Below the pieces are notes generated by a model. It was not told where the DNA came from, made no database searches, and saw nothing but the letters and a program-made list of their open reading frames with translations. DNA of 56,932 nucleotides, filler included, from Circinaria calcarea (taxonomy: Eukaryota), in NCBI GenBank assembly GCA_051942165.1. It is 7 parts of 7 records of this genome, joined end to end, with 100 filler letters (N's around TTAATTAATTAA, not from the genome) between each part and the next. Parts side by side here need not be neighbours in the genome. Positions count along the whole stretch, not along the records: positions 48,910 to 56,932 come from JAVECS010001187.1; 6 more parts are not named here. The stretch is one strand, 5' to 3'. The translations under genes were made by a program, and so were the position numbers. Of the stretch, positions 1 through 56,932 are shown in pieces. How positions within the stretch are numbered: position 1 is the stretch's first letter; the number at the start of each line of letters is the position of its first letter.

Positions 1-1707
1 GGAGATGGGTGGTATTTGGGGGTTCGGTTTTAGTTTGATGGTTCGGGGAGCTGGGGATGGAGGTTCAACGGTCTCTTCTTCATCGTCGTCGTCGTCGTCA
101 CTGACGTCTTTGGGGCTTGCTTCCTCGGGGAGGGGACCCCAGTCCTTGGTGTCATCCATTAGAGGGGAAGCTACGAGCTCGGACGAGGTGGGGGTGGAGA
201 TGCCTATCCAGGAATTGCTGGTGTCGTAGCGAGCATCGACGTGGAGGCGAGTGAGAAACCAGTCGATAGCGGGGGATACGGCTTCGGGGTCCATGTCTCC
301 TTCGATTGGTTTCAGACCTAGGAGATAGAAGGCTCGGTGTTGCGTTGTCTTGGAAGGATCAACCTCGGAGCCATCGATGAATCTGGTAGGCCAGGCACGA
401 GGGGTGAGTGAATGGATCATGTCGTTAAGTTCTGCTTCTGGTTAGCATCGGGCGGAGACCAAAGACACAAAGACTGACTGCTGCCGAAAGTTGATACCTC
501 CAGATCTATCCAAGCGAAGAACTTGGCAATCTCGGTGGTTGACGAGCCCCAGTAGGATATGTCAATTTTTAGATACGAGGGGAAACTGGTAAGGAATCGC
601 TGCGCCGGAGCACAAAGGAAAGGAAGAGTACCAAGCTCCGACTGTTTGGGTTCATTAACGATGCTAGCCCAATCCCAGGTTCCTTTTATATGTTCGAGAG
701 TATCATTCAACTCTGATTTGACGATGTCCAAGGCCAGGTTTGATCTGACGTTACTTGCGTTTACAACAGGGGCATGATGCGTCAATACCGCCATACCTGG
801 ACCGTAAACTCGACGCTCGGGGAGCGTGTTGGCAGGTCTTGAGTCGACAAGGATAACCATTTTCTCGTAATTGAAGTTTGAGTAAATCTGGAAGAATTTT
901 GCCACCAAAAACAGTTCGAGATTTCCTAGCTCAGTAGAGTCACGAAGTGAATAGATCATTGCCAGCATGATTAAGAGCTGTGTCTCGTTTAGATAGCCAA
1001 ATCGGGCCGAGAACAATCCATGGCGTATTGCCCAGACCTTGATAGCAAGATACGATAGTCTGAAACTCTCATGATGCTGTATTATGGATGACAGATACGA
1101 CGTATCTCGAAAGGCATTGGATCTTAGTTTAGCAAGGTATGGCATACCAGGCAGGTCATCTGAAATGTTAATGGAATCAGCCCCCGACCTAAATCTGTCC
1201 TCAGCGTCAGCAAAAATTTGTACTCTTTTGAACGGAAACGGAGATTACTAACCGGGAAACTATTGGGTTCTGATGATATTGCAAATTTAACCTGATTCCA
1301 CTGATGTCAATTTCAAACACGGTGTTTGTGGATTTGTTAGATCTTAGTATTGTTAAGCCATTACTAGCAGCACGCCGTAGTCTCTTATGGGCTATGCTGT
1401 AGAAGATCTTTTCTGATGGGGTCCCTGCGACAGAGCAAATGATCTCTGCACTCGCATCCCAACAACCAAGTCCGTAAGCATCAATAGGAACAAGCATGAG
1501 AGTAACGCCCTGGCTCGTGGATGTATATGCAGTTGGGGACGTCTGTGTTGCCTCATCGTAATCCTCCCCGAGAAGAGCAATCTTGAGTACCTTGAGCGCT
1601 TCTGCAGCCTGAGAGAGTTGCAGTGTTGTGGGTAGAATTCTCTGCTCCTGTAACAGAATTTCAAGTGCATCACCTGAGGAATGGCTTTTGCAGAGAGCAC
1701 CCGCCAT
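1..1707 (-). CDS. Poly(A) polymerase-like nucleotidyltransferase-fold protein, 3'-truncated at contig edge, catalytic residues degenerate
   Basis: Spliced ORFs (introns near 1205-1252 and 432-478) give LVPIDAYGLGCWDASAEIIC, GIRLNLQY, IKVWAIRHGLFSARFGYL (PAP central domain), then RAWPTRF...FYLLGL and an acidic tract running off position 1. Start codon uncertain. Confidence 0.75.
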
Positions 1708-2348
1708 CTTCTGTTTTTGATATCGGTACTGTATAAGGATTTCAATGATTTAAGCACAGAAGTCTGGATTCGCGGTGATTGGGGATGGTCTCAATAGCGA
1801 ACTGGCAAAACCCATGCAACTTTCAGATAGACAGATGGGTCTATATATGCGAACGCAGCTTCACAAGATTTCCTCGAAGGAGCCAAAAGGATGGTTACCT
1901 TAATTAAGCAGGGACGTGTTGGAGTCATCTTAGTGTGAGTCACGCCGCTCGGGCTATGCATAGCTCATTCAAAAAAAGGCAAGGCTCTGTAGAGCAGCTA
2001 ATTCATCTCGAAAGCAACTGATATGGGCCCCTATATGAAAGTATATGGTACAAATCTTGTCTTTGAGGAACGTAAGAAAAAGGGCGGCCGCAACAGCAAA
2101 GGGTCCTTCCTTAGAGGTGACCACTAGGTGTGACTACGTACCAGAGCGAGGACGCATCTTCGACTACTGGTGATACTGCGATTGGGCTGGCAACTCTTCA
2201 AGCTTCCGATCTTTTACGAGTGGGAGCTTACTTCTTTATGACCGGGGGACTTTTCTTACTGGCGGGAGTCGCCATCGGACTTTGCTAAACGCCGAGTGCG
2301 TATGGTACAAACTCCCAAAATCTTGAATGAACCGAACTCCAACATAAC

Positions 2349-3946
2349 ATGGCGCCAAGTCTGTCAACACGCAGCGAGTCGACTGCATCCTCCGACTCCA
2401 ATGATTCTCACTTGGAACTCTACACTGCCTCTTCGAGAAAGCGACGGCGACTCTCAGCTGAAAGCTCAGACGAGGATGTTGTGCGAACTGCATTCCCTAC
2501 CAAGTCCCGCGTCCGGCCTAGAAGTAAGGAAAGGGAAGTAGGAAGCGGGCCCGGAGTTGTACATACTACAGTTAGCAATGGAAAAATCGTGGACGCTAGA
2601 TCAAGTTTTGCTACGCTCAGTGTTGCGCCATGGCTCATTGCCTCTCTGGCCGCCATGGCGATTCAGCGGCCTACTGCAATTCAGAAAGGCTGCATACCAG
2701 ATATATTGGCGGGGAAGGACGTTATAGGGGGCAGCAGAACAGGCTCTGGAAAAACAGTGGCCTTTGCGGTGCCAATTCTGCAGAAATGGGCAGAAGATCC
2801 AATTGCCATCTACGCAGTTATACTGACTCCGACAAGGTAAGCAGACTGGCCCAGGCAAGTGGTGCCATCCACTGAAAGCAATATAGGGAGCTGGCACTAC
2901 AGATATTTGAGCAATTCAAAGCAATATCTGCACCTCAAGCTCTCAAACCTGTTCTTATCACAGGCGGCACAGATATGCGTGCACAAGCGCTTGCTCTCTC
3001 AGCGCGCCCTCACATTGTCATCGCTACCCCTGGCCGGCTTGCTGACCATATTTCCACCTCAGGGCACGATACCATCTCAGGACTCCGGCGTACGCGGGTG
3101 GTGGTCCTTGATGAAGCAGACCGCCTTCTTGCGTCAGGCCCAGGTAGCATGCTGCCAGATGTCGAGACCTGTCTAGCTGCTCTTCCGCCGTCTTCCGAGC
3201 GGCAGACATGCCTATTCACAGCGACGGTGACAGCCGAAGTCATGGCGCTGAAAGAACTCCCTCGTCTGAAGGACAGACCACCGATATCTGTTTGCGAAGT
3301 TGATAGTTCTGCTCTCGCTATTCCTCCTACACTCCATCAAACCTATCTTCAAGTGCCGCTTACATACCGCGAAGCATATTTGCACATTCTACTTCTGACT
3401 CCTCGTAATCTTACCAAGAAGTCGATTATCGTCTTCTGCAATCGTACTGCGACGGCCAATGTACTCGAGCGGCTTCTGCGTGGATTGGATCACCGTGTTA
3501 CTTCGTTGCATTCAACCCTTGCTCAGCATGAGCGCACATCCAATCTCGCGCGATTCAGAGCAAGTGCTGCTCGGATTCTGATTGCCACTGATGTAGCAAG
3601 CCGAGGGTTGGACATTCCAGAGGTGGAGCTTGTGGTAAATTATGATGTCCCTCGAAATCCCGACGACTACGTCCATCGGGTGGGCAGGACAGCACGAGCA
3701 GGTCGGAAAGGGGAAGCTATCACGATGGTTGGACAACGGGATGTAGCATTACTCCTGGAGATCGAAGCGCGGGTGGGCGAGAAGATGACGGAGTTTGAGG
3801 AGAAGGGAGTCAACATCGAGACGAGAGTAGTCCGCGACGGCTTGAAAGCGGTGGGCGAGAAGAAGAGGGAAGTCATCCTTGGGATCGAGGAAGGGCGGGA
3901 CATTAAAGGCAACAGGACGAAAGGGAAGATTAGGCGGCTGGAGTGA
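2349..3946 (+). CDS. DBP8: ATP-dependent DEAD-box RNA helicase (Dbp8/DDX49)
   Basis: Q motif [25 protein letters not shown] across intron 2837-2886 (GTAAGC..TAG), [27 protein letters not shown]. Confidence 0.93.
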
Positions 3947-4201
3947 TTCTGCAGCGGAAATGGATCGCGTGCTCGGGGACTCTTGTACGGTGGTGTTAAC
4001 TGCATAGAGAACATGGAGATGAGGATGCACGCCATACTTTACCATATTTTCTCGGGCGGATGGTTTGGAGCGAGCGTCGCGTAAACAAAGCCTTTCTCAG
4101 CTTCGAGATTGTCTTTCTATCTATAGTCGAGTTAACCAACAAAAATGGAAATGATTGCATGGTTTTCGAAAGTGGTTGCTTCGATTCCGTAGACTTTGCC
4201 A

Positions 4202-4228
4202 CCCGAGCCCGAGCCCGAGCCCGAGCCC
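4202..4228. repeat. (CCCGAG)n hexamer microsatellite
   Basis: About 4.5 tandem copies. Confidence 0.9.
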
Positions 4229-4829
4229 TAAAAGGCATGTATTGACTGACATTCGGTAGAATTTAGGTTTAAACTGGCCAATCTTCAATGTGTTGAGGCC
4301 ACACTACACTCTTAAGCCTTCCCGATCCACCCTTTCAACACACCACTTGCCCGTCACCTTACCATCACCCCAAAATCCCGGGAGATTCACTTCGACGCCG
4401 CGGTGTCGCGTGCGGCGCGCTCGTTGCACATACCTTTTTTCCCCCTGCACTTCCAAAAGACCACTATTACGTTGAGAAAAGGCCCACGACCGGTCGTCTC
4501 ATCAAGGAAATAACCCGAGACCGTTGTATTACTCCAACCTAGACATTCCACATCCTGCTGCTGTGGGAATCTTCAGAGTCTGCTGACCGGTCTCTCCAAC
4601 ACCCACATCTTTGGAGTAAACACGGAAGTGTGACGTACGATTAGACGAGAAATCGGAAACTCGTACCTGCGACTGATTGATTGTCAGCATCAACACAGCC
4701 CTGATAAATCGGAATCGTCAGTTTTGCAACTTCTCCAATAACCGCTTGGACATGAAAATATGGGCATGAAGATACCCATCTAACATTTTTCTCCCAGATA
4801 CTTTCGTCAGTCAGCCATTTTTGCACAAT

Positions 4830-7221
4830 ATGCCGCCATCTGCAAAACGCCGCAGCGCAAGAAAGCGGGAAGCCGTTTCTCGTAAGACTGTCAACACCGA
4901 AGCCGTCAACTCGTCTCCAACTCGCCCGGCGAAGAAACGCAAAGGTCGTGTACGTGTAGGCCCTTTGGAAACCAATCTATCCGTATGCGAAGTCGATGCT
5001 GACATCGGAACAGGCCAGCGGCGCTGTTGCCCCTCTGCCCGAACCAGTGGTCAACGTTGACCGTGAAGATAATGGGGATGCTTCCTCTGATGATACGGCA
5101 GACAATACAGCTGCGATTGATATCACCGACCAGGTCATTCCGCACCTTCTACAAGCCAACTATTCCGTGGTTGTCGGTATCGAGCACTCAAACAATAAGC
5201 CTGGAAGCGATGGCGGGAGCGTCTCAGCTTTCGCGAAAGTTGCTGGAAAAGACTGGACATACTACGTTTTGGAAACGAACATCAACATCGGCCGTCCTCC
5301 GGATGGTGTAGGACGCCAGGGCGCCGAGCACGGAACTCAATCCAGTCCCCCAGAGCAGCTTGACGATCCTGGGAACGTACAAATCGACTTGGGCCCAAGC
5401 AAGCATGTCTCGCGCTCACATGCAGAACTCTTCTACAAATCAGAGGACGAGAAATGGCACATACTGGTCAATGGTCGCAATGGACTGAAGCTGAATGATA
5501 CGATACTGCGCCGAGGTCAACAAATGGCACTCACCAGCGGAGACGTCATTGAAATTGCAGGTACAGAGATGATGTTTGTAACAGCAGACGCTCCAGCGAG
5601 CATCCACGCCAAGTATCTTGCTCGTCTTCAAGAGCCCGTCAAGGACGAGGAACAACATCGGTGGCCAGGTCAGCCACACGCGCATCCAGAAACAATGCCT
5701 GAAGACATGTCATCACGAGGACCGCCTACAACTTGGGCTGCGACCAATGGACAAGCCGCTATTGCTCCAGCACCATACAACTTCGTCCGACAAAGCACAC
5801 CCGTCAACTCGACTGCTATGGCACAAAGTCCCTCTCAAGGGGGGATCAATAGTGGCCCGGCTCATCAACATCATGGAATGATGATGCAGAGCAATGAACA
5901 GATCGACTTTTCATCGGACGCCGTCAAAGACATCAGGCCCAACTGTAGCTATGCCACTTTGATCGGACAAGCTATCTTATCTTCGAAGGATGAATGCATG
6001 TCGCTGCATGATATATATCAATGGATCATGACGAACTTCTCATGGTTCCGATGTCAAGACCCATTATGGCAAGTACCTGAATCAAGCGAGGAGATTGAAA
6101 AGGACCCCGATCGTCAAGCTGCCAAAGCAAAGCAGAAGTCATGGCAGGTATGTTAACAACTCGTACATAAGAAGGCGTTGGTTAACCATCGACTTAGAAC
6201 TCCATTCGCCACAATCTCTCCCTCAATCCAGATTTCTACAAGATTCCCAGACGCACAGATGAACCCGGCAAGGGCATGAAGTGGGCCATTGTAGCGGAAA
6301 AGCGTGATCAAATAAAGCAACAGGGTTTGAGGCTGCAGGCTAGAGGTGGAGCTCGAAAGGCCCCCACTGGGCCCAATACTCCGGCTGCGAAGAAGAGTCC
6401 TACGAGAAAACGCCGAGCTGAAGAGAGCCCCAAGGGCGATGACCTCAGCAGTCAGCAAGCCTTCAAGGCATCACCCACTGCGCAAACTCCACCCTTGAGC
6501 ACCTATCCGCCTACCGCTCGTGAATCGTATACTCCTACTCGAGGTTCTCGAATTTCTGCACTCAGCCACGAAAACGAACAAGCTCTTCCCGTCCTCTCCG
6601 ATGATGCGACACCGCTTCCGGTACGTCCTCGTTATTTGTCGAGCGCCGCCGCAGCTGGTTCTCCGCCTTCGCTTTCCTCAACCACCGCTTATTATGACGA
6701 GCAGAACTCGGGGGGTAATCTGTTTACTCCGGCACCCCAGCGTTACGAGCCTAAGCTTTACGCCCCTAGCACAGCGAAGCTACCGAGCATGTACCTCCCG
6801 CAAAGTAGTCCGGCGCCGTTCTGGAAGTTGAATAGTGAGCTCGGCAGCACGCCCGCCAAATACTTTCCAGAATCAAGTCCCTTGAAAGCTGGCGGTCGAC
6901 TTGAAATTCCACCTGGATTGCAGAGTAGTAGCCCACCGCCACCCTTGGTTGCAAATGGAAGTCCAACCAGAGCAAAGGGCCTATCTGTTGATGTAGCTTC
7001 GAGTAGCCAGCATGTTGTACCTGGTGGTCATTTTGGAACCAAGAGTCAGGGGTTAGGTATTAATCATGGACCTGCTGCTACTGAAGATGATGATGATGCT
7101 CCGATCGACATTCTTGGGTAAGACCATACTTGTACTCTGGCCGCAAATACATACTGACATGAGTTTGGCCAGTGGCTTTCAAAAGATTGGCGACCGGAGA
7201 GTCAGCAACGCTGCGCACTAA
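4830..7221 (+). CDS. FHA + forkhead transcription factor (Fkh1/Fkh2/Sep1 type)
   Basis: FHA domain (AFAKVAGKDWTYYV, IDLGPSKHVSRSHA, GRNG) and forkhead domain (SYATLIGQAIL, WQ|NSIRHNLSLN, EPGKGMKW). Introns near 4950-5012, 6148-6197 and 7118-7172; last exon GFQKIG...AH*. Confidence 0.92.
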
Positions 7222-8079
7222 GCTATTCATGATGTTGTTCCTTGTGGATTCTAACGATGTCGACGATAACTGCCCTTGCATAGTCGGTCTTTTGTATCAA
7301 CGAGAAGCGATATTGGTTCGAGGGATACTCTAACTTCTGAGACCTTCCGCTGCCAAGCCTCAAACCTATTTCGCTTCATACACTTTGGAACGAAACCCTC
7401 CCAAAAGTTCTTGTATCTAGAAAGAGGCCGCCCTATGTTTCATGTATCACCACTATCTGAACATCCTTTTTTATTCCTTCGGCCCCTCTTACCTGTCCTT
7501 TGCCTAACTTTTCATTTCCGTGCTTGGACTTTTGTTACCCTGGCGTTTATTGGGCATGGGATAGAATGGGGGGAGGACTATGAACCAAAACAGTTTCTTA
7601 GAGAAAGGAAAAAGAGAGAAAACCCCTCTTGCGGTTCGGGCGAGGTGGATATCCTGTCTTTTTGCTTTTTACCCTTGCTCTTGCTTCTGCAACGGTCGAG
7701 GGCTCGTCTGTTTTCCTTTTTCATCTGCACACCACTGGCTCTAGACTCTAGCTCTACCTAGCTCATGTATGTCTGCCTGTGCTCATGCCTATGCCTGTGT
7801 CTTGTATCCTTGGTCCTACTTGAAGAAGCCACGAAGTATGGGAGGGGAAGGGGGGGAGGTTACTTATTTTGGTAAAAACCAGACCTAGGATAGATGGCCG
7901 TTTCCTCCGTATCCCATAGACATGGACGTAGACGTAGACGTAGCCAATTGGGCAAAGTGCATAGGCCTAGGCATAGAAGAGGAAGAAGAAGAAATCCCAA
8001 TCTACCATCCTAATTTTACATTCTTTTTTTCTTTTTACTTCGCGGACAAAATGAATGAAGTGGGCTTACCATATGGGGG

Positions 8080-8179
8080 NNNNNNNNNNNNNNNNNNNNN
8101 NNNNNNNNNNNNNNNNNNNNNNNTTAATTAATTAANNNNNNNNNNNNNNNNNNNNNNNNNNNNNNNNNNNNNNNNNNNN
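8080..8179. other. Artificial contig spacer
   Basis: 44 N + TTAATTAATTAA (stops in all six frames) + 44 N. Confidence 0.99.
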
Positions 8180-8336
8180 AGGGTAGAGTGTACAGGGTAC
8201 AGGATAACTGTTATATGTTAGTAGTATTATATAAGAAATACGTGCAGTTTCGGCAAATATAAACGGCACGTTCGTAAATATAGGGTTCGCTTTATTTATA
8301 GCTCAACAGCTTTTTCTTCCTTTTTCGTGCTATGCA

Positions 8337-9911
8337 CTAAGCATGCACTATCGTGGGAAAATGCTGATCAGTATGCTCAAACCACCAGCGAGAACCCACT
8401 ATCAGAATGCCGGCTTCGTTTAAACGCTCTTGAGGACCGATAATTGAGACCCGAACGCCGTTCTGGACGTGTCTGGTTACTTTGACGCTGCATCCCGTTT
8501 TGTGTTCTATTTCTTTGAGCTTCTGGCCTCCTTGGAGAAGCTCCACCACCCCTGGGATTAGGTATTTGAGGGAGGCGCTGGTAGTGACGAACTGAAGTAC
8601 TCCGTAATTATGTAGGGAGGTGAGTCTTGCAAGCGACCAATTGAATGGGGGCTGGGCCACGAACTGCTTAACGGCCGCTTTGATGATTTCGATTAGCTTG
8701 TCCATGTTCTGTTCATCCTGCATGCACTCCTTGGTTAATATGTTGTCGCATCCTTCGAGATTGATGATCTGTGCGAGGGGGATGTTAGCGTTCTGCTTCT
8801 GGATATCTTCTCGCATTTTATTGATTTGATCGACGTATGTGTCAAAAGATAGGATGTATTGGTAGGTCGTAAGATCGCTTTTGGAGAAGGAGAAGCGACC
8901 GTAGCTATTCATTAGTTCTCTTACCCGAGACACCTCAGTGACTTTGCCTAGAGGTAGTTCATAGGGTGAGATGAGCTTGTCGATTCCTTTCAGAAGGACC
9001 GCCCGTTCCTGAGTCGTCAAGCGCGCATGGCCTTTGAAGCCGGCAGACTCGACCCTTTTGAAGAGCCAGCGACCTAAGTGAGGAGATCGAATGGCCATAA
9101 AGACTCGTATTACTTCCAGATACGTCTGAGCGAGAACGGAACGAACTGTACGGATATCAGTGGGGCCAAAACAAGTCAAGATACCAGTAGACTACTCACC
9201 TCCATGATAACCGTCTGCGCATAGGATCCTGCACCCATCTGCAGCAAGAGTTTGCAAGGGATTGTTGTTTTGCGGCATTACCTTTGGGCTTGGACGTGGC
9301 TGCCCCGAAAGCTCCTGACTGGCTTTGAGTCGGGCGGCCTTCGCCTGTTTGCTTGGTACTCCAAGTTTCTTGAGCTCCGTCTCCATCTGATCAAGAATCT
9401 GTTCTTGATCCTTTACGGTCACAGAGCTTGCCTGAGCCACTGGTCGCTCTGCCAAAATATCCAGCACTTTCTCCATTTGACGAAATATCTTCTTTTCCTG
9501 AGCTTTGGTCTGACGTCCTTGGGCATTATTCCTCACTTGCTTGTGGATAGCGTCTAATTTTGTTTGAATGACGTCGTGAGCTTCCATGTTAAGTAAAGAC
9601 AACATGCTCTCGAAGATCTCAGTAAATCTACGGAATTTGCCTTTGAGATCCTGAAGCTTGTTCTTATCCAAGATGGCATATCTCATCCTACCCATCAGTA
9701 GATAAGCATCTCCAGCCGCTGTACCAGAGATCCCTAAGCTATGCCGTATCCGGTTAGATGCCGCAGCATGCCCCCTAATTTTCAATAATTGATTATTATA
9801 GAATAACGAGAGCAATTGTGGTATGGCGCCAGCACCATGACATGTACTAGGCCAGGAAAAGACTAGCCCCGGAAAGGAATAACCAGACAACCGGTTGCTC
9901 AGTATGCTCAT
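8337..9911 (-). CDS. Orphan multidomain protein: helical/coiled-coil N-terminus + LMW-PTP-like domain + C-terminal KH-like domain
   Basis: Intron 9146-9199 (GTGAGT..CTGAT..CAG) joins ORFs 9192-10043 and 8337-9179 in frame: RILCADGYHG|VRSVLAQTYL...RVESAG...YQYILSFD; C-terminus LLQGGQKLKEIEHKTGCSVKV...VSIIGPQERLNEAGILI. Start codon uncertain. Confidence 0.65.
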
Positions 9912-10561
9912 GGAGGTGAGCAAGGTGAGCACGGAAGGTTGCTCAATATGTTCATGAAATGAGCACAGGTGACAAGACCTTATATATAATAAATTATTTC
10001 CGCTCTTTAGAATAGTATGCTTATTGAACCATAACGAGTTCAATGTACTCCTTTTATATTAAGCCTAGGGCAACAGTTCAACTACACCCTATGTAACCGT
10101 GCTATTACCAGTCGGGACTTATCATATTCCTCAATAGGCCCCAAGGATTGCAGCGCCCTTACAGGTAAGGATAACACAGGAAACCGAGCATCACGAAAGC
10201 CCCACCGCCACGTGCACAAAGAAAAAAATCTTTTCTTTAGAGCGCTATTCTACCTAACCTAACCTAATTTCTCCCCAAGCTAAAAAAAAACCCCCCGGAT
10301 CAGACAACGGGATCTGTGCTGCCGTTCCTGCTCCTGCTCCTGCTCCTGCTCCTGGGATGAAGAGAGAGAGAAAGAGAGACAGCTTTAGGAAGTAGTGTAG
10401 TACTGTAATAGCGTAGTAGCGAGGGGAAGGTAGTGCCAGACAAAATAAAGGAAAGGGGGTGTAGGAGTGGGAAGGGGAAGGGAAAAGGGAAAAAAGGCAG
10501 TGACCAAAGCTGTGACTGAGCTTTTTTCCCATTTTCCAATGTTCGGAACGCGAGGGTACAT

Positions 10562-10584
10562 AGCACAGGCATAGGCATAGGCAT

Positions 10585-10628
<44 letters not shown>
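10562..10628. repeat. (GGCACA/GGCATA)n hexamer microsatellite
   Basis: About 11 tandem hexamers; a (CCTGCT)n run also lies near 10327-10353. Confidence 0.9.
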
Positions 10629-10629
<1 letters not shown>

Positions 10630-10962
10630 AAAAAAAGTCTATTCTTTTAATCCTTTTTTTCCCCTCTGTTGTCGTCGTCCTTTTTTTCTCGTGCAACTGG
10701 GGTAGATAAGCCAGCCAGCCTTTGAATTTTAAATTTGAGCAAAATTTTTTTATCCATCTCTCCCCCAATCCGACATCTGCAATACGTCCCCCCATTCTAT
10801 TTCAAGGATACCTTTTATTTCTCTCCAAGGAGCCAAGCACACGAAAAAAAAAACGCTCTTTGCGTCTTTCACTGTCCACAACTTCTACGCTCCACACCTC
10901 TCAATCCCAAGTACCAATCCCAAACCTACTAACCCCAGCACCAAACCTACCAATCCCAGACA

Positions 10963-13900
10963 CTACCCCCATCTCCCCGCCTCCCTCTCATTCTCCCCTC
11001 TCCCCGCTCTCACCTCCTCCTCAACCTCATCCTCATACTTGTAACTCACCCTTCTCCCTCCCCCAGCACCAGTTCCCGCAACTCCGTTCGTACCCGTCCC
11101 CTTCCGCTTCGGACCTTTCCCCTCCATCGCTTCTCTCCGCTGCATCTCCTTCATCATTCGTTCGCGATTTCGGGCCTCGCGCTCGAGGGTGTGGTGGTCT
11201 TTTTCGGGCTGTCTGGGCGCGGTTGGGACCACAGAAGTCGATTTGGTGGGTGCTGGGTCGGTCGCGGTGCTGGGTCGGGAATTTGAGTGGGGCTGCGGAT
11301 CGATCTGGTTTTGGGAGGTGGTATGGTTGGAAGTTGATTCTTCCGGACCTTCTCTACGCTTGGAGCGCTGGGATGAATGGTTGGGATCCTTGTTTTCAGG
11401 TGTGCGGGAACGTTCGCGGCGAGATCGTTTTCGATCAAGTTGATGATGATCGTCATCATCTCTATCGCGGCGTTTTCGAGAATCTTCCTTGTCTGGTCGT
11501 CGAGTTGCCAAGGGGCTCAACGGAGGTGCTTCTGTAGACGTAGGTGTAGGTGCAATTGAAGTGGTAGCAGGTGATCTGGAACGTCTCCTCCGGTGTCTTC
11601 GCTCATCGTCTCGGTCTCTGCTTCGCTCACGATGGTGTCGATTACTACTAGACGAAATTTCCTTTTCATTATTACGATGGTTCCGATGAGACGACCGTTT
11701 TGATGATGATTCGGGGGACAGATCTCGCTTTCGCGGCTCTCCGGTTCCGTTGACGCCATTCTTATCTTCATCTTCATACTTCCGAGATCGACGCCGATGA
11801 CGCTCTTTTCGTCTGTCGTTTTCGGCGTCATCGGACTCGCTATGTGATCGATGACGATGACTTCGATGATGACTGGACCGATGTTGAGATGTAGACGGAG
11901 TTCGCGATCTAGAACGGTGACGTGACGGAGATGGACTGCCAATCAGTTAGCTCGAAATACCAAGTCAGATACAAGAGATCAGATTATACCTCCTTGACCT
12001 CGTAACTCCGTTGGGTTTTGCATGAGAAGCAGCAGAGGCCCTACCAACTATTGAAAAGCCTCGACCGCCTCTGATGCCAGTGTTTGGAAGTCCTTCCCTG
12101 AGTGCTTTTGGACCTTTAGGTGCACCTTCAACCCCAAGGCCTTTGGGTTCTGCTGGGGTGGTGGCAGGAAGTGTCGTGGTTGGAGGAGCCTGCATCGGAG
12201 ACGAGTGATTGCTGTTACCGTTGGGAAGGTAACCTCCACCGCGCCCACGATATCCACCCCGAAACTCCGAAGAACCACGATAATAGCCTCGGCCAGCTCC
12301 CCTGCCTCGCCCGCTGGAATCGAGTGAATGGTCTTGGTTATACAAGGCAGCTGGTCCAAGAGGAATGGTAGGAAAAGGCGGCGGCATCGCCGCTGGCTCT
12401 GGTTTGGTGACATTGACACTTGTAGGCTTGTGTGGACGGTCGTCTTCATTGGATGTATATGTTTCGATAGGCGCTAGCTTGGAGTCTTCCGTATTCCGAC
12501 TGTCTTCGCTCTGCTTCAGAGATGAGGCGGCCATTTTCTCAGCATCTGCGCTCACCTCAGATGATTCCGCAAGTGCATTCGTATCACCGCTGGTTGGAAG
12601 GGCTATTACCATGCCAGACTGAGATTTGTCGTCCTCATCTCCAGGGTTAAGATCCTTATTGACTTGGTCCTGGATATCCTGATCTGTAGCCGTTTTTCCT
12701 GGAGCTGGATTTTGCTGAGGTTCCTTGGATGCTCGCCCTTGATCATCTGTGTTCCTCTCCTGCTGCTGTTCGGATGTCAAAGCTGGTTGTGGGTTTGGCT
12801 GTGCGACCTGGTTTGGCAATTGGTGATGGAAGGGCTCATAGTTAGCATGATTAGCAGCATAGTTACCTTGCGTTACCTGATTGTAACTACCTCGTCCTCG
12901 GCCGGTATTGTTGTACCCACCACGACGTCCACGACCTCGGTTTGGGAAGCCTTGGCCATTAAAACCATTTGGAGTATCATTATGTGGGAATTGCTGGTGA
13001 TTCATCTGGTTGAAGCTGCCTCGATGAGACGGCATATTATATCCACCATACCCAGAATGAGGCCCGAAGTCACCTCCCATACCATTGGCATGACCGCCAT
13101 AAGCATTTGGATTGAAATTATCTTGCCCTGTATTCCATGCATCGGGCTGCCCGTTGAATCCACTAAACGCTCCTTGTCCAGCATTCATCGCATTCATTCC
13201 CATTCCCATGTTCATGCCGTTCATCCCGTGCATACCATTCATACCCATACCCGGCCCACCGAAACCTCCATACATTGCCTGTGGCATGGCCATGGGATCC
13301 ATTCCCATTCCTGGCATCCCTGTCGTAGGAGCGTTAGCAGAAAACTCCCAGAAACGTCAGGCACAGCACATACCCATCATGCTGGGAAACGTGCCCATCA
13401 AACCATTTGGCATTGTGTTTGGCATCATTTGCATCATCTGGCTAAAGTCGGTAGTACCCGGGAAACCCATATTCGCGAAACTGTTACTCATTCCATCAAA
13501 TCCAAAAGACCCATTGAGCATGCCTTGACCAACTCCACCGTTCATAGGCCATAAACCTGTTTGATCTTGAGCACCAGAGTTCTGACTCTGCTCCACCAAT
13601 CCTGCACCGTTTCGGGTCTGGTCCTTGTTATCGTCTTCCTTGCCGTCTGAAGCCGCCTGTGGCTTGCCATCCAGGCCATCCTGATTAGTTTCGTTGCTTG
13701 TCTACGATTAATTCAGTAAGAGTCGGCGATTTCAAATATCTCGAATAGTCATACCTCGATTGAAGGTCTTGGGACATCCATCTGTGCATCCGTGGATGTG
13801 GGCTGACTACCTTGTTCCGATACTTGTGCCTTGTCCATCGAAGGCGCTTGTGGTGTCTCCCGAGGGCTGTCTTTCATAGCGGTGCTGCTTTGATTACTAG

Positions 13901-14431
13901 TTTCAACAATCTGAGGGTTCGGTGGCATCACGGTTCGATTCACTGTCTCGAGAAAGTCGGAGACCTTAGGCGTAGCGGGAGGTGCAGGAAGGTTGGTAAG
14001 CTTTTCCTCCTTCTTCCTTGCCGCTTCCCTCTCCATGCCCTTCTTCCGTAGAAAAGCTTTGATGGTAGTTCGTAAGGTCTTGTTGGGCTTGCAGTCCTCT
14101 TTCTTCACTTTCTCAGGGTACTCGTGGAGACATACTGGGCAGAACGACTCAAGGGAATCTTGGCCTTTGATTTTTCATCAGCTTCGAACGTTTTGATGGT
14201 AGATGGCAAGGATGATGGCACTCACATGCTTCGCAGAGCGATTGGTCACAACAGGGCATTCGAATCGCGTTCAGGGCAAGCCTATTGCAGCCTGCACAGC
14301 GAAGCTTCACAGGTATCTCCTCCACCGTTAGAGACCTAGAAGAATGGCTGTTAGGATTATATTGTCACGGAGGATTAGGCAGCTTACCCGGCAATATCTG
14401 CAGCCACCGCTGCCGCATCTACTGCAGCCAT
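10963..14431 (-). CDS. RING-finger protein (RBBP6/Mpe1-like RING) with M/G/N-rich, RGG and RS-rich low-complexity regions
   Basis: Spliced N-terminus MAAVDAAAVAADIA|..IPVKLRCAGCNRLALNAIRMPCCDQSLCEA|CQDSLESFCPVCLHE..DCKPNKTLRTTIKAFL. Later exons are ORFs 13357-13599, 11965-13317 and 10963-11520, ending RRVSYKYEDE..EREAGRWG*. Confidence 0.8.
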
Positions 14432-14844
14432 GATGGAAAACGAAGTGTGTAGATAGACGTCCTGGAAATAGAATATTGTTCGTCAGTAGGTGGGTAGCCG
14501 ATCAAGAGGCTGCCTGTGGTTGGATGATGGATTGCTTCATGATAGGTTTTCGATGAAGGTAAAGTGAAGAAAAAGAACGATGAAGAGTCACGGAGGTCTG
14601 GACCCAGATGTATCATGGGCTGAAGTGTTGCCCGGATGATTTGGAGTATGGATTGACGCAAGTTCGTGAGCTTCGCGGGTTGGGCGGGAAAAGTAAAATG
14701 CCGAGGCAAACAGTGCAAACTATCGTTGAAGTGTTCTGGATGCCTTCGAACGCGACATGAATAACGAGTGGCGCTTGTTGACAACAGCAAAGTAGATTTC
14801 TAGCTACTGTTTTCCCTTGGCCGCTGCTGCAAGATAGGACTGCT

Positions 14845-16245
14845 ATGATCTTGAGTCAAATTTCATATCTAGATTGCATCGTCTTTGTCTTCTTTTTAAT
14901 TCCTCAGTTATTAATCAACGTCAATACCTTTGAACTGATCTACTGTGGGTTACGAATACTCCCCTTCCTAAGTAAGTCTATGGAAACACACTCCATGATA
15001 GTGTTGAAGTTGTGACTCAGGATTTCCGTAGTTTTCAGACTACCATTCGAATTCATCTTCGAAAGATACTTTACTTCCAGGTTACGGAGATCGGAATTTG
15101 TCCAGCAAGCGACACCGTTTCAAGACTTCGTCATCCGATGCGTTCGTTATGCATTTGCCAATCTCCCTGCCAAAATTGGGAAAGTGTTCTTCTCCAAAGG
15201 AGTGGCGTTGCCCTTCCTGAGGTTTCGCATGCTGCGACATGGTCATCTAAAGTCTCCCATATCATGGCAGGAAGTGAATATAGTAGGACATCAACGCCCC
15301 ACCGACAACAGTTCTCGTATTCTTACCTCTATCGTTAGGACGGCGTGCGCGGAATTTGGATCAGACAAGATGAGGATCGGAAGCCAGATATAGTGATATA
15401 CTACTTGCATGGTAGGAATCTCCTTGAACCCCTGAACCCCTTTTAATATTCTTCACCGGACAATCCCCCTATTCTTCTCCGAATTGACGTTCTCTTTTCC
15501 CTCCTAGGCGGTGGTTTCTCCATGGGCTCCTCCTATTTCTACCTTGAATTCCTCCTCGCCTATCTGACCCTCCTTGGCACTCACTACACCAACCCCTCAA
15601 TCTTTGCTCTCGACTACACCCTCGTCCCTGAGGCTTCCTACCCCACTCAGCTGCACCAAACCATGGCCGGCTACCGGTACGCCCTCTCCCTCATCTCCAA
15701 CAACTCCTTGCGCATCTGTCTAGCAGGAGATTCCGCCGGCGCAACACTCCTCCTCAGTTTACTCTTGCAAATCGCGCAAAGCCCGGAGTATGACAATCTC
15801 AGGCCGGGCTTCGCGACGCTAATTTCCCCGTGGGTTTCCCTGGTGAGTCCGAAGAACCGAAATACGAGAAGCGACTACCTTGACGCTTCCTCGCTCCACC
15901 TCTACGGCTCCCAGTACGCCGCTCTCCGATCCAACCTCTCCTCCCCACAGGTCTCCCCCGGCGCCTGCACAGACAGTAAATGGTGGGCGCGCGCTGCACC
16001 TTCCAAAGGCATCTTTGTCATTTTCGGCGCCGAAGAGGTTTTCGGGCCGGAGATCCGAGAGTGGGTGGCGCGGTTGCGGAAAGCGGGTGTGGCAGTTGGT
16101 GTCAAGGAGGAGCCCGGGGGAATTCATGCTTGGGTTGTCGCGAGAGTGTTCTTGGAAGGGGCGATGGAGGATAGGGTCAGGGGCTTGAGGGAGTTGGTGG
16201 GGGCTGTGACCGTAGCCATTCCTGGAAATCGGAACATGAGGTCAG
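14845..16245 (+). CDS. Alpha/beta hydrolase, hormone-sensitive lipase family (Say1-like), stop beyond contig edge
   Basis: Hydrophobic N-terminus MILSQISYLDCIVFVFFL; YYLHG|GGFSMGS across an intron; DYTLVPE, GDSAG, ISPWV, GAEEVF, GGIHAW. Confidence 0.88.
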
Positions 16246-16345
16246 NNNNNNNNNNNNNNNNNNNNNNNNNNNNNNNNNNNNNNNNNNNNTTAATTAATTA
16301 ANNNNNNNNNNNNNNNNNNNNNNNNNNNNNNNNNNNNNNNNNNNN
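16246..16345. other. Artificial contig spacer
   Basis: N44-TTAATTAATTAA-N44. Confidence 0.99.
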
Positions 16346-16942
16346 GCATGAGGTTCTCAACCAGAACGAAGTGACCGACATGATTGTTATGGTAAGAGAT
16401 TAGCTCTTGTTCTAACTTTCTTCAATGCAATCGCCCGCCAGCTTGTAAGTTTACTTGATAGCCATAGACAACTCCACTCCGTAATCTGACAGCGAAAAGT
16501 CTGACGCTGCATTATTTACTAACCGGCTCATCAGTGATTAGCAGTCATGCCTGGGATTCTTACTGAAGCCCAACTCAAGATTTCAAGGCGCTTCTCTCTC
16601 GCCATGAAGTCCTTGGCCGACCTGACTACGTCTGCAGGGTACGTAAGATCGAGCGGCAGCCAGATCAAATTTCCATTGTTCCTGACTTCAAGATGGGCCC
16701 GTTTGATCCTCCCGATGGCTTCCTTGGCTCTCTCTTTGGATCGAGCCCCCATATAGACCTTGGCACCATGAGTAGCGAGCGTTTTGGTGATCTCGAGGCC
16801 GATCCAAGCGCTGGGGGTCTGTCAACTTTCAACGTTAGGATTGGAAAAGACATACAGACTTTCCTCCTGTGATTAGTACCACTCTGCCAGTAAGATAAGT
16901 GATCTCTTTGAGCGGATCCCAGCCCCGGCTGAAGGCTAGCAT
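16346..16942 (-). CDS. Short-chain dehydrogenase/reductase (retinol dehydrogenase-like), 3'-truncated
   Basis: Spliced WDPLKEITYLTGRVVLITGG..WIGLEITKTLATHGAKVYMGARS..LDL..LEIL|VNNAA..N|HVGHFVL. Confidence 0.8.
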
Positions 16943-18197
16943 ATTGCAAAGCACAATAATAGGCCAAATGTATCAATTGGAAGACTCTAGGTATGAAAAA
17001 TATATGATAGTAAGTTAAATGTACCAAAGCAATGGAAGAAGTAACGAAATCAAGGTATTTGTTGCACTCTCATACCATTCTATGTAGACTCCCCTAGAGG
17101 TCCATCCCCTCCAACGTGACAATGTCATAACTGGGCTTGAGACATTCTTTACAAAACATTAATATTACCTCACCGGCCCCAGATTACTGAACAACCAGCT
17201 CTCGGAAGACAGGGGATCAAACGTGTGCCGTGTATCTCATCAAATGGGTCAGCTTAGTCACTTACCCGAACTTTTTGGAATAACACGTGTAATTGACCAG
17301 ATACTCTACTTGGTGAAGCTGCTATGGCCAAGTGCACGACTTTTGGTTGGCTGTACGGGAACAAACCCTTTCCGGAATATCCTTTCGGAACAATGTGTTT
17401 CCCGCGCGGAGTGATCGAGTCCGCATCCGCAGCCACTGTCAGCCCTTTGGGACTAGATTATTGATATCTCCAAGTCACACATATGGAGAGAAGACGGGCT
17501 GAATTACAAGTTTATAATACCAGTCCGGACCACCGATTCGCATTTACTAGCGATCTGCAACGCCCAACCCTAAAAACTTGTAATATATCTAATTTACTAT
17601 GTGCCCTGAAACGAGGCACGCTGATCTGAGCAAAATTCTACTGCGAAATACCTTTAAAGAAGCCGTAATCGGCTTAGGGTTGTACTTATTTCCACCACGT
17701 TATTAACAAGAATAGTAATAGCCTATAAAGACAGCAATAAGGGCCTCCAAGTATCAGCGCAACGCTTATCCAAGAATAATTGAAACTGCATACTCCTTAC
17801 AGAGTACGTTGACTATATATGATTCAAGTTAAACACCAAAGAAACTTTTATATAAATTATAATAGCGCTTACGGAAATAGCAAAGTCACGCACTGAAAGC
17901 TCATTTGCATATGTTATAGCAAGTAGTTGATGCTTTTTGTATGAGGTGTATAGAGAATTAATATTATTGGATGATTAGCCCTGTTTTCCTAGATTCTATT
18001 CCTAAGCTAATGCATGCATACACGTGGTGGCTTCCTTCGCGCCTTGTGTAACAGTTATCAGTTTTATCAGTTTTGCAATGAATTTTGACGTGGAACTGTA
18101 GGTGCCAGCCTAGATCTACTTTTTCTTTCTTACCACGGCCAAGTTCGGACGTCCACTCGAGTTTCTACCTACCAAGAGCAGCCGTTGGCTTCTAGCT

Positions 18198-21100
18198 ATG
18201 CCAGGCCAGGAGTTACGCCTGCTCGCGCTCGATGGCGGCGGCGTCCGCGGCTTGTCCTTGCTCATCATTCTCGAGCAGCTCATGGAGACTATTAATCCAG
18301 ACTCACCTCCAAAGCCATGCGAATACTTTGACATGATCGGGGGAACGAGCACTGGTGGGTGGGTCGTTACATCCCGGGTAGACTGTGGACTTGTATGCTG
18401 ACCAACTAGGCTTATCGCGATCATGCTCGGCCGGTTGAAGATGAGTATTAGCGACTGTATCGACGCCTACCTTTCGCTTTCGGACCGAATCTTCCAAAAG
18501 AAGAGACACCGGTTGACTAAAACGGGCAAAATTCAAGGCAGGTTTGACTCCGAGGAGCTGGCGCGAGCTGTGCAGGAGGTTGTCGCGAAGCAAGATGAAC
18601 TCAAGGAAGATGCGCTGCTGAAAGACCCATCGGACGATGCGTGCAAAGTGTAAACTAGACTCATACCTCGCTCGGTGCACCAGTTGATGATCAATCCAGA
18701 TTCGTGTGCGCGACAAGCAAACAGACAAGTGAAACCGTGTGCCTCAGAAGCTATAAATTGCCACATGGTCGCAATGACCTCTTGAACAGCGTCAAGATCT
18801 GGGAGGCATGTTGTGCAACTTCGGCGGCATCGTCCTTCTTCGATCCAATCGCTATTGGGCGGTATGGAGAGGAGTTCGTGGATGGAGCCACGGGAGCGAA
18901 CAATCCGGTATGGGAGGTGTGGAACCAGGCTCGGCTGATATGGGGACCGCAGCCGCTCGAGGACAGGATCAAACGCCTGGTGTCGATCGGAACCGGTGTC
19001 CCTTTACTGAAGCCGTTTGAGGATAATATTTTACATATTAACGAGACTCTTATCGCGATCGCAACCGAGACAGAACAGACAGCAAACAAGTTTCGCCGAG
19101 ATAAAACGCAACTCGACGACACTGGCCGGTACTATCGTTTCAACGTGGCTCGTGGGTTGGAAGAGATCGGGCTCGAAGAGTCGAAGAAGAGGAAAGAGAT
19201 TGCAGCGGCGACATGGCGCTACCTTGGGTTGGAGGATGTGTTTAAGCAGATGAAAGCGTGCGCGAACAATATGGCAGGAAGAGAATGTTAGTGCTAGTTA
19301 TTCACTTAAGGCGTGATTTATTGTTCCTGTAGCTAATTGGCTCGGTGTATAGACTTTGGAATTTATCGAATAAATTTTAGCCTCGAAGGTGTCCCAAGAG
19401 TGAATAAATTCGTCGACCGGCCGACGGAAATGGCAAAGCTCGAACGCGCTCTCCTACCAGAAAGGGGAAACTGCCGACAGAAGATCTATATCCTACACGG
19501 CCTTGGCGGGATAGGCAAGACGCAGCTCGCAGTCGAATTCGCCCGGCGACATCACCGCAAGTACAGTTCTGTATTCTGGCTCGACGGGAGGAGCGAAGAT
19601 AGCCTTAAGCGGAGTGCTGCGAGTTGTGCAAGCAGAATTCCAGAAGGCCAGATATCTCAGATGAGCAGGACGTACTCTGCAGGCGGTAGTGGCAACCTCG
19701 ATGCAGTTGTCAAAGAGGTGATGGGTTGGCTTGCACAACCAGACAACACTGAATGGCTACTCATTTTTGACAACGTTGACCGGGAGTACAATCCGCGCGA
19801 TCCGGACCCTGAAGCGTACGATGTGAAGCGTTACCTCTCTAGCGCCGACCATGGGACTGTCTTGATTACAACCAGATTGGCCAAGCTAGAGCAGCTGGGG
19901 GACTCACAGCAATTGGGTAAGGTTGATATGAACCAATCCGAAACTATTTTTCAAAGCCGGTACAACAGAAAGTATGGTAAGATATAGATTATACTGGCTG
20001 GAATTCACAAAAGTCGAAGCTAATAGTACAATTATAGACCCAGTCGAGAGCGAGCGCTTGTTTGGTCTACTGGATGGTCTGCCGCTAGCAATTGCCCAGG
20101 CTGGTGCGTATCTTCGGGAGAGCGGAGTTGGGTTGGGGACTTACCTCCAGTTCTACGAGCAACAATGGAAAAAGCTCATGCAGCCACGAGATCCAGCCGA
20201 CGCACTGCTTCAGGATTACCCGTATTACAATGTCTTTACGACATGGACTATCTCTTACAATGCTATCCGGAAAAAGGACGAGTCTGCAGCCAACCTGCTT
20301 TTGCTTTGGGCTCACCTTGATAACAAAGATCTATGGCACGGTCTTTTTGCGGAAGCTTGTAGGGAGTCCAGTTTTGCTGCGAGAAAATTATTAGAATGGA
20401 TGGGAGACATTGCAAGCGATGAGCTGGAGTTTACCAAGGCGATTCAGCTTCTACGCAACTACTCGTTAATCGAGGATGTTGAAAGTCTAGCGAGCAATGC
20501 CACTCATCCAGTAGTCCATAGATGGGCGTACCATTTCCAGCACAAAGATTTCCGAGTGGAGCTAGCACAGCTAGCTGTGGTTGTGGTTGGGTGGGCTGTG
20601 CCTCATATCTCAACGCGGGACTCCTCGACCATGCAAAGCCGACTTTTTCCTCATGCCCAGGTGTGTTCTCGATGGGTAATAGGTGACGCGGATGACGCGG
20701 ACTTTGATAAGATCAAGGACAAAGAAGCAACACTACATGCAATTCATAATCTGGGTGATCTTTATAGGGACCAAGGCAGATTAGCGGAGGCAGAACAAAT
20801 GTATGAGCAGGCACTTCGAGGAAATGAAAAAACACTCGGTCTTACGCATATATCGACACTCAACACGATTAATAACCTGGGTGTTCTTTATAAGAACCAA
20901 GGCAGATTAACGGAGGCAGAGAAAATGTACGAGCAAGCGCTTCAAGGAAGAGAAAAAATACTCGGTCTTACGCACATATCAACACTCTATACGGTCAATA
21001 ACCTGGGTAATCTTTACGCGGACCAAGGCAAGCTGGCGGAGGCAGAGAAAATGTTCTGGCGGGCGCTTCGAGGAAAAGAAAAAATACTCGATCCTACGCA

Positions 21101-21809
21101 CATATCGACACTCGATACGGTCAATAACATGGGCAATCTCTACCACAAGCAAGGCAAGCTGGCGGAGGCAGAGAAAATGTACGAGCGGGCGCTTCAAGGA
21201 TATAAAGAAACACTCGGTCCTACGCACATATCGACACTCGACACGCTCAATAACCTGAGTATTCTTTACGCGGATCAAGGCAAGCTGGCGGAGGCAGAGA
21301 AAATGTTCGAGCGGGCGTTTCGAGGAAAAGAAAAAATACTCGGTCCTACGCACATATCGACACTCGACACGATCAATAATATAGGTAATCTCTACCACAA
21401 GCAAGGCAAGCTGGCGGAGGCAGAGAAAATGTACGAGCGGGCGTTTCAAGGATATAAAGAAATACTCGGTCCTACGCACATATCGACACTCGATACGGTT
21501 AATGACCTGGGTTTTCTTTACACGGACCAAGGCAAGCTGGCGGAGGCAGAGAAAATGTTCGAGCGGGCGCTTCGAGGATACGAGGATGCCCTTGGCTTGG
21601 AGAATGTGGAAAGACATCGACCAGTTCTCAAGACGATATTGAGTAAAGGTATTCTCTATATGAAGCAAGGAGAGTTTACCAACGCTCGAGAGACACTCTC
21701 AAGGGCGCTCTCTGGCTTTCATACTGTCCTTGGACCGTCGAGCAGCATATATCAAGAAGTTAAAGCCGCGATCGAGTCCATTGACCTATGGCTAGATAAG
21801 GCGCAGTGA
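18198..21809 (+). CDS. Fungal NLR: patatin-like phospholipase - NB-ARC - TPR
   Basis: Patatin motifs DGGGVRG, GTSTG, ATSAA, DGA..ANNP; P-loop GLGGIGKT; Walker B WLLIFDNVD; GLPLAI; THPVVH; seven 42-aa TPRs. Frame-preserving introns at 18359-18409, 18650-18699, 19287-19352 and 19977-20037. Confidence 0.95.
20733..21600 (+). repeat. Intragenic 126-bp tandem repeats encoding TPRs
   Basis: HIST-encoding anchor recurs at 20847, 20973, 21099, 21225, 21351 and 21477. Confidence 0.95.
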
Positions 21810-21874
21810 ATTGCCAATCCACTTAGTTAGAAGTTCATAAACCAAAATAGGTACATATTGAAAGCGCAATCAAG

Positions 21875-21954
21875 AACATCACCAGAATTGGGTTCAGATC
21901 TCAGTAGCGCTGCTTTTGGTGGCCTGGTGGTTTCCTCCCCCCTTCCTGTCTTCT
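21875..21954 (+). repeat. Copy A of an ~80-bp dispersed repeat with a B-box-like motif
   Basis: Shares exact blocks AACATCACCAGAATTGGGTTCA (22 nt) and CTTTTGGTGGCCTGGTGGT (19 nt) with the reverse complement of 32372-32449. Confidence 0.85.
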
Positions 21955-23096
21955 CGAATTGCAACACGAGCCAGTCGTTGTCGATTTTTAGCATTTGGTT
22001 TACAGTCAGACCATCAACCCACATATACAGAGAGAAGACGTGCTGAATACCAGGTCCATAGTATGTGACCTACTTATATATTCAAGTTCCCAAATTTAAT
22101 ATGTCTAAATTTTATACAACCTCCACATACCCCCATTGTTAATATAAACCAGGCTATCCAATATACCACACCAAACCGCCCACGTCGTCCACCTCCTCGC
22201 CCGTGACTATTGGCCCATTTCGCCGCCCCATCTCTTGCTCAAATCGAGGAAGGATATAGCTCCATTGTTCCCTTAAGCAATGGATCTTCCCTTGGACAAA
22301 AAGGACATCTCCCCACCCTCACCCCGTCCTAATATCCAGTCTTCTAATGCTGCCTTAGTAGGCTGAATATGCGACAGGATCCCAACGCTTAAGACCGGGT
22401 TTAACAGCCACCGCCGTAACTGTAGTCGTGGCATTCTCCGTTTTCTCAGTTCTCAACCATTATCATCTACCCGTCTTGAACGCTCTTCTGGGCGTATCAG
22501 GGCCGAAACATCCCGTAGGCATTTTCCTTCTTCCGAACTTCCCGTTCATCTTTCCATCCACCAGAGAGTCGAAATAAACCTTTGGAGATCAAACAGTCGA
22601 GTTTAATCGTAGAGGCCGTCGCGCTGAACGCAACCAGTCAATGTCGGCCAAGGTCGGCCCCAAACTACCCCCTACCAACCGGTGGATTCTGGGACCTGGG
22701 ATTCTGGAGTTTGTGCGCTTCAATCTGGTAGAACTCTTCCCCGAGGCGCCCGCTCTAGCAGGGTTAAATATTTCCGACATCTTTTACAAATCTTATATCT
22801 CGTCGTTCTTCGCTTCCTTCGGTCACCATCCGCCTGAGCGGCTTCCTTCCCCTTCCCCTTCCCCTTCCCCTTCCCCGTACCTTTACCTTTTTTTGCCCCT
22901 TTTGCCTTTGCTCTCGAGGTCAATTGCGGGTTTCGACCGAAGCTCGTTTCTGTGTTATGCTGCGGGAGGTCAGTATGATTACTTTGGCAGTGTCGGCGTC
23001 TAGGTTTTTTCCAGTTCTCGCTGGAGACTCTCAACGTTTGGCAGAATAGTCGCTTCCCGTTGCAGGTAGATTCTTGGTCCCTCCGTTGCCCCTTTT

Positions 23097-23139
23097 CCGT
23101 GGGAATAGAGATTACCCGTGGTGATCTCTATTCCCATGG
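23097..23139. other. 20-bp stem hairpin
   Basis: CCGTGGGAATAGAGATTACC-CGT-GGTGATCTCTATTCCCATGG, fully paired with two G-T wobbles. Confidence 0.85.
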
Positions 23140-23175
23140 ACTTTCTCGTGAGTTGCCTCTGGATAGTATGCTTTG

Positions 23176-23691
23176 ACCAAACTTTCGTACTATCCGCTCT
23201 AATCAACGCAGGGGTGGAGCGGGCACTAAGCTGGGTATCCAAAGCTTAAATATATAAGCCCCGATCTTAGTTGGTACCTATTCCCAATATTAATGGGTGC
23301 ACCCGGAGAGCTATAATACACCCGTGAAAACCGACTTCGCCGAAATGGCCAAAAAGAAGTAAATATTATACCAGTAATTGGAGCGTGTGGGGAAGGAAGC
23401 AGGGAAACAGCGCTAATTAAGCGCGCCTTTCGTTCCATATCTCAACAGTCCCCCGAGTATTCCTGTAGATACATCGCATACACATTCTACACACAGTACC
23501 TCATAGCAGTTCCATAGCATTTATTCATATATTGAAGACGTAGTGCCGTCTCTGTATTGCTTCTCTTTTCTAAAAGCAGAGCCTAAACGCAGGCTGGACC
23601 CCTCCTCATATACCCCGTTAGCTCTAAGCTTAGTTGTTAGTGCCCCGTTCCACCCCTGCGCTGATTAGAGCGGATAGTACGAGAGTTTGGT
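23176..23691. mobile_element. MITE-like non-autonomous element with ~55-bp terminal inverted repeats
   Basis: 23176-23229 (ACCAAACTTTCGTACTATCCGCTCTAATCAACGCAGGGGTGGAGCGGGCACTAA) is the near-perfect reverse complement of 23637-23691. No credible coding sequence inside. Confidence 0.75.
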
Positions 23692-24162
23692 ACTGTCGGA
23701 AACGGCTCGTACCTTAAGTATGCATAGTCAAGTTGTTGCGGTGCGTTGATTGTGCCGAGGATGCTAGAAGTGAATAACGTTGATCTGCTTATAAGCTTTC
23801 TATGTACTAGGCAATAAATATCAAACTGCTAGATTTCACCGTCTGAATAATCACTTATCTTTGCATTGTACAGCAAATGAAGCAATTGGTTGTAAAAATG
23901 AGGAGTAGCCAAGATTGCACTCTCTGCACATTTCGTCCGGTGGCCATTCCGATTACTTTATTCGTACACCTCGTATATAGACCTTTTCATCAGCTTGTGA
24001 ATGTTCTGAGAGATAATCAAGCACAGCTACATATGATACGTTTGTTCAAGACTGCTGGCACTCTGCTCAGCAGCGGCAAGCTTTTCTGACCTCGCCTGAT
24101 TAACTACAACTAAACCAACGATTACTGGTATTGCTACAACGAATTCATCGCACCCCAAACAA

Positions 24163-24401
24163 ATGGCACGAACCCAAATTTCCACCTCTCTTCTCCAACT
24201 GCTCTACACCTTTCTCTACCTCCTTGCACCCGTTCACACTCAGGACTATGACGAGAACTCCTGTCCTACCTCTCTCAGCACCGCCGCCACCATCTACTCT
24301 CCCTTCGTCCCCTGGTGGGCCCATTACTCTGGCTCGAACCAGCAATGCTGGTCTTGGGCCAGCTGCATATTCATCCGCGCCGATGAATCCCGCAAGCAAC
24401 A
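24163..24401 (+). CDS. Hypothetical signal-peptide protein, 3'-truncated
   Basis: MARTQISTSLLQLLYTFLYLLAPVHTQ hydrophobic leader, then a Cys-containing segment open to the contig end. Confidence 0.55.
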
Positions 24402-24501
24402 NNNNNNNNNNNNNNNNNNNNNNNNNNNNNNNNNNNNNNNNNNNNTTAATTAATTAANNNNNNNNNNNNNNNNNNNNNNNNNNNNNNNNNNNNNNNNNNN
24501 N
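24402..24501. other. Artificial contig spacer
   Basis: N44-TTAATTAATTAA-N44. Confidence 0.99.
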
Positions 24502-24562
24502 GGGAACGGATAACAGCAACCGTCGCACTGCTTCGCCAACACCGGTCCAACACCCGGGAGCC

Positions 24563-25932
24563 ATGATGAACGTCCGCTCTCAGTCACTGCGCTCGCCGGT
24601 GTCGCCATACGAACAGCACGCAAAGCAATCCTTTCCAGCACAGCGACCTTGTTACCCGACATCAGCGCATTCAGAGTCGCTGGCGGCAGGCAATGGTCCG
24701 GGTCGAGGCTTGGGGCTCTATCCGGGTTCCTTGGCACCTTCGCAGGCGTGCGAACTCGCATCCTCTCCGCACACCGTCGACAACTGGTCGCACATGCATC
24801 ACGAGTACTCGCAGGCACCACAACCTCCGGATATCTTCTCCGCCGCCTTTGACCCGTTTTCTGGCTTCGCTAGCGCGCCAAACAATGGCATGATCAATGT
24901 GTCATCGCCTGAAGCACCGGCACTGGACTTTTGCCAAACCCCTCCGAATTCGAACCTTCAGTCCCACAGAACGTCAGTCTCATCGTCTTACACCGGATCC
25001 GATGACTACTCCCAGAGTGGCTCCGAATACGCCTATACACCCAAGGTGAAAACAGAAGAAGCCGGCGAATGGTACCCGTCAGCTGGTAACGACCATATTC
25101 TCCAGAGGAATCTTTCCTCACAAGGACCACTAGTGTACACTCCCGCCCTCCCATCATCCCAGGCTGAGGATGTATATCGATCACAGCCGGTTGAATGGTT
25201 AAAACCCGATGCCACTGGGTACATCGCTGAATTGCATCCCAGTCCTGATTCTCGTCTTCAAAGGTTCGATGTTCAACCGATTTTGCCAAGCGTGACTCGG
25301 ACCAAGAAGAAGCGCCAGCGGACAACTCCGGAAGAAGCGACCCACGAATGTAAGGTATGTGGCAAACTCTTCAAGCGGAGTTACAATTGGAAATCCCACA
25401 TGGAAACCCACAACCCGGAGCGAAAATATCCCCATCCGTGTACCGCAATGGTTGGTAATACACAGTGCACCAAGAGATTCCAGAGGAAGACAGACCTCGA
25501 CCGACACGTCGATAGCGTAAGTTTTCGAATCCTACAATCTCTAGTCAAAAACTAACATACAAATGTCAGGTCCACCTCAAAGCCCGGAATCACAAGTGCC
25601 CGCTGTGCGGAAACCGCTTCGCTCGTCGTGACACCCTTAGACGCCACACCGAAGACGGATGTCCTAAGCGATTCGAGCTTGGAGTCCGTGAAGCTTGCGA
25701 AGGTTCCTCCATCGGCTCAATGGCAAACACCTCTGGCCCCCGATGGTCCTTTAATAGTTTCCCCAGCCATGCGAACCGCCCGAGAGCATACAGCGTGGGT
25801 GTTTCCATGCCTCAAACTTCCTCCATGGCGCCTCCGTTGTCCGCGACTTCCCATGCTACATTTCCTCCCTACAACAGGGGAGCGGATTATCGCGGGACGG
25901 CCCCAATTTCGTCGCCGGCGTATCCGTCATGA
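24563..25932 (+). CDS. C2H2 zinc-finger transcription factor (three fingers), possibly 5'-truncated
   Basis: HECKVCGKLFKRSYNWKSHMETH, HPC..CTKRFQRKTDLDRHVDS|VH (intron 25517-25569), HKCPLCGNRFARRDTLRRHTEDGCPKRF. Frame is also open upstream to the contig edge. Confidence 0.9.
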
Positions 25933-26225
25933 GTGCTTCAGCCGCGAGTGTGTACAAACCTTGTGCAATTACCTTGTGTTATGGAATTCTTGTGTTCCCC
26001 TCCACGCATGCAAAGCCGTATTCCTCTATCCCAACCGGGGCCCGGCTTTGGTGCACAATCCACTTTTGGATACACGGGCGTTTTTGGTTCCTGGTTCCAT
26101 ATTCGGAATAGTTGGATTTGGGGTCGGGTTTTTTGGTTTGTTTCATAATGGGTTTGGATCTTTGGTGCGAGGCTTGCTGATCTCACGGCATGGGTAACTA
26201 AAACGGGAGGGGCTGTGGCACACCT

Positions 26226-26262
26226 GGCATGGGCATGGGCATGGGCATGGGCATTGGCATGG
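26226..26262. repeat. (GGCATG)n hexamer microsatellite
   Basis: About 6 tandem copies downstream of the C2H2 gene. Confidence 0.85.
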
Positions 26263-29200
26263 ACTTTCCTTTGGGGGCTTTGATATGTCATGTCAGATAC
26301 GATACTATTTTTTTTCCCCTTCTTACATGGGTTGTACGATTGAAAAGATGGATTGGAATGAGCATGAGCGTGGGCATTTGGGAGATACAATTATGATGGG
26401 GACCATCTTTGGTGTTTTGCGGGGATTGCAGGGGCCTGCCTAATTTCTGCCGAACAAGCGAGAGTGCAGCTTTCATGATACCTTGTGACGTTTTTGGCGC
26501 AAGAGCCTTGAGATAGATCTCGCGCGGTATAAAGACGAAAATTCATCTCCACATTTCCACTGCACCTTGCACATCCGACCGGAACCAGACGCCCTCTTTC
26601 GCGATCGCCCAGGATAAGGTAGGAATGCAGATGGGGGCCGACCCTCCGTCGTTTTAGATTTCTCAGCCCCAGGCGTCAGGATTCGGGATGCCTTCCTTGC
26701 ACAATTCGGTTTGCCTTTGCTGCCTTCTTTGCCGGAATCCCTACCTTGAGCCTCTGCCCATTCATCAGCGAATGATCCCATCCTCCCAGCAGTCCCCACT
26801 ACTCCGGCATCGACGAAACCTCTCCGATAGGCTGCATAGGAAAAAGCCTCGACACCGAAGGACACCCCAGAATAGCAGCCTCACTCGCTGCATCCCCGTT
26901 GGGCTGTCCTGCCCTGCCGTCCCACTCCGCCTTCTCACTCTTTTTTTACGCTGCACTGTCGTGTCCCATCGGACGAAGCCTCCCTCTCGTGAAACGGGAA
27001 TCCCGATTCGCTGCTTCCCCAACTAAGAATACCATGGAGGGGTAGGGTAAAATAGGCAGTCCTCTTACTTTTCCCCAGCACGTCACCCGACAGATTCCAC
27101 ACTCTCACTCAGCTCCTGCACCCAAAGGGCAAACGTGCATGCATGTGCATGAAGGGGCACTAGCTTAGCTCCGCGAGCAAGAGACTCGGGCCTCTGCACT
27201 CGGCGCTTATCCGGCGAATCACGGAACGAAACAGCACCGAGATTTCTGAGGTCGCACGTGCTCAACAGGTAAGCTTGCAGCAAGGCTGAGCTTTTTCTGT
27301 ACGCTTGCTCGAGGCTCGAAATATCACTGCGGGGGATTGCGAGATAGGTAGGAATCAGGAAATTCTAGGAATCGGGGTCTTACAGCGCTCATCTCTCCTC
27401 CGCTCCGGGATTAGAATACGGACGGAGCAAGTGTACGTACTGTGCAGCAATCACTTGGACATCGGAGCTAGTATAGGCCCTCACTCCGACTCTCCGTGAT
27501 TTTTCAGGCATTCCGGTCACCAATCATCCAATCACTCGGACGAAGCAACCCGCAGCTGAATCCAGCTCCGTCTTCTTGGGGCCTTACCCACCGGCTTATC
27601 CGCGGTGCAAGCAAGCAACAATCTCGACTTTTCGCGCAGTCCTACCTGTCTAGCTCCACTCTTGGGAAATCATCTCAGCCTTAGTGGCAATCGCGACTCC
27701 GATTCCTTCCTTCCTACAGGCGACGAACCAATGCCCAACGCACCTCTGATCCTTCATGCACCCCACCAACCTTCCTAATCTCCAGTCCTCCCAAGAATCC
27801 TCAAATACTTCCGTTTAACCAATCATCCCGCAATCATTCATCCACACCTCAGCGCTTAAATCACCCCTCGGAGGCCACATTTGATCCCCCCACCCTACCA
27901 GGAACGCGCAACCCCTAGGACACCACGCTACACCAACAATCGTCGCTGGAAAGCCCGCTCTTCCCATTGGCGGCAGCAGATAGGGCAGCTGGCTGTAATC
28001 TGTTACGCGAGGAGAGATGGAAATAATGATTACTACGAAAACATTGTTTGTGCGCCGTCAAAGAGTGCAACGATGATTTCCGGCCGAGTGCTGGTGATTG
28101 GTTTAGCATCGCGGCAGGCTCCCCAAATAGGCCAGCCAAACATCTTGATTTCGGGTACAGAATAAAATGGTAGAGATAGCCGATTTTCGCCATTAGAGCA
28201 CCCTAAGAGTAGGTACCGGTACGCCGATTTCCTTTGGGGTGACGCGGTTTATCCTGGTCCATGCTAAGGCTGTCCTTGGCTTTTCCTTAGCTTCTTGGTT
28301 CGTCCCGCTTTGCTGGGATGGCCCTCTAAGCGGGACAGAACTAGTCTCGGTCACGGGACGGTTAACCGTTGATTTAGCTAAAGCCCGTAAGCAATGGACG
28401 GAGAGGCGACCCTTACGCGCGCAAGGCTTTCCAACGTTGGAAATTAGCATCATCGTTGGTGCATTCACGAGAACCGGAGGCTAACAGTCATCATCAAGAG
28501 CCCTTCTGGTCCACCAGGCTGGCGCATCGGTCACTCTGGTAATCATGATTTGCGCAAAGGACCAAATGTGGCCGATGTATTACTGTCACAGTCAGCCTCC
28601 ATCACGCACTAAGCAATGCCGGCATGAGGGATGACGGCAATGGGGCTTTTGCTCAGAGAGGTATTTGGACTGCAACCCTACAAGTGCAAGCCATGCATTT
28701 GAGCAACGAGGTACCTATCGTGGTGGTGGTGGTGGTGGTGCTGGCAAGGCTAGAACCCATCTTCCATCTTGGGCGTTGGCCGTGATCCTAGGAGCTCATG
28801 GCTCGCAGCGGCAGCATCGAGCGTGATCGTAATGGCTTCCTCCGCTACGGGACGAATCGTAGCGCTGGGCGGGAACGCTTGCTGGACGGGCTCCCCATTC
28901 CCCCTCCCTTGCAGACCCGCACAGCGCGAGCCAACCGACAAGAGTGACAGTCATGTGACAATGTTGGCCTTCCAAATCCTGTGCATCTAGTCGCAAAAGG
29001 GGACCCCCCCGCCGGCGGAATGGGAAGATGATGCGCCCCAAACGATCCAGCGAATCGCATCGATAAAGCAATGGAGGACCGAGCTCGGACTGCATGATCG
29101 ATGGAAATCGGATGAACCAATCGGGGTCAGCCGAGTCAGGGTGGTGAGATGTTGGTGGCAAGCAAGCGATGGGAGGAGGGGGGGTGCGAGCACGTGTTAG

Positions 29201-32200
29201 GGGAAAAACGTGCTCTAGCTTCCCAAGGAGCAAAACGCTTTTGACTAACTGTTTTATCCCTGAGGATGCCGCGCAGAGGGATGGGATGGGATGTTTCAGC
29301 ATGGCAGGTACATGGCAATGGAGGAGAGGTGGCATGCATGTACGAGGTACCACCATGTCACCCCGTCTACACACAACCCAGATTCGATGCATGAGTTTCA
29401 GAGTTTCGAGTCTCGATGCCGGTACCATATGGAGTACGGGGTGGGAGCGTCGATATCTGCTGAACGTACCCACGTCGGTGCTAAAACCACTCAACTCGAA
29501 AAGATCTTCCTCCCGAACGTCCTCGACCCCTTGGGGTTGAGCCCGAAACACCGGTTCCGCAATGACCACTCCAGCATCGCCACATCAAACACCGTAAGTG
29601 GCAAACGATGATCGACTATGCGGAGAATGCCTGCGGGCCATGCTGATGCGGGAAGGATCACTGCCACAATTCGACCGACAAGTTAGATGCAGGCCCGAGT
29701 TCTCATGCTCTCCGCATCACGCTTACTCCAACGTAATCGCTAAGGCAGAAGTACGTACATTACATGGGGTCTTTTGGCACTGCACCGAGAGTACTATGTA
29801 CATGCGCGCACCATCACTCCAGCCATGCTAGCACGCCTGGATTCCTGAACCATAATGTTTGGCCCAATCTTCCTGCAACAGTTGGCTAGTGCTCCCCATC
29901 CCAGGTCGACGCCGACTTTACTGACCAGCACATCTTTCTACCTATGATTTATCTTCTCCCAGCCAAGGCCCCAAGTCACCCTTGCCTTATCACACTACGC
30001 CTTTTCGTCACAGTGCAGATCCGTCAGAGCCACGTGGCCACTGAACGAACCCCCTCTCTCTTTCACCCTCCCATTCAACACCGTTATCCATCCTGCATCC
30101 TTATCCTTTCCCCCGACCCTGAGCTAGCCATCAAACAATTGCAGCCCCATTGTCGAGACCGAGGACTGCCGTATGGGTACACAAAGTAGCCGGGAAACCG
30201 GTTTCAAAGGATGTCATGCTATGCTTCCTGGTACGAACGAGATTCCTGACACGAATGCGAGAAGCACGCGATGTGACTCTCCAGTTGGCCATACATCCGC
30301 ACTCTTCCTACATGATGCATCATCAATCAATCCTCTAGGGTCATCCCGAAGCTCTTGCTCTGAGTGCAGCACCGCCATGTTTCATGCCGATCAACGTCAA
30401 GCATGCGGGACGGGAAGGGGGAGAGGGGGACAGAACCAAGACTTTGGGCGCTCCGGGAAGACGACAGAATCTCGGTAGTTCAGCGCCGGATGTGCAAGAT
30501 CAACTTCTGATGTCGCCGGAATCCAACCAGATCTGCATCTCCAGGCAAACAGCCAAACAAATTCACCCACGGTCTATCCGGAGGCATTTCAATCCATTCG
30601 ATTCACAATGTCCACACCCATCTACGGAGATGTATGCTTGGGTAGCCCAATCTACTCAAATCAATAATAGTATTGTACTCGTCCCTTGTTGCCGAGAGGG
30701 TAAAAGATTCGCTTGTACAACCACACGAGGAAGATGATGCCTGGACCCTTATGCAATGCGATCGTCGAGAAAACGTCAAAGCGTTGTGTATCACTTGACA
30801 TGCACGCTTGCCTCGTTGGTCACTATCTAATACCAAGCAAAAAGGTACTTTCAGTTCAACAGCAGGTAAGCGTTTTGCGTTTGCTAGCGGACCAACAGAA
30901 TCGTTTCTTGTTTCATCTGCACCTCTCCTGTGCCTTGGGGCTCATGCACGGAATACAGAAATGCAAAGTACACAAGCACTCCATCCAGCTCTTTTGCTGT
31001 GTCATTCCGTTGCAGGCGGACCGTCCCTTTTGTGTCCGTTTTCCCGTTCTTCAGTGCAACCTCTTCTACCCATTCGCTTACCTGGTCAAACTATTGGCCC
31101 ACCAATTCTGCTGAGTAAATCTTCACTACCCACGTCGGGCTATTCCAGCCGGGCATCCCATGGACGGCACTGCAAGTCATGTGGCACAGGATGGTACATT
31201 ACAGCTCTAGTTGCCTCTGTGTTGAAACAAGTACACTGTCCATCTCCCGCTATTTTGCCACCTTCCTGAGCTTCGTCATGAACAATCATGCACAGAATAC
31301 TTTACTTTACTATTCTGTTTCAAAAACACTAGTCTATATGTAAAGCGCCGGTCTACGTTTCCTAAATGGTTGGACATGTCCACGCCGCTTCAGGTCGATC
31401 CTATATTGATTCCGAAGAAAAGATCTCAAATGAGAAAAGTTTGGCTTCTCATTGGTCCGCAAGGGTTTCTACCAAAAGTCATGCGTGTTTGTAACGAGTC
31501 AGCCATCTGGCATTGGGTTAAGCATGCTTGAACTGTTTGGTGATCGTCGACAACACGTACCCACCATAGGGTTGCAGATTCATTTTCCTACCACAGACTT
31601 AAGGTCCATTTACTTTTCTTGAGACACCTGGACCGGAACACGGAAATTCGCCCCTTGCATCTGGAGTATCTGCGCTCCATCCCTCTTAGCGTCCTCGATG
31701 CACAATGTCCAATGGGAACGGAAGCCGTCCAATGTAGGATTATCCATCTTTGGCTCCTGTCTTCGAGTCTAGATCCAGTCAGTTTCAAGTCTAGATCCAG
31801 TGGTAGTATCTACCTTGCAGTCAGGTTCAAGTCTTCCACTACCTTTTGTCACCCTCGAGGTTTCATTCCCAATTCTGCCTTTTACTTTAATGTCCCTCCT
31901 CGATGTCATTTTGTTTTAGCTCTGAAGTAATGCACTCGTAGTTATCTCCCAAGCGTCTACCCTTATCCGAGTCTTCTTGGGTTCTATATTTCTACCACCA
32001 ACAGACAGTGGTCGACCACATGCTTGTTGGAATTCGGCACTGACGATACCCCTGCCGGGTCGTGCTCCTTTCTGTACCAATACCGTTTCTGCATACGCGT
32101 TAACATGAACCAACCAATACACCCGAATCAGACCGTCTAGCCCAAAGCCCCTATCAACTGCACTAGTGAACGCATTGTGCCAGCAACCTTGTCCAAGCGT

Positions 32201-32371
32201 TGCGTGACGTTCCGAATATCCGTAAAAAAGGAAGACGCACACCCCCCCTTTTCTCATTTAACTCGGGTAAATCCACCTCTCAGCTTCCAGACTTTCGCCA
32301 AGGCCATACGTCGGACTAAAATGCCCCAGCCTTCTTTTTCCTTCATCTCAAAACCGCCCCTATCATACAAT

Positions 32372-32449
32372 AGAAAACAGGACGGGGATACCACCAGGCC
32401 ACCAAAAGGCAAGCGCCAATGGGATTTTGAACCCAATTCTGGTGATGTT
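32372..32449 (-). repeat. Copy B of the ~80-bp dispersed repeat with a B-box-like motif
   Basis: Minus strand reads AACATCACCAGAATTGGGTTCAAAATCCCATTGGCGCTTGCCTTTTGGTGGCCTGGTGGT... Confidence 0.85.
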
Positions 32450-32544
32450 TTCCCACCCGAACACTGTAAAGCGCCATACCCGCTTTGAACAATGTCCCTC
32501 GCCCGCTCAAATTTCACTTTTCGCTCTTTCTCTTCCCCCCCCCC

Positions 32545-32644
32545 NNNNNNNNNNNNNNNNNNNNNNNNNNNNNNNNNNNNNNNNNNNNTTAATTAATTAA
32601 NNNNNNNNNNNNNNNNNNNNNNNNNNNNNNNNNNNNNNNNNNNN
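32545..32644. other. Artificial contig spacer
   Basis: N44-TTAATTAATTAA-N44. Confidence 0.99.
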
Positions 32645-33743
32645 CGATTTGCAAAGTCGACGATAAAAGGATCTGGGAAATCTAGGGAGAGATGGACGTA
32701 CGTATACTCTGGGGATCGGCGAAAACCTAATACCATGGCAAGACTCGATGATAGGCCGACTGGTGCAATGCAAATAAACCACACAGTCCTTGCAGTCATG
32801 CATCCGAAACTGCCGAGTTGTAACGAGCATGACACTGCCCTCCACATCCGTGATATGTACAGCTCCACTGACAGACCCGCAGACAAGCAGGCTTGATTTG
32901 ATATTCTTGATTGTCAAGCCTGCAAATGGTTCCCCGTCAACTGCCGGGATAGACATATCAACTACGCATCGCCGTAGGTTTGTGAGCGAGCTAGATGAGG
33001 TGGCATGTACCGCGGAAGACGGGAGGATAATGTGTTGGCCGGCGATAGACGAAATGGCGACGGACTTGGAGGATGAAATGGATGGTTTGCGGACATTGCT
33101 GGTATTGCTACTTGAGGACTGGGAATTTATTTCCAAATTTGGTTGCCGTACTTCCGAGGGGTGCATGTTAACCCCGTTGGGTGGGGTTTCGAGGTAGGCA
33201 GGCGTAGTTGCTAGAGAGGACTCCTCGGATGAAGGGTCTGGGCGATATCCAGGAAGAGACATACGCTGCGCGGAGGCAAGCTCTGCAGCATCGCTAAGGG
33301 ATATCGCGGAAGCATTCTTCTTGAAAGTGAATTTCGATTTTGGCATCAGCCTAGCACGTGTCGTTGCGAGCTCCTCATTCAGCGCTTTGATCGCCTAAAT
33401 CCGAGAGATGTCAACTATACAGACTTTGCAGCGCTGAGGATGATGAGATAGGCCTAACCTCCCCATAGGTGCGCTGGTCATATGCTGGGATGTAGGATGA
33501 CGCATCTTGGACTTCTTTGGAAAGTCGGGCAATACCGGCCAGGCAGTGATCAGCGGCGTCAGATCGCTCGCCACCGACGAGGGCCAAGTCTTTTAGGCGG
33601 CCCATTTGTTGAAGAAGTGCTAACGCAACAGGATTTAGCATAAGATATAAGACTCAAGAGGACCACCGACCAGTGACTTCTTGTCGGAAGTAATTGAAGA
33701 AGTTCTCTTTCGACCTTATCTGTGGTTGAGGATATGCTGCCAT
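32645..33743 (-). CDS. Tubulin-specific chaperone C (TBCC/Cin2), 3'-truncated
   Basis: N-terminal helix bundle (FFNYFRQEV, CLAGIARLSKEVQDASSYIPAYDQRTY), PKSKFTFK, C-CAP beta-helix (GSVSGAVHI, RQFRMHDC, LHCTSRPIIE, IRFSP). Confidence 0.9.
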
Positions 33744-34286
33744 GGTGACGACGGCTAGGCAGGACGGTAGAGTACCACTAGGTATTGGCTTCGTCCCGGA
33801 TTTGTGGGATTTTACTACCTTATCTTCGTTTGCCTCCCAATGATCAGCTTGTAACAAGAACTGCTGTGCGAACCCCAGGTGCCTTGTGGGAGCGTTGAGG
33901 TTGCTTGGGTAAGAATGTTGCTGAAATGTAAAATGCCTGTGATATTCACTTCAGCTGTGAGAGGTTAGCACAAGTAGTATGTTGACGGGAACTGAACGAT
34001 GGAGGACGAAAGTGAGTGTGGGGGAGTTTGTGGCTCGACAATTTATTATCTATGCACCCCGCAGCCTCGATCGCTAGATCGCGCTAGCGCTTGGACCGGG
34101 CACACCTGAGGGCAGCGCGAAGTTAAATGCCCAAAATAAGATTGGGAGTTAATGCAGTAAGGTACCTTGTGAACGCGTAGATGGTGAAGGCATAGGCAGT
34201 GTACAATTGATTGGAAAGGTCCGAGTCTAAGGAGACGAATACAGTATCGCTTCCTGGAGGGTGCCACGGCCCCTCTGGATGACCCC

Positions 34287-35031
34287 TCAGGACGGACTAG
34301 CGGGTACGTCAATCCCGTATCTCTGCTTGATTCTTTCTCGTCTTCGCTCCTCATAACCAGGACCGTATATTCCTATGAACTGGTCAGCACTTCCCATGTG
34401 GAGAGATCTGTCTGCCCTCCACGACGCACCTCTACCCTCACCCAACTCTTCCAGTGTCTCTTGGATCGGTCTCCTCCTGTTCTTCCTCAACTGCTGTTTC
34501 CGCTCAAACTCATCCACATTTGGATCCTTGTCATATCCCCTCAATTGACCTCCTGTGTAATCGTAGGCGCCCAAGAGCACCGCCAATCCAGCGCCATAGC
34601 CCAGGACCGCCGGCAGTGTTCGAACTAGATGGAGATCAGCCAGCGGCCCTGCATTCACGGCCCCGACAACGGACATTTCAACCCCATGATAGACCCAGCG
34701 AGAAACCCTCCAATTGCCGGGTTCCAACTATCGTCTTTCTCCCTTAAGTTTGCTGATGCAATCTTCGCAAACTCATAAGTCCCACCCATCGCAGCTATCG
34801 TCACTTTTAGCCGCTTGCTTCCATGTGCGGTCGGTAAAGGAAGGAGCGCGCACCGAAGACTGCGATTGTACTTCCTGTTCTTGTAAAGATGCCCCATGCC
34901 GTGACGTTCTGCTTCGTGAGAGTGTTTTGGATCGAGGAGACCAGGGTACCGGCAGCCCCAGTGATCATTGTCGCCCGTATCGATGCGGAGATGGCATCTT
35001 TGGGTTGGTATGATGCCTCCTCTGACGCCAT
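34287..35031 (-). CDS. Complex I accessory subunit NDUFA11 (21.3 kDa subunit, Tim17/22/23 family)
   Basis: Spliced YQPKDAI..SSIQNTL..AAMGGTYEF..SANLREKDDSWNPAIGGFLAG..RRRPIQETLEELGEGRG|IYGPGYEERRRERIKQRYGIDV. Confidence 0.9.
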
Positions 35032-35607
35032 GGTCGAGCTGTCAGAGAGGTGGATTGAGTTGTATGATATGACGACTCAAGCCATGTAGATTGGGTGATT
35101 GGGTCAACTTGGAAACAAAGCACGCTAGACCGCCCATCGAAGTGTCTCGAGGCGAGCAGGGATGTTGTCGAGCTTTGTCTGCCGGAGAGCTGAGCTTATT
35201 ATAGAATATATTGAACAGTGGGAGTACGCCCGTTACACATGATATGTACGCAGAGTAATCCGTTCACCTGCGGAGTAAAAGGTGCATCAGATTTATGAGC
35301 TTCCCATAAACATACAGATGTCATTCATGATTGCTACGTCCCTTGAGTCAGCTCGACCGTCTCCACCCTGCCACCATCAAACTTTCTCCGCCCCTGCGCC
35401 CAGTTGTAGAGAGCACAAGCTTCGCAGCCAGGTTGCCTTGCCCCGCCGGTCATAGTCTCCAACAGCTCTCTGGCTCCTTATTCGAGGGCCCCATCGATCT
35501 GCCTCACCAACTTGAAATGCTAGCATTTACTGCCTGCCTACATCTAACACATGCGCCAGGCTACATCGGCCGTATCCCAGGGTGATGCAAGGTCGCATAC
35601 CAAGACG

Positions 35608-38600
35608 ATGACATCGCCGCTGCATGGAGGTATGGCTTTGGATGGCTGGAAAACTGATCTGGTTACTGACCCACCCACGATAAATAGGTAAAACACCGCC
35701 ACGATTCCTCCGTGACCTTAGCCGCTACAACCCCCACAAGATCCCTTCATCCGCCTACAACGTCCTTACCCAGCTGTCTTTGCAATACGAGGGATCGGAA
35801 CTCCCAAGACCTAAGAAGGGAAGCTGCCATCACAAATGGGCTCTGAAGCTCAATCAAAGTACTCTTCCAGAACTAGACGTCAGACCAGGTTACTCCTCCT
35901 TCTACAATGCTGCGGCATACTGCACCTCATGCCGCTGTCACGTTGATCTCTCAGTCGATTATCGCGGGGAGGGGCCCGGGGTTCTGCCATGCCCCAAGGA
36001 AGATGCACCTCTGCATCATTTCGTATACCAGTCGAATGCTTTCAACGGTCGACGGGCTATCAAGGATAGCTTTAACTCGGGACAATGGGTTGATATCCAG
36101 CATTTTCAATGCTCTTCGTTGTCTTGCTCTGCGCGCTTAACTACTCGATTCCGTCCCCCGAGACTCACCAAAGAATGGACTGCGCTCTTGGTTGATCCAT
36201 CCCTCATCCAACAGCGCGCGCAAAAAGTGATGGAAGACGAACCTGCTCGATTTGAGGGACATTCCGTGCCTTCACCCATCAATGTGCTAGTAAACCTAAA
36301 GTCATATATTTCAAACGCTATGCAGAGTCCCAACCCGAGACGTATCATTGGGACTAACAAGAAATGGTTGCTTTCTTTTGGCGAACCATGTACGGATTTA
36401 CTGGAGTATCTCGGATTCACGCGCGAGGCAAGAAAATGGAAGCGATAGTCAGCGTCCTGCCGCCCGCTAACCTATCATGTAGGAAGATGACTGGATGCCG
36501 CCCCGGCCTGATGCACAAGCCACAACGCCATTCACGAATCCTGTCAACCTTTTACTAGATGATGTTGATAAAGAGTTGTTGGTTCTTCTTGACCAACAGC
36601 CTGAAAATGAAAAGCGTATGGCGAAGGTGTATTTTAGCTCCACACTCGCATCGGTCGACTTCGAGAGGATATTGGGATCAAGAGGCTGTAAGACTGATGC
36701 GTTCGTGTGCCTATGCTTTCATTGACGGGTTCTAGATAAAAAGTCCGCTGCTTCACGTACGGTGGATCTAACTAATGAGGATGAGGAACATCCGTAAGTC
36801 TTCTATATCTATCACACATAATACTCCGTTAAGGCTTACATATTAGCTTCTACGCTGGTCTCGGCGCCATTGGTGACTTCCACGATGACTTACTTAGCTT
36901 TGCTTATGACCGTCAGATTGAATACGACCCGCAGAACACGCCTTACTATCTCGAATGTCTCCAAGGAATTGCTGCAGGCCGCGGAAGTGAAGAGTTGGAA
37001 GTAAAAGTAGCGGTAGAAGCCTCATCTGGGAAAATAAGCCTGAAAGATGTCCGAGAAGCATATCAGAGTTTCGGACTTGAGTTCCATTCGGAACACATGG
37101 AGGATGACAATATCATTGGCAGCTTTCAAGCAAGAGTGGCAGACTCTCCCAAACAGGAAGCTGAACTTCGACGCGCACTTCATGTCATAGGACAGCACCG
37201 CTCGAGTGAAAGGATCCAGCAAATTGCTGCCAATTGTAAGTTTTCTTCCGCAAAGTTCTCCTGTCGAGTGTTTACGAATAAACAGCGGTTACGACATATG
37301 AGCAGGCTTTAGCATGGCTCAATGCTCCAGAAGATACGGATGATAGCTTTTTGATTAGCATGTACAGCGTGAAAGTAAGTTTGCTACCCTTTTGAAGCAT
37401 CCCCGAGAGGCAGTCAGCCCTATCGCTTCGCTGGAAACCAGCAAGACTTAGTTTGGGACAAACACGGACAGTGATTGACCGACCCTCTAGGTCAGTGAGA
37501 ATCCGTCAAACCAGGAGTTGGCCCGCCACGCGATTGCCTTGATTGCGCAGAGGCGGAACAGCAACGTGTTAAGGCTATGGTTGGAGACTGGCCGGTTGGG
37601 AGAAGTTGAAATGGACACTGGACAAGCCTATGCGCGCCTGGGTATCGATGACCGTACAGTAGACGATGATACCATATTACAGATCTACAGCCTTCGTGCC
37701 CAAGACACGCCAAGTCAAATCGATGAGTTGAAACGAGCATTAACCGCCATTGCCAAATCCAAGGAATCCCATGTCCTGCAGAATTTCCTGAGTACTGGAA
37801 TGGCAACTTCTGAACATTCCCCGGCGCAATGGCCAGTGGGTCTTGGAAATATTGGCAATACTTGTTATCTTAACAGCCTGCTGCAATTTTACTTTACTAT
37901 CAAGCCTTTACGGGATCTTGTGCTTAACTTTGACAACTACAAGATGCAACCTGAAGATATAGCGTCCAACAAGAAGCAGGTGGGATCTAGGAGAGTCTCG
38001 CCAACCGAAATTGAGCGCGCTCAGAGATGTCAGTTATGTGTATGGTACTCCAGTCGTAGCCTCTACTAATCTTTCTTAGTTATGTACGAGCTGCAAAAGC
38101 TGTTCCAAAGCATGATCGCTGTCCCAAGGGCACAGGTGGTACCAGAGCAGGAGCTCGCTCGCCTAACGCTGATAAGCTCAATTACTGAGGTGGAGAAACG
38201 GAGACAGTCAATGCTCAGTTCAGATCGACCTACGCTAGGATATATTCACGGCACACCCATTCAGGGACCTTTACCTCCACCGATGCCTCAAGACACAAAT
38301 ATAGATATCGAACGCTCTCATGACGGACCTGATGGAGGCAATAACGCTACGAGCCACGACGATGAAGTCTCAAGTGAAGGTACACTAGTAGATGCGCTGA
38401 TACCTCATACAGAAACAATGGGCGACAATGACTTTATGATCGTAGACTCCGATGAGAAGCAGCAGCAACAACAGCAACAGCAACAAATATTAGACAACAA
38501 AGAAAACCTCCCACCCATCAAGGAGTACTTTAAACGCCCTTCTACGCCTGAAAACCACCTGAAGCCCCTTGGGGAAGCGTCACCTTCACGCGTAAACGAA

Positions 38601-40146
38601 CAACAACAACGCGCAGAGCCCACCAGAGAGAGTGATACGGATCATGAAATGTCAATGTTAAAGGAAAACACACCATCGGTATCATTTGGTCCGCCAAACC
38701 GGGCCCCACCGCCAATTCCGCCACGTCAGAAACCAGAGGAACAGAAAAAAGCAATACAAGAAGAAGTCGAAATGGGAGCCCAGCAAGATGTGGGAGAGGT
38801 CATCGGAAACGTTCTTTTCCAGCTTCAATGTGCAATCAAAGCACAGTCCATCGACGAGTCCGGAGAGCAAATTGACCAAGTCAAAAATCTTTTCTTCGGT
38901 AAACTAAAATCCTATACCACAAACGGACAAGGGGTGATTAGGACCAAGGAAGAGTTTAATTCAGACATCAAGGTTGATGTCGCGTCCGGCCCTCGCGACA
39001 TATATTCTGCCTTGGACGGAGCGTTTGACGTCCAAGAAGTCGAGGTTGGAGGTTCCCTGGAACCGCAATATACTACAATCTCTCAGCTTCCTCCTGTCTT
39101 GCAAATAATGGTGCAAAGAGCGCAATTCGACCCACAAACGAAGACTACTGTCAAATCAAACAACCACCTAGGGCTAAGAGAGGTTATATACATGGATAGG
39201 TATGTTGACTCGTCCGACCCGGAGCTTCAGCGTAGACGGCATGAATGTTGGAATTGGAAGCGAGAATTGGCCACTCTGCAGGCGCGGAAGTTGGAGCTAA
39301 CGCAAACGGAGGTAAGTACGCCCTGTTCAGTGACAGTTGACTCGGTCGGTGAACTAATACTTGGTAGCTGGGGATTGACATACCCGAGGTAATCACGGCG
39401 ACGGGAGGATACCTAGACCAACTTAAGGATATTGACCAGGACGATCCCATTGAGGTGAAACCCCAACTACTTAAGGATCTAGAACAGATCTCCAAAGAAG
39501 CTAAAGTAGAGTTATCAAGTAAGTCCTTCTCATCGCGTGATGCCAAGATCATATCTCTGATTAGTTTTGTGTAGCACTTGATGAGGAAATCAAATCAGTC
39601 ACGACCAACATCAACAGCCAGTTTGCCGACCTTCGAAAACTCCCATACCGCCTGCACTCCGTTTTCATCCACCGCGGCCGTGCCAACGCCGGCCACTACT
39701 GGATCTACATCTACGACTTCGCCCGCTCCATGTGGCGAAAATATAACGACGAATACGTCAGCGAAGTCAAGGACCCCGAAGTCGAAATCTACGGCGAAGA
39801 AAAGGCCGATTACCGGCCAACGCCTTATTTTCTCGTCTACATCCGAGACGAGCTCAAAGACCAGCTCGTCGATGCGGTCTGTCGGGACATTGCCGCCGAA
39901 GCCCCGCTCTCGGTCCCAGTCCAGATGTCGGAAGAAGGTTCTTCGCAGGATACCATCATGGTGGATGATGATGATACGCAAGGGACCGAGGAACTGGTCC
40001 GGTGGCATAGTAGCTGGGCTGGCCAGGGCACGGTCGATCCGCGGGCAACGCAGAAGGATCGGTATCCTGAGACGGGTAGGGGTAATGGGACTGGTCAGTG
40101 GAATAGTCGGGAGCTGTACACTGGAGATCCTAATATTAAGTGGTAG
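35608..40146 (+). CDS. UBP2: Ubiquitin C-terminal hydrolase Ubp2 (USP family)
   Basis: MTSPLHG|GKTPPRFLRDL; internal helical repeats (AYQSFGL, AYARLGI); Cys box GLGNIGNTCYLNSLLQ; QQDVGE; His box YRLHSVFIHRGRANAGHYWIYIYD; WRKYNDEYV; PYFLVY. Multiple introns; polyQ near 38460. Confidence 0.92.
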
Positions 40147-40600
40147 CGGTAACAGGGGGCCTGTCATGATTTGGTCATGAAAGCGTTCCCCTTGACGGGG
40201 CGGGGGGCGAGTGCGAGGTAAAGTCCTTCCATTGAGGTCCGGGGACTTGAAAGACTTATGTTCGGCACCGGTATGGGAAGCAGGTTATACGCTTTCGAGT
40301 AAATCCCTTTGGAGGCCAATTATTGGTCAGGAGGCCCCCGGGAGAAGAAAAGGGGGGGGTCCCCTTTCTCCCTTTCTTCACTTTTGAACCTAGATACCGA
40401 TAATGATACCGATACCCGATATAGCGGGCTTTTTCATGAGCGAGCGGGTCCCTTTTATCTTACATTAATTGCATATGCATACATGTATCTATCTTCCGTG
40501 CTTCCGTGCTTGCTTGCTTTGCGAAGCTTAGAAAGCAGAGAAGAAACAAGAAAAGAAAGCAAGAAAAGAAAGCATAACATGGCCTCGGTACCGCGTCCCA

Positions 40601-40685
40601 CCCTTTCCCTTTCCCTTTCCCTTTCCCTTTCCCTTTCCCTTTCCCTTTCCCTTTCCCTTTCCCTTTCCCTTTCCCTTTCCCTTTC
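40601..40685. repeat. (CCCTTT)n hexamer microsatellite at contig end
   Basis: About 14 perfect copies running into the gap. Confidence 0.95.
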
Positions 40686-40785
40686 NNNNNNNNNNNNNNN
40701 NNNNNNNNNNNNNNNNNNNNNNNNNNNNNTTAATTAATTAANNNNNNNNNNNNNNNNNNNNNNNNNNNNNNNNNNNNNNNNNNNN
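40686..40785. other. Artificial contig spacer
   Basis: N44-TTAATTAATTAA-N44. Confidence 0.99.
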
Positions 40786-41985
40786 GGGGAAAGGGCTCCT
40801 TGAGGTGGGTGGTGGGGGAAGTTGATAAACATGTAGAAACCGCAAGGGGAAAAAAAGCGAGGAAATTCTATGCAGAGGGAGCCCCTGGGGCCAATTGTTC
40901 TACTTACAGTATCTTGGGTCCGATCAGGCGGGTGCCTCTGAACAGGGGAATTTCACCGGGTTTTTTAACTACGTAGTGACATTCTCAACTCACTCACTCA
41001 CTTACACATTACACGCATCTCCCTACCCATCTTACAGGTAAAAATCCCCATTCCGATAAACAATATTATTGCCGTTTTTTCCCCTAATCCGTTGGACTAA
41101 AACTAAAACTAGGTAACTAGCTCGTGGAAAGGACCGATAACCACCCTTCCCCAAATTTCCCAAGTCAAGTTTTTGTGTTCGCAGTCGTCAGGGTTTGCAT
41201 GTGTTTGTAATCTGTGTATCTGTGAAACTATTGTAAAGACAGTGGGTTGGTTTGTGAATGTTGTTGCGACTCCCGATTCCGATTCCTCGTGAGGAGACAA
41301 AAGGAAGGAACCTTGATTATTGAGGACAGAGTTGCCTGTTTCTCGGAGGAACTGTCATCCTCGGGTGCTTTTTTTGTTCCCGTTACACCCGAATGGAGTC
41401 GTCGGAATGTTTGCAGCAATTGGTGTAGGTTAGTGGAGGGTTGCTAAAAGGCTGTATTTGAGCTTGTCCGGCACTTTGGCGTTCCTCCAAGGTTGAAATC
41501 CTGGTGAAGAGGGAGTAAAAGAGCAGACTAGCGTTTAGTAAGCCCCGTCCTGTTTCCCATGAGCAACAGTGCAAGGGTGAGGGCTTGAAGGAGTTGCTTA
41601 TGGGGCTTTGGAGCCGAAGAAGATGTAAAAGGTTATGATCCAAAATGCAGCCTCATGGCGAGTTCCCAGAGCATGCTAGAAGAACTGGATGCAATTCTAG
41701 CAGAACAAAGATTAGTATCGCCAGAAGAAGCAAAGAGCAAAAGCGCATGCAAGGTGGCAGGTAGCAAGAGTGGGTACTAGCATCATTAGCAAGAACCAAC
41801 CACGAGCTAGCGAGAACCTAGCATTCCATGTCTCCCATCTATTTTAGGCAGATTGAGTAAAGTGTGCATGCAGAAAAGGTGGATGCAGGAGGTAGTTGAT
41901 GCCTCGAAAAGAAAAGCATAGCAAGTGGGTGAGTCCGTAAAGACTTCATTGTTGAATATGAAGCTTTAGGCGCCAGAGCTGACTA

Positions 41986-44262
41986 CTATTTGGGACAGTC
42001 TTTATGAGAAGTGGTGCCATGGTCATGATTGGTCTCGTGTCCCAGTCTATCCGATACCTGGTGCGCTTGACCTGCTGCTCGCTCGCTTTCTTTTCCAAAT
42101 GGTGTTCCATTGACACCGTAGGTATTGTTTGAGGACGGCAGGTCTGGACGATACTTTTCTAGGGTCTCAATCTGACGTGAATGCCAGTTGTCCTTTGTAG
42201 TGGGGATGAAGGGTCGACGCATAGCGCTAGATGACGCTCCCCTAATACCCGAGTGTGGGAGGTTCCTAGGTTGACGCGGTAAGGCGTCCTGCGAAGTGGC
42301 CTTAGGGCAGCTGGCGCAAGTATCCGGCATCAAAGGATCCGGGTGGGAATAATACCTTGGACTCCACGCGTTACTCGCTTGTGTTGCATAGCGTTGCTGG
42401 AAAGACGTAGTCCACGGCGAGGCAGACATCGGAGGATTTCCAGACGGTCCTCCCAATAAACCATAATGCTGCACTTGCGTGGCGTTCTCGGCAGCAGTAA
42501 CGGTGCCGGGGGTGTTCCGTGGAGAATCCCATGAATACTCGGCAGACTCCTTACTCCATGGGTGGGCAGTATAAGGGACCGTGGTCAGCTGTGAGTGCGG
42601 CAGCTGACGCTGGGAAAAGTCTAGCTTCGCAGCACTACCTTGTCTCGACTTCTCCCCAGGCATAAGCGCAACCCTTGAGGTCCCTCTAGTTCCAAAAAAT
42701 CCTCCCTGCTTTAATTTGTTACGTAACGGTCGTCGCTCAGTTGGAAAAGGCGGTGTAGGGACCCCTTCTCCGTAATGTGAACTCGCGCGTGTAGGCGTGT
42801 CTACTTCCATAGGCTGATGCCCAACTGACTGCTCCCATGTGAAAGGATCCGGAAACTCGGAACCAATTTGGAGTGTTGAAGGCGCTTGGGTTGGTCGTGG
42901 TAGTGGACTGGAGCTCGCTTGCTTGGAACCCCATGCTACTCCGTTAGGAATCACGGTAGCTGTGGTATGATTGGCACCGTAGGGCGTATTGTGCCCGACA
43001 GTATCACGACATTCATCTTGATTGAGTGCCATGAGACCTTGGAGAGCTGGCAGTAATTGATCTCTAGGACTACTAACCTGATCATCAGACATGGTTGTAG
43101 GATAACGATGCGACGAGACATCGACGTGTGACTCTTCGGCTGTAGGTGTGAGTGGCCATTGAAGGTCGCTGGTGTCACTCATTGACTCGTTCCAGGTACG
43201 GAGGTTTGCATTGTTAGCCGCTAAGGTAAGCTCCTCTTCCTGATTAGCATCAGGAAGGAAATCTCCTTCTGAATTCGTATTCCAATCATATGAGACTCCA
43301 GGAGAATGATGTTGCTGTGGCCTCCAGAGTTCAGCCTCAGGCGTATCAGTCCTCAGTGGTCCGGAATTAGCAACGATGACCTCAGGATAATTCCGCTTTA
43401 GGTCCCAAATCATGTCTTCTCCTGAAGATTCTTGATAGTCCTTGCCCTCAACTTCGCCCACTCCATGGTGCTCACCACCTTCATTGGTGTCTTTGCCTTT
43501 TGGTCGTTGACTTCCCCACATCCGCTGCGGAGAAGAATCTGGTGTAAGTTGGTCTTCCTCACCATCTAAGTCATCCTCGGATGATTCATCCCAGTAACCG
43601 TCCGTGGCTTCATTCACCGTCAAATCATAGAATTTAAGCTGGATGGCTTTGTCGGCGTCCACAAGGTACTTTGAAATAGCATGTCCATCTCGTAGTACAG
43701 CCATGTTATCTTGTTGCAGACCTAAATGCTTAGCGGCATCCGGAAACTCATCATGGTAGATACGCTGGATGGTCCGGTGAAGATGGCGACGAAGTTCGAA
43801 GACGGAAAGAGTTTCGGGAAATTTGAAGTCCACAGAGAAATCGCCACGGTGAGTGGATTGAAGGGGTTCCACATGAATACGAACTTCGCGATGGAAGGCA
43901 AATCCGAATTTCGCCCCATCCTTGAGAAACTGCTGCCATAAGCGTTCATTGATGACAGCACCATTTTCTGCATAAAGAACAAGATGCCCGTCACCGCCCA
44001 CAAACTGGGATAGTTCATCCTTCAGATGCTGAATTCGGCATCAGTAAACGGAGCAGCTGGTGAGAGTATGAAGACCGTACCTGCCAGTCTGCTACTGCTT
44101 GCAGAGGGAACTGATAGATAGTAGCTTTCGGATCCTCGAAGAAGAATAGGTCGATAGTAGGCACTCTGTTTGTGGTAGCAGACCTATTTCATTTCAGCTG
44201 TATTCACTCTAAGACTAGAACGAAACTTACTTGTTATCGACAGCCCATGCATCGTATGCCAT
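41986..44262 (-). CDS. Hypothetical protein with putative N-terminal ubiquitin-like domain and long disordered tail
   Basis: Two short spliced exons (MAYDAWAVDNK|..IDLFFFEDPKATIYQFPLQAVADWQ|) join the 671-codon ORF (HLKDELSQF..LVLYAENGAVINERLWQQFLKDG). Remainder is acidic and S/P/T-rich. Confidence 0.65.
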
Positions 44263-44968
44263 GTTGGAGTCCCAGGTAGCACGAAGTGATGTGCGATTAC
44301 GAAAAAATACGGTCTTGGGCCTTGCGTGGAAGGTTACGTAAACTTGCCTTGTTGTGCATGCGGCAGTAGGAGTCACTGGTTTTAACTTCGACCTTTGGAG
44401 CGATGTTGACTGGGCTAATCGAGTGTCAGTGCAAGTCCCAAAGAAAGGGAGTTGATGGTCATCAGTACGTACCGACTAGACGGCAGGTCACAGACGATCA
44501 GTTAGTATCGTCACAGTCACGAATCCGACGAAATAGGGTGGAAGCTTGCTTGGAAGTCCGGACTCGAAAGTATTGAAATCGTTGGAAAATGGAAAATGGA
44601 TTGAATGAAGGCCGTTCAGACATAAACCACTAGATGAGGACGTGGTGAATGTGTAAGAAGGATTCACAGTATGCAATCACAGGCCTGAGGAAGTGTATTG
44701 AAGAAAAGATATGTGATGATGTTGTGAATATGCTCATTGCGGAGGTTTCGTACGGTTGTCGACATGTAGTTGACTATACATGGTCTCCACAACAGATTAC
44801 AGGAGGACTCTAGCATGATATCGTCAGACAACCACATCAAACGGTCTTCGACAATGGAAATCGTAAAAAAATGTATCAAAGTTAAACTTAGAATGACTCG
44901 TGTGGAAATGGGTATCTAAATTCCGTAAATTGTATGCAGCAAATGAAAAGCGGTTGGGCTCAAGGCTT

Positions 44969-46531
44969 TCAGATCCCTGAACCTTTCATTCCCTTAATTC
45001 TGCCGCCCTGAACAACTCCAACGCTCACACCATCTTCTCCGGTCATCCAGCTCGGCATCTTCTCTCCATTGACAACACCCACCTCTAGCAACTTTCTTAT
45101 CCCAGCAAACACATGTGCACCGTGGAAACTCAATTGAACCGTGGGTATCCAGCCGCCTGAAGAGTCTATACGGTTAGGGCTAATAGTCTCATCATCGGAT
45201 TCATCAACAATGGTCAATGTAGGTCGTCTGCCCCTCCTTGACTTTACCAAGCTCGTCTGTGTTTGATCCGGTAGTGGTTCGCTAGTGTCGGGCTCGGGAC
45301 CTTCCATGTTGGGGTTAGAAGTAAAAGGATCTTCTATTCGAATGTCTAGTCTTTCTATGCCTTTGCCATCTGCTTCAACGCCACTTTTGCCAAAACGGCT
45401 TAATGCAACGTGTTGCCGCCTCTTGGGCAATGAATCTTCATGCTCATTTAGTAGTGGGTTTCCTTCACACTCTGTCTGATGATTTCGTTTGGTACCACTG
45501 ATCCTCTCGTTTGCTTGAAGGTTTTCTTTGTCATCAAACTGGAGATACTCCTGATTTCTGATAACTGTAGATTGTAGGGGGTTCCCTTCCACGCTACCCT
45601 CTGCAAATATACTCCATCCTCCAGCAGCCGAGTTACCCCGAGTTGAACCCCGAACAGCTACTAAAGCCGACACAGACCGGGCAGACAATGACGTTGCCTT
45701 CAAACCGTAACGCTCGAGTGGTTTTGAAAATGCTTTGGGAATGGCATCTATGACGGCTTTGCGAATCGTTTTATTGTTACCACCGCTTGAAGATCCAGAC
45801 GGGGTTACCAAGGATACGTAAACAAAGGGCGTATCATCTGGGAAGGCAACATAAATTGTTGTCGATATATCAAGCGCCTGGACATTTCTGGATGTGGTTC
45901 GCGAGCCTTGAGAAGTATATGGCGAGTCATGAATCTGCATTCGAAGTAGCGTGATAGGCATGGATGGCAATCTTGAGAGATGATAATGAGCCTTCACTAA
46001 CGCACCAACCTCGCTTTGCAAGTTGCGAAGAAAGGAGGGGGCATGGAATCGTGGAAGATGTCGATCGTCCTTCTCCGCCGAATGAACGCTGATATCATTG
46101 GCTTCCGGTAAAAGACGGACGAGTTTGAGCGCGGTCCATCTATGGGAGGTCGGATGGTCTACCAAGTATTGCAAGTCTGCCATCGCCAGTTGCTGTAAGG
46201 ATATGCCATGTCGCCAGTCGCCCTCTAGCACACGATCTAGTACCTCTCTTTTTGCTCCTTTTCCCTTCTCGAACTCGCTATACACCTCCCTCACTTCATC
46301 GGTACTCTGGGCGATGTTGTATAGATCTTCATCCTCGGAGTCTTCTCCTCCAAGGTAAGGCGCGCATGTCGAATGATGTTGATCCTTGAGCCATTCTTCC
46401 ACTACGGCCAGGAGAGAAGATCTCGATAACTTTCCCAGGATTTTACTAACCCAGGGATCTGTGGAAGGTATGCGGAGAGAACTGGGTAGAGCTCGGGTAG
46501 TTGGTAGTGTCACAGTAGCATGTGGGGCCAT
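44969..46531 (-). CDS. CHL4: Kinetochore protein CENP-N (Chl4/Mis15)
   Basis: Intronless ORF with LGKLSRSSL, KREVLDRVLEGDWRHGISLQQLAMAD, AIPKAFS, GNSAAGGWSIFA, LSFHGAHVFAGIRKL, MPSWMTGE. Confidence 0.9.
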   Translation of the reverse strand: MAPHATVTLPTTRALPSSLRIPSTDPWVSKILGKLSRSSLLAVVEEWLKDQHHSTCAPYLGGEDSEDEDLYNIAQSTDEVREVYSEFEKGKGAKREVLDRVLEGDWRHGISLQQLAMADLQYLVDHPTSHRWTALKLVRLLPEANDISVHSAEKDDRHLPRFHAPSFLRNLQSEVGALVKAHYHLSRLPSMPITLLRMQIHDSPYTSQGSRTTSRNVQALDISTTIYVAFPDDTPFVYVSLVTPSGSSSGGNNKTIRKAVIDAIPKAFSKPLERYGLKATSLSARSVSALVAVRGSTRGNSAAGGWSIFAEGSVEGNPLQSTVIRNQEYLQFDDKENLQANERISGTKRNHQTECEGNPLLNEHEDSLPKRRQHVALSRFGKSGVEADGKGIERLDIRIEDPFTSNPNMEGPEPDTSEPLPDQTQTSLVKSRRGRRPTLTIVDESDDETISPNRIDSSGGWIPTVQLSFHGAHVFAGIRKLLEVGVVNGEKMPSWMTGEDGVSVGVVQGGRIKGMKGSGI

Positions 46532-46663
46532 TGAATATGGTCTTCCCAAATGTCTGTAGTATCGTGCTACTGGCCATGTAGATGTTGTTGGTGACTACCA
46601 AGCACGCAGTATCGTGCTCCTGTCAAATCATCATGCCTGGTCCAATGCCCTAAGCGGGGACAT

Positions 46664-46670
46664 GTAAACA
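46664..46670 (+). promoter_or_regulatory. Candidate forkhead binding site upstream of CHL4
   Basis: GTAAACA about 130 bp upstream of the CHL4 ATG. A short motif that can occur by chance. Confidence 0.3.
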
Positions 46671-47326
46671 CAAGGGACGTGCTTCTGGATTGGGTCTAGT
46701 TCACCGAGAGGGTACTGTTCTTGTAGCTGAATGGTATTATGAATAATACAGACCCTTAACCTGTTTCGCACGCAAAAAAAAGGTCCGTGCAGTAGAATAC
46801 CACCGTATTATGACCTATACGAAGTATCGTTATGGAAGTTTTCTTCAGAAGTTGATGGCTCTTCTCTTATTCGTCCGCACTGAAAGCTATTGTCGCTTGC
46901 TCTCTGCAATCTAAATTCCCGAGTGTGGACGAGGCTTTGTCCGTGGGCCGATTAGTGGATGGGGCCATCCCCCACCAAGAAAGACATTGACCGCTATCAT
47001 GATTACAAAACACTCTGACCCGAGTAATCCGCCCTCCGCAACTCGGCCATCACCCCACTTCCCTCGTACAAAATTCCAACGACCGATGAGCCATTGATTC
47101 GAGGTTGGGACTGATCTACAGTATCAGATCCCGCTGTCGTCGAACCTACTCCTGGTCTGCTCAACAACAAGGAAGCCAGCACGAGTAATCTACTTTCGAA
47201 GACTAGCGCTTTGGATTTTTAATCAATCCTCGGATTCCGTCAGCGACGAGGCAATCACGACATCGAGGCTTCCGTTCGCACGCAAGAGTCCCTCAATTGG
47301 ACGGAGACTGGGTCCAGAGACGAAGA

Positions 47327-48376
47327 ATGTCCGGTTACAGTCCCCGACGAGGGCCAAATGTGTCCCAGTACATTGCCAATCTGAACACCATCCCCTCGGT
47401 GCATGATCTCGAATCACAACAACAAGAGGATTACAGCTTAGAGGATGATCTAGCTCTCTTCACCAATACAGAGTTCTTCGACTTTGATGCCCGGGGGAAC
47501 GTCGAGCAAACTCTGGTCAACTATGATCCTGCGCAGGAAGGACCAGCTGCGGGTGAGGGAGTGGCAGCAAAATACAGCAACGACGACGTGACCGGGCTGG
47601 ACCTCAATAACAGTATGTGTACTTCGGATGTCTTCTAATACCACTTTTCTGTGCACCTTGCTGCTCGCTCGAGTTCATCTCCTCTTACCGTGTATTGTAA
47701 TTCGCTATCAATGTATGAAGCGCAAGATATGCACCGAACTGACTACCAGCCTTCCTGATGGAGACAACCAGAACTCAAGTTCCTGAGCTAACAATCATTT
47801 CACACAGGCGACTTTTCATTCCCCGAACTCGGCCCCTTTCTCGCCGCCGCCACCGTTAATCCACCTCCTCTACAAACAACCCTTCCTTCCGCCCCCCCCT
47901 TTGATCTCAACGCTTATAACCTTCCCACCTCACCCTACACCGCCACTCCCCTAAACCCCCCATCAAAGCGATCCTATGCCGCCGCATCCCCCACCTCCCT
48001 CACTCCCACGGTCTCCAGCCCTCCTAACCTCGAAGCCTCCTCCCGCGCCGCTGCCGAAGAAGATAAGCGCCGACGCAACACTGCCGCTTCCGCCCGTTTC
48101 CGCGTGAAGAAGAAGCAACGCGAACAGGCGCTGGAGAAAACGGCCAAGGAAATGACGGATCGCGCCGACGCGTTGGAGGCGAGGATCGCACAGTTAGAAA
48201 TGGAGAATAAGTGGTTGAGGAACCTGGTCGTGGAGAAGACGGCGGCGGGCAAGGATGATGTGGCGGAGCTGTGGCAGAAGTTCTCAAAGGAGAATGAGAT
48301 GGGGAGGAGAGGGGAGGGGGTGAAGAAGGGTGTGGGGACTACGACGATAACGGATGATGAAGAAAAGAAGGCTTGA
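47327..48376 (+). CDS. metR: bZIP sulfur regulator MetR/Cys-3
   Basis: RRGPNVSQYIANLNTIP..EDDLALFTNTEFFDFD; intron 47613-47807; bZIP EEDKRRRNTAASARFRVKKKQREQALE..LEMENKWLRNLVVEK. Confidence 0.93.
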
Positions 48377-48809
48377 ATGAGGACTTGGATAATATCTTGC
48401 TTCTAATATACCAGCGAGGGTTTTCTTAGTTCTGTTATGGCATGCAACGAATCTTTTACTCTTACTTGTGGATGAGCACCTCACGGTGGAAAATGGGTCA
48501 TCCAGTCGTCCGGTTCCTTTGAATATCCAATTCCTCTTTGTGGTTTAATCATGTGCCACACGAGCCATACTATCTTAACCTATCTTATCCCCGATATCAA
48601 CAAAGACTATTAGATTTTTTTTAAGAGGCATATTTCTTATGGATTTTTCTCCAAGTGAAACTGACCACTCGAACCCCCTTAATACAATAGACAATAGTAG
48701 ATGGAGGTACTCTTTTCTCTTAATCCCAACAACGATATATACCCGCATTCCAAAATCTAGACCGTACCGTACGCTTGGATATACGAATCGATCCAGCGCG
48801 GGGGGGGGG

Positions 48810-48909
48810 NNNNNNNNNNNNNNNNNNNNNNNNNNNNNNNNNNNNNNNNNNNNTTAATTAATTAANNNNNNNNNNNNNNNNNNNNNNNNNNNNNNNNNNN
48901 NNNNNNNNN
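48810..48909. other. Artificial contig spacer
   Basis: N44-TTAATTAATTAA-N44. Confidence 0.99.
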
Positions 48910-50062
48910 GAATTAAGCGACGACCCCCCCTGAGACTCGGGGTAAAAACCTCGCCTATGTTGGAAGTCCACAATAAGAGCATTTTCGTAGCATAGATAGT
49001 TTTACACACTTATATGCTAATCATACATGCTGCTCAACAGCCCCATAGCCTGTGCTTTCCGGACTCGGTTGCGTCGAAGGCGAAGAGTTAGAAGTACGCG
49101 GTGAATGGAATAATTTAATAAATATATGATTGAAAAATTTACAGCTGGGGAATTTATACAGTGTTAGAAAAATATATATTAAATACAGAGCCAAGCATAC
49201 TCTATGCCATGCCGAACTCTGTGCCGAACTTCTATACGCAGAAGTTCTGTACTACCCCATATTAACAATAGCGGTGGTTGCAGAGTTTTCCCCTTGGCTT
49301 CGCAGTTTACGAACCACACATGTTATATAGTATATCGACTAATGCGTACACACTGAATACCGTTTTCATGCATTGCCTAAGTCTCTTCCTGCCATGTATT
49401 CAACATGGTGGGGTTTCTTAATTAGACGTTGGTCCTATTAGGATTCAAGACTTACAGCTGGACAGAAGTTTACTCCCAACACCAGGGTCGGTAGATTCAC
49501 ATTGATGCGTGGGAGGGGACCTGAGATAATCCACGATTGTATACACAGAAGGTTGTAGTTCGATGAACGGGGGTACTTGTGGCCCCTGGCGATCAGACTC
49601 TCGGGCTGTTAAGCTTCTAATGTGTTTTCGCGTCTGCGCAGAGAAAGGGAGAGGGAAAGGGAGATTAGAAAGGTGGCGTGCATGGAACTAGCACCAATGG
49701 ATCTCGTCATCCCTACCAACGAACCACGCCCCTCCTCCCCTTACCTCGTCAGATCTCCGAACTCTACTGTGGAATGTTTACATATTCATATCCACGGCTA
49801 AGCAGCAGAGAATAACCCTCTCCTTCCTTCCCCGAAGTCCCCCTTTGAGATAAGAGAAGGTAGTCTAGTTCTCGGCCATAGGATTCGGGAGGCAGGAGGA
49901 GGGAAACGAGAACAGAGAGCCTGCAGGTTGGAGAAGAGGATTTAATGGCCCATCATCACCACCGACTGATTCTGACTCTGCCTCTGACTCTTAACTTCGA
50001 CACAACCTTGCCCTTCCCCCGCATGAAAGTATCGAGAGGAGGTAGGGTAGATAAGCCTTAAA

Positions 50063-50607
50063 TCACGTTGCCTCAATCTCATGGTATCTAAATCCTTCTT
50101 CCTCCCAGTTTCTCGTCAGGCAATCCAAGATACCTATAATATCTTTTGGGCTATCCACGCAATGAACGCAGCTCGAGATCCCACCCCAGAAATAGAACTT
50201 GTCGCCATCCTTGAAAAGGTATAAGGCATCGTCCGCCTGCCCGAGTATAGGAATAGGGTTGATGAATCGGGTTTCATAACCATAATCATTGAGCTCTTGT
50301 GCGTCTGGGACGGCGTCGAGCAGATCAGGATCGTTACACCAGTCCGAAGGGATCAGGCTCTCCGGCACGACCTTGTAAAATGCGCGGCCCTTGTAGTGCT
50401 GAATTTGAAGAGGATTCTGTTATCAGATATAGACGTTAGTACTATGAATATATATTGTTTGAGATGAGCGTACCATGGGACTTTTGCTCGTCGAAGCCGT
50501 AGTCAAGGCTTTCCCGTGAAACGATGTATTCTAAAGTATGTAGTTAGATACACTTAGAACGCACAGCTGTGAGGGTGGTAAAAAAGACTAACTCGGGTCG
50601 CGGCCAT
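50063..50607 (-). CDS. Small acidic protein (141 aa), putative SUKH/Smi1-Knr4-like immunity protein
   Basis: Exons 50607-50593, 50530-50474 and 50416-50063 with phase-0 GT-AG introns and CTAAC branch sites. Core sequence NPIPILGQADDALYLFKDGDKFYFWGGISSCVHCVDSPKDIIGILDCL. Gene model is well supported; the fold call is inference. Confidence 0.6.
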
Positions 50608-51187
50608 AGTCGTAACTCGAGGGTACTGAAATAGGATAGCTAGGACGTTTCGAAATTTAGGTACTACAGGTTTGTATGTCGACCGAAAAGCGAAGGATCG
50701 AACAAATCGACCGAGCATCGGTGAATTCTTCTCTCAGAATGAAGGACCAAGCTCTATTGGAGAACCGTCGTGTAGGAAGCAACGTAGGGTCGTCAGGTTA
50801 TGGCGTAAGGGCATGAGGGTTCGAGGTCAAGGAAAGGTAAAGGGGATAGCGGAGTTTCATAGCCTTCGGTGAGATGATTATGTTCTTTGGGTTTGGTCAT
50901 TTGAGTAGGCTCGGCAGAGTTTCATTCACGATACTTTGAATTACTGGCGCCTCAAATGAATTGATGGAAAATAAGTTGACCCGATCCGATGATCTCTATT
51001 CACTTTATACAATGCCTCGGTATAGCAATAGATCAATATTTAAGTTCATAGCATCCCCCAAAACTAAATATTCCTGTAGCAGTTAGAAAACTGCTTAAAG
51101 TACATGCAATCTCTATCTGTCTAGCCTAATAACGTAGGCTCCTCCAAAACCCTATCAATCCTCCGTCTACTACCATCAGCTAAGACC

Positions 51188-52321
51188 ATGGCATCCCCGA
51201 CCCTTGCTGGACGTATCATTAAACCGGCGCACCTCCTATTCGACATCAACCAAGGGCTATCCTTTAACAAAGCTGATGTGAGTTTTACCCGGGAGCCTAA
51301 GCCAAAGAATATCCTGCCAATGATTTTTGTAACCTTAAAGATACTAACACGAAGGGGGAACTAGATAGCAGCTTTCTTGAAGACCACGCCCGGAATTCTA
51401 AAAGCTAATGGACTGCAAGGGGATGAGCTCAAGTCACTACAGGATTGTGTTGATATATTACGTACGAACATGTAAGCTTCAGTAACAATCCCAGCTACTA
51501 TCACGGATCAATGCTGAGGTTCCACTAGCGAAAACGAAAAGGTAGTAGTTCCGAACCTTGACAAACCACCTGTGGCAAGTATTAAAGGGGTTCGAGTGCC
51601 CCTTTACTCTACTTCAGACATGCTAGCTCACATTCTTTCTACCACTGGGATTCCCGAGAAAAGGCAGGATCCGAGCGAACAAGCAACCATGGAAAACTAT
51701 TATGTCCCCTACCTCGCCATGTTCCATCAGTGGAACAATGTTATCTCCCCAAAATCAGTGTACCAGCCGTATATGGCCTCTATTCTGGTCTTTGGTACCG
51801 ATGGGTTATCGCCGCCTTTGATCTTAGGGTCCTCAAATTACAGGCAAAACGATCAAAAGAGTTTGCTCATAGAACGGGCACGAGCCGATCTGAAAATTGC
51901 AGGTTTGATTCCAAAACTAGAAACGAAGTCAACCATCCTGGCAGATAACTACGGAAACTGCGCCGAGACGACCCAATGGCTGATTATGAGGTAGGAATCT
52001 AAAATGCTGAAATGTAGCCATTTCTCCTTAAGCGCTATGCTAACGAATTTGCCTAGGAAACTTGGGCTTTCCAAGGCAGGAGTGAGTCGAGGAATTGCGT
52101 TGGAGAAAACCAAGGGGAACTCTGGTATGAAGACGTGGGACCCTAATAACGTTGCACAGCGGTTGCGCCATCCCTGCCTTGTCTGTGGACAATTGGCCTG
52201 CCAAGTCGGATTCGAAGAGAAGGATATCGAGAGTCATTTCGGAATTGCAGAAACTGCGCGAAAACTAAATCCTGATTGGAAACCCGGGAAAAGGCAGCAA
52301 AAGGGGCCGTTCCAAAAGTAA
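51188..52321 (+). CDS. Zinc-dependent deaminase-fold protein (CxE...PCxxC; YwqJ-like toxin deaminase type), 307 aa
   Basis: Exons 51188-51277, 51365-51471, 51529-51990 and 52057-52321 join in frame (924 nt). Motifs MASILVF, LILGSS, YGNCAET, SRGIAL, RHPCLVCGQL. Confidence 0.75.
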
Positions 52322-54827
52322 GAGGTAGGTATTTGGAAGCAGATTGTACTATAGTCTGGAATGTGTTACGATCCCATTGACTAGTACAGGAGAATGTTTT
52401 CATTGGGACTTTTTCAAAGACGGATAGACTACCTCTGTCACGGGAGTGCAGGCATGCAAAGAAATGTGATAGAATTCTTCCATTCTATCTAGCGCCTGTT
52501 GAAAGGTTCTTTTGAGACCTGCCTGCTCCTTCCTTCTTTCTTATATCAACCTCTGAGGTAGCCTTTTGGTGATGTATAGCTAACTCTACAGCTTTCCAAT
52601 TAAGCAGCCAAAAAAAAAGCAAATCCTATCAGCTCGCTGGTAGTCTCAAGTCGTTCTTGAAAACCCATGCTCAACGGTGGTTTGGCGGGGGCGGGTATTC
52701 TAGCAGCACGGGTAGAAGTCCTGACTGTGAAATCCATCTTCACATTAAGAATTTCAGTCCGTCCCAGCACCATGAGAATAGACGAGCGATACCAGTCCGA
52801 GCTGGAAACTGCTAGTGTATTTCCGATCATCCAATCGGAAAGTGTATGGAGGAGTTATTAACTTAGTTATGCAATTGTAGAACCGCAAAAGGGGGGGGGG
52901 AAGGGGGCGAGCGTAATGCGACCTCCTCAAGCTATGAGATCGGGATGCATTACCAGTCCAGAGTATCTCCAGACTGCATTAGCAGTGGAGTCCGGCTCAC
53001 CCTTTCGGGGTAATAGACCGCCAGTCCGCGCTTTTGGGTCCCAGTGCATTTGAGGCCCTCCAGTAGAGTGTGTAATTGATAGGGGGGCTACCAGCGGCGG
53101 GCTACCTGATGCTTACTAAAGAGCCGGGCAGGAGTCCTTCTCTGCGGACCCAATCCTGGATACTGCAAATAGGGTGGATAGAGCTGAGGGGGATTAATCC
53201 TCCTCTCTTTTTTTTCCATAGACTAGACTATTTCAACTCGCTATCGCCTTCCCAGAAAAAGCCAAGAAAGGCCCCATTCTTTGTCAGGAATATGCGTCCC
53301 GTAACAGGCGCGGAATGAGGCGATCAAACGCCCCCTCGGATGTTTGCCGACTTCATGTTTGTACATGTCTTTCTTCACTTTAGACGCCCGTAGTAGGCTC
53401 ACGGCAGTAGCGCTATTAAGAGTCATGGTTACCTTTCATAAAAGCTTCCCGTGGCGCTTTTTGCCGTAAAGCCCCCGTACGTACGGACCTCTTCCTCCCT
53501 CTTCCTCCCTCTTCTTGCCCTAGGTGCATGCCTTCTTCCCATTACAGAGAGAGCCCATTCCGTCTCCGCACATGGATTTCCTTGACGAGTTTAGAGGAAG
53601 AGAGAGAGAGAGAGAGGTCTTTGGACACTCAGGGTTCGGCTTTAATACCCACCCGTATTACAAGGCGTCCAATGAAATTATCGCCCTGGCAACAAAGTTC
53701 TGTGATATATCTCTTGGATAAGGAGAAAAATGTTATGCAATACGGGAATATCTTACCCCGTTCTGTCAGGTGTCCATCAGCACCGCCGTCCATGATGTGA
53801 TGTGGTGACATGCAGAGAATTAAACAACATCTCTAACCGACCAGGCAAGCCAGGGTAAAGGTACGGGCTTCCGATGAATAAGAAAAAGCGCCGGGTAGGG
53901 TCTGCCGGGTAGGGTGTGAGGTGTGAGGGTGTGATGAGACGGATCCGAAGTAGATGGGGGTGGAAGGGGTTTTCAATCCCATTGACGATACCTAGGGAAG
54001 AAACTTTCAAAGCTGAAGTCAACTGAATCAAGTAATCAAACAATCATCGTACAGAGATTATACTTTGGGAAGGGAAAGAGTTGAAGTGATTTGAGTTGGA
54101 TGATGAAATCCATTAAATGTCTATATACAGCTGATTTTCCTCCTCCTTCTTCTCCTCTAGACGGCCCTTCCTTTCTTTCCTCTTGCCAGATTGGATATAA
54201 GGAGCTAAAACTAATCCGCCCGAGTTGATAAACCGATAGTCGGATAGCTGTGATTCCTCCCGTTGTCCTGATGAATATCTTACACCACCCCCACGTCCGT
54301 CAGACATCTTTCTGGCAAGAAAAATTGAGAAAGGAAAGGCTGGAGTCGCAAAAGAGCGATTGTGGAGAATAAATATAACAAAGAAAAGATTCCAGAGACC
54401 CGGATTGGCTTGCTGGTAAACTCGCAAAGGAGCAAACAGTCTTTTCTTTGGTCGTAAATGGTAGCGAAAATTTGCCGTGAGGAGGTATTAGAAAATATGG
54501 TGAAGGAAAAGCAAACAACAACGCGAGGCCACTGCAAACAGTTCTATAGAGGGCCATAGGGGTATGAAGCAAGGTTATCAAACATCGAAAGCGTCGAAGA
54601 TAACACTAGGACGGGAATAAAACTGGCGCTGGTGTTAAATCCAACGTCGTAACGAGTGATGTGGGGTACCGCGGTGGTAATTATCCATACCAGACGGAAG
54701 TGGTTTCGGGTGAGACAAATTCTATACAAATTGCCATCTACTGCTGATATGGTGGCAGGCGGTGAGAGGCGCGTAGATGTTATACAATTGAGGGGGGGTT
54801 TTTTTTCTCTTCAAAAGTCGTGGTCGA

Positions 54828-56932
54828 TCATCGGTAGAGGGAACCTGCCGCAAAAATACTTGCAGCAGCGGAGGCTGCCCACTCGTTATCTTCATATGGC
54901 GGAGTCGGCCATGAGGTTGTATCGTTTTCCTTTGGTCGAGGCTTTGTGATGTTGAGCGGTGTGGCTGGTTCACCCATCAAGGAATTATTATAAACCACTC
55001 CGTTTCTCTTCTCTGATGGTGACGGGGTTGGATATGGATTGGTCATGGTATTGGTGTTGGTAGAATTTTGCGGCGGTCGACGATTGTTATCTTTACTTGC
55101 CAACACGTTGCGATGGCTGTTGGCATCAGGTTTGCTAACCCTATCTAGCCCCTTCACCGCGCGCTGCACACCATGAAGTGCTTCATCGAGAAGTTCGTCC
55201 TCCTCGTCTGGTGTTTCGTATCTATAAGCTGGATGGGTTGAAAGCTGTAGTGCACGACGTGTTCGACTAGATATGGGACCGGGACCTACATCTGGCGTTG
55301 AAAGATGTTCCATGGACAGAGATGCCGATGCCCGCGCGACCGAGTGGTTCCTCTTCAAGCCAGGGCTTGCCAAGGCCGTGGTAGAGCTCTGTCGTGTAAG
55401 TTGATTGGGATGACCTGAAGGTGCTGGCGAGGACGCTTCGAGGTTATAGCGCACGTTTTCCAAGGCTCTATCCAATTCAGTAAAATCGGTCTTCGGCCCG
55501 GCTTCTGCCATTGTGTGCTGATCCAAAGCCATCGACGACCTATTACTCGCCCAAGGTGCGCAGCCCGCATTGGCCTCGAGGTCCCCATATTTAGGAGAGA
55601 GTGGTGTTTGATGGCGTCCTGACAGTCGTCGTGCTCGCTTCCGCAAATGAGAGAAGAAGCTTTCCTTCTGCCCATTGGTAGGTGAAGCAAGGCCTCCATA
55701 AGCATTTAGTGTCCGTTCAGCTTCTTGTCGGTGTAAATCGGCATAATGGCTTCCATTCGATGCGACAGATAATTGCCGACCAATCTTCTTGGTATTCATA
55801 GTCTGACCGACAACATCACTTTCCAAGCTGCTGTTTGCCTGAGCAGTAATTGCGGCTGACAATGGTGAGATGGGTCGTATTGACGGAAGAATTGGCATTG
55901 GCGCACCAATTGAAGGCGTTGTACCGTTAGTCCATGTGGCTCTCTTATTTGCTTGGGGACGTGCTTTGGGCTCGATTGAGATTTCTGGAGCGACACTAGA
56001 ATGTATGGATGACACGCTAGGGGAAGTAATTTGGGTAGTGCTGTGATGCTGAGGAACGGCTGGAGCACTATCGCGCCCGATGAGAGATTTCCTGAACCAC
56101 GAAGCTTTTGACGTCAGTGGTGGAATTTCAACTGCCTCCTTTGAGGACCTAGTGTCATAAGCTGAATGCTTCCTTCCAAGTAACCGAGACGTCGATGGCT
56201 TTAGTCGCAAAGGATCGATAGCGTCCACGAAATACTCGTGATTCATTGCTTGTGTCGAAGTTGGTCGATTTTTCGGATCCCACATCAAACACCAGGTAAC
56301 AAAATTGCTCAACGCTACTGGCCATTGAGGAGGCTGAAGTATAGTTTCCATCGAGTGAGGAGCCATCTAGAGGAATCAGCGACCCATTCTCCGAAATGTA
56401 AATGTCAACATACCTTTGGGAAGGAGAATCCTAGTTTTTGAGCAAGTCGGGTCCCCTCTCTCCAATCACCACCTCCCACCTTGGCGCCAGATTTGTTATA
56501 CCAGTTACCAGGACTTCCCATGATCTCACAAACTCTCCATACCTGATCGACTTCGTTACCACCAGGGAAAAGGGGTTTGAGCGTGGCAATCTCCACCGCC
56601 ATGGCACCAAGGGCCCACATATCAACTGGTGCCGAATACTCTCCGGCGCGAAGCAGGACTTCAGGGGCTCTATACCAACGAGTCGAGACATACGTGGTAT
56701 ATGGCAGTCTAGATTGCGTTTCTCTGGCTAATCCGAAATCGGCAATTTTGATGGAATAAAGTGGTGGTGTAGATGGAGGTGTCATCAGGGTAGAATACCT
56801 TTTGAGTGATATGCCTGAGTCATAGGGTGCGGTCGTCGACACGAGGATATTTTCCGGCTTGATATCTCGATGGAAAAAGTTGTGGGCGTGAATGTGATCG
56901 AGTCCAGCGAGTATTTGGAAGAGTATGCTTTT
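54828..56932 (-). CDS. IME2: Ime2/ImeB-family CMGC Ser/Thr kinase, 5'-truncated
   Basis: FFHRDIKPENILV, IKIADFGLARE, PYTTYVSTRWYRAPE (TxY), LFPGGNEVDQV, intron 56367-56413, WDPKNRPT, long C-terminal tail ending WPTPPYE..EWA. Confidence 0.92.

What the first reader, a model, noticed from the sequence alone, without database searches (positions are those of the whole stretch)
50063..52321. Candidate fungal toxin-immunity pair: zinc deaminase head-to-head with a SUKH-like gene
Seen: two intact, cleanly spliced orphan genes are divergently transcribed from a 580-bp spacer (50608-51187), flanked by over 1 kb on each side without recognisable genes. One has the CAE...PCxxC deaminase signature; the other is a 141-aa acidic protein with a PIL-G..YLF..G.KFYFW..IL..L pattern. 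Established: in bacterial polymorphic toxin systems, YwqJ-like and related deaminase toxins are often encoded next to SUKH-superfamily immunity genes. Inference: this is a eukaryotic, intron-containing version of such a module, co-regulated by a bidirectional promoter. Neither protein has an evident signal peptide, which favours an intracellular role (toxin-antidote selfish element, allorecognition, or antiviral/anti-transposon editing) over a secreted effector.
Basis: partly seen in the sequence, partly recalled or inferred. Interest (0 to 1): 0.85.

Follow-up and report, generated by a model that had tools for sequence, protein, structure and literature searches.

The report
Fungal deaminase-like gene with acidic neighbour
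A lichen-fungus contig carries a gene from a small, unnamed family of probable zinc deaminases, head-to-head with a small acidic gene of unknown fold, and nothing yet shows that the two form a toxin and its antidote.

Summary
Two intron-containing genes diverge from a 580-bp spacer on an 8,023-bp contig of a Circinaria calcarea MAG. The window is a chain of such contigs.

The + gene (307 aa) belongs to a small ascomycete family: 11 hits among 1.84 billion representatives, plus five new proteins from a profile search. No Pfam or NCBIfam model recognises it. Its most conserved residues are GNCAE and PCxxC.

Evidence for a deaminase is consistent but individually weak:
- Fold matches to CDA-type deaminases reach only Z 2.8-4.6.
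- HHalign against YwqJ and CDA alignments gives P about 0.001-0.007.
- One relative has a sub-threshold SNAD4/APOBEC3 hit.

Two of the YwqJ clade's three published signature features that I tested are met; the conserved histidine is absent.

The - gene (118 or 141 aa, pI 4.3) is real, with one 65%-identical homologue. Nothing supports a SUKH fold:
- No Pfam hit.
- AlphaFold pLDDT 44.
- HHalign no better than shuffles, though that test had no power.

Conserved linkage could not be tested, and the complex predictor was unavailable.

Verdict: probable new deaminase-superfamily family (about 0.75-0.8). Toxin-immunity pairing is unproven (about 0.2).

The parts
51188..52321 (+). Deaminase-like gene, 4 exons (51188-51277, 51365-51471, 51529-51990, 52057-52321), 307 aa (P0001)
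   Evidence: The exon model reproduces the NCBI protein exactly. Introns are GT..AG.
51188..51471 (+). Exons 1-2: N-terminal helical region of about 65 aa, not shared by most family members
   Evidence: AlphaFold helices 13-68. Alignments A1 and A4 show most homologues starting near residue 70. VIA matches to this part are generic helical bundles, Z<=5.4.
51959..51967 (+). Codons for C210-A211-E212, within GNCAE: putative zinc ligand and catalytic glutamate
   Evidence: Invariant in 12 of 12 sequences. Located at the start of model helix 213-222.
52172..52186 (+). Codons for P259-C260-L-V-C263 (PCxxC): putative second and third zinc ligands
   Evidence: P259, C260 and C263 are invariant in 8 of 8 sequences; one member has PCxxxC in its raw sequence. 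HHalign aligns this stretch to the PCxxC helix of the YwqJ and CDA alignments.
50608..51187 (.). 580-bp spacer between the two divergent start codons (43% G+C)
   Evidence: Sequence; composition. No promoter test was made.
50063..50607 (-). Small acidic gene. The 141-aa model uses exons 50607-50593, 50530-50474 and 50416-50063. The database model (118 aa, P0002) uses ATG 50476-50474 plus 50416-50063.
   Evidence: pI 4.34.
50183..50254 (-). Most conserved stretch of the small protein (residues 56-79 of P0002, IPILGQADDALYLFKDGDKFYFWG)
Evidence: Twenty-two of 24 residues are identical in P0003. HHalign placed it on the SUKH-3 beta-meander, but without significance.

Best explanation
The + strand gene encodes a member of a small, so far unnamed Pezizomycotina family of the zinc-dependent deaminase superfamily. 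The layout is closest to the YwqJ clade of bacterial toxin deaminases.

Inferred mechanism:
- C210, C260 and C263 hold a zinc ion.
- E212 shuttles the proton.
- The enzyme hydrolytically deaminates a base, most likely cytosine or adenine in DNA or RNA, inside the cell. The protein is basic and has no N-terminal hydrophobic stretch.
- The family is patchy and fast-evolving, and it has a near-identical paralog in the same genome. This fits a conflict or defence role such as anti-transposon, anti-virus or non-self control.

The - strand neighbour is a real, conserved, acidic small protein of unknown fold. In this reading its head-to-head position is ordinary fungal gene packing, not a cognate inhibitor relation.

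Shown: the gene models, the family and the conserved motifs. Inferred: the fold assignment, zinc binding, the substrate and the biological role.
For: Family and motifs:
- A HMMER search of 1.84 billion representatives found 11 hits at E<=1e-3.
- A profile search listed 10 proteins, 5 of them new. Two new ones are named fungal proteins, from Trichocladium antarcticum and Gaeumannomyces tritici. One search named Lambiella insularis and Cyphellophora europaea.
- CAE is invariant in 12 of 12 sequences.
- C210, G232, P259, C260, C263 and F281 are invariant in 8 of 8 sequences. All 7 full-length members carry CAE-x(n)-PC-x(2-3)-C.

Fold:
- In the AlphaFold model, CAE sits at the N-terminus of a helix, followed by a strand (228-234) and a 24-residue insert before PCxxC.
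- VIA-align against 48,161 chains showed 50 rows, 8 of which cover the C-terminal domain. Six of those are CDA-fold deaminases: 2g84 (Z 4.6, 124 aligned), 3b8f (3.7), 7bv5_D (3.4), 3oj6 (3.4), 7nz7_B (3.4) and 1tiy (3.2).
- In the second look, the top 5 of 25 rows are blasticidin-S or cytidine deaminases, Z 2.8-3.8.

Profiles:
- HHalign of the family against a Streptomyces YwqJ alignment gave P 0.0017-0.0066; 0 of 100 column shuffles reached the score. A permissive alignment places GxCxE, PCxxC and HFG colinearly.
- HHalign against a PF00383 alignment gave P 0.0012; 0 of 80 shuffles reached it. This is as strong as bona fide YwqJ against PF00383 (P 0.0009).
- P0018 has sub-threshold Pfam hits over its CAE-PCxxC region: SNAD4 (E 0.042) and APOBEC3 (E 0.08).

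Other:
- The Atlas gave a lead to a bacterial cluster in which 11% of members carry YwqJ-deaminase, score 0.83.
- pI is 9.23, and the N-terminus has no hydrophobic segment.
- Published YwqJ clade features are Gx[CH]xE, an insert between strand 3 and CxxC, and C-terminal truncation (passages of PMC3239186).
Against: - No curated model recognises any member. Pfam and NCBIfam gave nothing at E<=10 except the two sub-threshold hits.
- Neither P0001 nor the A1 and A4 profiles matched any PDB sequence at E<=10.
- Foldseek found nothing at E<=1e-3.
- All structural Z scores are below the noise level that the tool itself quotes, where a typical best Z is 7-8.
- The PCxxC part of the model has pLDDT below 50.
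- HHalign probabilities are only 6-19%, and the column-shuffle null destroys any short motif, so it tests little more than the motif itself.
- A YwqJ HMM does not separate family members from shuffled decoys.
- P0001 lacks the conserved histidine of the YwqJ insert: no His lies between residue 190 and CAE.
- The substrate and role are pure inference.
Confidence: 0.45

Rival explanations
1. One reading: the two genes form a eukaryotic toxin-antidote or toxin-immunity module. The small acidic protein binds and blocks the deaminase, and both are co-expressed from the shared spacer. The pair would act in allorecognition, as a selfish element, or as a restrained defence enzyme.
For: - The genes are head-to-head with a 580-bp spacer.
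- Their charges are complementary, pI 9.23 against 4.34.
- Both are lineage-restricted.
- YwqJ-clade toxins are published as paired with SUKH3 and Imm6.
- In 20 of 20 Streptomyces genomes compared by eye, the YwqJ and SUKH-3 matches lie on the same strand about 60-300 bp apart.
- In 5 of 9 genomes a SMI1_KNR4 match lies divergently about 0.8-0.9 kb from YwqJ.
- The Atlas's nearest clusters to the small protein are small bacterial hypothetical proteins, one with SMI1_KNR4 in 29% of members. Scores are 0.80-0.82, a range that shuffled proteins reach a third of the time.
- The stretch IPILG..ALYLF.DGD.FYFW resembles the SUKH beta-meander by eye.
Against: - There is no SUKH or Imm family hit.
- HHalign of the small protein against SUKH-3 (P 0.17-0.2; 20 of 100 shuffles reach it) and SMI1_KNR4 (P 0.46; 42 of 80) shows no signal.
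- The small protein has only one detectable homologue, while the deaminase family spans at least three ascomycete classes.
- An 89%-identical paralog of the deaminase exists in the same MAG and in other assemblies (contigs of 11,019 and 4,135 bp). No second copy of the small protein was found by the word-based search.
- None of the contig lengths recorded for the 19 deaminase-family sequences looked up equals 18,209 bp, the length of the contig that carries P0003. This is weak evidence, since only contig lengths are visible.
- Divergent neighbours are common in compact fungal genomes (general knowledge).
Confidence: 0.2
2. The protein is a deaminase-fold enzyme acting on a free base, nucleoside or nucleoside-like small molecule. 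Possible roles are salvage, self-resistance or secondary metabolism, in the manner of cytidine or blasticidin-S deaminases. The neighbour is unrelated.
For: - The best structural matches are cytidine and blasticidin-S deaminases and a CDA-type protein of Nitrosomonas.
- The CAE form of the motif is that of the CDD/CDA clade in the published table (passages; Table 1 text seen).
- HHalign against PF00383-type proteins is as good as against YwqJ.
Against: - Z scores are at most 4.6.
- The family has a 24-residue insert before PCxxC, an extra N-terminal alpha+beta region and a short C-terminus, unlike compact CDA tetramer subunits.
- It is patchy and fast-evolving with a recent paralog, unlike housekeeping salvage enzymes.
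- No biosynthetic genes are visible on the 8-kb contig.
Confidence: 0.2
3. It is not a deaminase. The conserved Cys/Glu/Cys-x-x-Cys residues form a structural zinc site or another active site in a fold unrelated to deaminases.
For: - No significant sequence or structure match to any deaminase.
- The C-terminal part of the model is unreliable.
- One relative, not identified individually, gave a Prok-RING_2 hit at E 0.0079. This shows that CxxC-type motifs attract unrelated zinc-finger models.
Against: - Several independent weak signals all point to deaminases rather than to varied folds.
- The glutamate two residues after the first Cys, the proline before the CxxC and the helix-start position of CAE are the specific deaminase arrangement.
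Confidence: 0.15

Closest known systems
YwqJ-clade deaminases of bacterial polymorphic toxin systems (Pfam PF14431) with SUKH-3 or Imm6 immunity genes (Iyer et al. 2011, PMC3239186)
   Same: - A Gx[CH]xE motif (here GNCAE).
- An insert between strand 3 and the CxxC motif.
- A short C-terminus ending soon after helix 3, with an HF(G) motif like the Streptomyces members.
- A small neighbouring gene.
- Colinear motif alignment by HHalign.
   Different: - No PF14431 hit at E<=10.
- No conserved His in the strand-2/helix-2 insert.
- Eukaryotic, with three introns.
- An extra N-terminal alpha+beta region and, in this member, a helical head.
- No trafficking or secretion domain.
- The neighbour is divergent, not a downstream operon gene, and is not recognisably SUKH.
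- The published eukaryotic YwqJ members are basidiomycete, not ascomycete.
Fungal OTT_1508-like deaminases (Pfam PF14441; Iyer et al. 2011)
   Same: Fungal, intracellular and extremely divergent, with lineage-specific copies. [quoted passage not shown] The authors proposed a role against selfish elements or in heterokaryon conflict (passages).
   Different: That clade belongs to the helix-4 division and has a GxxK motif before CxxC. There was no PF14441 hit here. A profile comparison could not be made: only 1 of 101 Streptomyces genomes had a member, and no fungal sequences could be fetched.
CDA-type cytidine and blasticidin-S deaminases (PF00383-type)
   Same: CAE plus PCxxC zinc site. These are the best structural matches. 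HHalign P 0.0012 at the PCxxC helix.
   Different: Z is at most 4.6. This family has inserts and extensions, a patchy distribution, and no Pfam hit.
SUKH superfamily immunity proteins (SMI1_KNR4, SUKH-3)
   Same: Small acidic alpha+beta protein encoded next to a deaminase-like gene. A Gly/Asp-rich beta-hairpin stretch resembles the SUKH meander by eye.
   Different: No family-model hit, no profile signal and no usable fold model.

Membership tests
Deaminase superfamily (zinc-dependent CDA-like fold) | [HC]xE at the start of helix 2 and PCxxC at the start of helix 3 as zinc ligands | tested here: met
   CAE is invariant in 12 of 12 sequences. P259, C260 and C263 are invariant in 8 of 8. CAE lies at the N-terminus of model helix 213-222.
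Deaminase superfamily (zinc-dependent CDA-like fold) | Three-layer alpha/beta/alpha fold with the beta1-alpha1-beta2-alpha2-beta3-alpha3 order | tested here: inconclusive
   The model has pLDDT 64, and below 50 around PCxxC. Deaminases are 6 of the 8 rows covering the domain, but at Z 3.2-4.6. The top 5 rows of the second look are deaminases at Z 2.8-3.8. Foldseek found nothing.
Deaminase superfamily (zinc-dependent CDA-like fold) | Significant match to a curated deaminase model or solved deaminase sequence | tested here: not met
   Only sub-threshold hits were found: SNAD4 at E 0.042 and APOBEC3 at E 0.08, both in one relative. There were no PDB sequence hits. HHalign probabilities were 6-19%.
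YwqJ deaminase clade (PF14431) | Gx[CH]xE in helix 2 | tested here: met
   G208 is nearly invariant, and C210 and E212 are invariant. The feature is taken from PMC3239186 Table 1.
YwqJ deaminase clade (PF14431) | Insert between strand 3 and the CxxC motif | tested here: met
   The model strand at 228-234 is followed by 24 residues before P259. An insert of similar length is present in all 7 full-length members.
YwqJ deaminase clade (PF14431) | [quoted passage not shown] | tested here: not met
   P0001 has no His between residue 190 and CAE, and no conserved His column lies there in A1 or A4.
YwqJ deaminase clade (PF14431) | Match to the Pfam model | tested here: not met
   No PF14431 hit at E<=10 for any of the 17 family sequences scanned. 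A YwqJ HMM built here does not separate members from decoys.
SUKH superfamily | Match to SMI1_KNR4, SUKH-3, -4, -5 or -6 models | tested here: not met
   No such hit at E<=10 for the last-exon translation, P0002 or P0003.
SUKH superfamily | Core fold of four helices and six strands (hairpin plus four-stranded meander; PMC3113570) | tested here: inconclusive
   The AlphaFold model has pLDDT 44 from a two-sequence alignment. VIA-align gave a single row at Z 2.1.
SUKH superfamily | Profile-profile similarity to SUKH families | tested here: inconclusive
   P 0.17-0.46, no better than shuffles. The positive control, SUKH-3 against SMI1_KNR4, also failed (P 0.06).
Toxin-immunity pair | Linkage of the two gene families conserved across genomes | not testable with these tools
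   No fungal genome collection is held. Metagenome, prokaryote-genome and viral scans found no relatives. Only contig lengths of homologues are visible.
Toxin-immunity pair | Physical binding of the two proteins | not tested
   Complex prediction was full and then unavailable.

The most novel reading that the evidence does not exclude
A chromosomal, intron-bearing toxin-antidote module in a lichen-forming ascomycete. An intracellular YwqJ-like nucleic-acid deaminase would be held in check by a fast-evolving acidic inhibitor expressed from the same bidirectional promoter. The module would act in allorecognition or as a selfish, drive-like element. This would be a eukaryotic counterpart of bacterial deaminase-immunity pairs and a possible source of new base-editing enzymes with a natural off-switch.
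Probability: 0.15. Interest if true: 0.8.

Novelty: new variant of a known kind. Interest (0 to 1): 0.4.

Why it matters
If the family is an active deaminase, it adds an ascomycete clade that no current family model recognises. The superfamily has repeatedly supplied mutators, editors and base-editing tools. The family would also extend the published picture of fungal toxin-derived deaminases (OTT_1508-like, DYW-like, and basidiomycete YwqJ-like) to lichen-forming and other Pezizomycotina.

If the acidic neighbour proves to be its inhibitor, this would be a rare eukaryotic toxin-antidote pair of bacterial type.

As it stands, the locus is a testable lead, not a demonstrated system.

Tried and rejected
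Searches for related loci:
- JGI metagenome contigs, scanned with the deaminase alignment and the small-protein alignment: no relatives.
- Prokaryote genome contigs: none.
- Viral contigs: none.
- Alignments A1 and A4 were too diverse for pattern search, so the smaller A2 was used.

Not available:
- Sequencing runs: none was listed, and no RNA holder was listed.
- Whole genome of the window: not held.
- Complex prediction: queue full, then declared unavailable. Nothing was folded.

Structure:
- Foldseek of the P0001 model against the PDB: no match at E<=1e-3.
- VIA-align of the small-protein model: one row, Z 2.1 (FleQ REC domain), not meaningful at pLDDT 44.

Sequence:
- PDB sequence search of P0002: 7 hits at E 0.2-0.88, none relevant.
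- NCBIfam: only chance-level hits.
- YwqJ HMM against family members and 100 shuffled decoys each: no separation.
- HHalign of the small protein against SUKH-3 and SMI1_KNR4: no signal, but the control shows no power.

Fetching comparison families:
- PF14431 in 201 Bacillota genomes: 0 matches among those searched.
- PF14441 in 101 Streptomyces genomes: 1 match, too few for an alignment. The OTT_1508 comparison was therefore not made.

Literature: searches (listings and abstracts seen) turned up no paper describing a fungal deaminase-SUKH pair or this family. A TOD6 search was uninformative.
Full report
**Where the finding lies.** The window is not one stretch of chromosome. Six linkers of the form N44-TTAATTAATTAA-N44 cut it into pieces of about 8 kb. 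The finding sits on the last piece, 48910-56932 (8,023 bp). A word-based protein search identified the larger gene product as 'MAG: hypothetical protein Q9187_005249 [Circinaria calcarea]' on a contig of exactly 8,023 bp. The source is therefore a metagenome-assembled genome of a lichen-forming ascomycete. No whole genome is held for the window.

**The observation.** On the + strand, four exons (51188-51277, 51365-51471, 51529-51990, 52057-52321) reproduce the 307-aa NCBI protein P0001 exactly.

The database holds a 118-aa version, P0002, that starts at the ATG ending exon 2. The first 24 residues are therefore uncertain.

All five introns are GT..AG and 57-87 nt long. Four have a CTAAC branch site 17-23 nt from the acceptor. 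The start codons are 580 bp apart.

The left 'empty' flank is only 1,153 bp up to the contig break. On the right, about 2.5 kb without an ORF above 126 aa separates the pair from a protein-kinase gene at 54828-56932(-). I count the observation as confirmed, with these corrections.

**The larger protein has a family.** HMMER against 1.84 billion cluster representatives found 11 proteins at E<=1e-3 (4 at <=1e-10). Most are exon-sized ORFs from metagenomes that stop at the exon-3 boundary.

A profile search listed 10 proteins, 5 of them new. Named members come from four fungi:
- Lambiella insularis (Lecanoromycetes)
- Cyphellophora europaea (Eurotiomycetes)
- Trichocladium antarcticum (Sordariomycetes)
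- Gaeumannomyces species (Sordariomycetes)

The same MAG also holds an 89%-identical paralog on another contig (Q9187_003982, partial, 11,019 bp).

No member has a Pfam or NCBIfam family. Neither P0001 nor the A1 and A4 profiles matched any PDB sequence. The Atlas placed P0001 next to unnamed Ascomycota clusters (0.94-0.96). Its only named lead was a bacterial cluster with YwqJ-deaminase on 11% of members (0.83).

**Is it a deaminase?** The strongest fact is what is conserved.
- CAE is invariant in 12 of 12 sequences.
- Among eight sequences that are otherwise 23-34% identical to P0001 (apart from a 76%-identical paralog fragment), the invariant columns besides Met1 are C210, G232, P259, C260, C263 and F281.
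- All seven full-length members carry CAE, then 50-70 residues, then PC-x(2-3)-C.

The AlphaFold model has pLDDT 64 overall, 75-87 for residues 80-190, and below 50 around PCxxC. It puts CAE at the start of a helix, followed by strand 228-234 and a 24-residue insert before PCxxC.

Structure searches gave the following.
- Foldseek found nothing.
- VIA-align against 48,161 chains was dominated by the N-terminal helical head. Of the 8 shown rows that cover the C-terminal domain, 6 are CDA-fold deaminases (Z 3.2-4.6) and 2 are inositol-monophosphatase-like.
- In the second look at Foldseek's ranked chains, the top five rows are blasticidin-S or cytidine deaminases (Z 2.8-3.8).

These Z values are below the noise level that the tool states. 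Only their consistency counts.

**Profile comparisons.** I built comparison alignments from Streptomyces genomes. PF14431 (YwqJ) was found in 150 of 151 genomes; one of these, G333, is unpublished, which leaves 149 of 150 without it. PF00383 was found in 11 of 11.

- Family against YwqJ: P 0.0017-0.0066, probability 6-15%. No column shuffle reached the score (0 of 100). A permissive alignment puts GxCxE, PCxxC and a C-terminal HFG in the same order and spacing.
- Family against PF00383: P 0.0012, 0 of 80 shuffles. This is the same strength as genuine YwqJ against PF00383 (P 0.0009).
- Negative controls gave P 0.08-0.41.
- A YwqJ HMM does not separate family members from shuffled decoys.

One relative, P0018, has sub-threshold SNAD4 (E 0.042) and APOBEC3 (E 0.08) hits over its CAE-PCxxC region. 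Taken together, I put about 0.75-0.8 on a deaminase-fold zinc enzyme.

**Which clade?** Iyer et al. [quoted passage not shown]

The first and third features are met here. The short C-terminus fits the fourth. The histidine is absent, and the Pfam model does not match. I therefore do not file the family as a YwqJ member, only as YwqJ-like.

The same paper describes fast-evolving fungal OTT_1508-like deaminases with an N-terminal alpha+beta domain. I could not compare with them, because only 1 of 101 genomes had a member.

**The small protein.** It is a real gene. P0003, from an independent ENA contig, is 65% identical over 86% of its length (E 1.2e-38). The protein is acidic (pI 4.34, against 9.23 for the deaminase-like protein).

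Nothing identifies its fold.
- There are no Pfam or NCBIfam hits.
- PDB sequence hits are chance-level only.
- The AlphaFold model has pLDDT 44 from a two-sequence alignment.
- VIA-align gave one row at Z 2.1.
- Atlas scores of 0.80-0.82 point to small bacterial hypothetical proteins, one cluster with SMI1_KNR4 on 29% of members. Shuffled sequences reach this range a third of the time.

HHalign against SUKH-3 (61 of 61 Streptomyces genomes) and SMI1_KNR4 (9 of 9) is no better than shuffles. My positive control, SUKH-3 against SMI1_KNR4, also failed (P 0.06). The test therefore has no power, and the SUKH question stays open.

**Is it a pair?** The bacterial precedent is real. In the 20 Streptomyces genomes whose coordinates I compared by eye, the YwqJ and SUKH-3 matches are on the same strand, about 60-300 bp apart. 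In 5 of 9 genomes a SMI1_KNR4 match lies divergently 0.8-0.9 kb away.

For the fungal locus, only position and charge complementarity speak for a pair. Three weak points speak against an obligate module.
- The deaminase family is much wider than the small protein's.
- The 89% paralog has no detectable second copy of the small protein.
- None of the contig lengths recorded for the deaminase-family sequences equals that of the contig carrying P0003.

Synteny could not be examined, because no fungal genome collection is held and all scans were blank. The complex predictor was unavailable.

**Verdict.** The finding is a probable new family of the deaminase superfamily in ascomycetes, next to a conserved acidic orphan. 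The toxin-immunity reading is a reasonable hypothesis at about 0.2, not a result.

Literature searches found no description of this family or of a fungal deaminase-SUKH pair (listings and abstracts seen).

Noticed in passing
window 8080-8179, 16246-16345, 24402-24501, 32545-32644, 40686-40785, 48810-48909: The window is a chain of seven contigs of about 8 kb, joined by N44-TTAATTAATTAA-N44 linkers. A run of ten G precedes the last linker (48800-48809). Adjacency across these points is artificial.
   Followed up: partly
window 54828-56932 (-): A Ser/Thr protein-kinase gene lies here. Its kinase domain is on the ORF 56405-56932 (Pkinase E 5e-33). A long low-complexity C-terminal tail is on the 512-aa ORF 54828-56366. 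It is the only other recognisable gene on the contig and runs off the window end.
   Followed up: partly
loci L121-L180, L252, L254-L256, L250 (Streptomyces genomes G003, G204-G263): In Streptomyces a YwqJ-type deaminase domain is nearly universal (150 of 151 genomes searched, one of them unpublished). A SUKH-3 gene follows it directly, and in 5 of 9 genomes a divergent SMI1_KNR4 gene lies 0.8-0.9 kb upstream. This is a conserved chromosomal triad rather than a variable polymorphic-toxin locus. Most copies read CPE instead of CAE.
   Followed up: partly
window 51188-51471 (+), residues 1-65 of P0001: The N-terminal helical head, encoded by exons 1-2, is absent from most family members. It matches only generic helical bundles (HDOD, LAS1L-NOL9; Z about 5). 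It may be a lineage-specific addition or a gene-model artefact.
   Followed up: no
protein P0004 (same MAG, other contig of 11,019 bp); P0015 and P0017 (contig of 4,135 bp): A recent paralog of the deaminase-like gene (89% identical over exon 3, 76% over exon 4) exists in the same MAG and in other assemblies. No second copy of the small acidic protein was found.
   Followed up: partly

Follow-up and report, generated by a model that had tools for sequence, protein, structure and literature searches.

The lichen-forming ascomycete Circinaria calcarea carries a four-exon nuclear gene whose product is best explained as a member of a divergent fungal branch of the deaminase superfamily, invisible to Pfam, probably YwqJ-like and acting on cytosine in a polynucleotide, a reading to which we assign a probability of roughly 0.55. 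The gene lies on the plus strand at positions 51188–52321 of the window, the whole 56,932-nucleotide stretch of DNA that was analysed, and its splicing is predicted. Several editing and mutator enzymes of eukaryotes trace back to deaminases of bacterial toxin systems, which also serve as the starting stock for base editors. Because Pfam, NCBI and PDB sequence searches all leave this fungal family unnamed, any survey that begins with deaminases annotated in Pfam would miss it.

Splicing three GT..AG introns of 87, 57 and 66 nt from this interval leaves an uninterrupted ORF of 307 amino acids, joined from exons at 51188–51277, 51365–51471, 51529–51990 and 52057–52321. Exon 1, which opens with the ATG at 51188 and encodes residues 1–30, was delimited by ORF continuity and a GTGAGT donor at 51278; intron 1 (51278–51364, 87 nt, GTGAGT..CTAAC..TAG) separates it from exon 2 (51365–51471), which encodes residues 31–66, shares its last codon with exon 3 and contributes helices 28–44 and 49–68 in the predicted model. 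Beyond intron 2 (51472–51528, 57 nt, GTAAGC..TAG), exon 3 (51529–51990, residues 66–220) encodes the hairpin and helix conserved across the family, helix 1 and strands 1–2 of the deaminase core, a helical insert and the beginning of helix 2 (G208-x-C210-A211-E212), where the codons of C210-A211-E212 (51959–51967) would specify a zinc ligand and the catalytic glutamate. Intron 3 (51991–52056, 66 nt) is in frame and has a GTAGGA donor, CTAAC at 52040 and a TAG acceptor. Exon 4 (52057–52321) encodes residues 220–307 and the stop, and comprises strand 3 (RGIAL), an insert and helix 3 with P259-C260-L261-V262-C263, whose codons (52172–52186) would supply two further zinc ligands, together with an SHFG motif and a basic tail. 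The deaminase-fold domain (residues about 117–290) is encoded across 51680–52267 and interrupted by intron 3; the range of the predicted model that aligned to cytidine and blasticidin-S deaminases runs from residue 117/118 to 307. All three predicted introns carry canonical signals, and their removal restores a single ORF.

In every residue the spliced product matches P0001, a protein that NCBI lists as 'hypothetical protein Q9187_005249 [Circinaria calcarea]', and the spliced model is therefore already annotated, its function alone being unnamed. A preliminary description of this locus had placed YGNCAET and PCLVC in separate ORFs that removal of the intron at 51991–52056 would unite, which the 307-residue ORF and its identity with the NCBI protein confirm. 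It had also held that ORF-level annotation misses the protein; the gene is nevertheless present, though unnamed, in the deposited eukaryotic annotation (Q9187_005249). YGNCAET (51950–51970) falls within the stop-to-stop frame 51518–51994 and PCLVC within the frame 51995–52321, and these are the same reading frame, divided by a single TAG at 51992–51994, the only in-frame stop of intron 3. Reading through the frame, a protein made from a transcript that retains intron 3 would stop at R221, ahead of both PCLVC cysteines.

Within the protein, MASILVF occupies residues 148–154, LILGSS 163–168, CAE 210–212, RGIAL 231–235, PCLVC 259–263 and the basic tail, as previously described, residues 295–307. 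When the protein sequence was shuffled 200,000 times, a pair of the form [HC]xE...(20–70 aa)...PCxxC arose in 49 cases; the motif cysteines make up three of the protein's five cysteines. The N-terminus (about residues 1–70) is predicted to be helical and is lineage-specific, and is followed by the family-conserved beta-hairpin and helix at about residues 76–117. One insert, residues 167–209, precedes helix 2 and includes helix 173–189, with G191 alone nearly invariant in a 16-sequence alignment consisting of the query and 15 homologues; another, residues 237–258, separates strand 229–236 from PCLVC. The chain continues for only about 44 residues beyond C263, and the AlphaFold2 model calls no strands among them.

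These 15 homologues were gathered by an exhaustive phmmer search, which gave 11 matches at E ≤ 1e-3, 10 of them retained, and by a further search that added five. A bacterial repeat protein of 1236 aa, P0010, with nine short stretches, was judged spurious and left out of all alignments. The family is a small one within Ascomycota, with named members in Lecanoromycetes and Dothideomycetes, and word-indexed protein searches returned few relatives (2, 5 and 8 rows). Pattern scans of metagenomes (15 and 82 matching stretches) and of prokaryote genomes (12 matches) yielded none that was confirmed as a relative. Exon 3 is matched by every one of the 15 homologues, and its first full codon is exactly where P0002, the partial model of a paralogue, begins; exon 1 is covered by no homologue in the 16-sequence alignment, and exons 1–2 together are without homologue support there. 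C210, A211 and E212 are invariant (16/16), and G208 is conserved in at least 90% of the sequences.

At the position of intron 3, ten of the 15 homologue records end and three more continue into unrelated residues, leaving exon 4 covered by P0004 and P0015 alone, in which the counterpart of PCLVC reads PCGTC and PCNASC (C-x3-C spacing), respectively. Two of the three full-length sequences thus have PCxxC and the third PCxxxC, and both motif regions as well as the RGIAL-type strand are kept in three full-length relatives at 26–35% identity, one of them with PCNASC. The gene illustrates how a probably conserved intron between the putative zinc-binding halves leads ORF-level gene calls, and some eukaryotic ones, to lose half of the active site.

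The same observations bear on whether the protein is non-catalytic or mis-predicted, that is, a deaminase-like scaffold without zinc chemistry or a product whose C-terminal exon is not joined in vivo. The unsupported exons 1–2, the C-x3-C spacing of one relative, a structural model that ends without strands 4 and 5, and the premature end at R221 that intron retention would cause are all in keeping with such a protein. We nevertheless consider it quite improbable, given the invariance of CAE in 16/16 sequences, the retention of both motifs and the RGIAL-type strand in three full-length relatives, the three canonical introns that restore one ORF, and the fact that three of five cysteines are motif cysteines. 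A catalytically active protein is, in our judgement, likely.

We predicted the structure of the protein using AlphaFold2 with the 16-sequence alignment (mean pLDDT 82.4, pTM 0.84); a single-sequence run was unusable (pLDDT 35). The model contains strands at 148–154 and 162–166, a helix at 212–222, a strand at 229–236 and a helix at 261–269, with CAE at the N-terminus of the first of these helices and PCLVC at the N-terminus of the second, so that the order of core elements proposed earlier (MASILVF, LILGSS, CxE helix, RGIAL, PCxxC helix) is reproduced by matching strands and helices. An N-terminal hairpin is formed by residues 81–84 and 87–90, and DSSP assigns only helices after residue 269, with none of the strands 4 and 5 that would complete a five-stranded sheet. 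Iyer et al. 2011 note C-terminal degradation in YwqJ, OTT_1508 and other clades.

Comparison of the model with 48,161 PDB representatives using VIA-align returned seven chains at Z ≥ 5, all seven of them enzymes of the cytidine-deaminase fold, and the entries at ranks 10, 11, 15, 17, 18 and 30 are likewise deaminases. The best match was blasticidin-S deaminase 3oj6_A, with 114 residues aligned at an rmsd of 3.6 and a Z of 7.0, a value within the range that the tool calls common for unrelated arrangements, followed by cytidine deaminase 3b8f_A (Z 6.6, 116 aligned, rmsd 3.5). In a second VIA comparison against the PDB, the top two matches were cytidine deaminases (Z 6.7 and 5.8). Foldseek found no PDB match at E ≤ 0.001, its best being an asparaginase at E 0.31; with all Z values below 8, support for the fold therefore comes from the enrichment of deaminases and not from the score. 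In the model, the core comprising helix 1, strand 1, strand 2, helix 2, strand 3 and helix 3 superposes on solved deaminases, and the C-terminal domain (about 117–290) very probably adopts a cytidine-deaminase fold. Together with the profile comparison, the predicted fold supports the previous proposal: a divergent protein of the deaminase fold whose C-x-E / P-C-x-x-C set is intact and split by an intron.

Structural similarity by itself would point towards an enzyme of the CDD/CDA or blasticidin-S type that deaminates small molecules, with a free nucleoside, nucleotide or nucleoside-like metabolite as substrate. The best superpositions are with blasticidin-S deaminase and homotetrameric cytidine deaminases (Z 7.0–5.5 in the first comparison, 6.7 and 5.8 in the second), covering 114–116 residues in 3oj6_A and 3b8f_A, and Iyer et al. 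2011 (Table 1) give C-A-E with P-C-x-x-C as the CDD/CDA signature; however, the Z values of all deaminase classes span only about 2 units and hence do not discriminate among classes. Beyond PCxxC, no sequence or profile similarity to these enzymes was seen: Pfam gave no match to dCMP_cyt_deam_1 (PF00383; CDA, TadA, dCMP deaminase) at E ≤ 10, and hhalign against 20 domains of that family reached a probability of only 2.3 over 21 columns around PCxxC. Both the arginine after CxxC and the strand-5 glutamate of CDD/CDA enzymes are absent, and the modelled fungal protein further differs from these enzymes in its large inserts, its additional N-terminal region and its lack of strands 4–5. A small-molecule substrate is thus unlikely, and we somewhat favour a polynucleotide over a free nucleoside.

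The preliminary description had named YwqJ and OTT_1508 among the Pfam deaminase-clan models to be searched. Pfam itself reported no deaminase family, and indeed no family at all, at E ≤ 10 for the protein or its pieces, including both frames and a read-through with the TAG written as X; among 11 family members, the sole match was to HTH_17 in one of them at E 0.18, which was taken as noise. PDB sequences gave no match at E ≤ 10 by phmmer or profile search, and custom YwqJ and family HMMs produced insignificant scores of 5.3 bits or less. In profile–profile alignment, YwqJ was the best partner of the three families compared using multi-sequence alignments: hhalign of the fungal family against 18 YwqJ-deaminase domains gave a probability of 69.9 (P 4.1e-5, 103 columns), pairing GxCAE with GRCAE and PCLVC with PCRSC. 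This probability varies with the alignment used, falling to 46.8 with 22 sequences, 37.7 with seven diverse sequences and 3.9 with 11 near-identical ones; reversed-alignment controls gave 0.3–0.4, and the accepted link between YwqJ and dCMP_cyt_deam_1 reached only 43.7 on the same data. Against single DddA-like and Toxin-deaminase sequences, the hhalign probability did not exceed 2.2, a comparison of little power, since YwqJ itself fails to match these single sequences. Of the two clades, YwqJ therefore received moderate support (hhalign 38–70%), and OTT_1508 received none (0.2, bacterial members).

Membership of the OTT_1508-like deaminases of fungi, to which the A-to-I mRNA editors OLD-1 and OLD-2 of Neurospora belong, would instead imply an enzyme that edits adenosines in specific transcripts. 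These are also fungal, divergent, non-housekeeping proteins of the deaminase fold, with an insert preceding helix 2, comparable to that containing helix 173–189 here, and an N-terminal domain where our protein has an N-terminal extension; Iyer et al. 2011 describe the fungal members as extremely divergent and lineage-expanded. Against this, OTT_1508/OLD proteins carry HxE and [SG]K-x-C-C-x-x-C, whereas the fungal family described here has CxE and PCxxC, PF14441 gave no Pfam match at E ≤ 10, and hhalign against 23 OTT_1508 domains, all from bacterial members, returned a probability of 0.2 (P 0.31). We regard this assignment as highly improbable.

For the YwqJ clade (PF14431) of bacterial polymorphic-toxin deaminases, whose prototype is the B. 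subtilis LXG/T7SS toxin YwqJ, we judge the odds of kinship to be about even. Of the four features that Iyer et al. 2011 (Table 1) give for the clade, the fungal family shows three: Gx[CH]xE (here G208-N-C210-A-E212), additional residues inserted between strand 3 and CxxC, and a truncated C-terminus. The insert ahead of helix 2 (residues 167–209) is present, but the histidine conserved in the YwqJ insert is not seen there across the 16-sequence alignment. An H-F-G motif after helix 3 is common to the fungal family and many actinobacterial YwqJ domains, and the nearest named clusters in the ESM Atlas carry YwqJ-deaminase (scores 0.86 and 0.84), which we treat as a lead only. Unlike the clade, the fungal protein escapes the Pfam model; its gene is eukaryotic and intron-bearing, is without an LXG, RHS or secretion module or an obvious neighbouring immunity gene, and encodes an N-terminal helical and hairpin extension. 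Among eukaryotes, Iyer et al. 2011 list the clade in basidiomycetes only, as opposed to Ascomycota here. Among the listed papers that mention YwqJ, no title concerned ascomycete members, and a literature search joining YwqJ with fungi, Ascomycota or lichens listed none. In sampled bacterial genomes, PF14431 was detected in 0/301 from Bacillota at E ≤ 1e-6, and PF14441 in 0/201 from Actinomycetes.

For zinc binding, catalysis, substrate and biological role, we infer a scheme in which C210, before helix 2, and C260 and C263, at the start of helix 3, would hold a zinc ion that activates water, while E212 would shuttle a proton, leading to hydrolysis of the exocyclic amino group of the base. Cytosine in a polynucleotide would be the most likely substrate, since B. 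subtilis YwqJ, from the clade judged closest, deaminates ssDNA, being reported as an ssDNA cytidine deaminase in PMC13648612. The biological role is possibly genome or conflict defence. If active, the protein would be a candidate endogenous mutator of DNA or RNA in lichen-forming and other fungi, and would add an ascomycete branch to the YwqJ-like clade, listed so far for basidiomycetes only among eukaryotes. A bolder proposal, which we advance tentatively and consider doubtful as a whole, is that the protein is the first member to be recognised in a family of Ascomycota whose YwqJ-like enzymes, derived from toxins and invisible to standard domain libraries, deaminate cytosine in polynucleotides. 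The fungus would employ it internally, as a mutator or in defence against transposons, mycoviruses or foreign nuclei; the conserved intron with its in-frame stop between the CxE and PCxxC halves would then keep unspliced or mis-annotated copies catalytically dead, and the compact core of ~190 aa would offer a new base-editing scaffold.

A tblastn search of the window revealed no second copy of the gene. The only flanking repeats were a palindrome in a run of N and a single inverted match of 20 nt (48666–48685 with 51579–51598), which was taken as chance.

The window DNA is eukaryotic in character (G+C ~48%, short GT..AG introns), and the two halves of the candidate deaminase signature, YGNCAET (51950–51970) and PCLVC (52172–52186), lie on the plus strand in frames 51518–51994 and 51995–52321, which share one reading frame and are separated by a single TAG (51992–51994). 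As the preliminary description had proposed, removing the intron at 51991–52056 unites these separate ORFs in one predicted protein. All three candidate introns carry a CTAAC-like branch site followed by a TAG acceptor: intron 1 (donor GTGAGT at 51278, 87 nt), intron 2 (GTAAGC at 51472, 57 nt) and intron 3 (GTAGGA at 51991, 66 nt). Joined in silico, the four predicted exons (51188–51277, 51365–51471, 51529–51990 and 52057–52321, +) give a 924-nt CDS of 307 codons plus stop, whose product is identical at every residue to P0001, the NCBI entry 'MAG: hypothetical protein Q9187_005249 [Circinaria calcarea]'. Since a eukaryotic gene caller had already produced the spliced model, the earlier view of the gene as cryptic, or missed, holds only for its missing functional name. 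Exons 1 and 2 have no homologue support in our 16-sequence alignment (P0001 and 15 homologues); their support is an unbroken ORF, canonical signals, the identity with the NCBI prediction, and the start codon required 5' of a conserved hairpin. Although in frame, intron 3 contains a stop, and a transcript retaining it would yield a product that terminates at R221 and lacks two of the three proposed zinc ligands; a regulatory use of its retention is speculation.

To collect relatives, 1.84 billion cluster representatives were searched exhaustively with phmmer, which returned 11 proteins at E ≤ 1e-3; one of these, the bacterial repeat protein P0010, matched through nine short stretches, was judged spurious and dropped. 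A word-indexed profile search added five more. Relatives with a named source belong to Lecanoromycetes and Dothideomycetes, and are P0002, a partial paralogue from the same species (89% identical over exon 3), P0004 from Lambiella insularis (203 aa), and P0014 and P0015 from Paraphaeosphaeria sporulosa. The nearest ESM Atlas entries, taken as a lead only, were three unnamed Ascomycota clusters (102, 83 and 51 members; scores 0.96–0.94), and scans of JGI metagenome contigs and 185,579 prokaryote genomes gave no confirmed relative. Within the 16-sequence alignment C210, A211 and E212 are invariant, and W134, P146, G191 and G208 occur in at least 90% of sequences. Sequence past helix 2 is present only in P0001, P0004 and P0015, on which the C-terminal half of the model rests; a G-[IV]-A-L strand is preserved in each, as is a P-C...C motif, which reads PCLVC, PCGTC and PCNASC (one extra residue), respectively.

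Ten of the 15 homologue records stop within two residues of the intron-3 donor position, supporting the earlier point that the second half of the putative active site is easily lost from annotation, while P0006, P0007 and P0017 run past this position for 10–18 unrelated residues and then stop. P0014, an NCBI model, is among the ten, and P0015, a second P. sporulosa annotation 99% identical to it where the two overlap, continues into the PC...C exon. These record ends match what an intron at a shared position would give in unspliced ORF calls, supporting conservation of intron 3 as judged from protein records. The two P. sporulosa annotations disagree on the same gene, one having a 65-residue longer N-terminus and stopping at the intron site, the other starting later and including the C-terminal PC...C exon.

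The pairing of [HC]xE with PCxxC 20–70 aa downstream arose in 49 of 200,000 random shuffles of the protein, and the motif cysteines are three of its five cysteines. Pfam, whose deaminase clan the preliminary description had advised searching, gave no name: no family was matched at E ≤ 10 by the two frames, the read-through, P0001 or the family members, and PDB sequences likewise gave nothing at E ≤ 10 with either the protein or the family profile. The one exception in Pfam, an HTH match in one family member, was at noise level.

AlphaFold2 with the 16-sequence alignment produced a model with mean pLDDT 82.4 and pTM 0.84, against a pLDDT of 35 from the single sequence. The model contains helices 13–21, 28–44 and 49–68, a hairpin (81–84/87–90), helices 94–105 and 120–138, strands 148–154 (MASILVF) and 162–166 (LILG), inserted helices 173–189 and 201–206, helix 212–222 with E212 as its first residue, strand 229–236 (RGIAL) followed by a 22-residue insert, helix 261–269 starting inside PCLVC, and short helices up to 301. 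It reproduces the order previously read from the sequence, namely strand (MASILVF), strand (LILGSS), CxE helix, strand (RGIAL) and PCxxC helix. Foldseek found no PDB match at E ≤ 0.001, its best being an asparaginase (E 0.31), with a PPR-DYW deaminase at rank 6 (E 0.99). A Foldseek-independent VIA-align search of 48,161 PDB representatives returned seven chains at Z ≥ 5, all cytidine-deaminase-fold enzymes, at scores within the range (Z < 8) that the tool warns is common for unrelated pairs: blasticidin-S deaminase (BSD) 3oj6_A (Z 7.0, 114 aligned, rmsd 3.6), cytidine deaminase (CDA) 3b8f_A (Z 6.6), the cytidine deaminases 1af2_A, 3dmo_A and 6l08_B, 2g84_A, and Msmeg3575 (5xkq_A). Ranks 10–30 included dCMP deaminase, ADAT2/3, TadA and guanine deaminase, always on model residues ~117–307, and re-alignment of the top 592 Foldseek chains placed two cytidine deaminases first (Z 6.7 and 5.8). 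The weight for a predicted deaminase fold lies in the exclusive enrichment of one fold together with motif placement, not in the Z score. Because CDA and BSD enzymes are the best structural matches, a small-molecule substrate of CDA or BSD type stays a real alternative.

Iyer et al. 2011 (PMC3239186, Table 1) set the YwqJ clade by four features, among them Gx[CH]xE in helix 2, inserted sequence separating strand 3 from CxxC, and frequent truncation past helix 3/strand 4. By that table, our family resembles the clade in G208-x-C-x-E, both inserts and truncation, but differs in the absence of the conserved histidine of the YwqJ insert. For residues 117–307, the nearest Pfam-named ESM Atlas clusters were YwqJ-deaminase (0.86 and 0.84), again a lead only. 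Domains collected from prokaryote genomes by Pfam model (YwqJ 18, later 22; dCMP_cyt_deam_1 20; OTT_1508 23) were aligned and compared with the family alignment using hhalign. Against YwqJ the probability was 69.9 with 18 sequences (P 4.1e-5, 103 columns), 46.8 with 22 (P 2e-4, 102 columns), 37.7 with only seven diverse sequences (P 3.4e-4, 99 columns) and 3.9 with 11 near-identical Streptomyces-type sequences (P 0.011, 95 columns); the three full-length family members gave 60.1 (P 8.6e-5, 65 columns). Reversed-alignment controls reached 0.3–0.4 (P 0.17–0.21, 13–16 columns), dCMP_cyt_deam_1 2.3 (P 0.02, 21 columns) and OTT_1508 0.2 (P 0.31, 14 columns), and the yardstick pair YwqJ/dCMP_cyt_deam_1, from one accepted clan and scored on the same data, 43.7 (P 2.4e-4, 84 columns). 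The 18-sequence comparison laid YGNCAE onto GRCAE and PCLVC onto PCRSC. HMMER profile-sequence scores were insignificant (≤ 5.3 bits), yet YwqJ domains took the first six places among 61 targets, and P0001 and P0004 share with many YwqJ domains of actinobacteria an H-F-G motif some 15–20 residues past PCxxC. Of the two clades suggested earlier, YwqJ therefore stands in part, as the candidate placement with the best support (hhalign 3.9–69.9); OTT_1508 membership, compared with bacterial members only, is not supported (0.2), and the motifs of OTT_1508 proteins and the related Neurospora A-to-I editors (OLD) are HxE and K-x-C-C-x-x-C. Among the YwqJ loci L116–L134, genome G004 has five YwqJ-deaminase matches, including a pair on one contig separated by ~600 bp, and in genome G370 two lie ~500 bp apart; such close spacing in actinobacteria suggests tandem toxin cassettes.

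A 2026 preprint (PMC13648612) describes the toxin domain of B. subtilis YwqJ as a cytidine deaminase of zinc type that acts on ssDNA, minimally on dsDNA and not on the RNA tested, without 5' context preference, and loses its activity on a glutamate-to-alanine change; the preprint also notes that earlier screens detected no activity in other YwqJ-family members. By analogy, C210, C260 and C263 with zinc, plus E212, would form the active site of the fungal protein, and we infer hydrolytic deamination of cytosine in a polynucleotide. Iyer et al. 2011 (PMC3239186) suggested that fungal toxin-derived deaminases serve in genome or conflict defence, a role that might hypothetically extend to this protein.

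In the full-text collection searched, no paper mentioning YwqJ had a title on ascomycete members, and those on fungi and lichens included none mentioning YwqJ; the alignments supplementing Iyer et al. 2011 may list such members. The gene would add a new, as yet unnamed variant to a well-known superfamily, that of the deaminases, and is of moderate interest for deaminase evolution and base-editor scaffold mining.

No secretion module is obvious in the protein, and the window contains no second copy of the gene. Genes lying within 10 kb of the locus are of ordinary chromosomal kinds, encoding CENP-N/CHL4, a bZIP factor and a protein kinase. The ~2.5-kb flanks (48400–51187 and 52322–54800) contain frames of at most 126 aa, those tested having no Pfam match, and the rest of the window is gene-denser. 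About 770 nt upstream of the gene, a protein-like 118-aa stop-to-stop frame without methionine (50063–50419, −), also with no Pfam match, may represent an exon of an unannotated gene that is transcribed divergently. Further away lies a Ser/Pro/Thr-rich open frame of 684 aa without a Pfam family (41986–44040, −). Runs of N at ~40690–40737 and 48810–48909 mark assembly gaps or masked stretches, the former coming after a long microsatellite of (GA/TC)n type, whose translation reads SLSLSL/ERERER.
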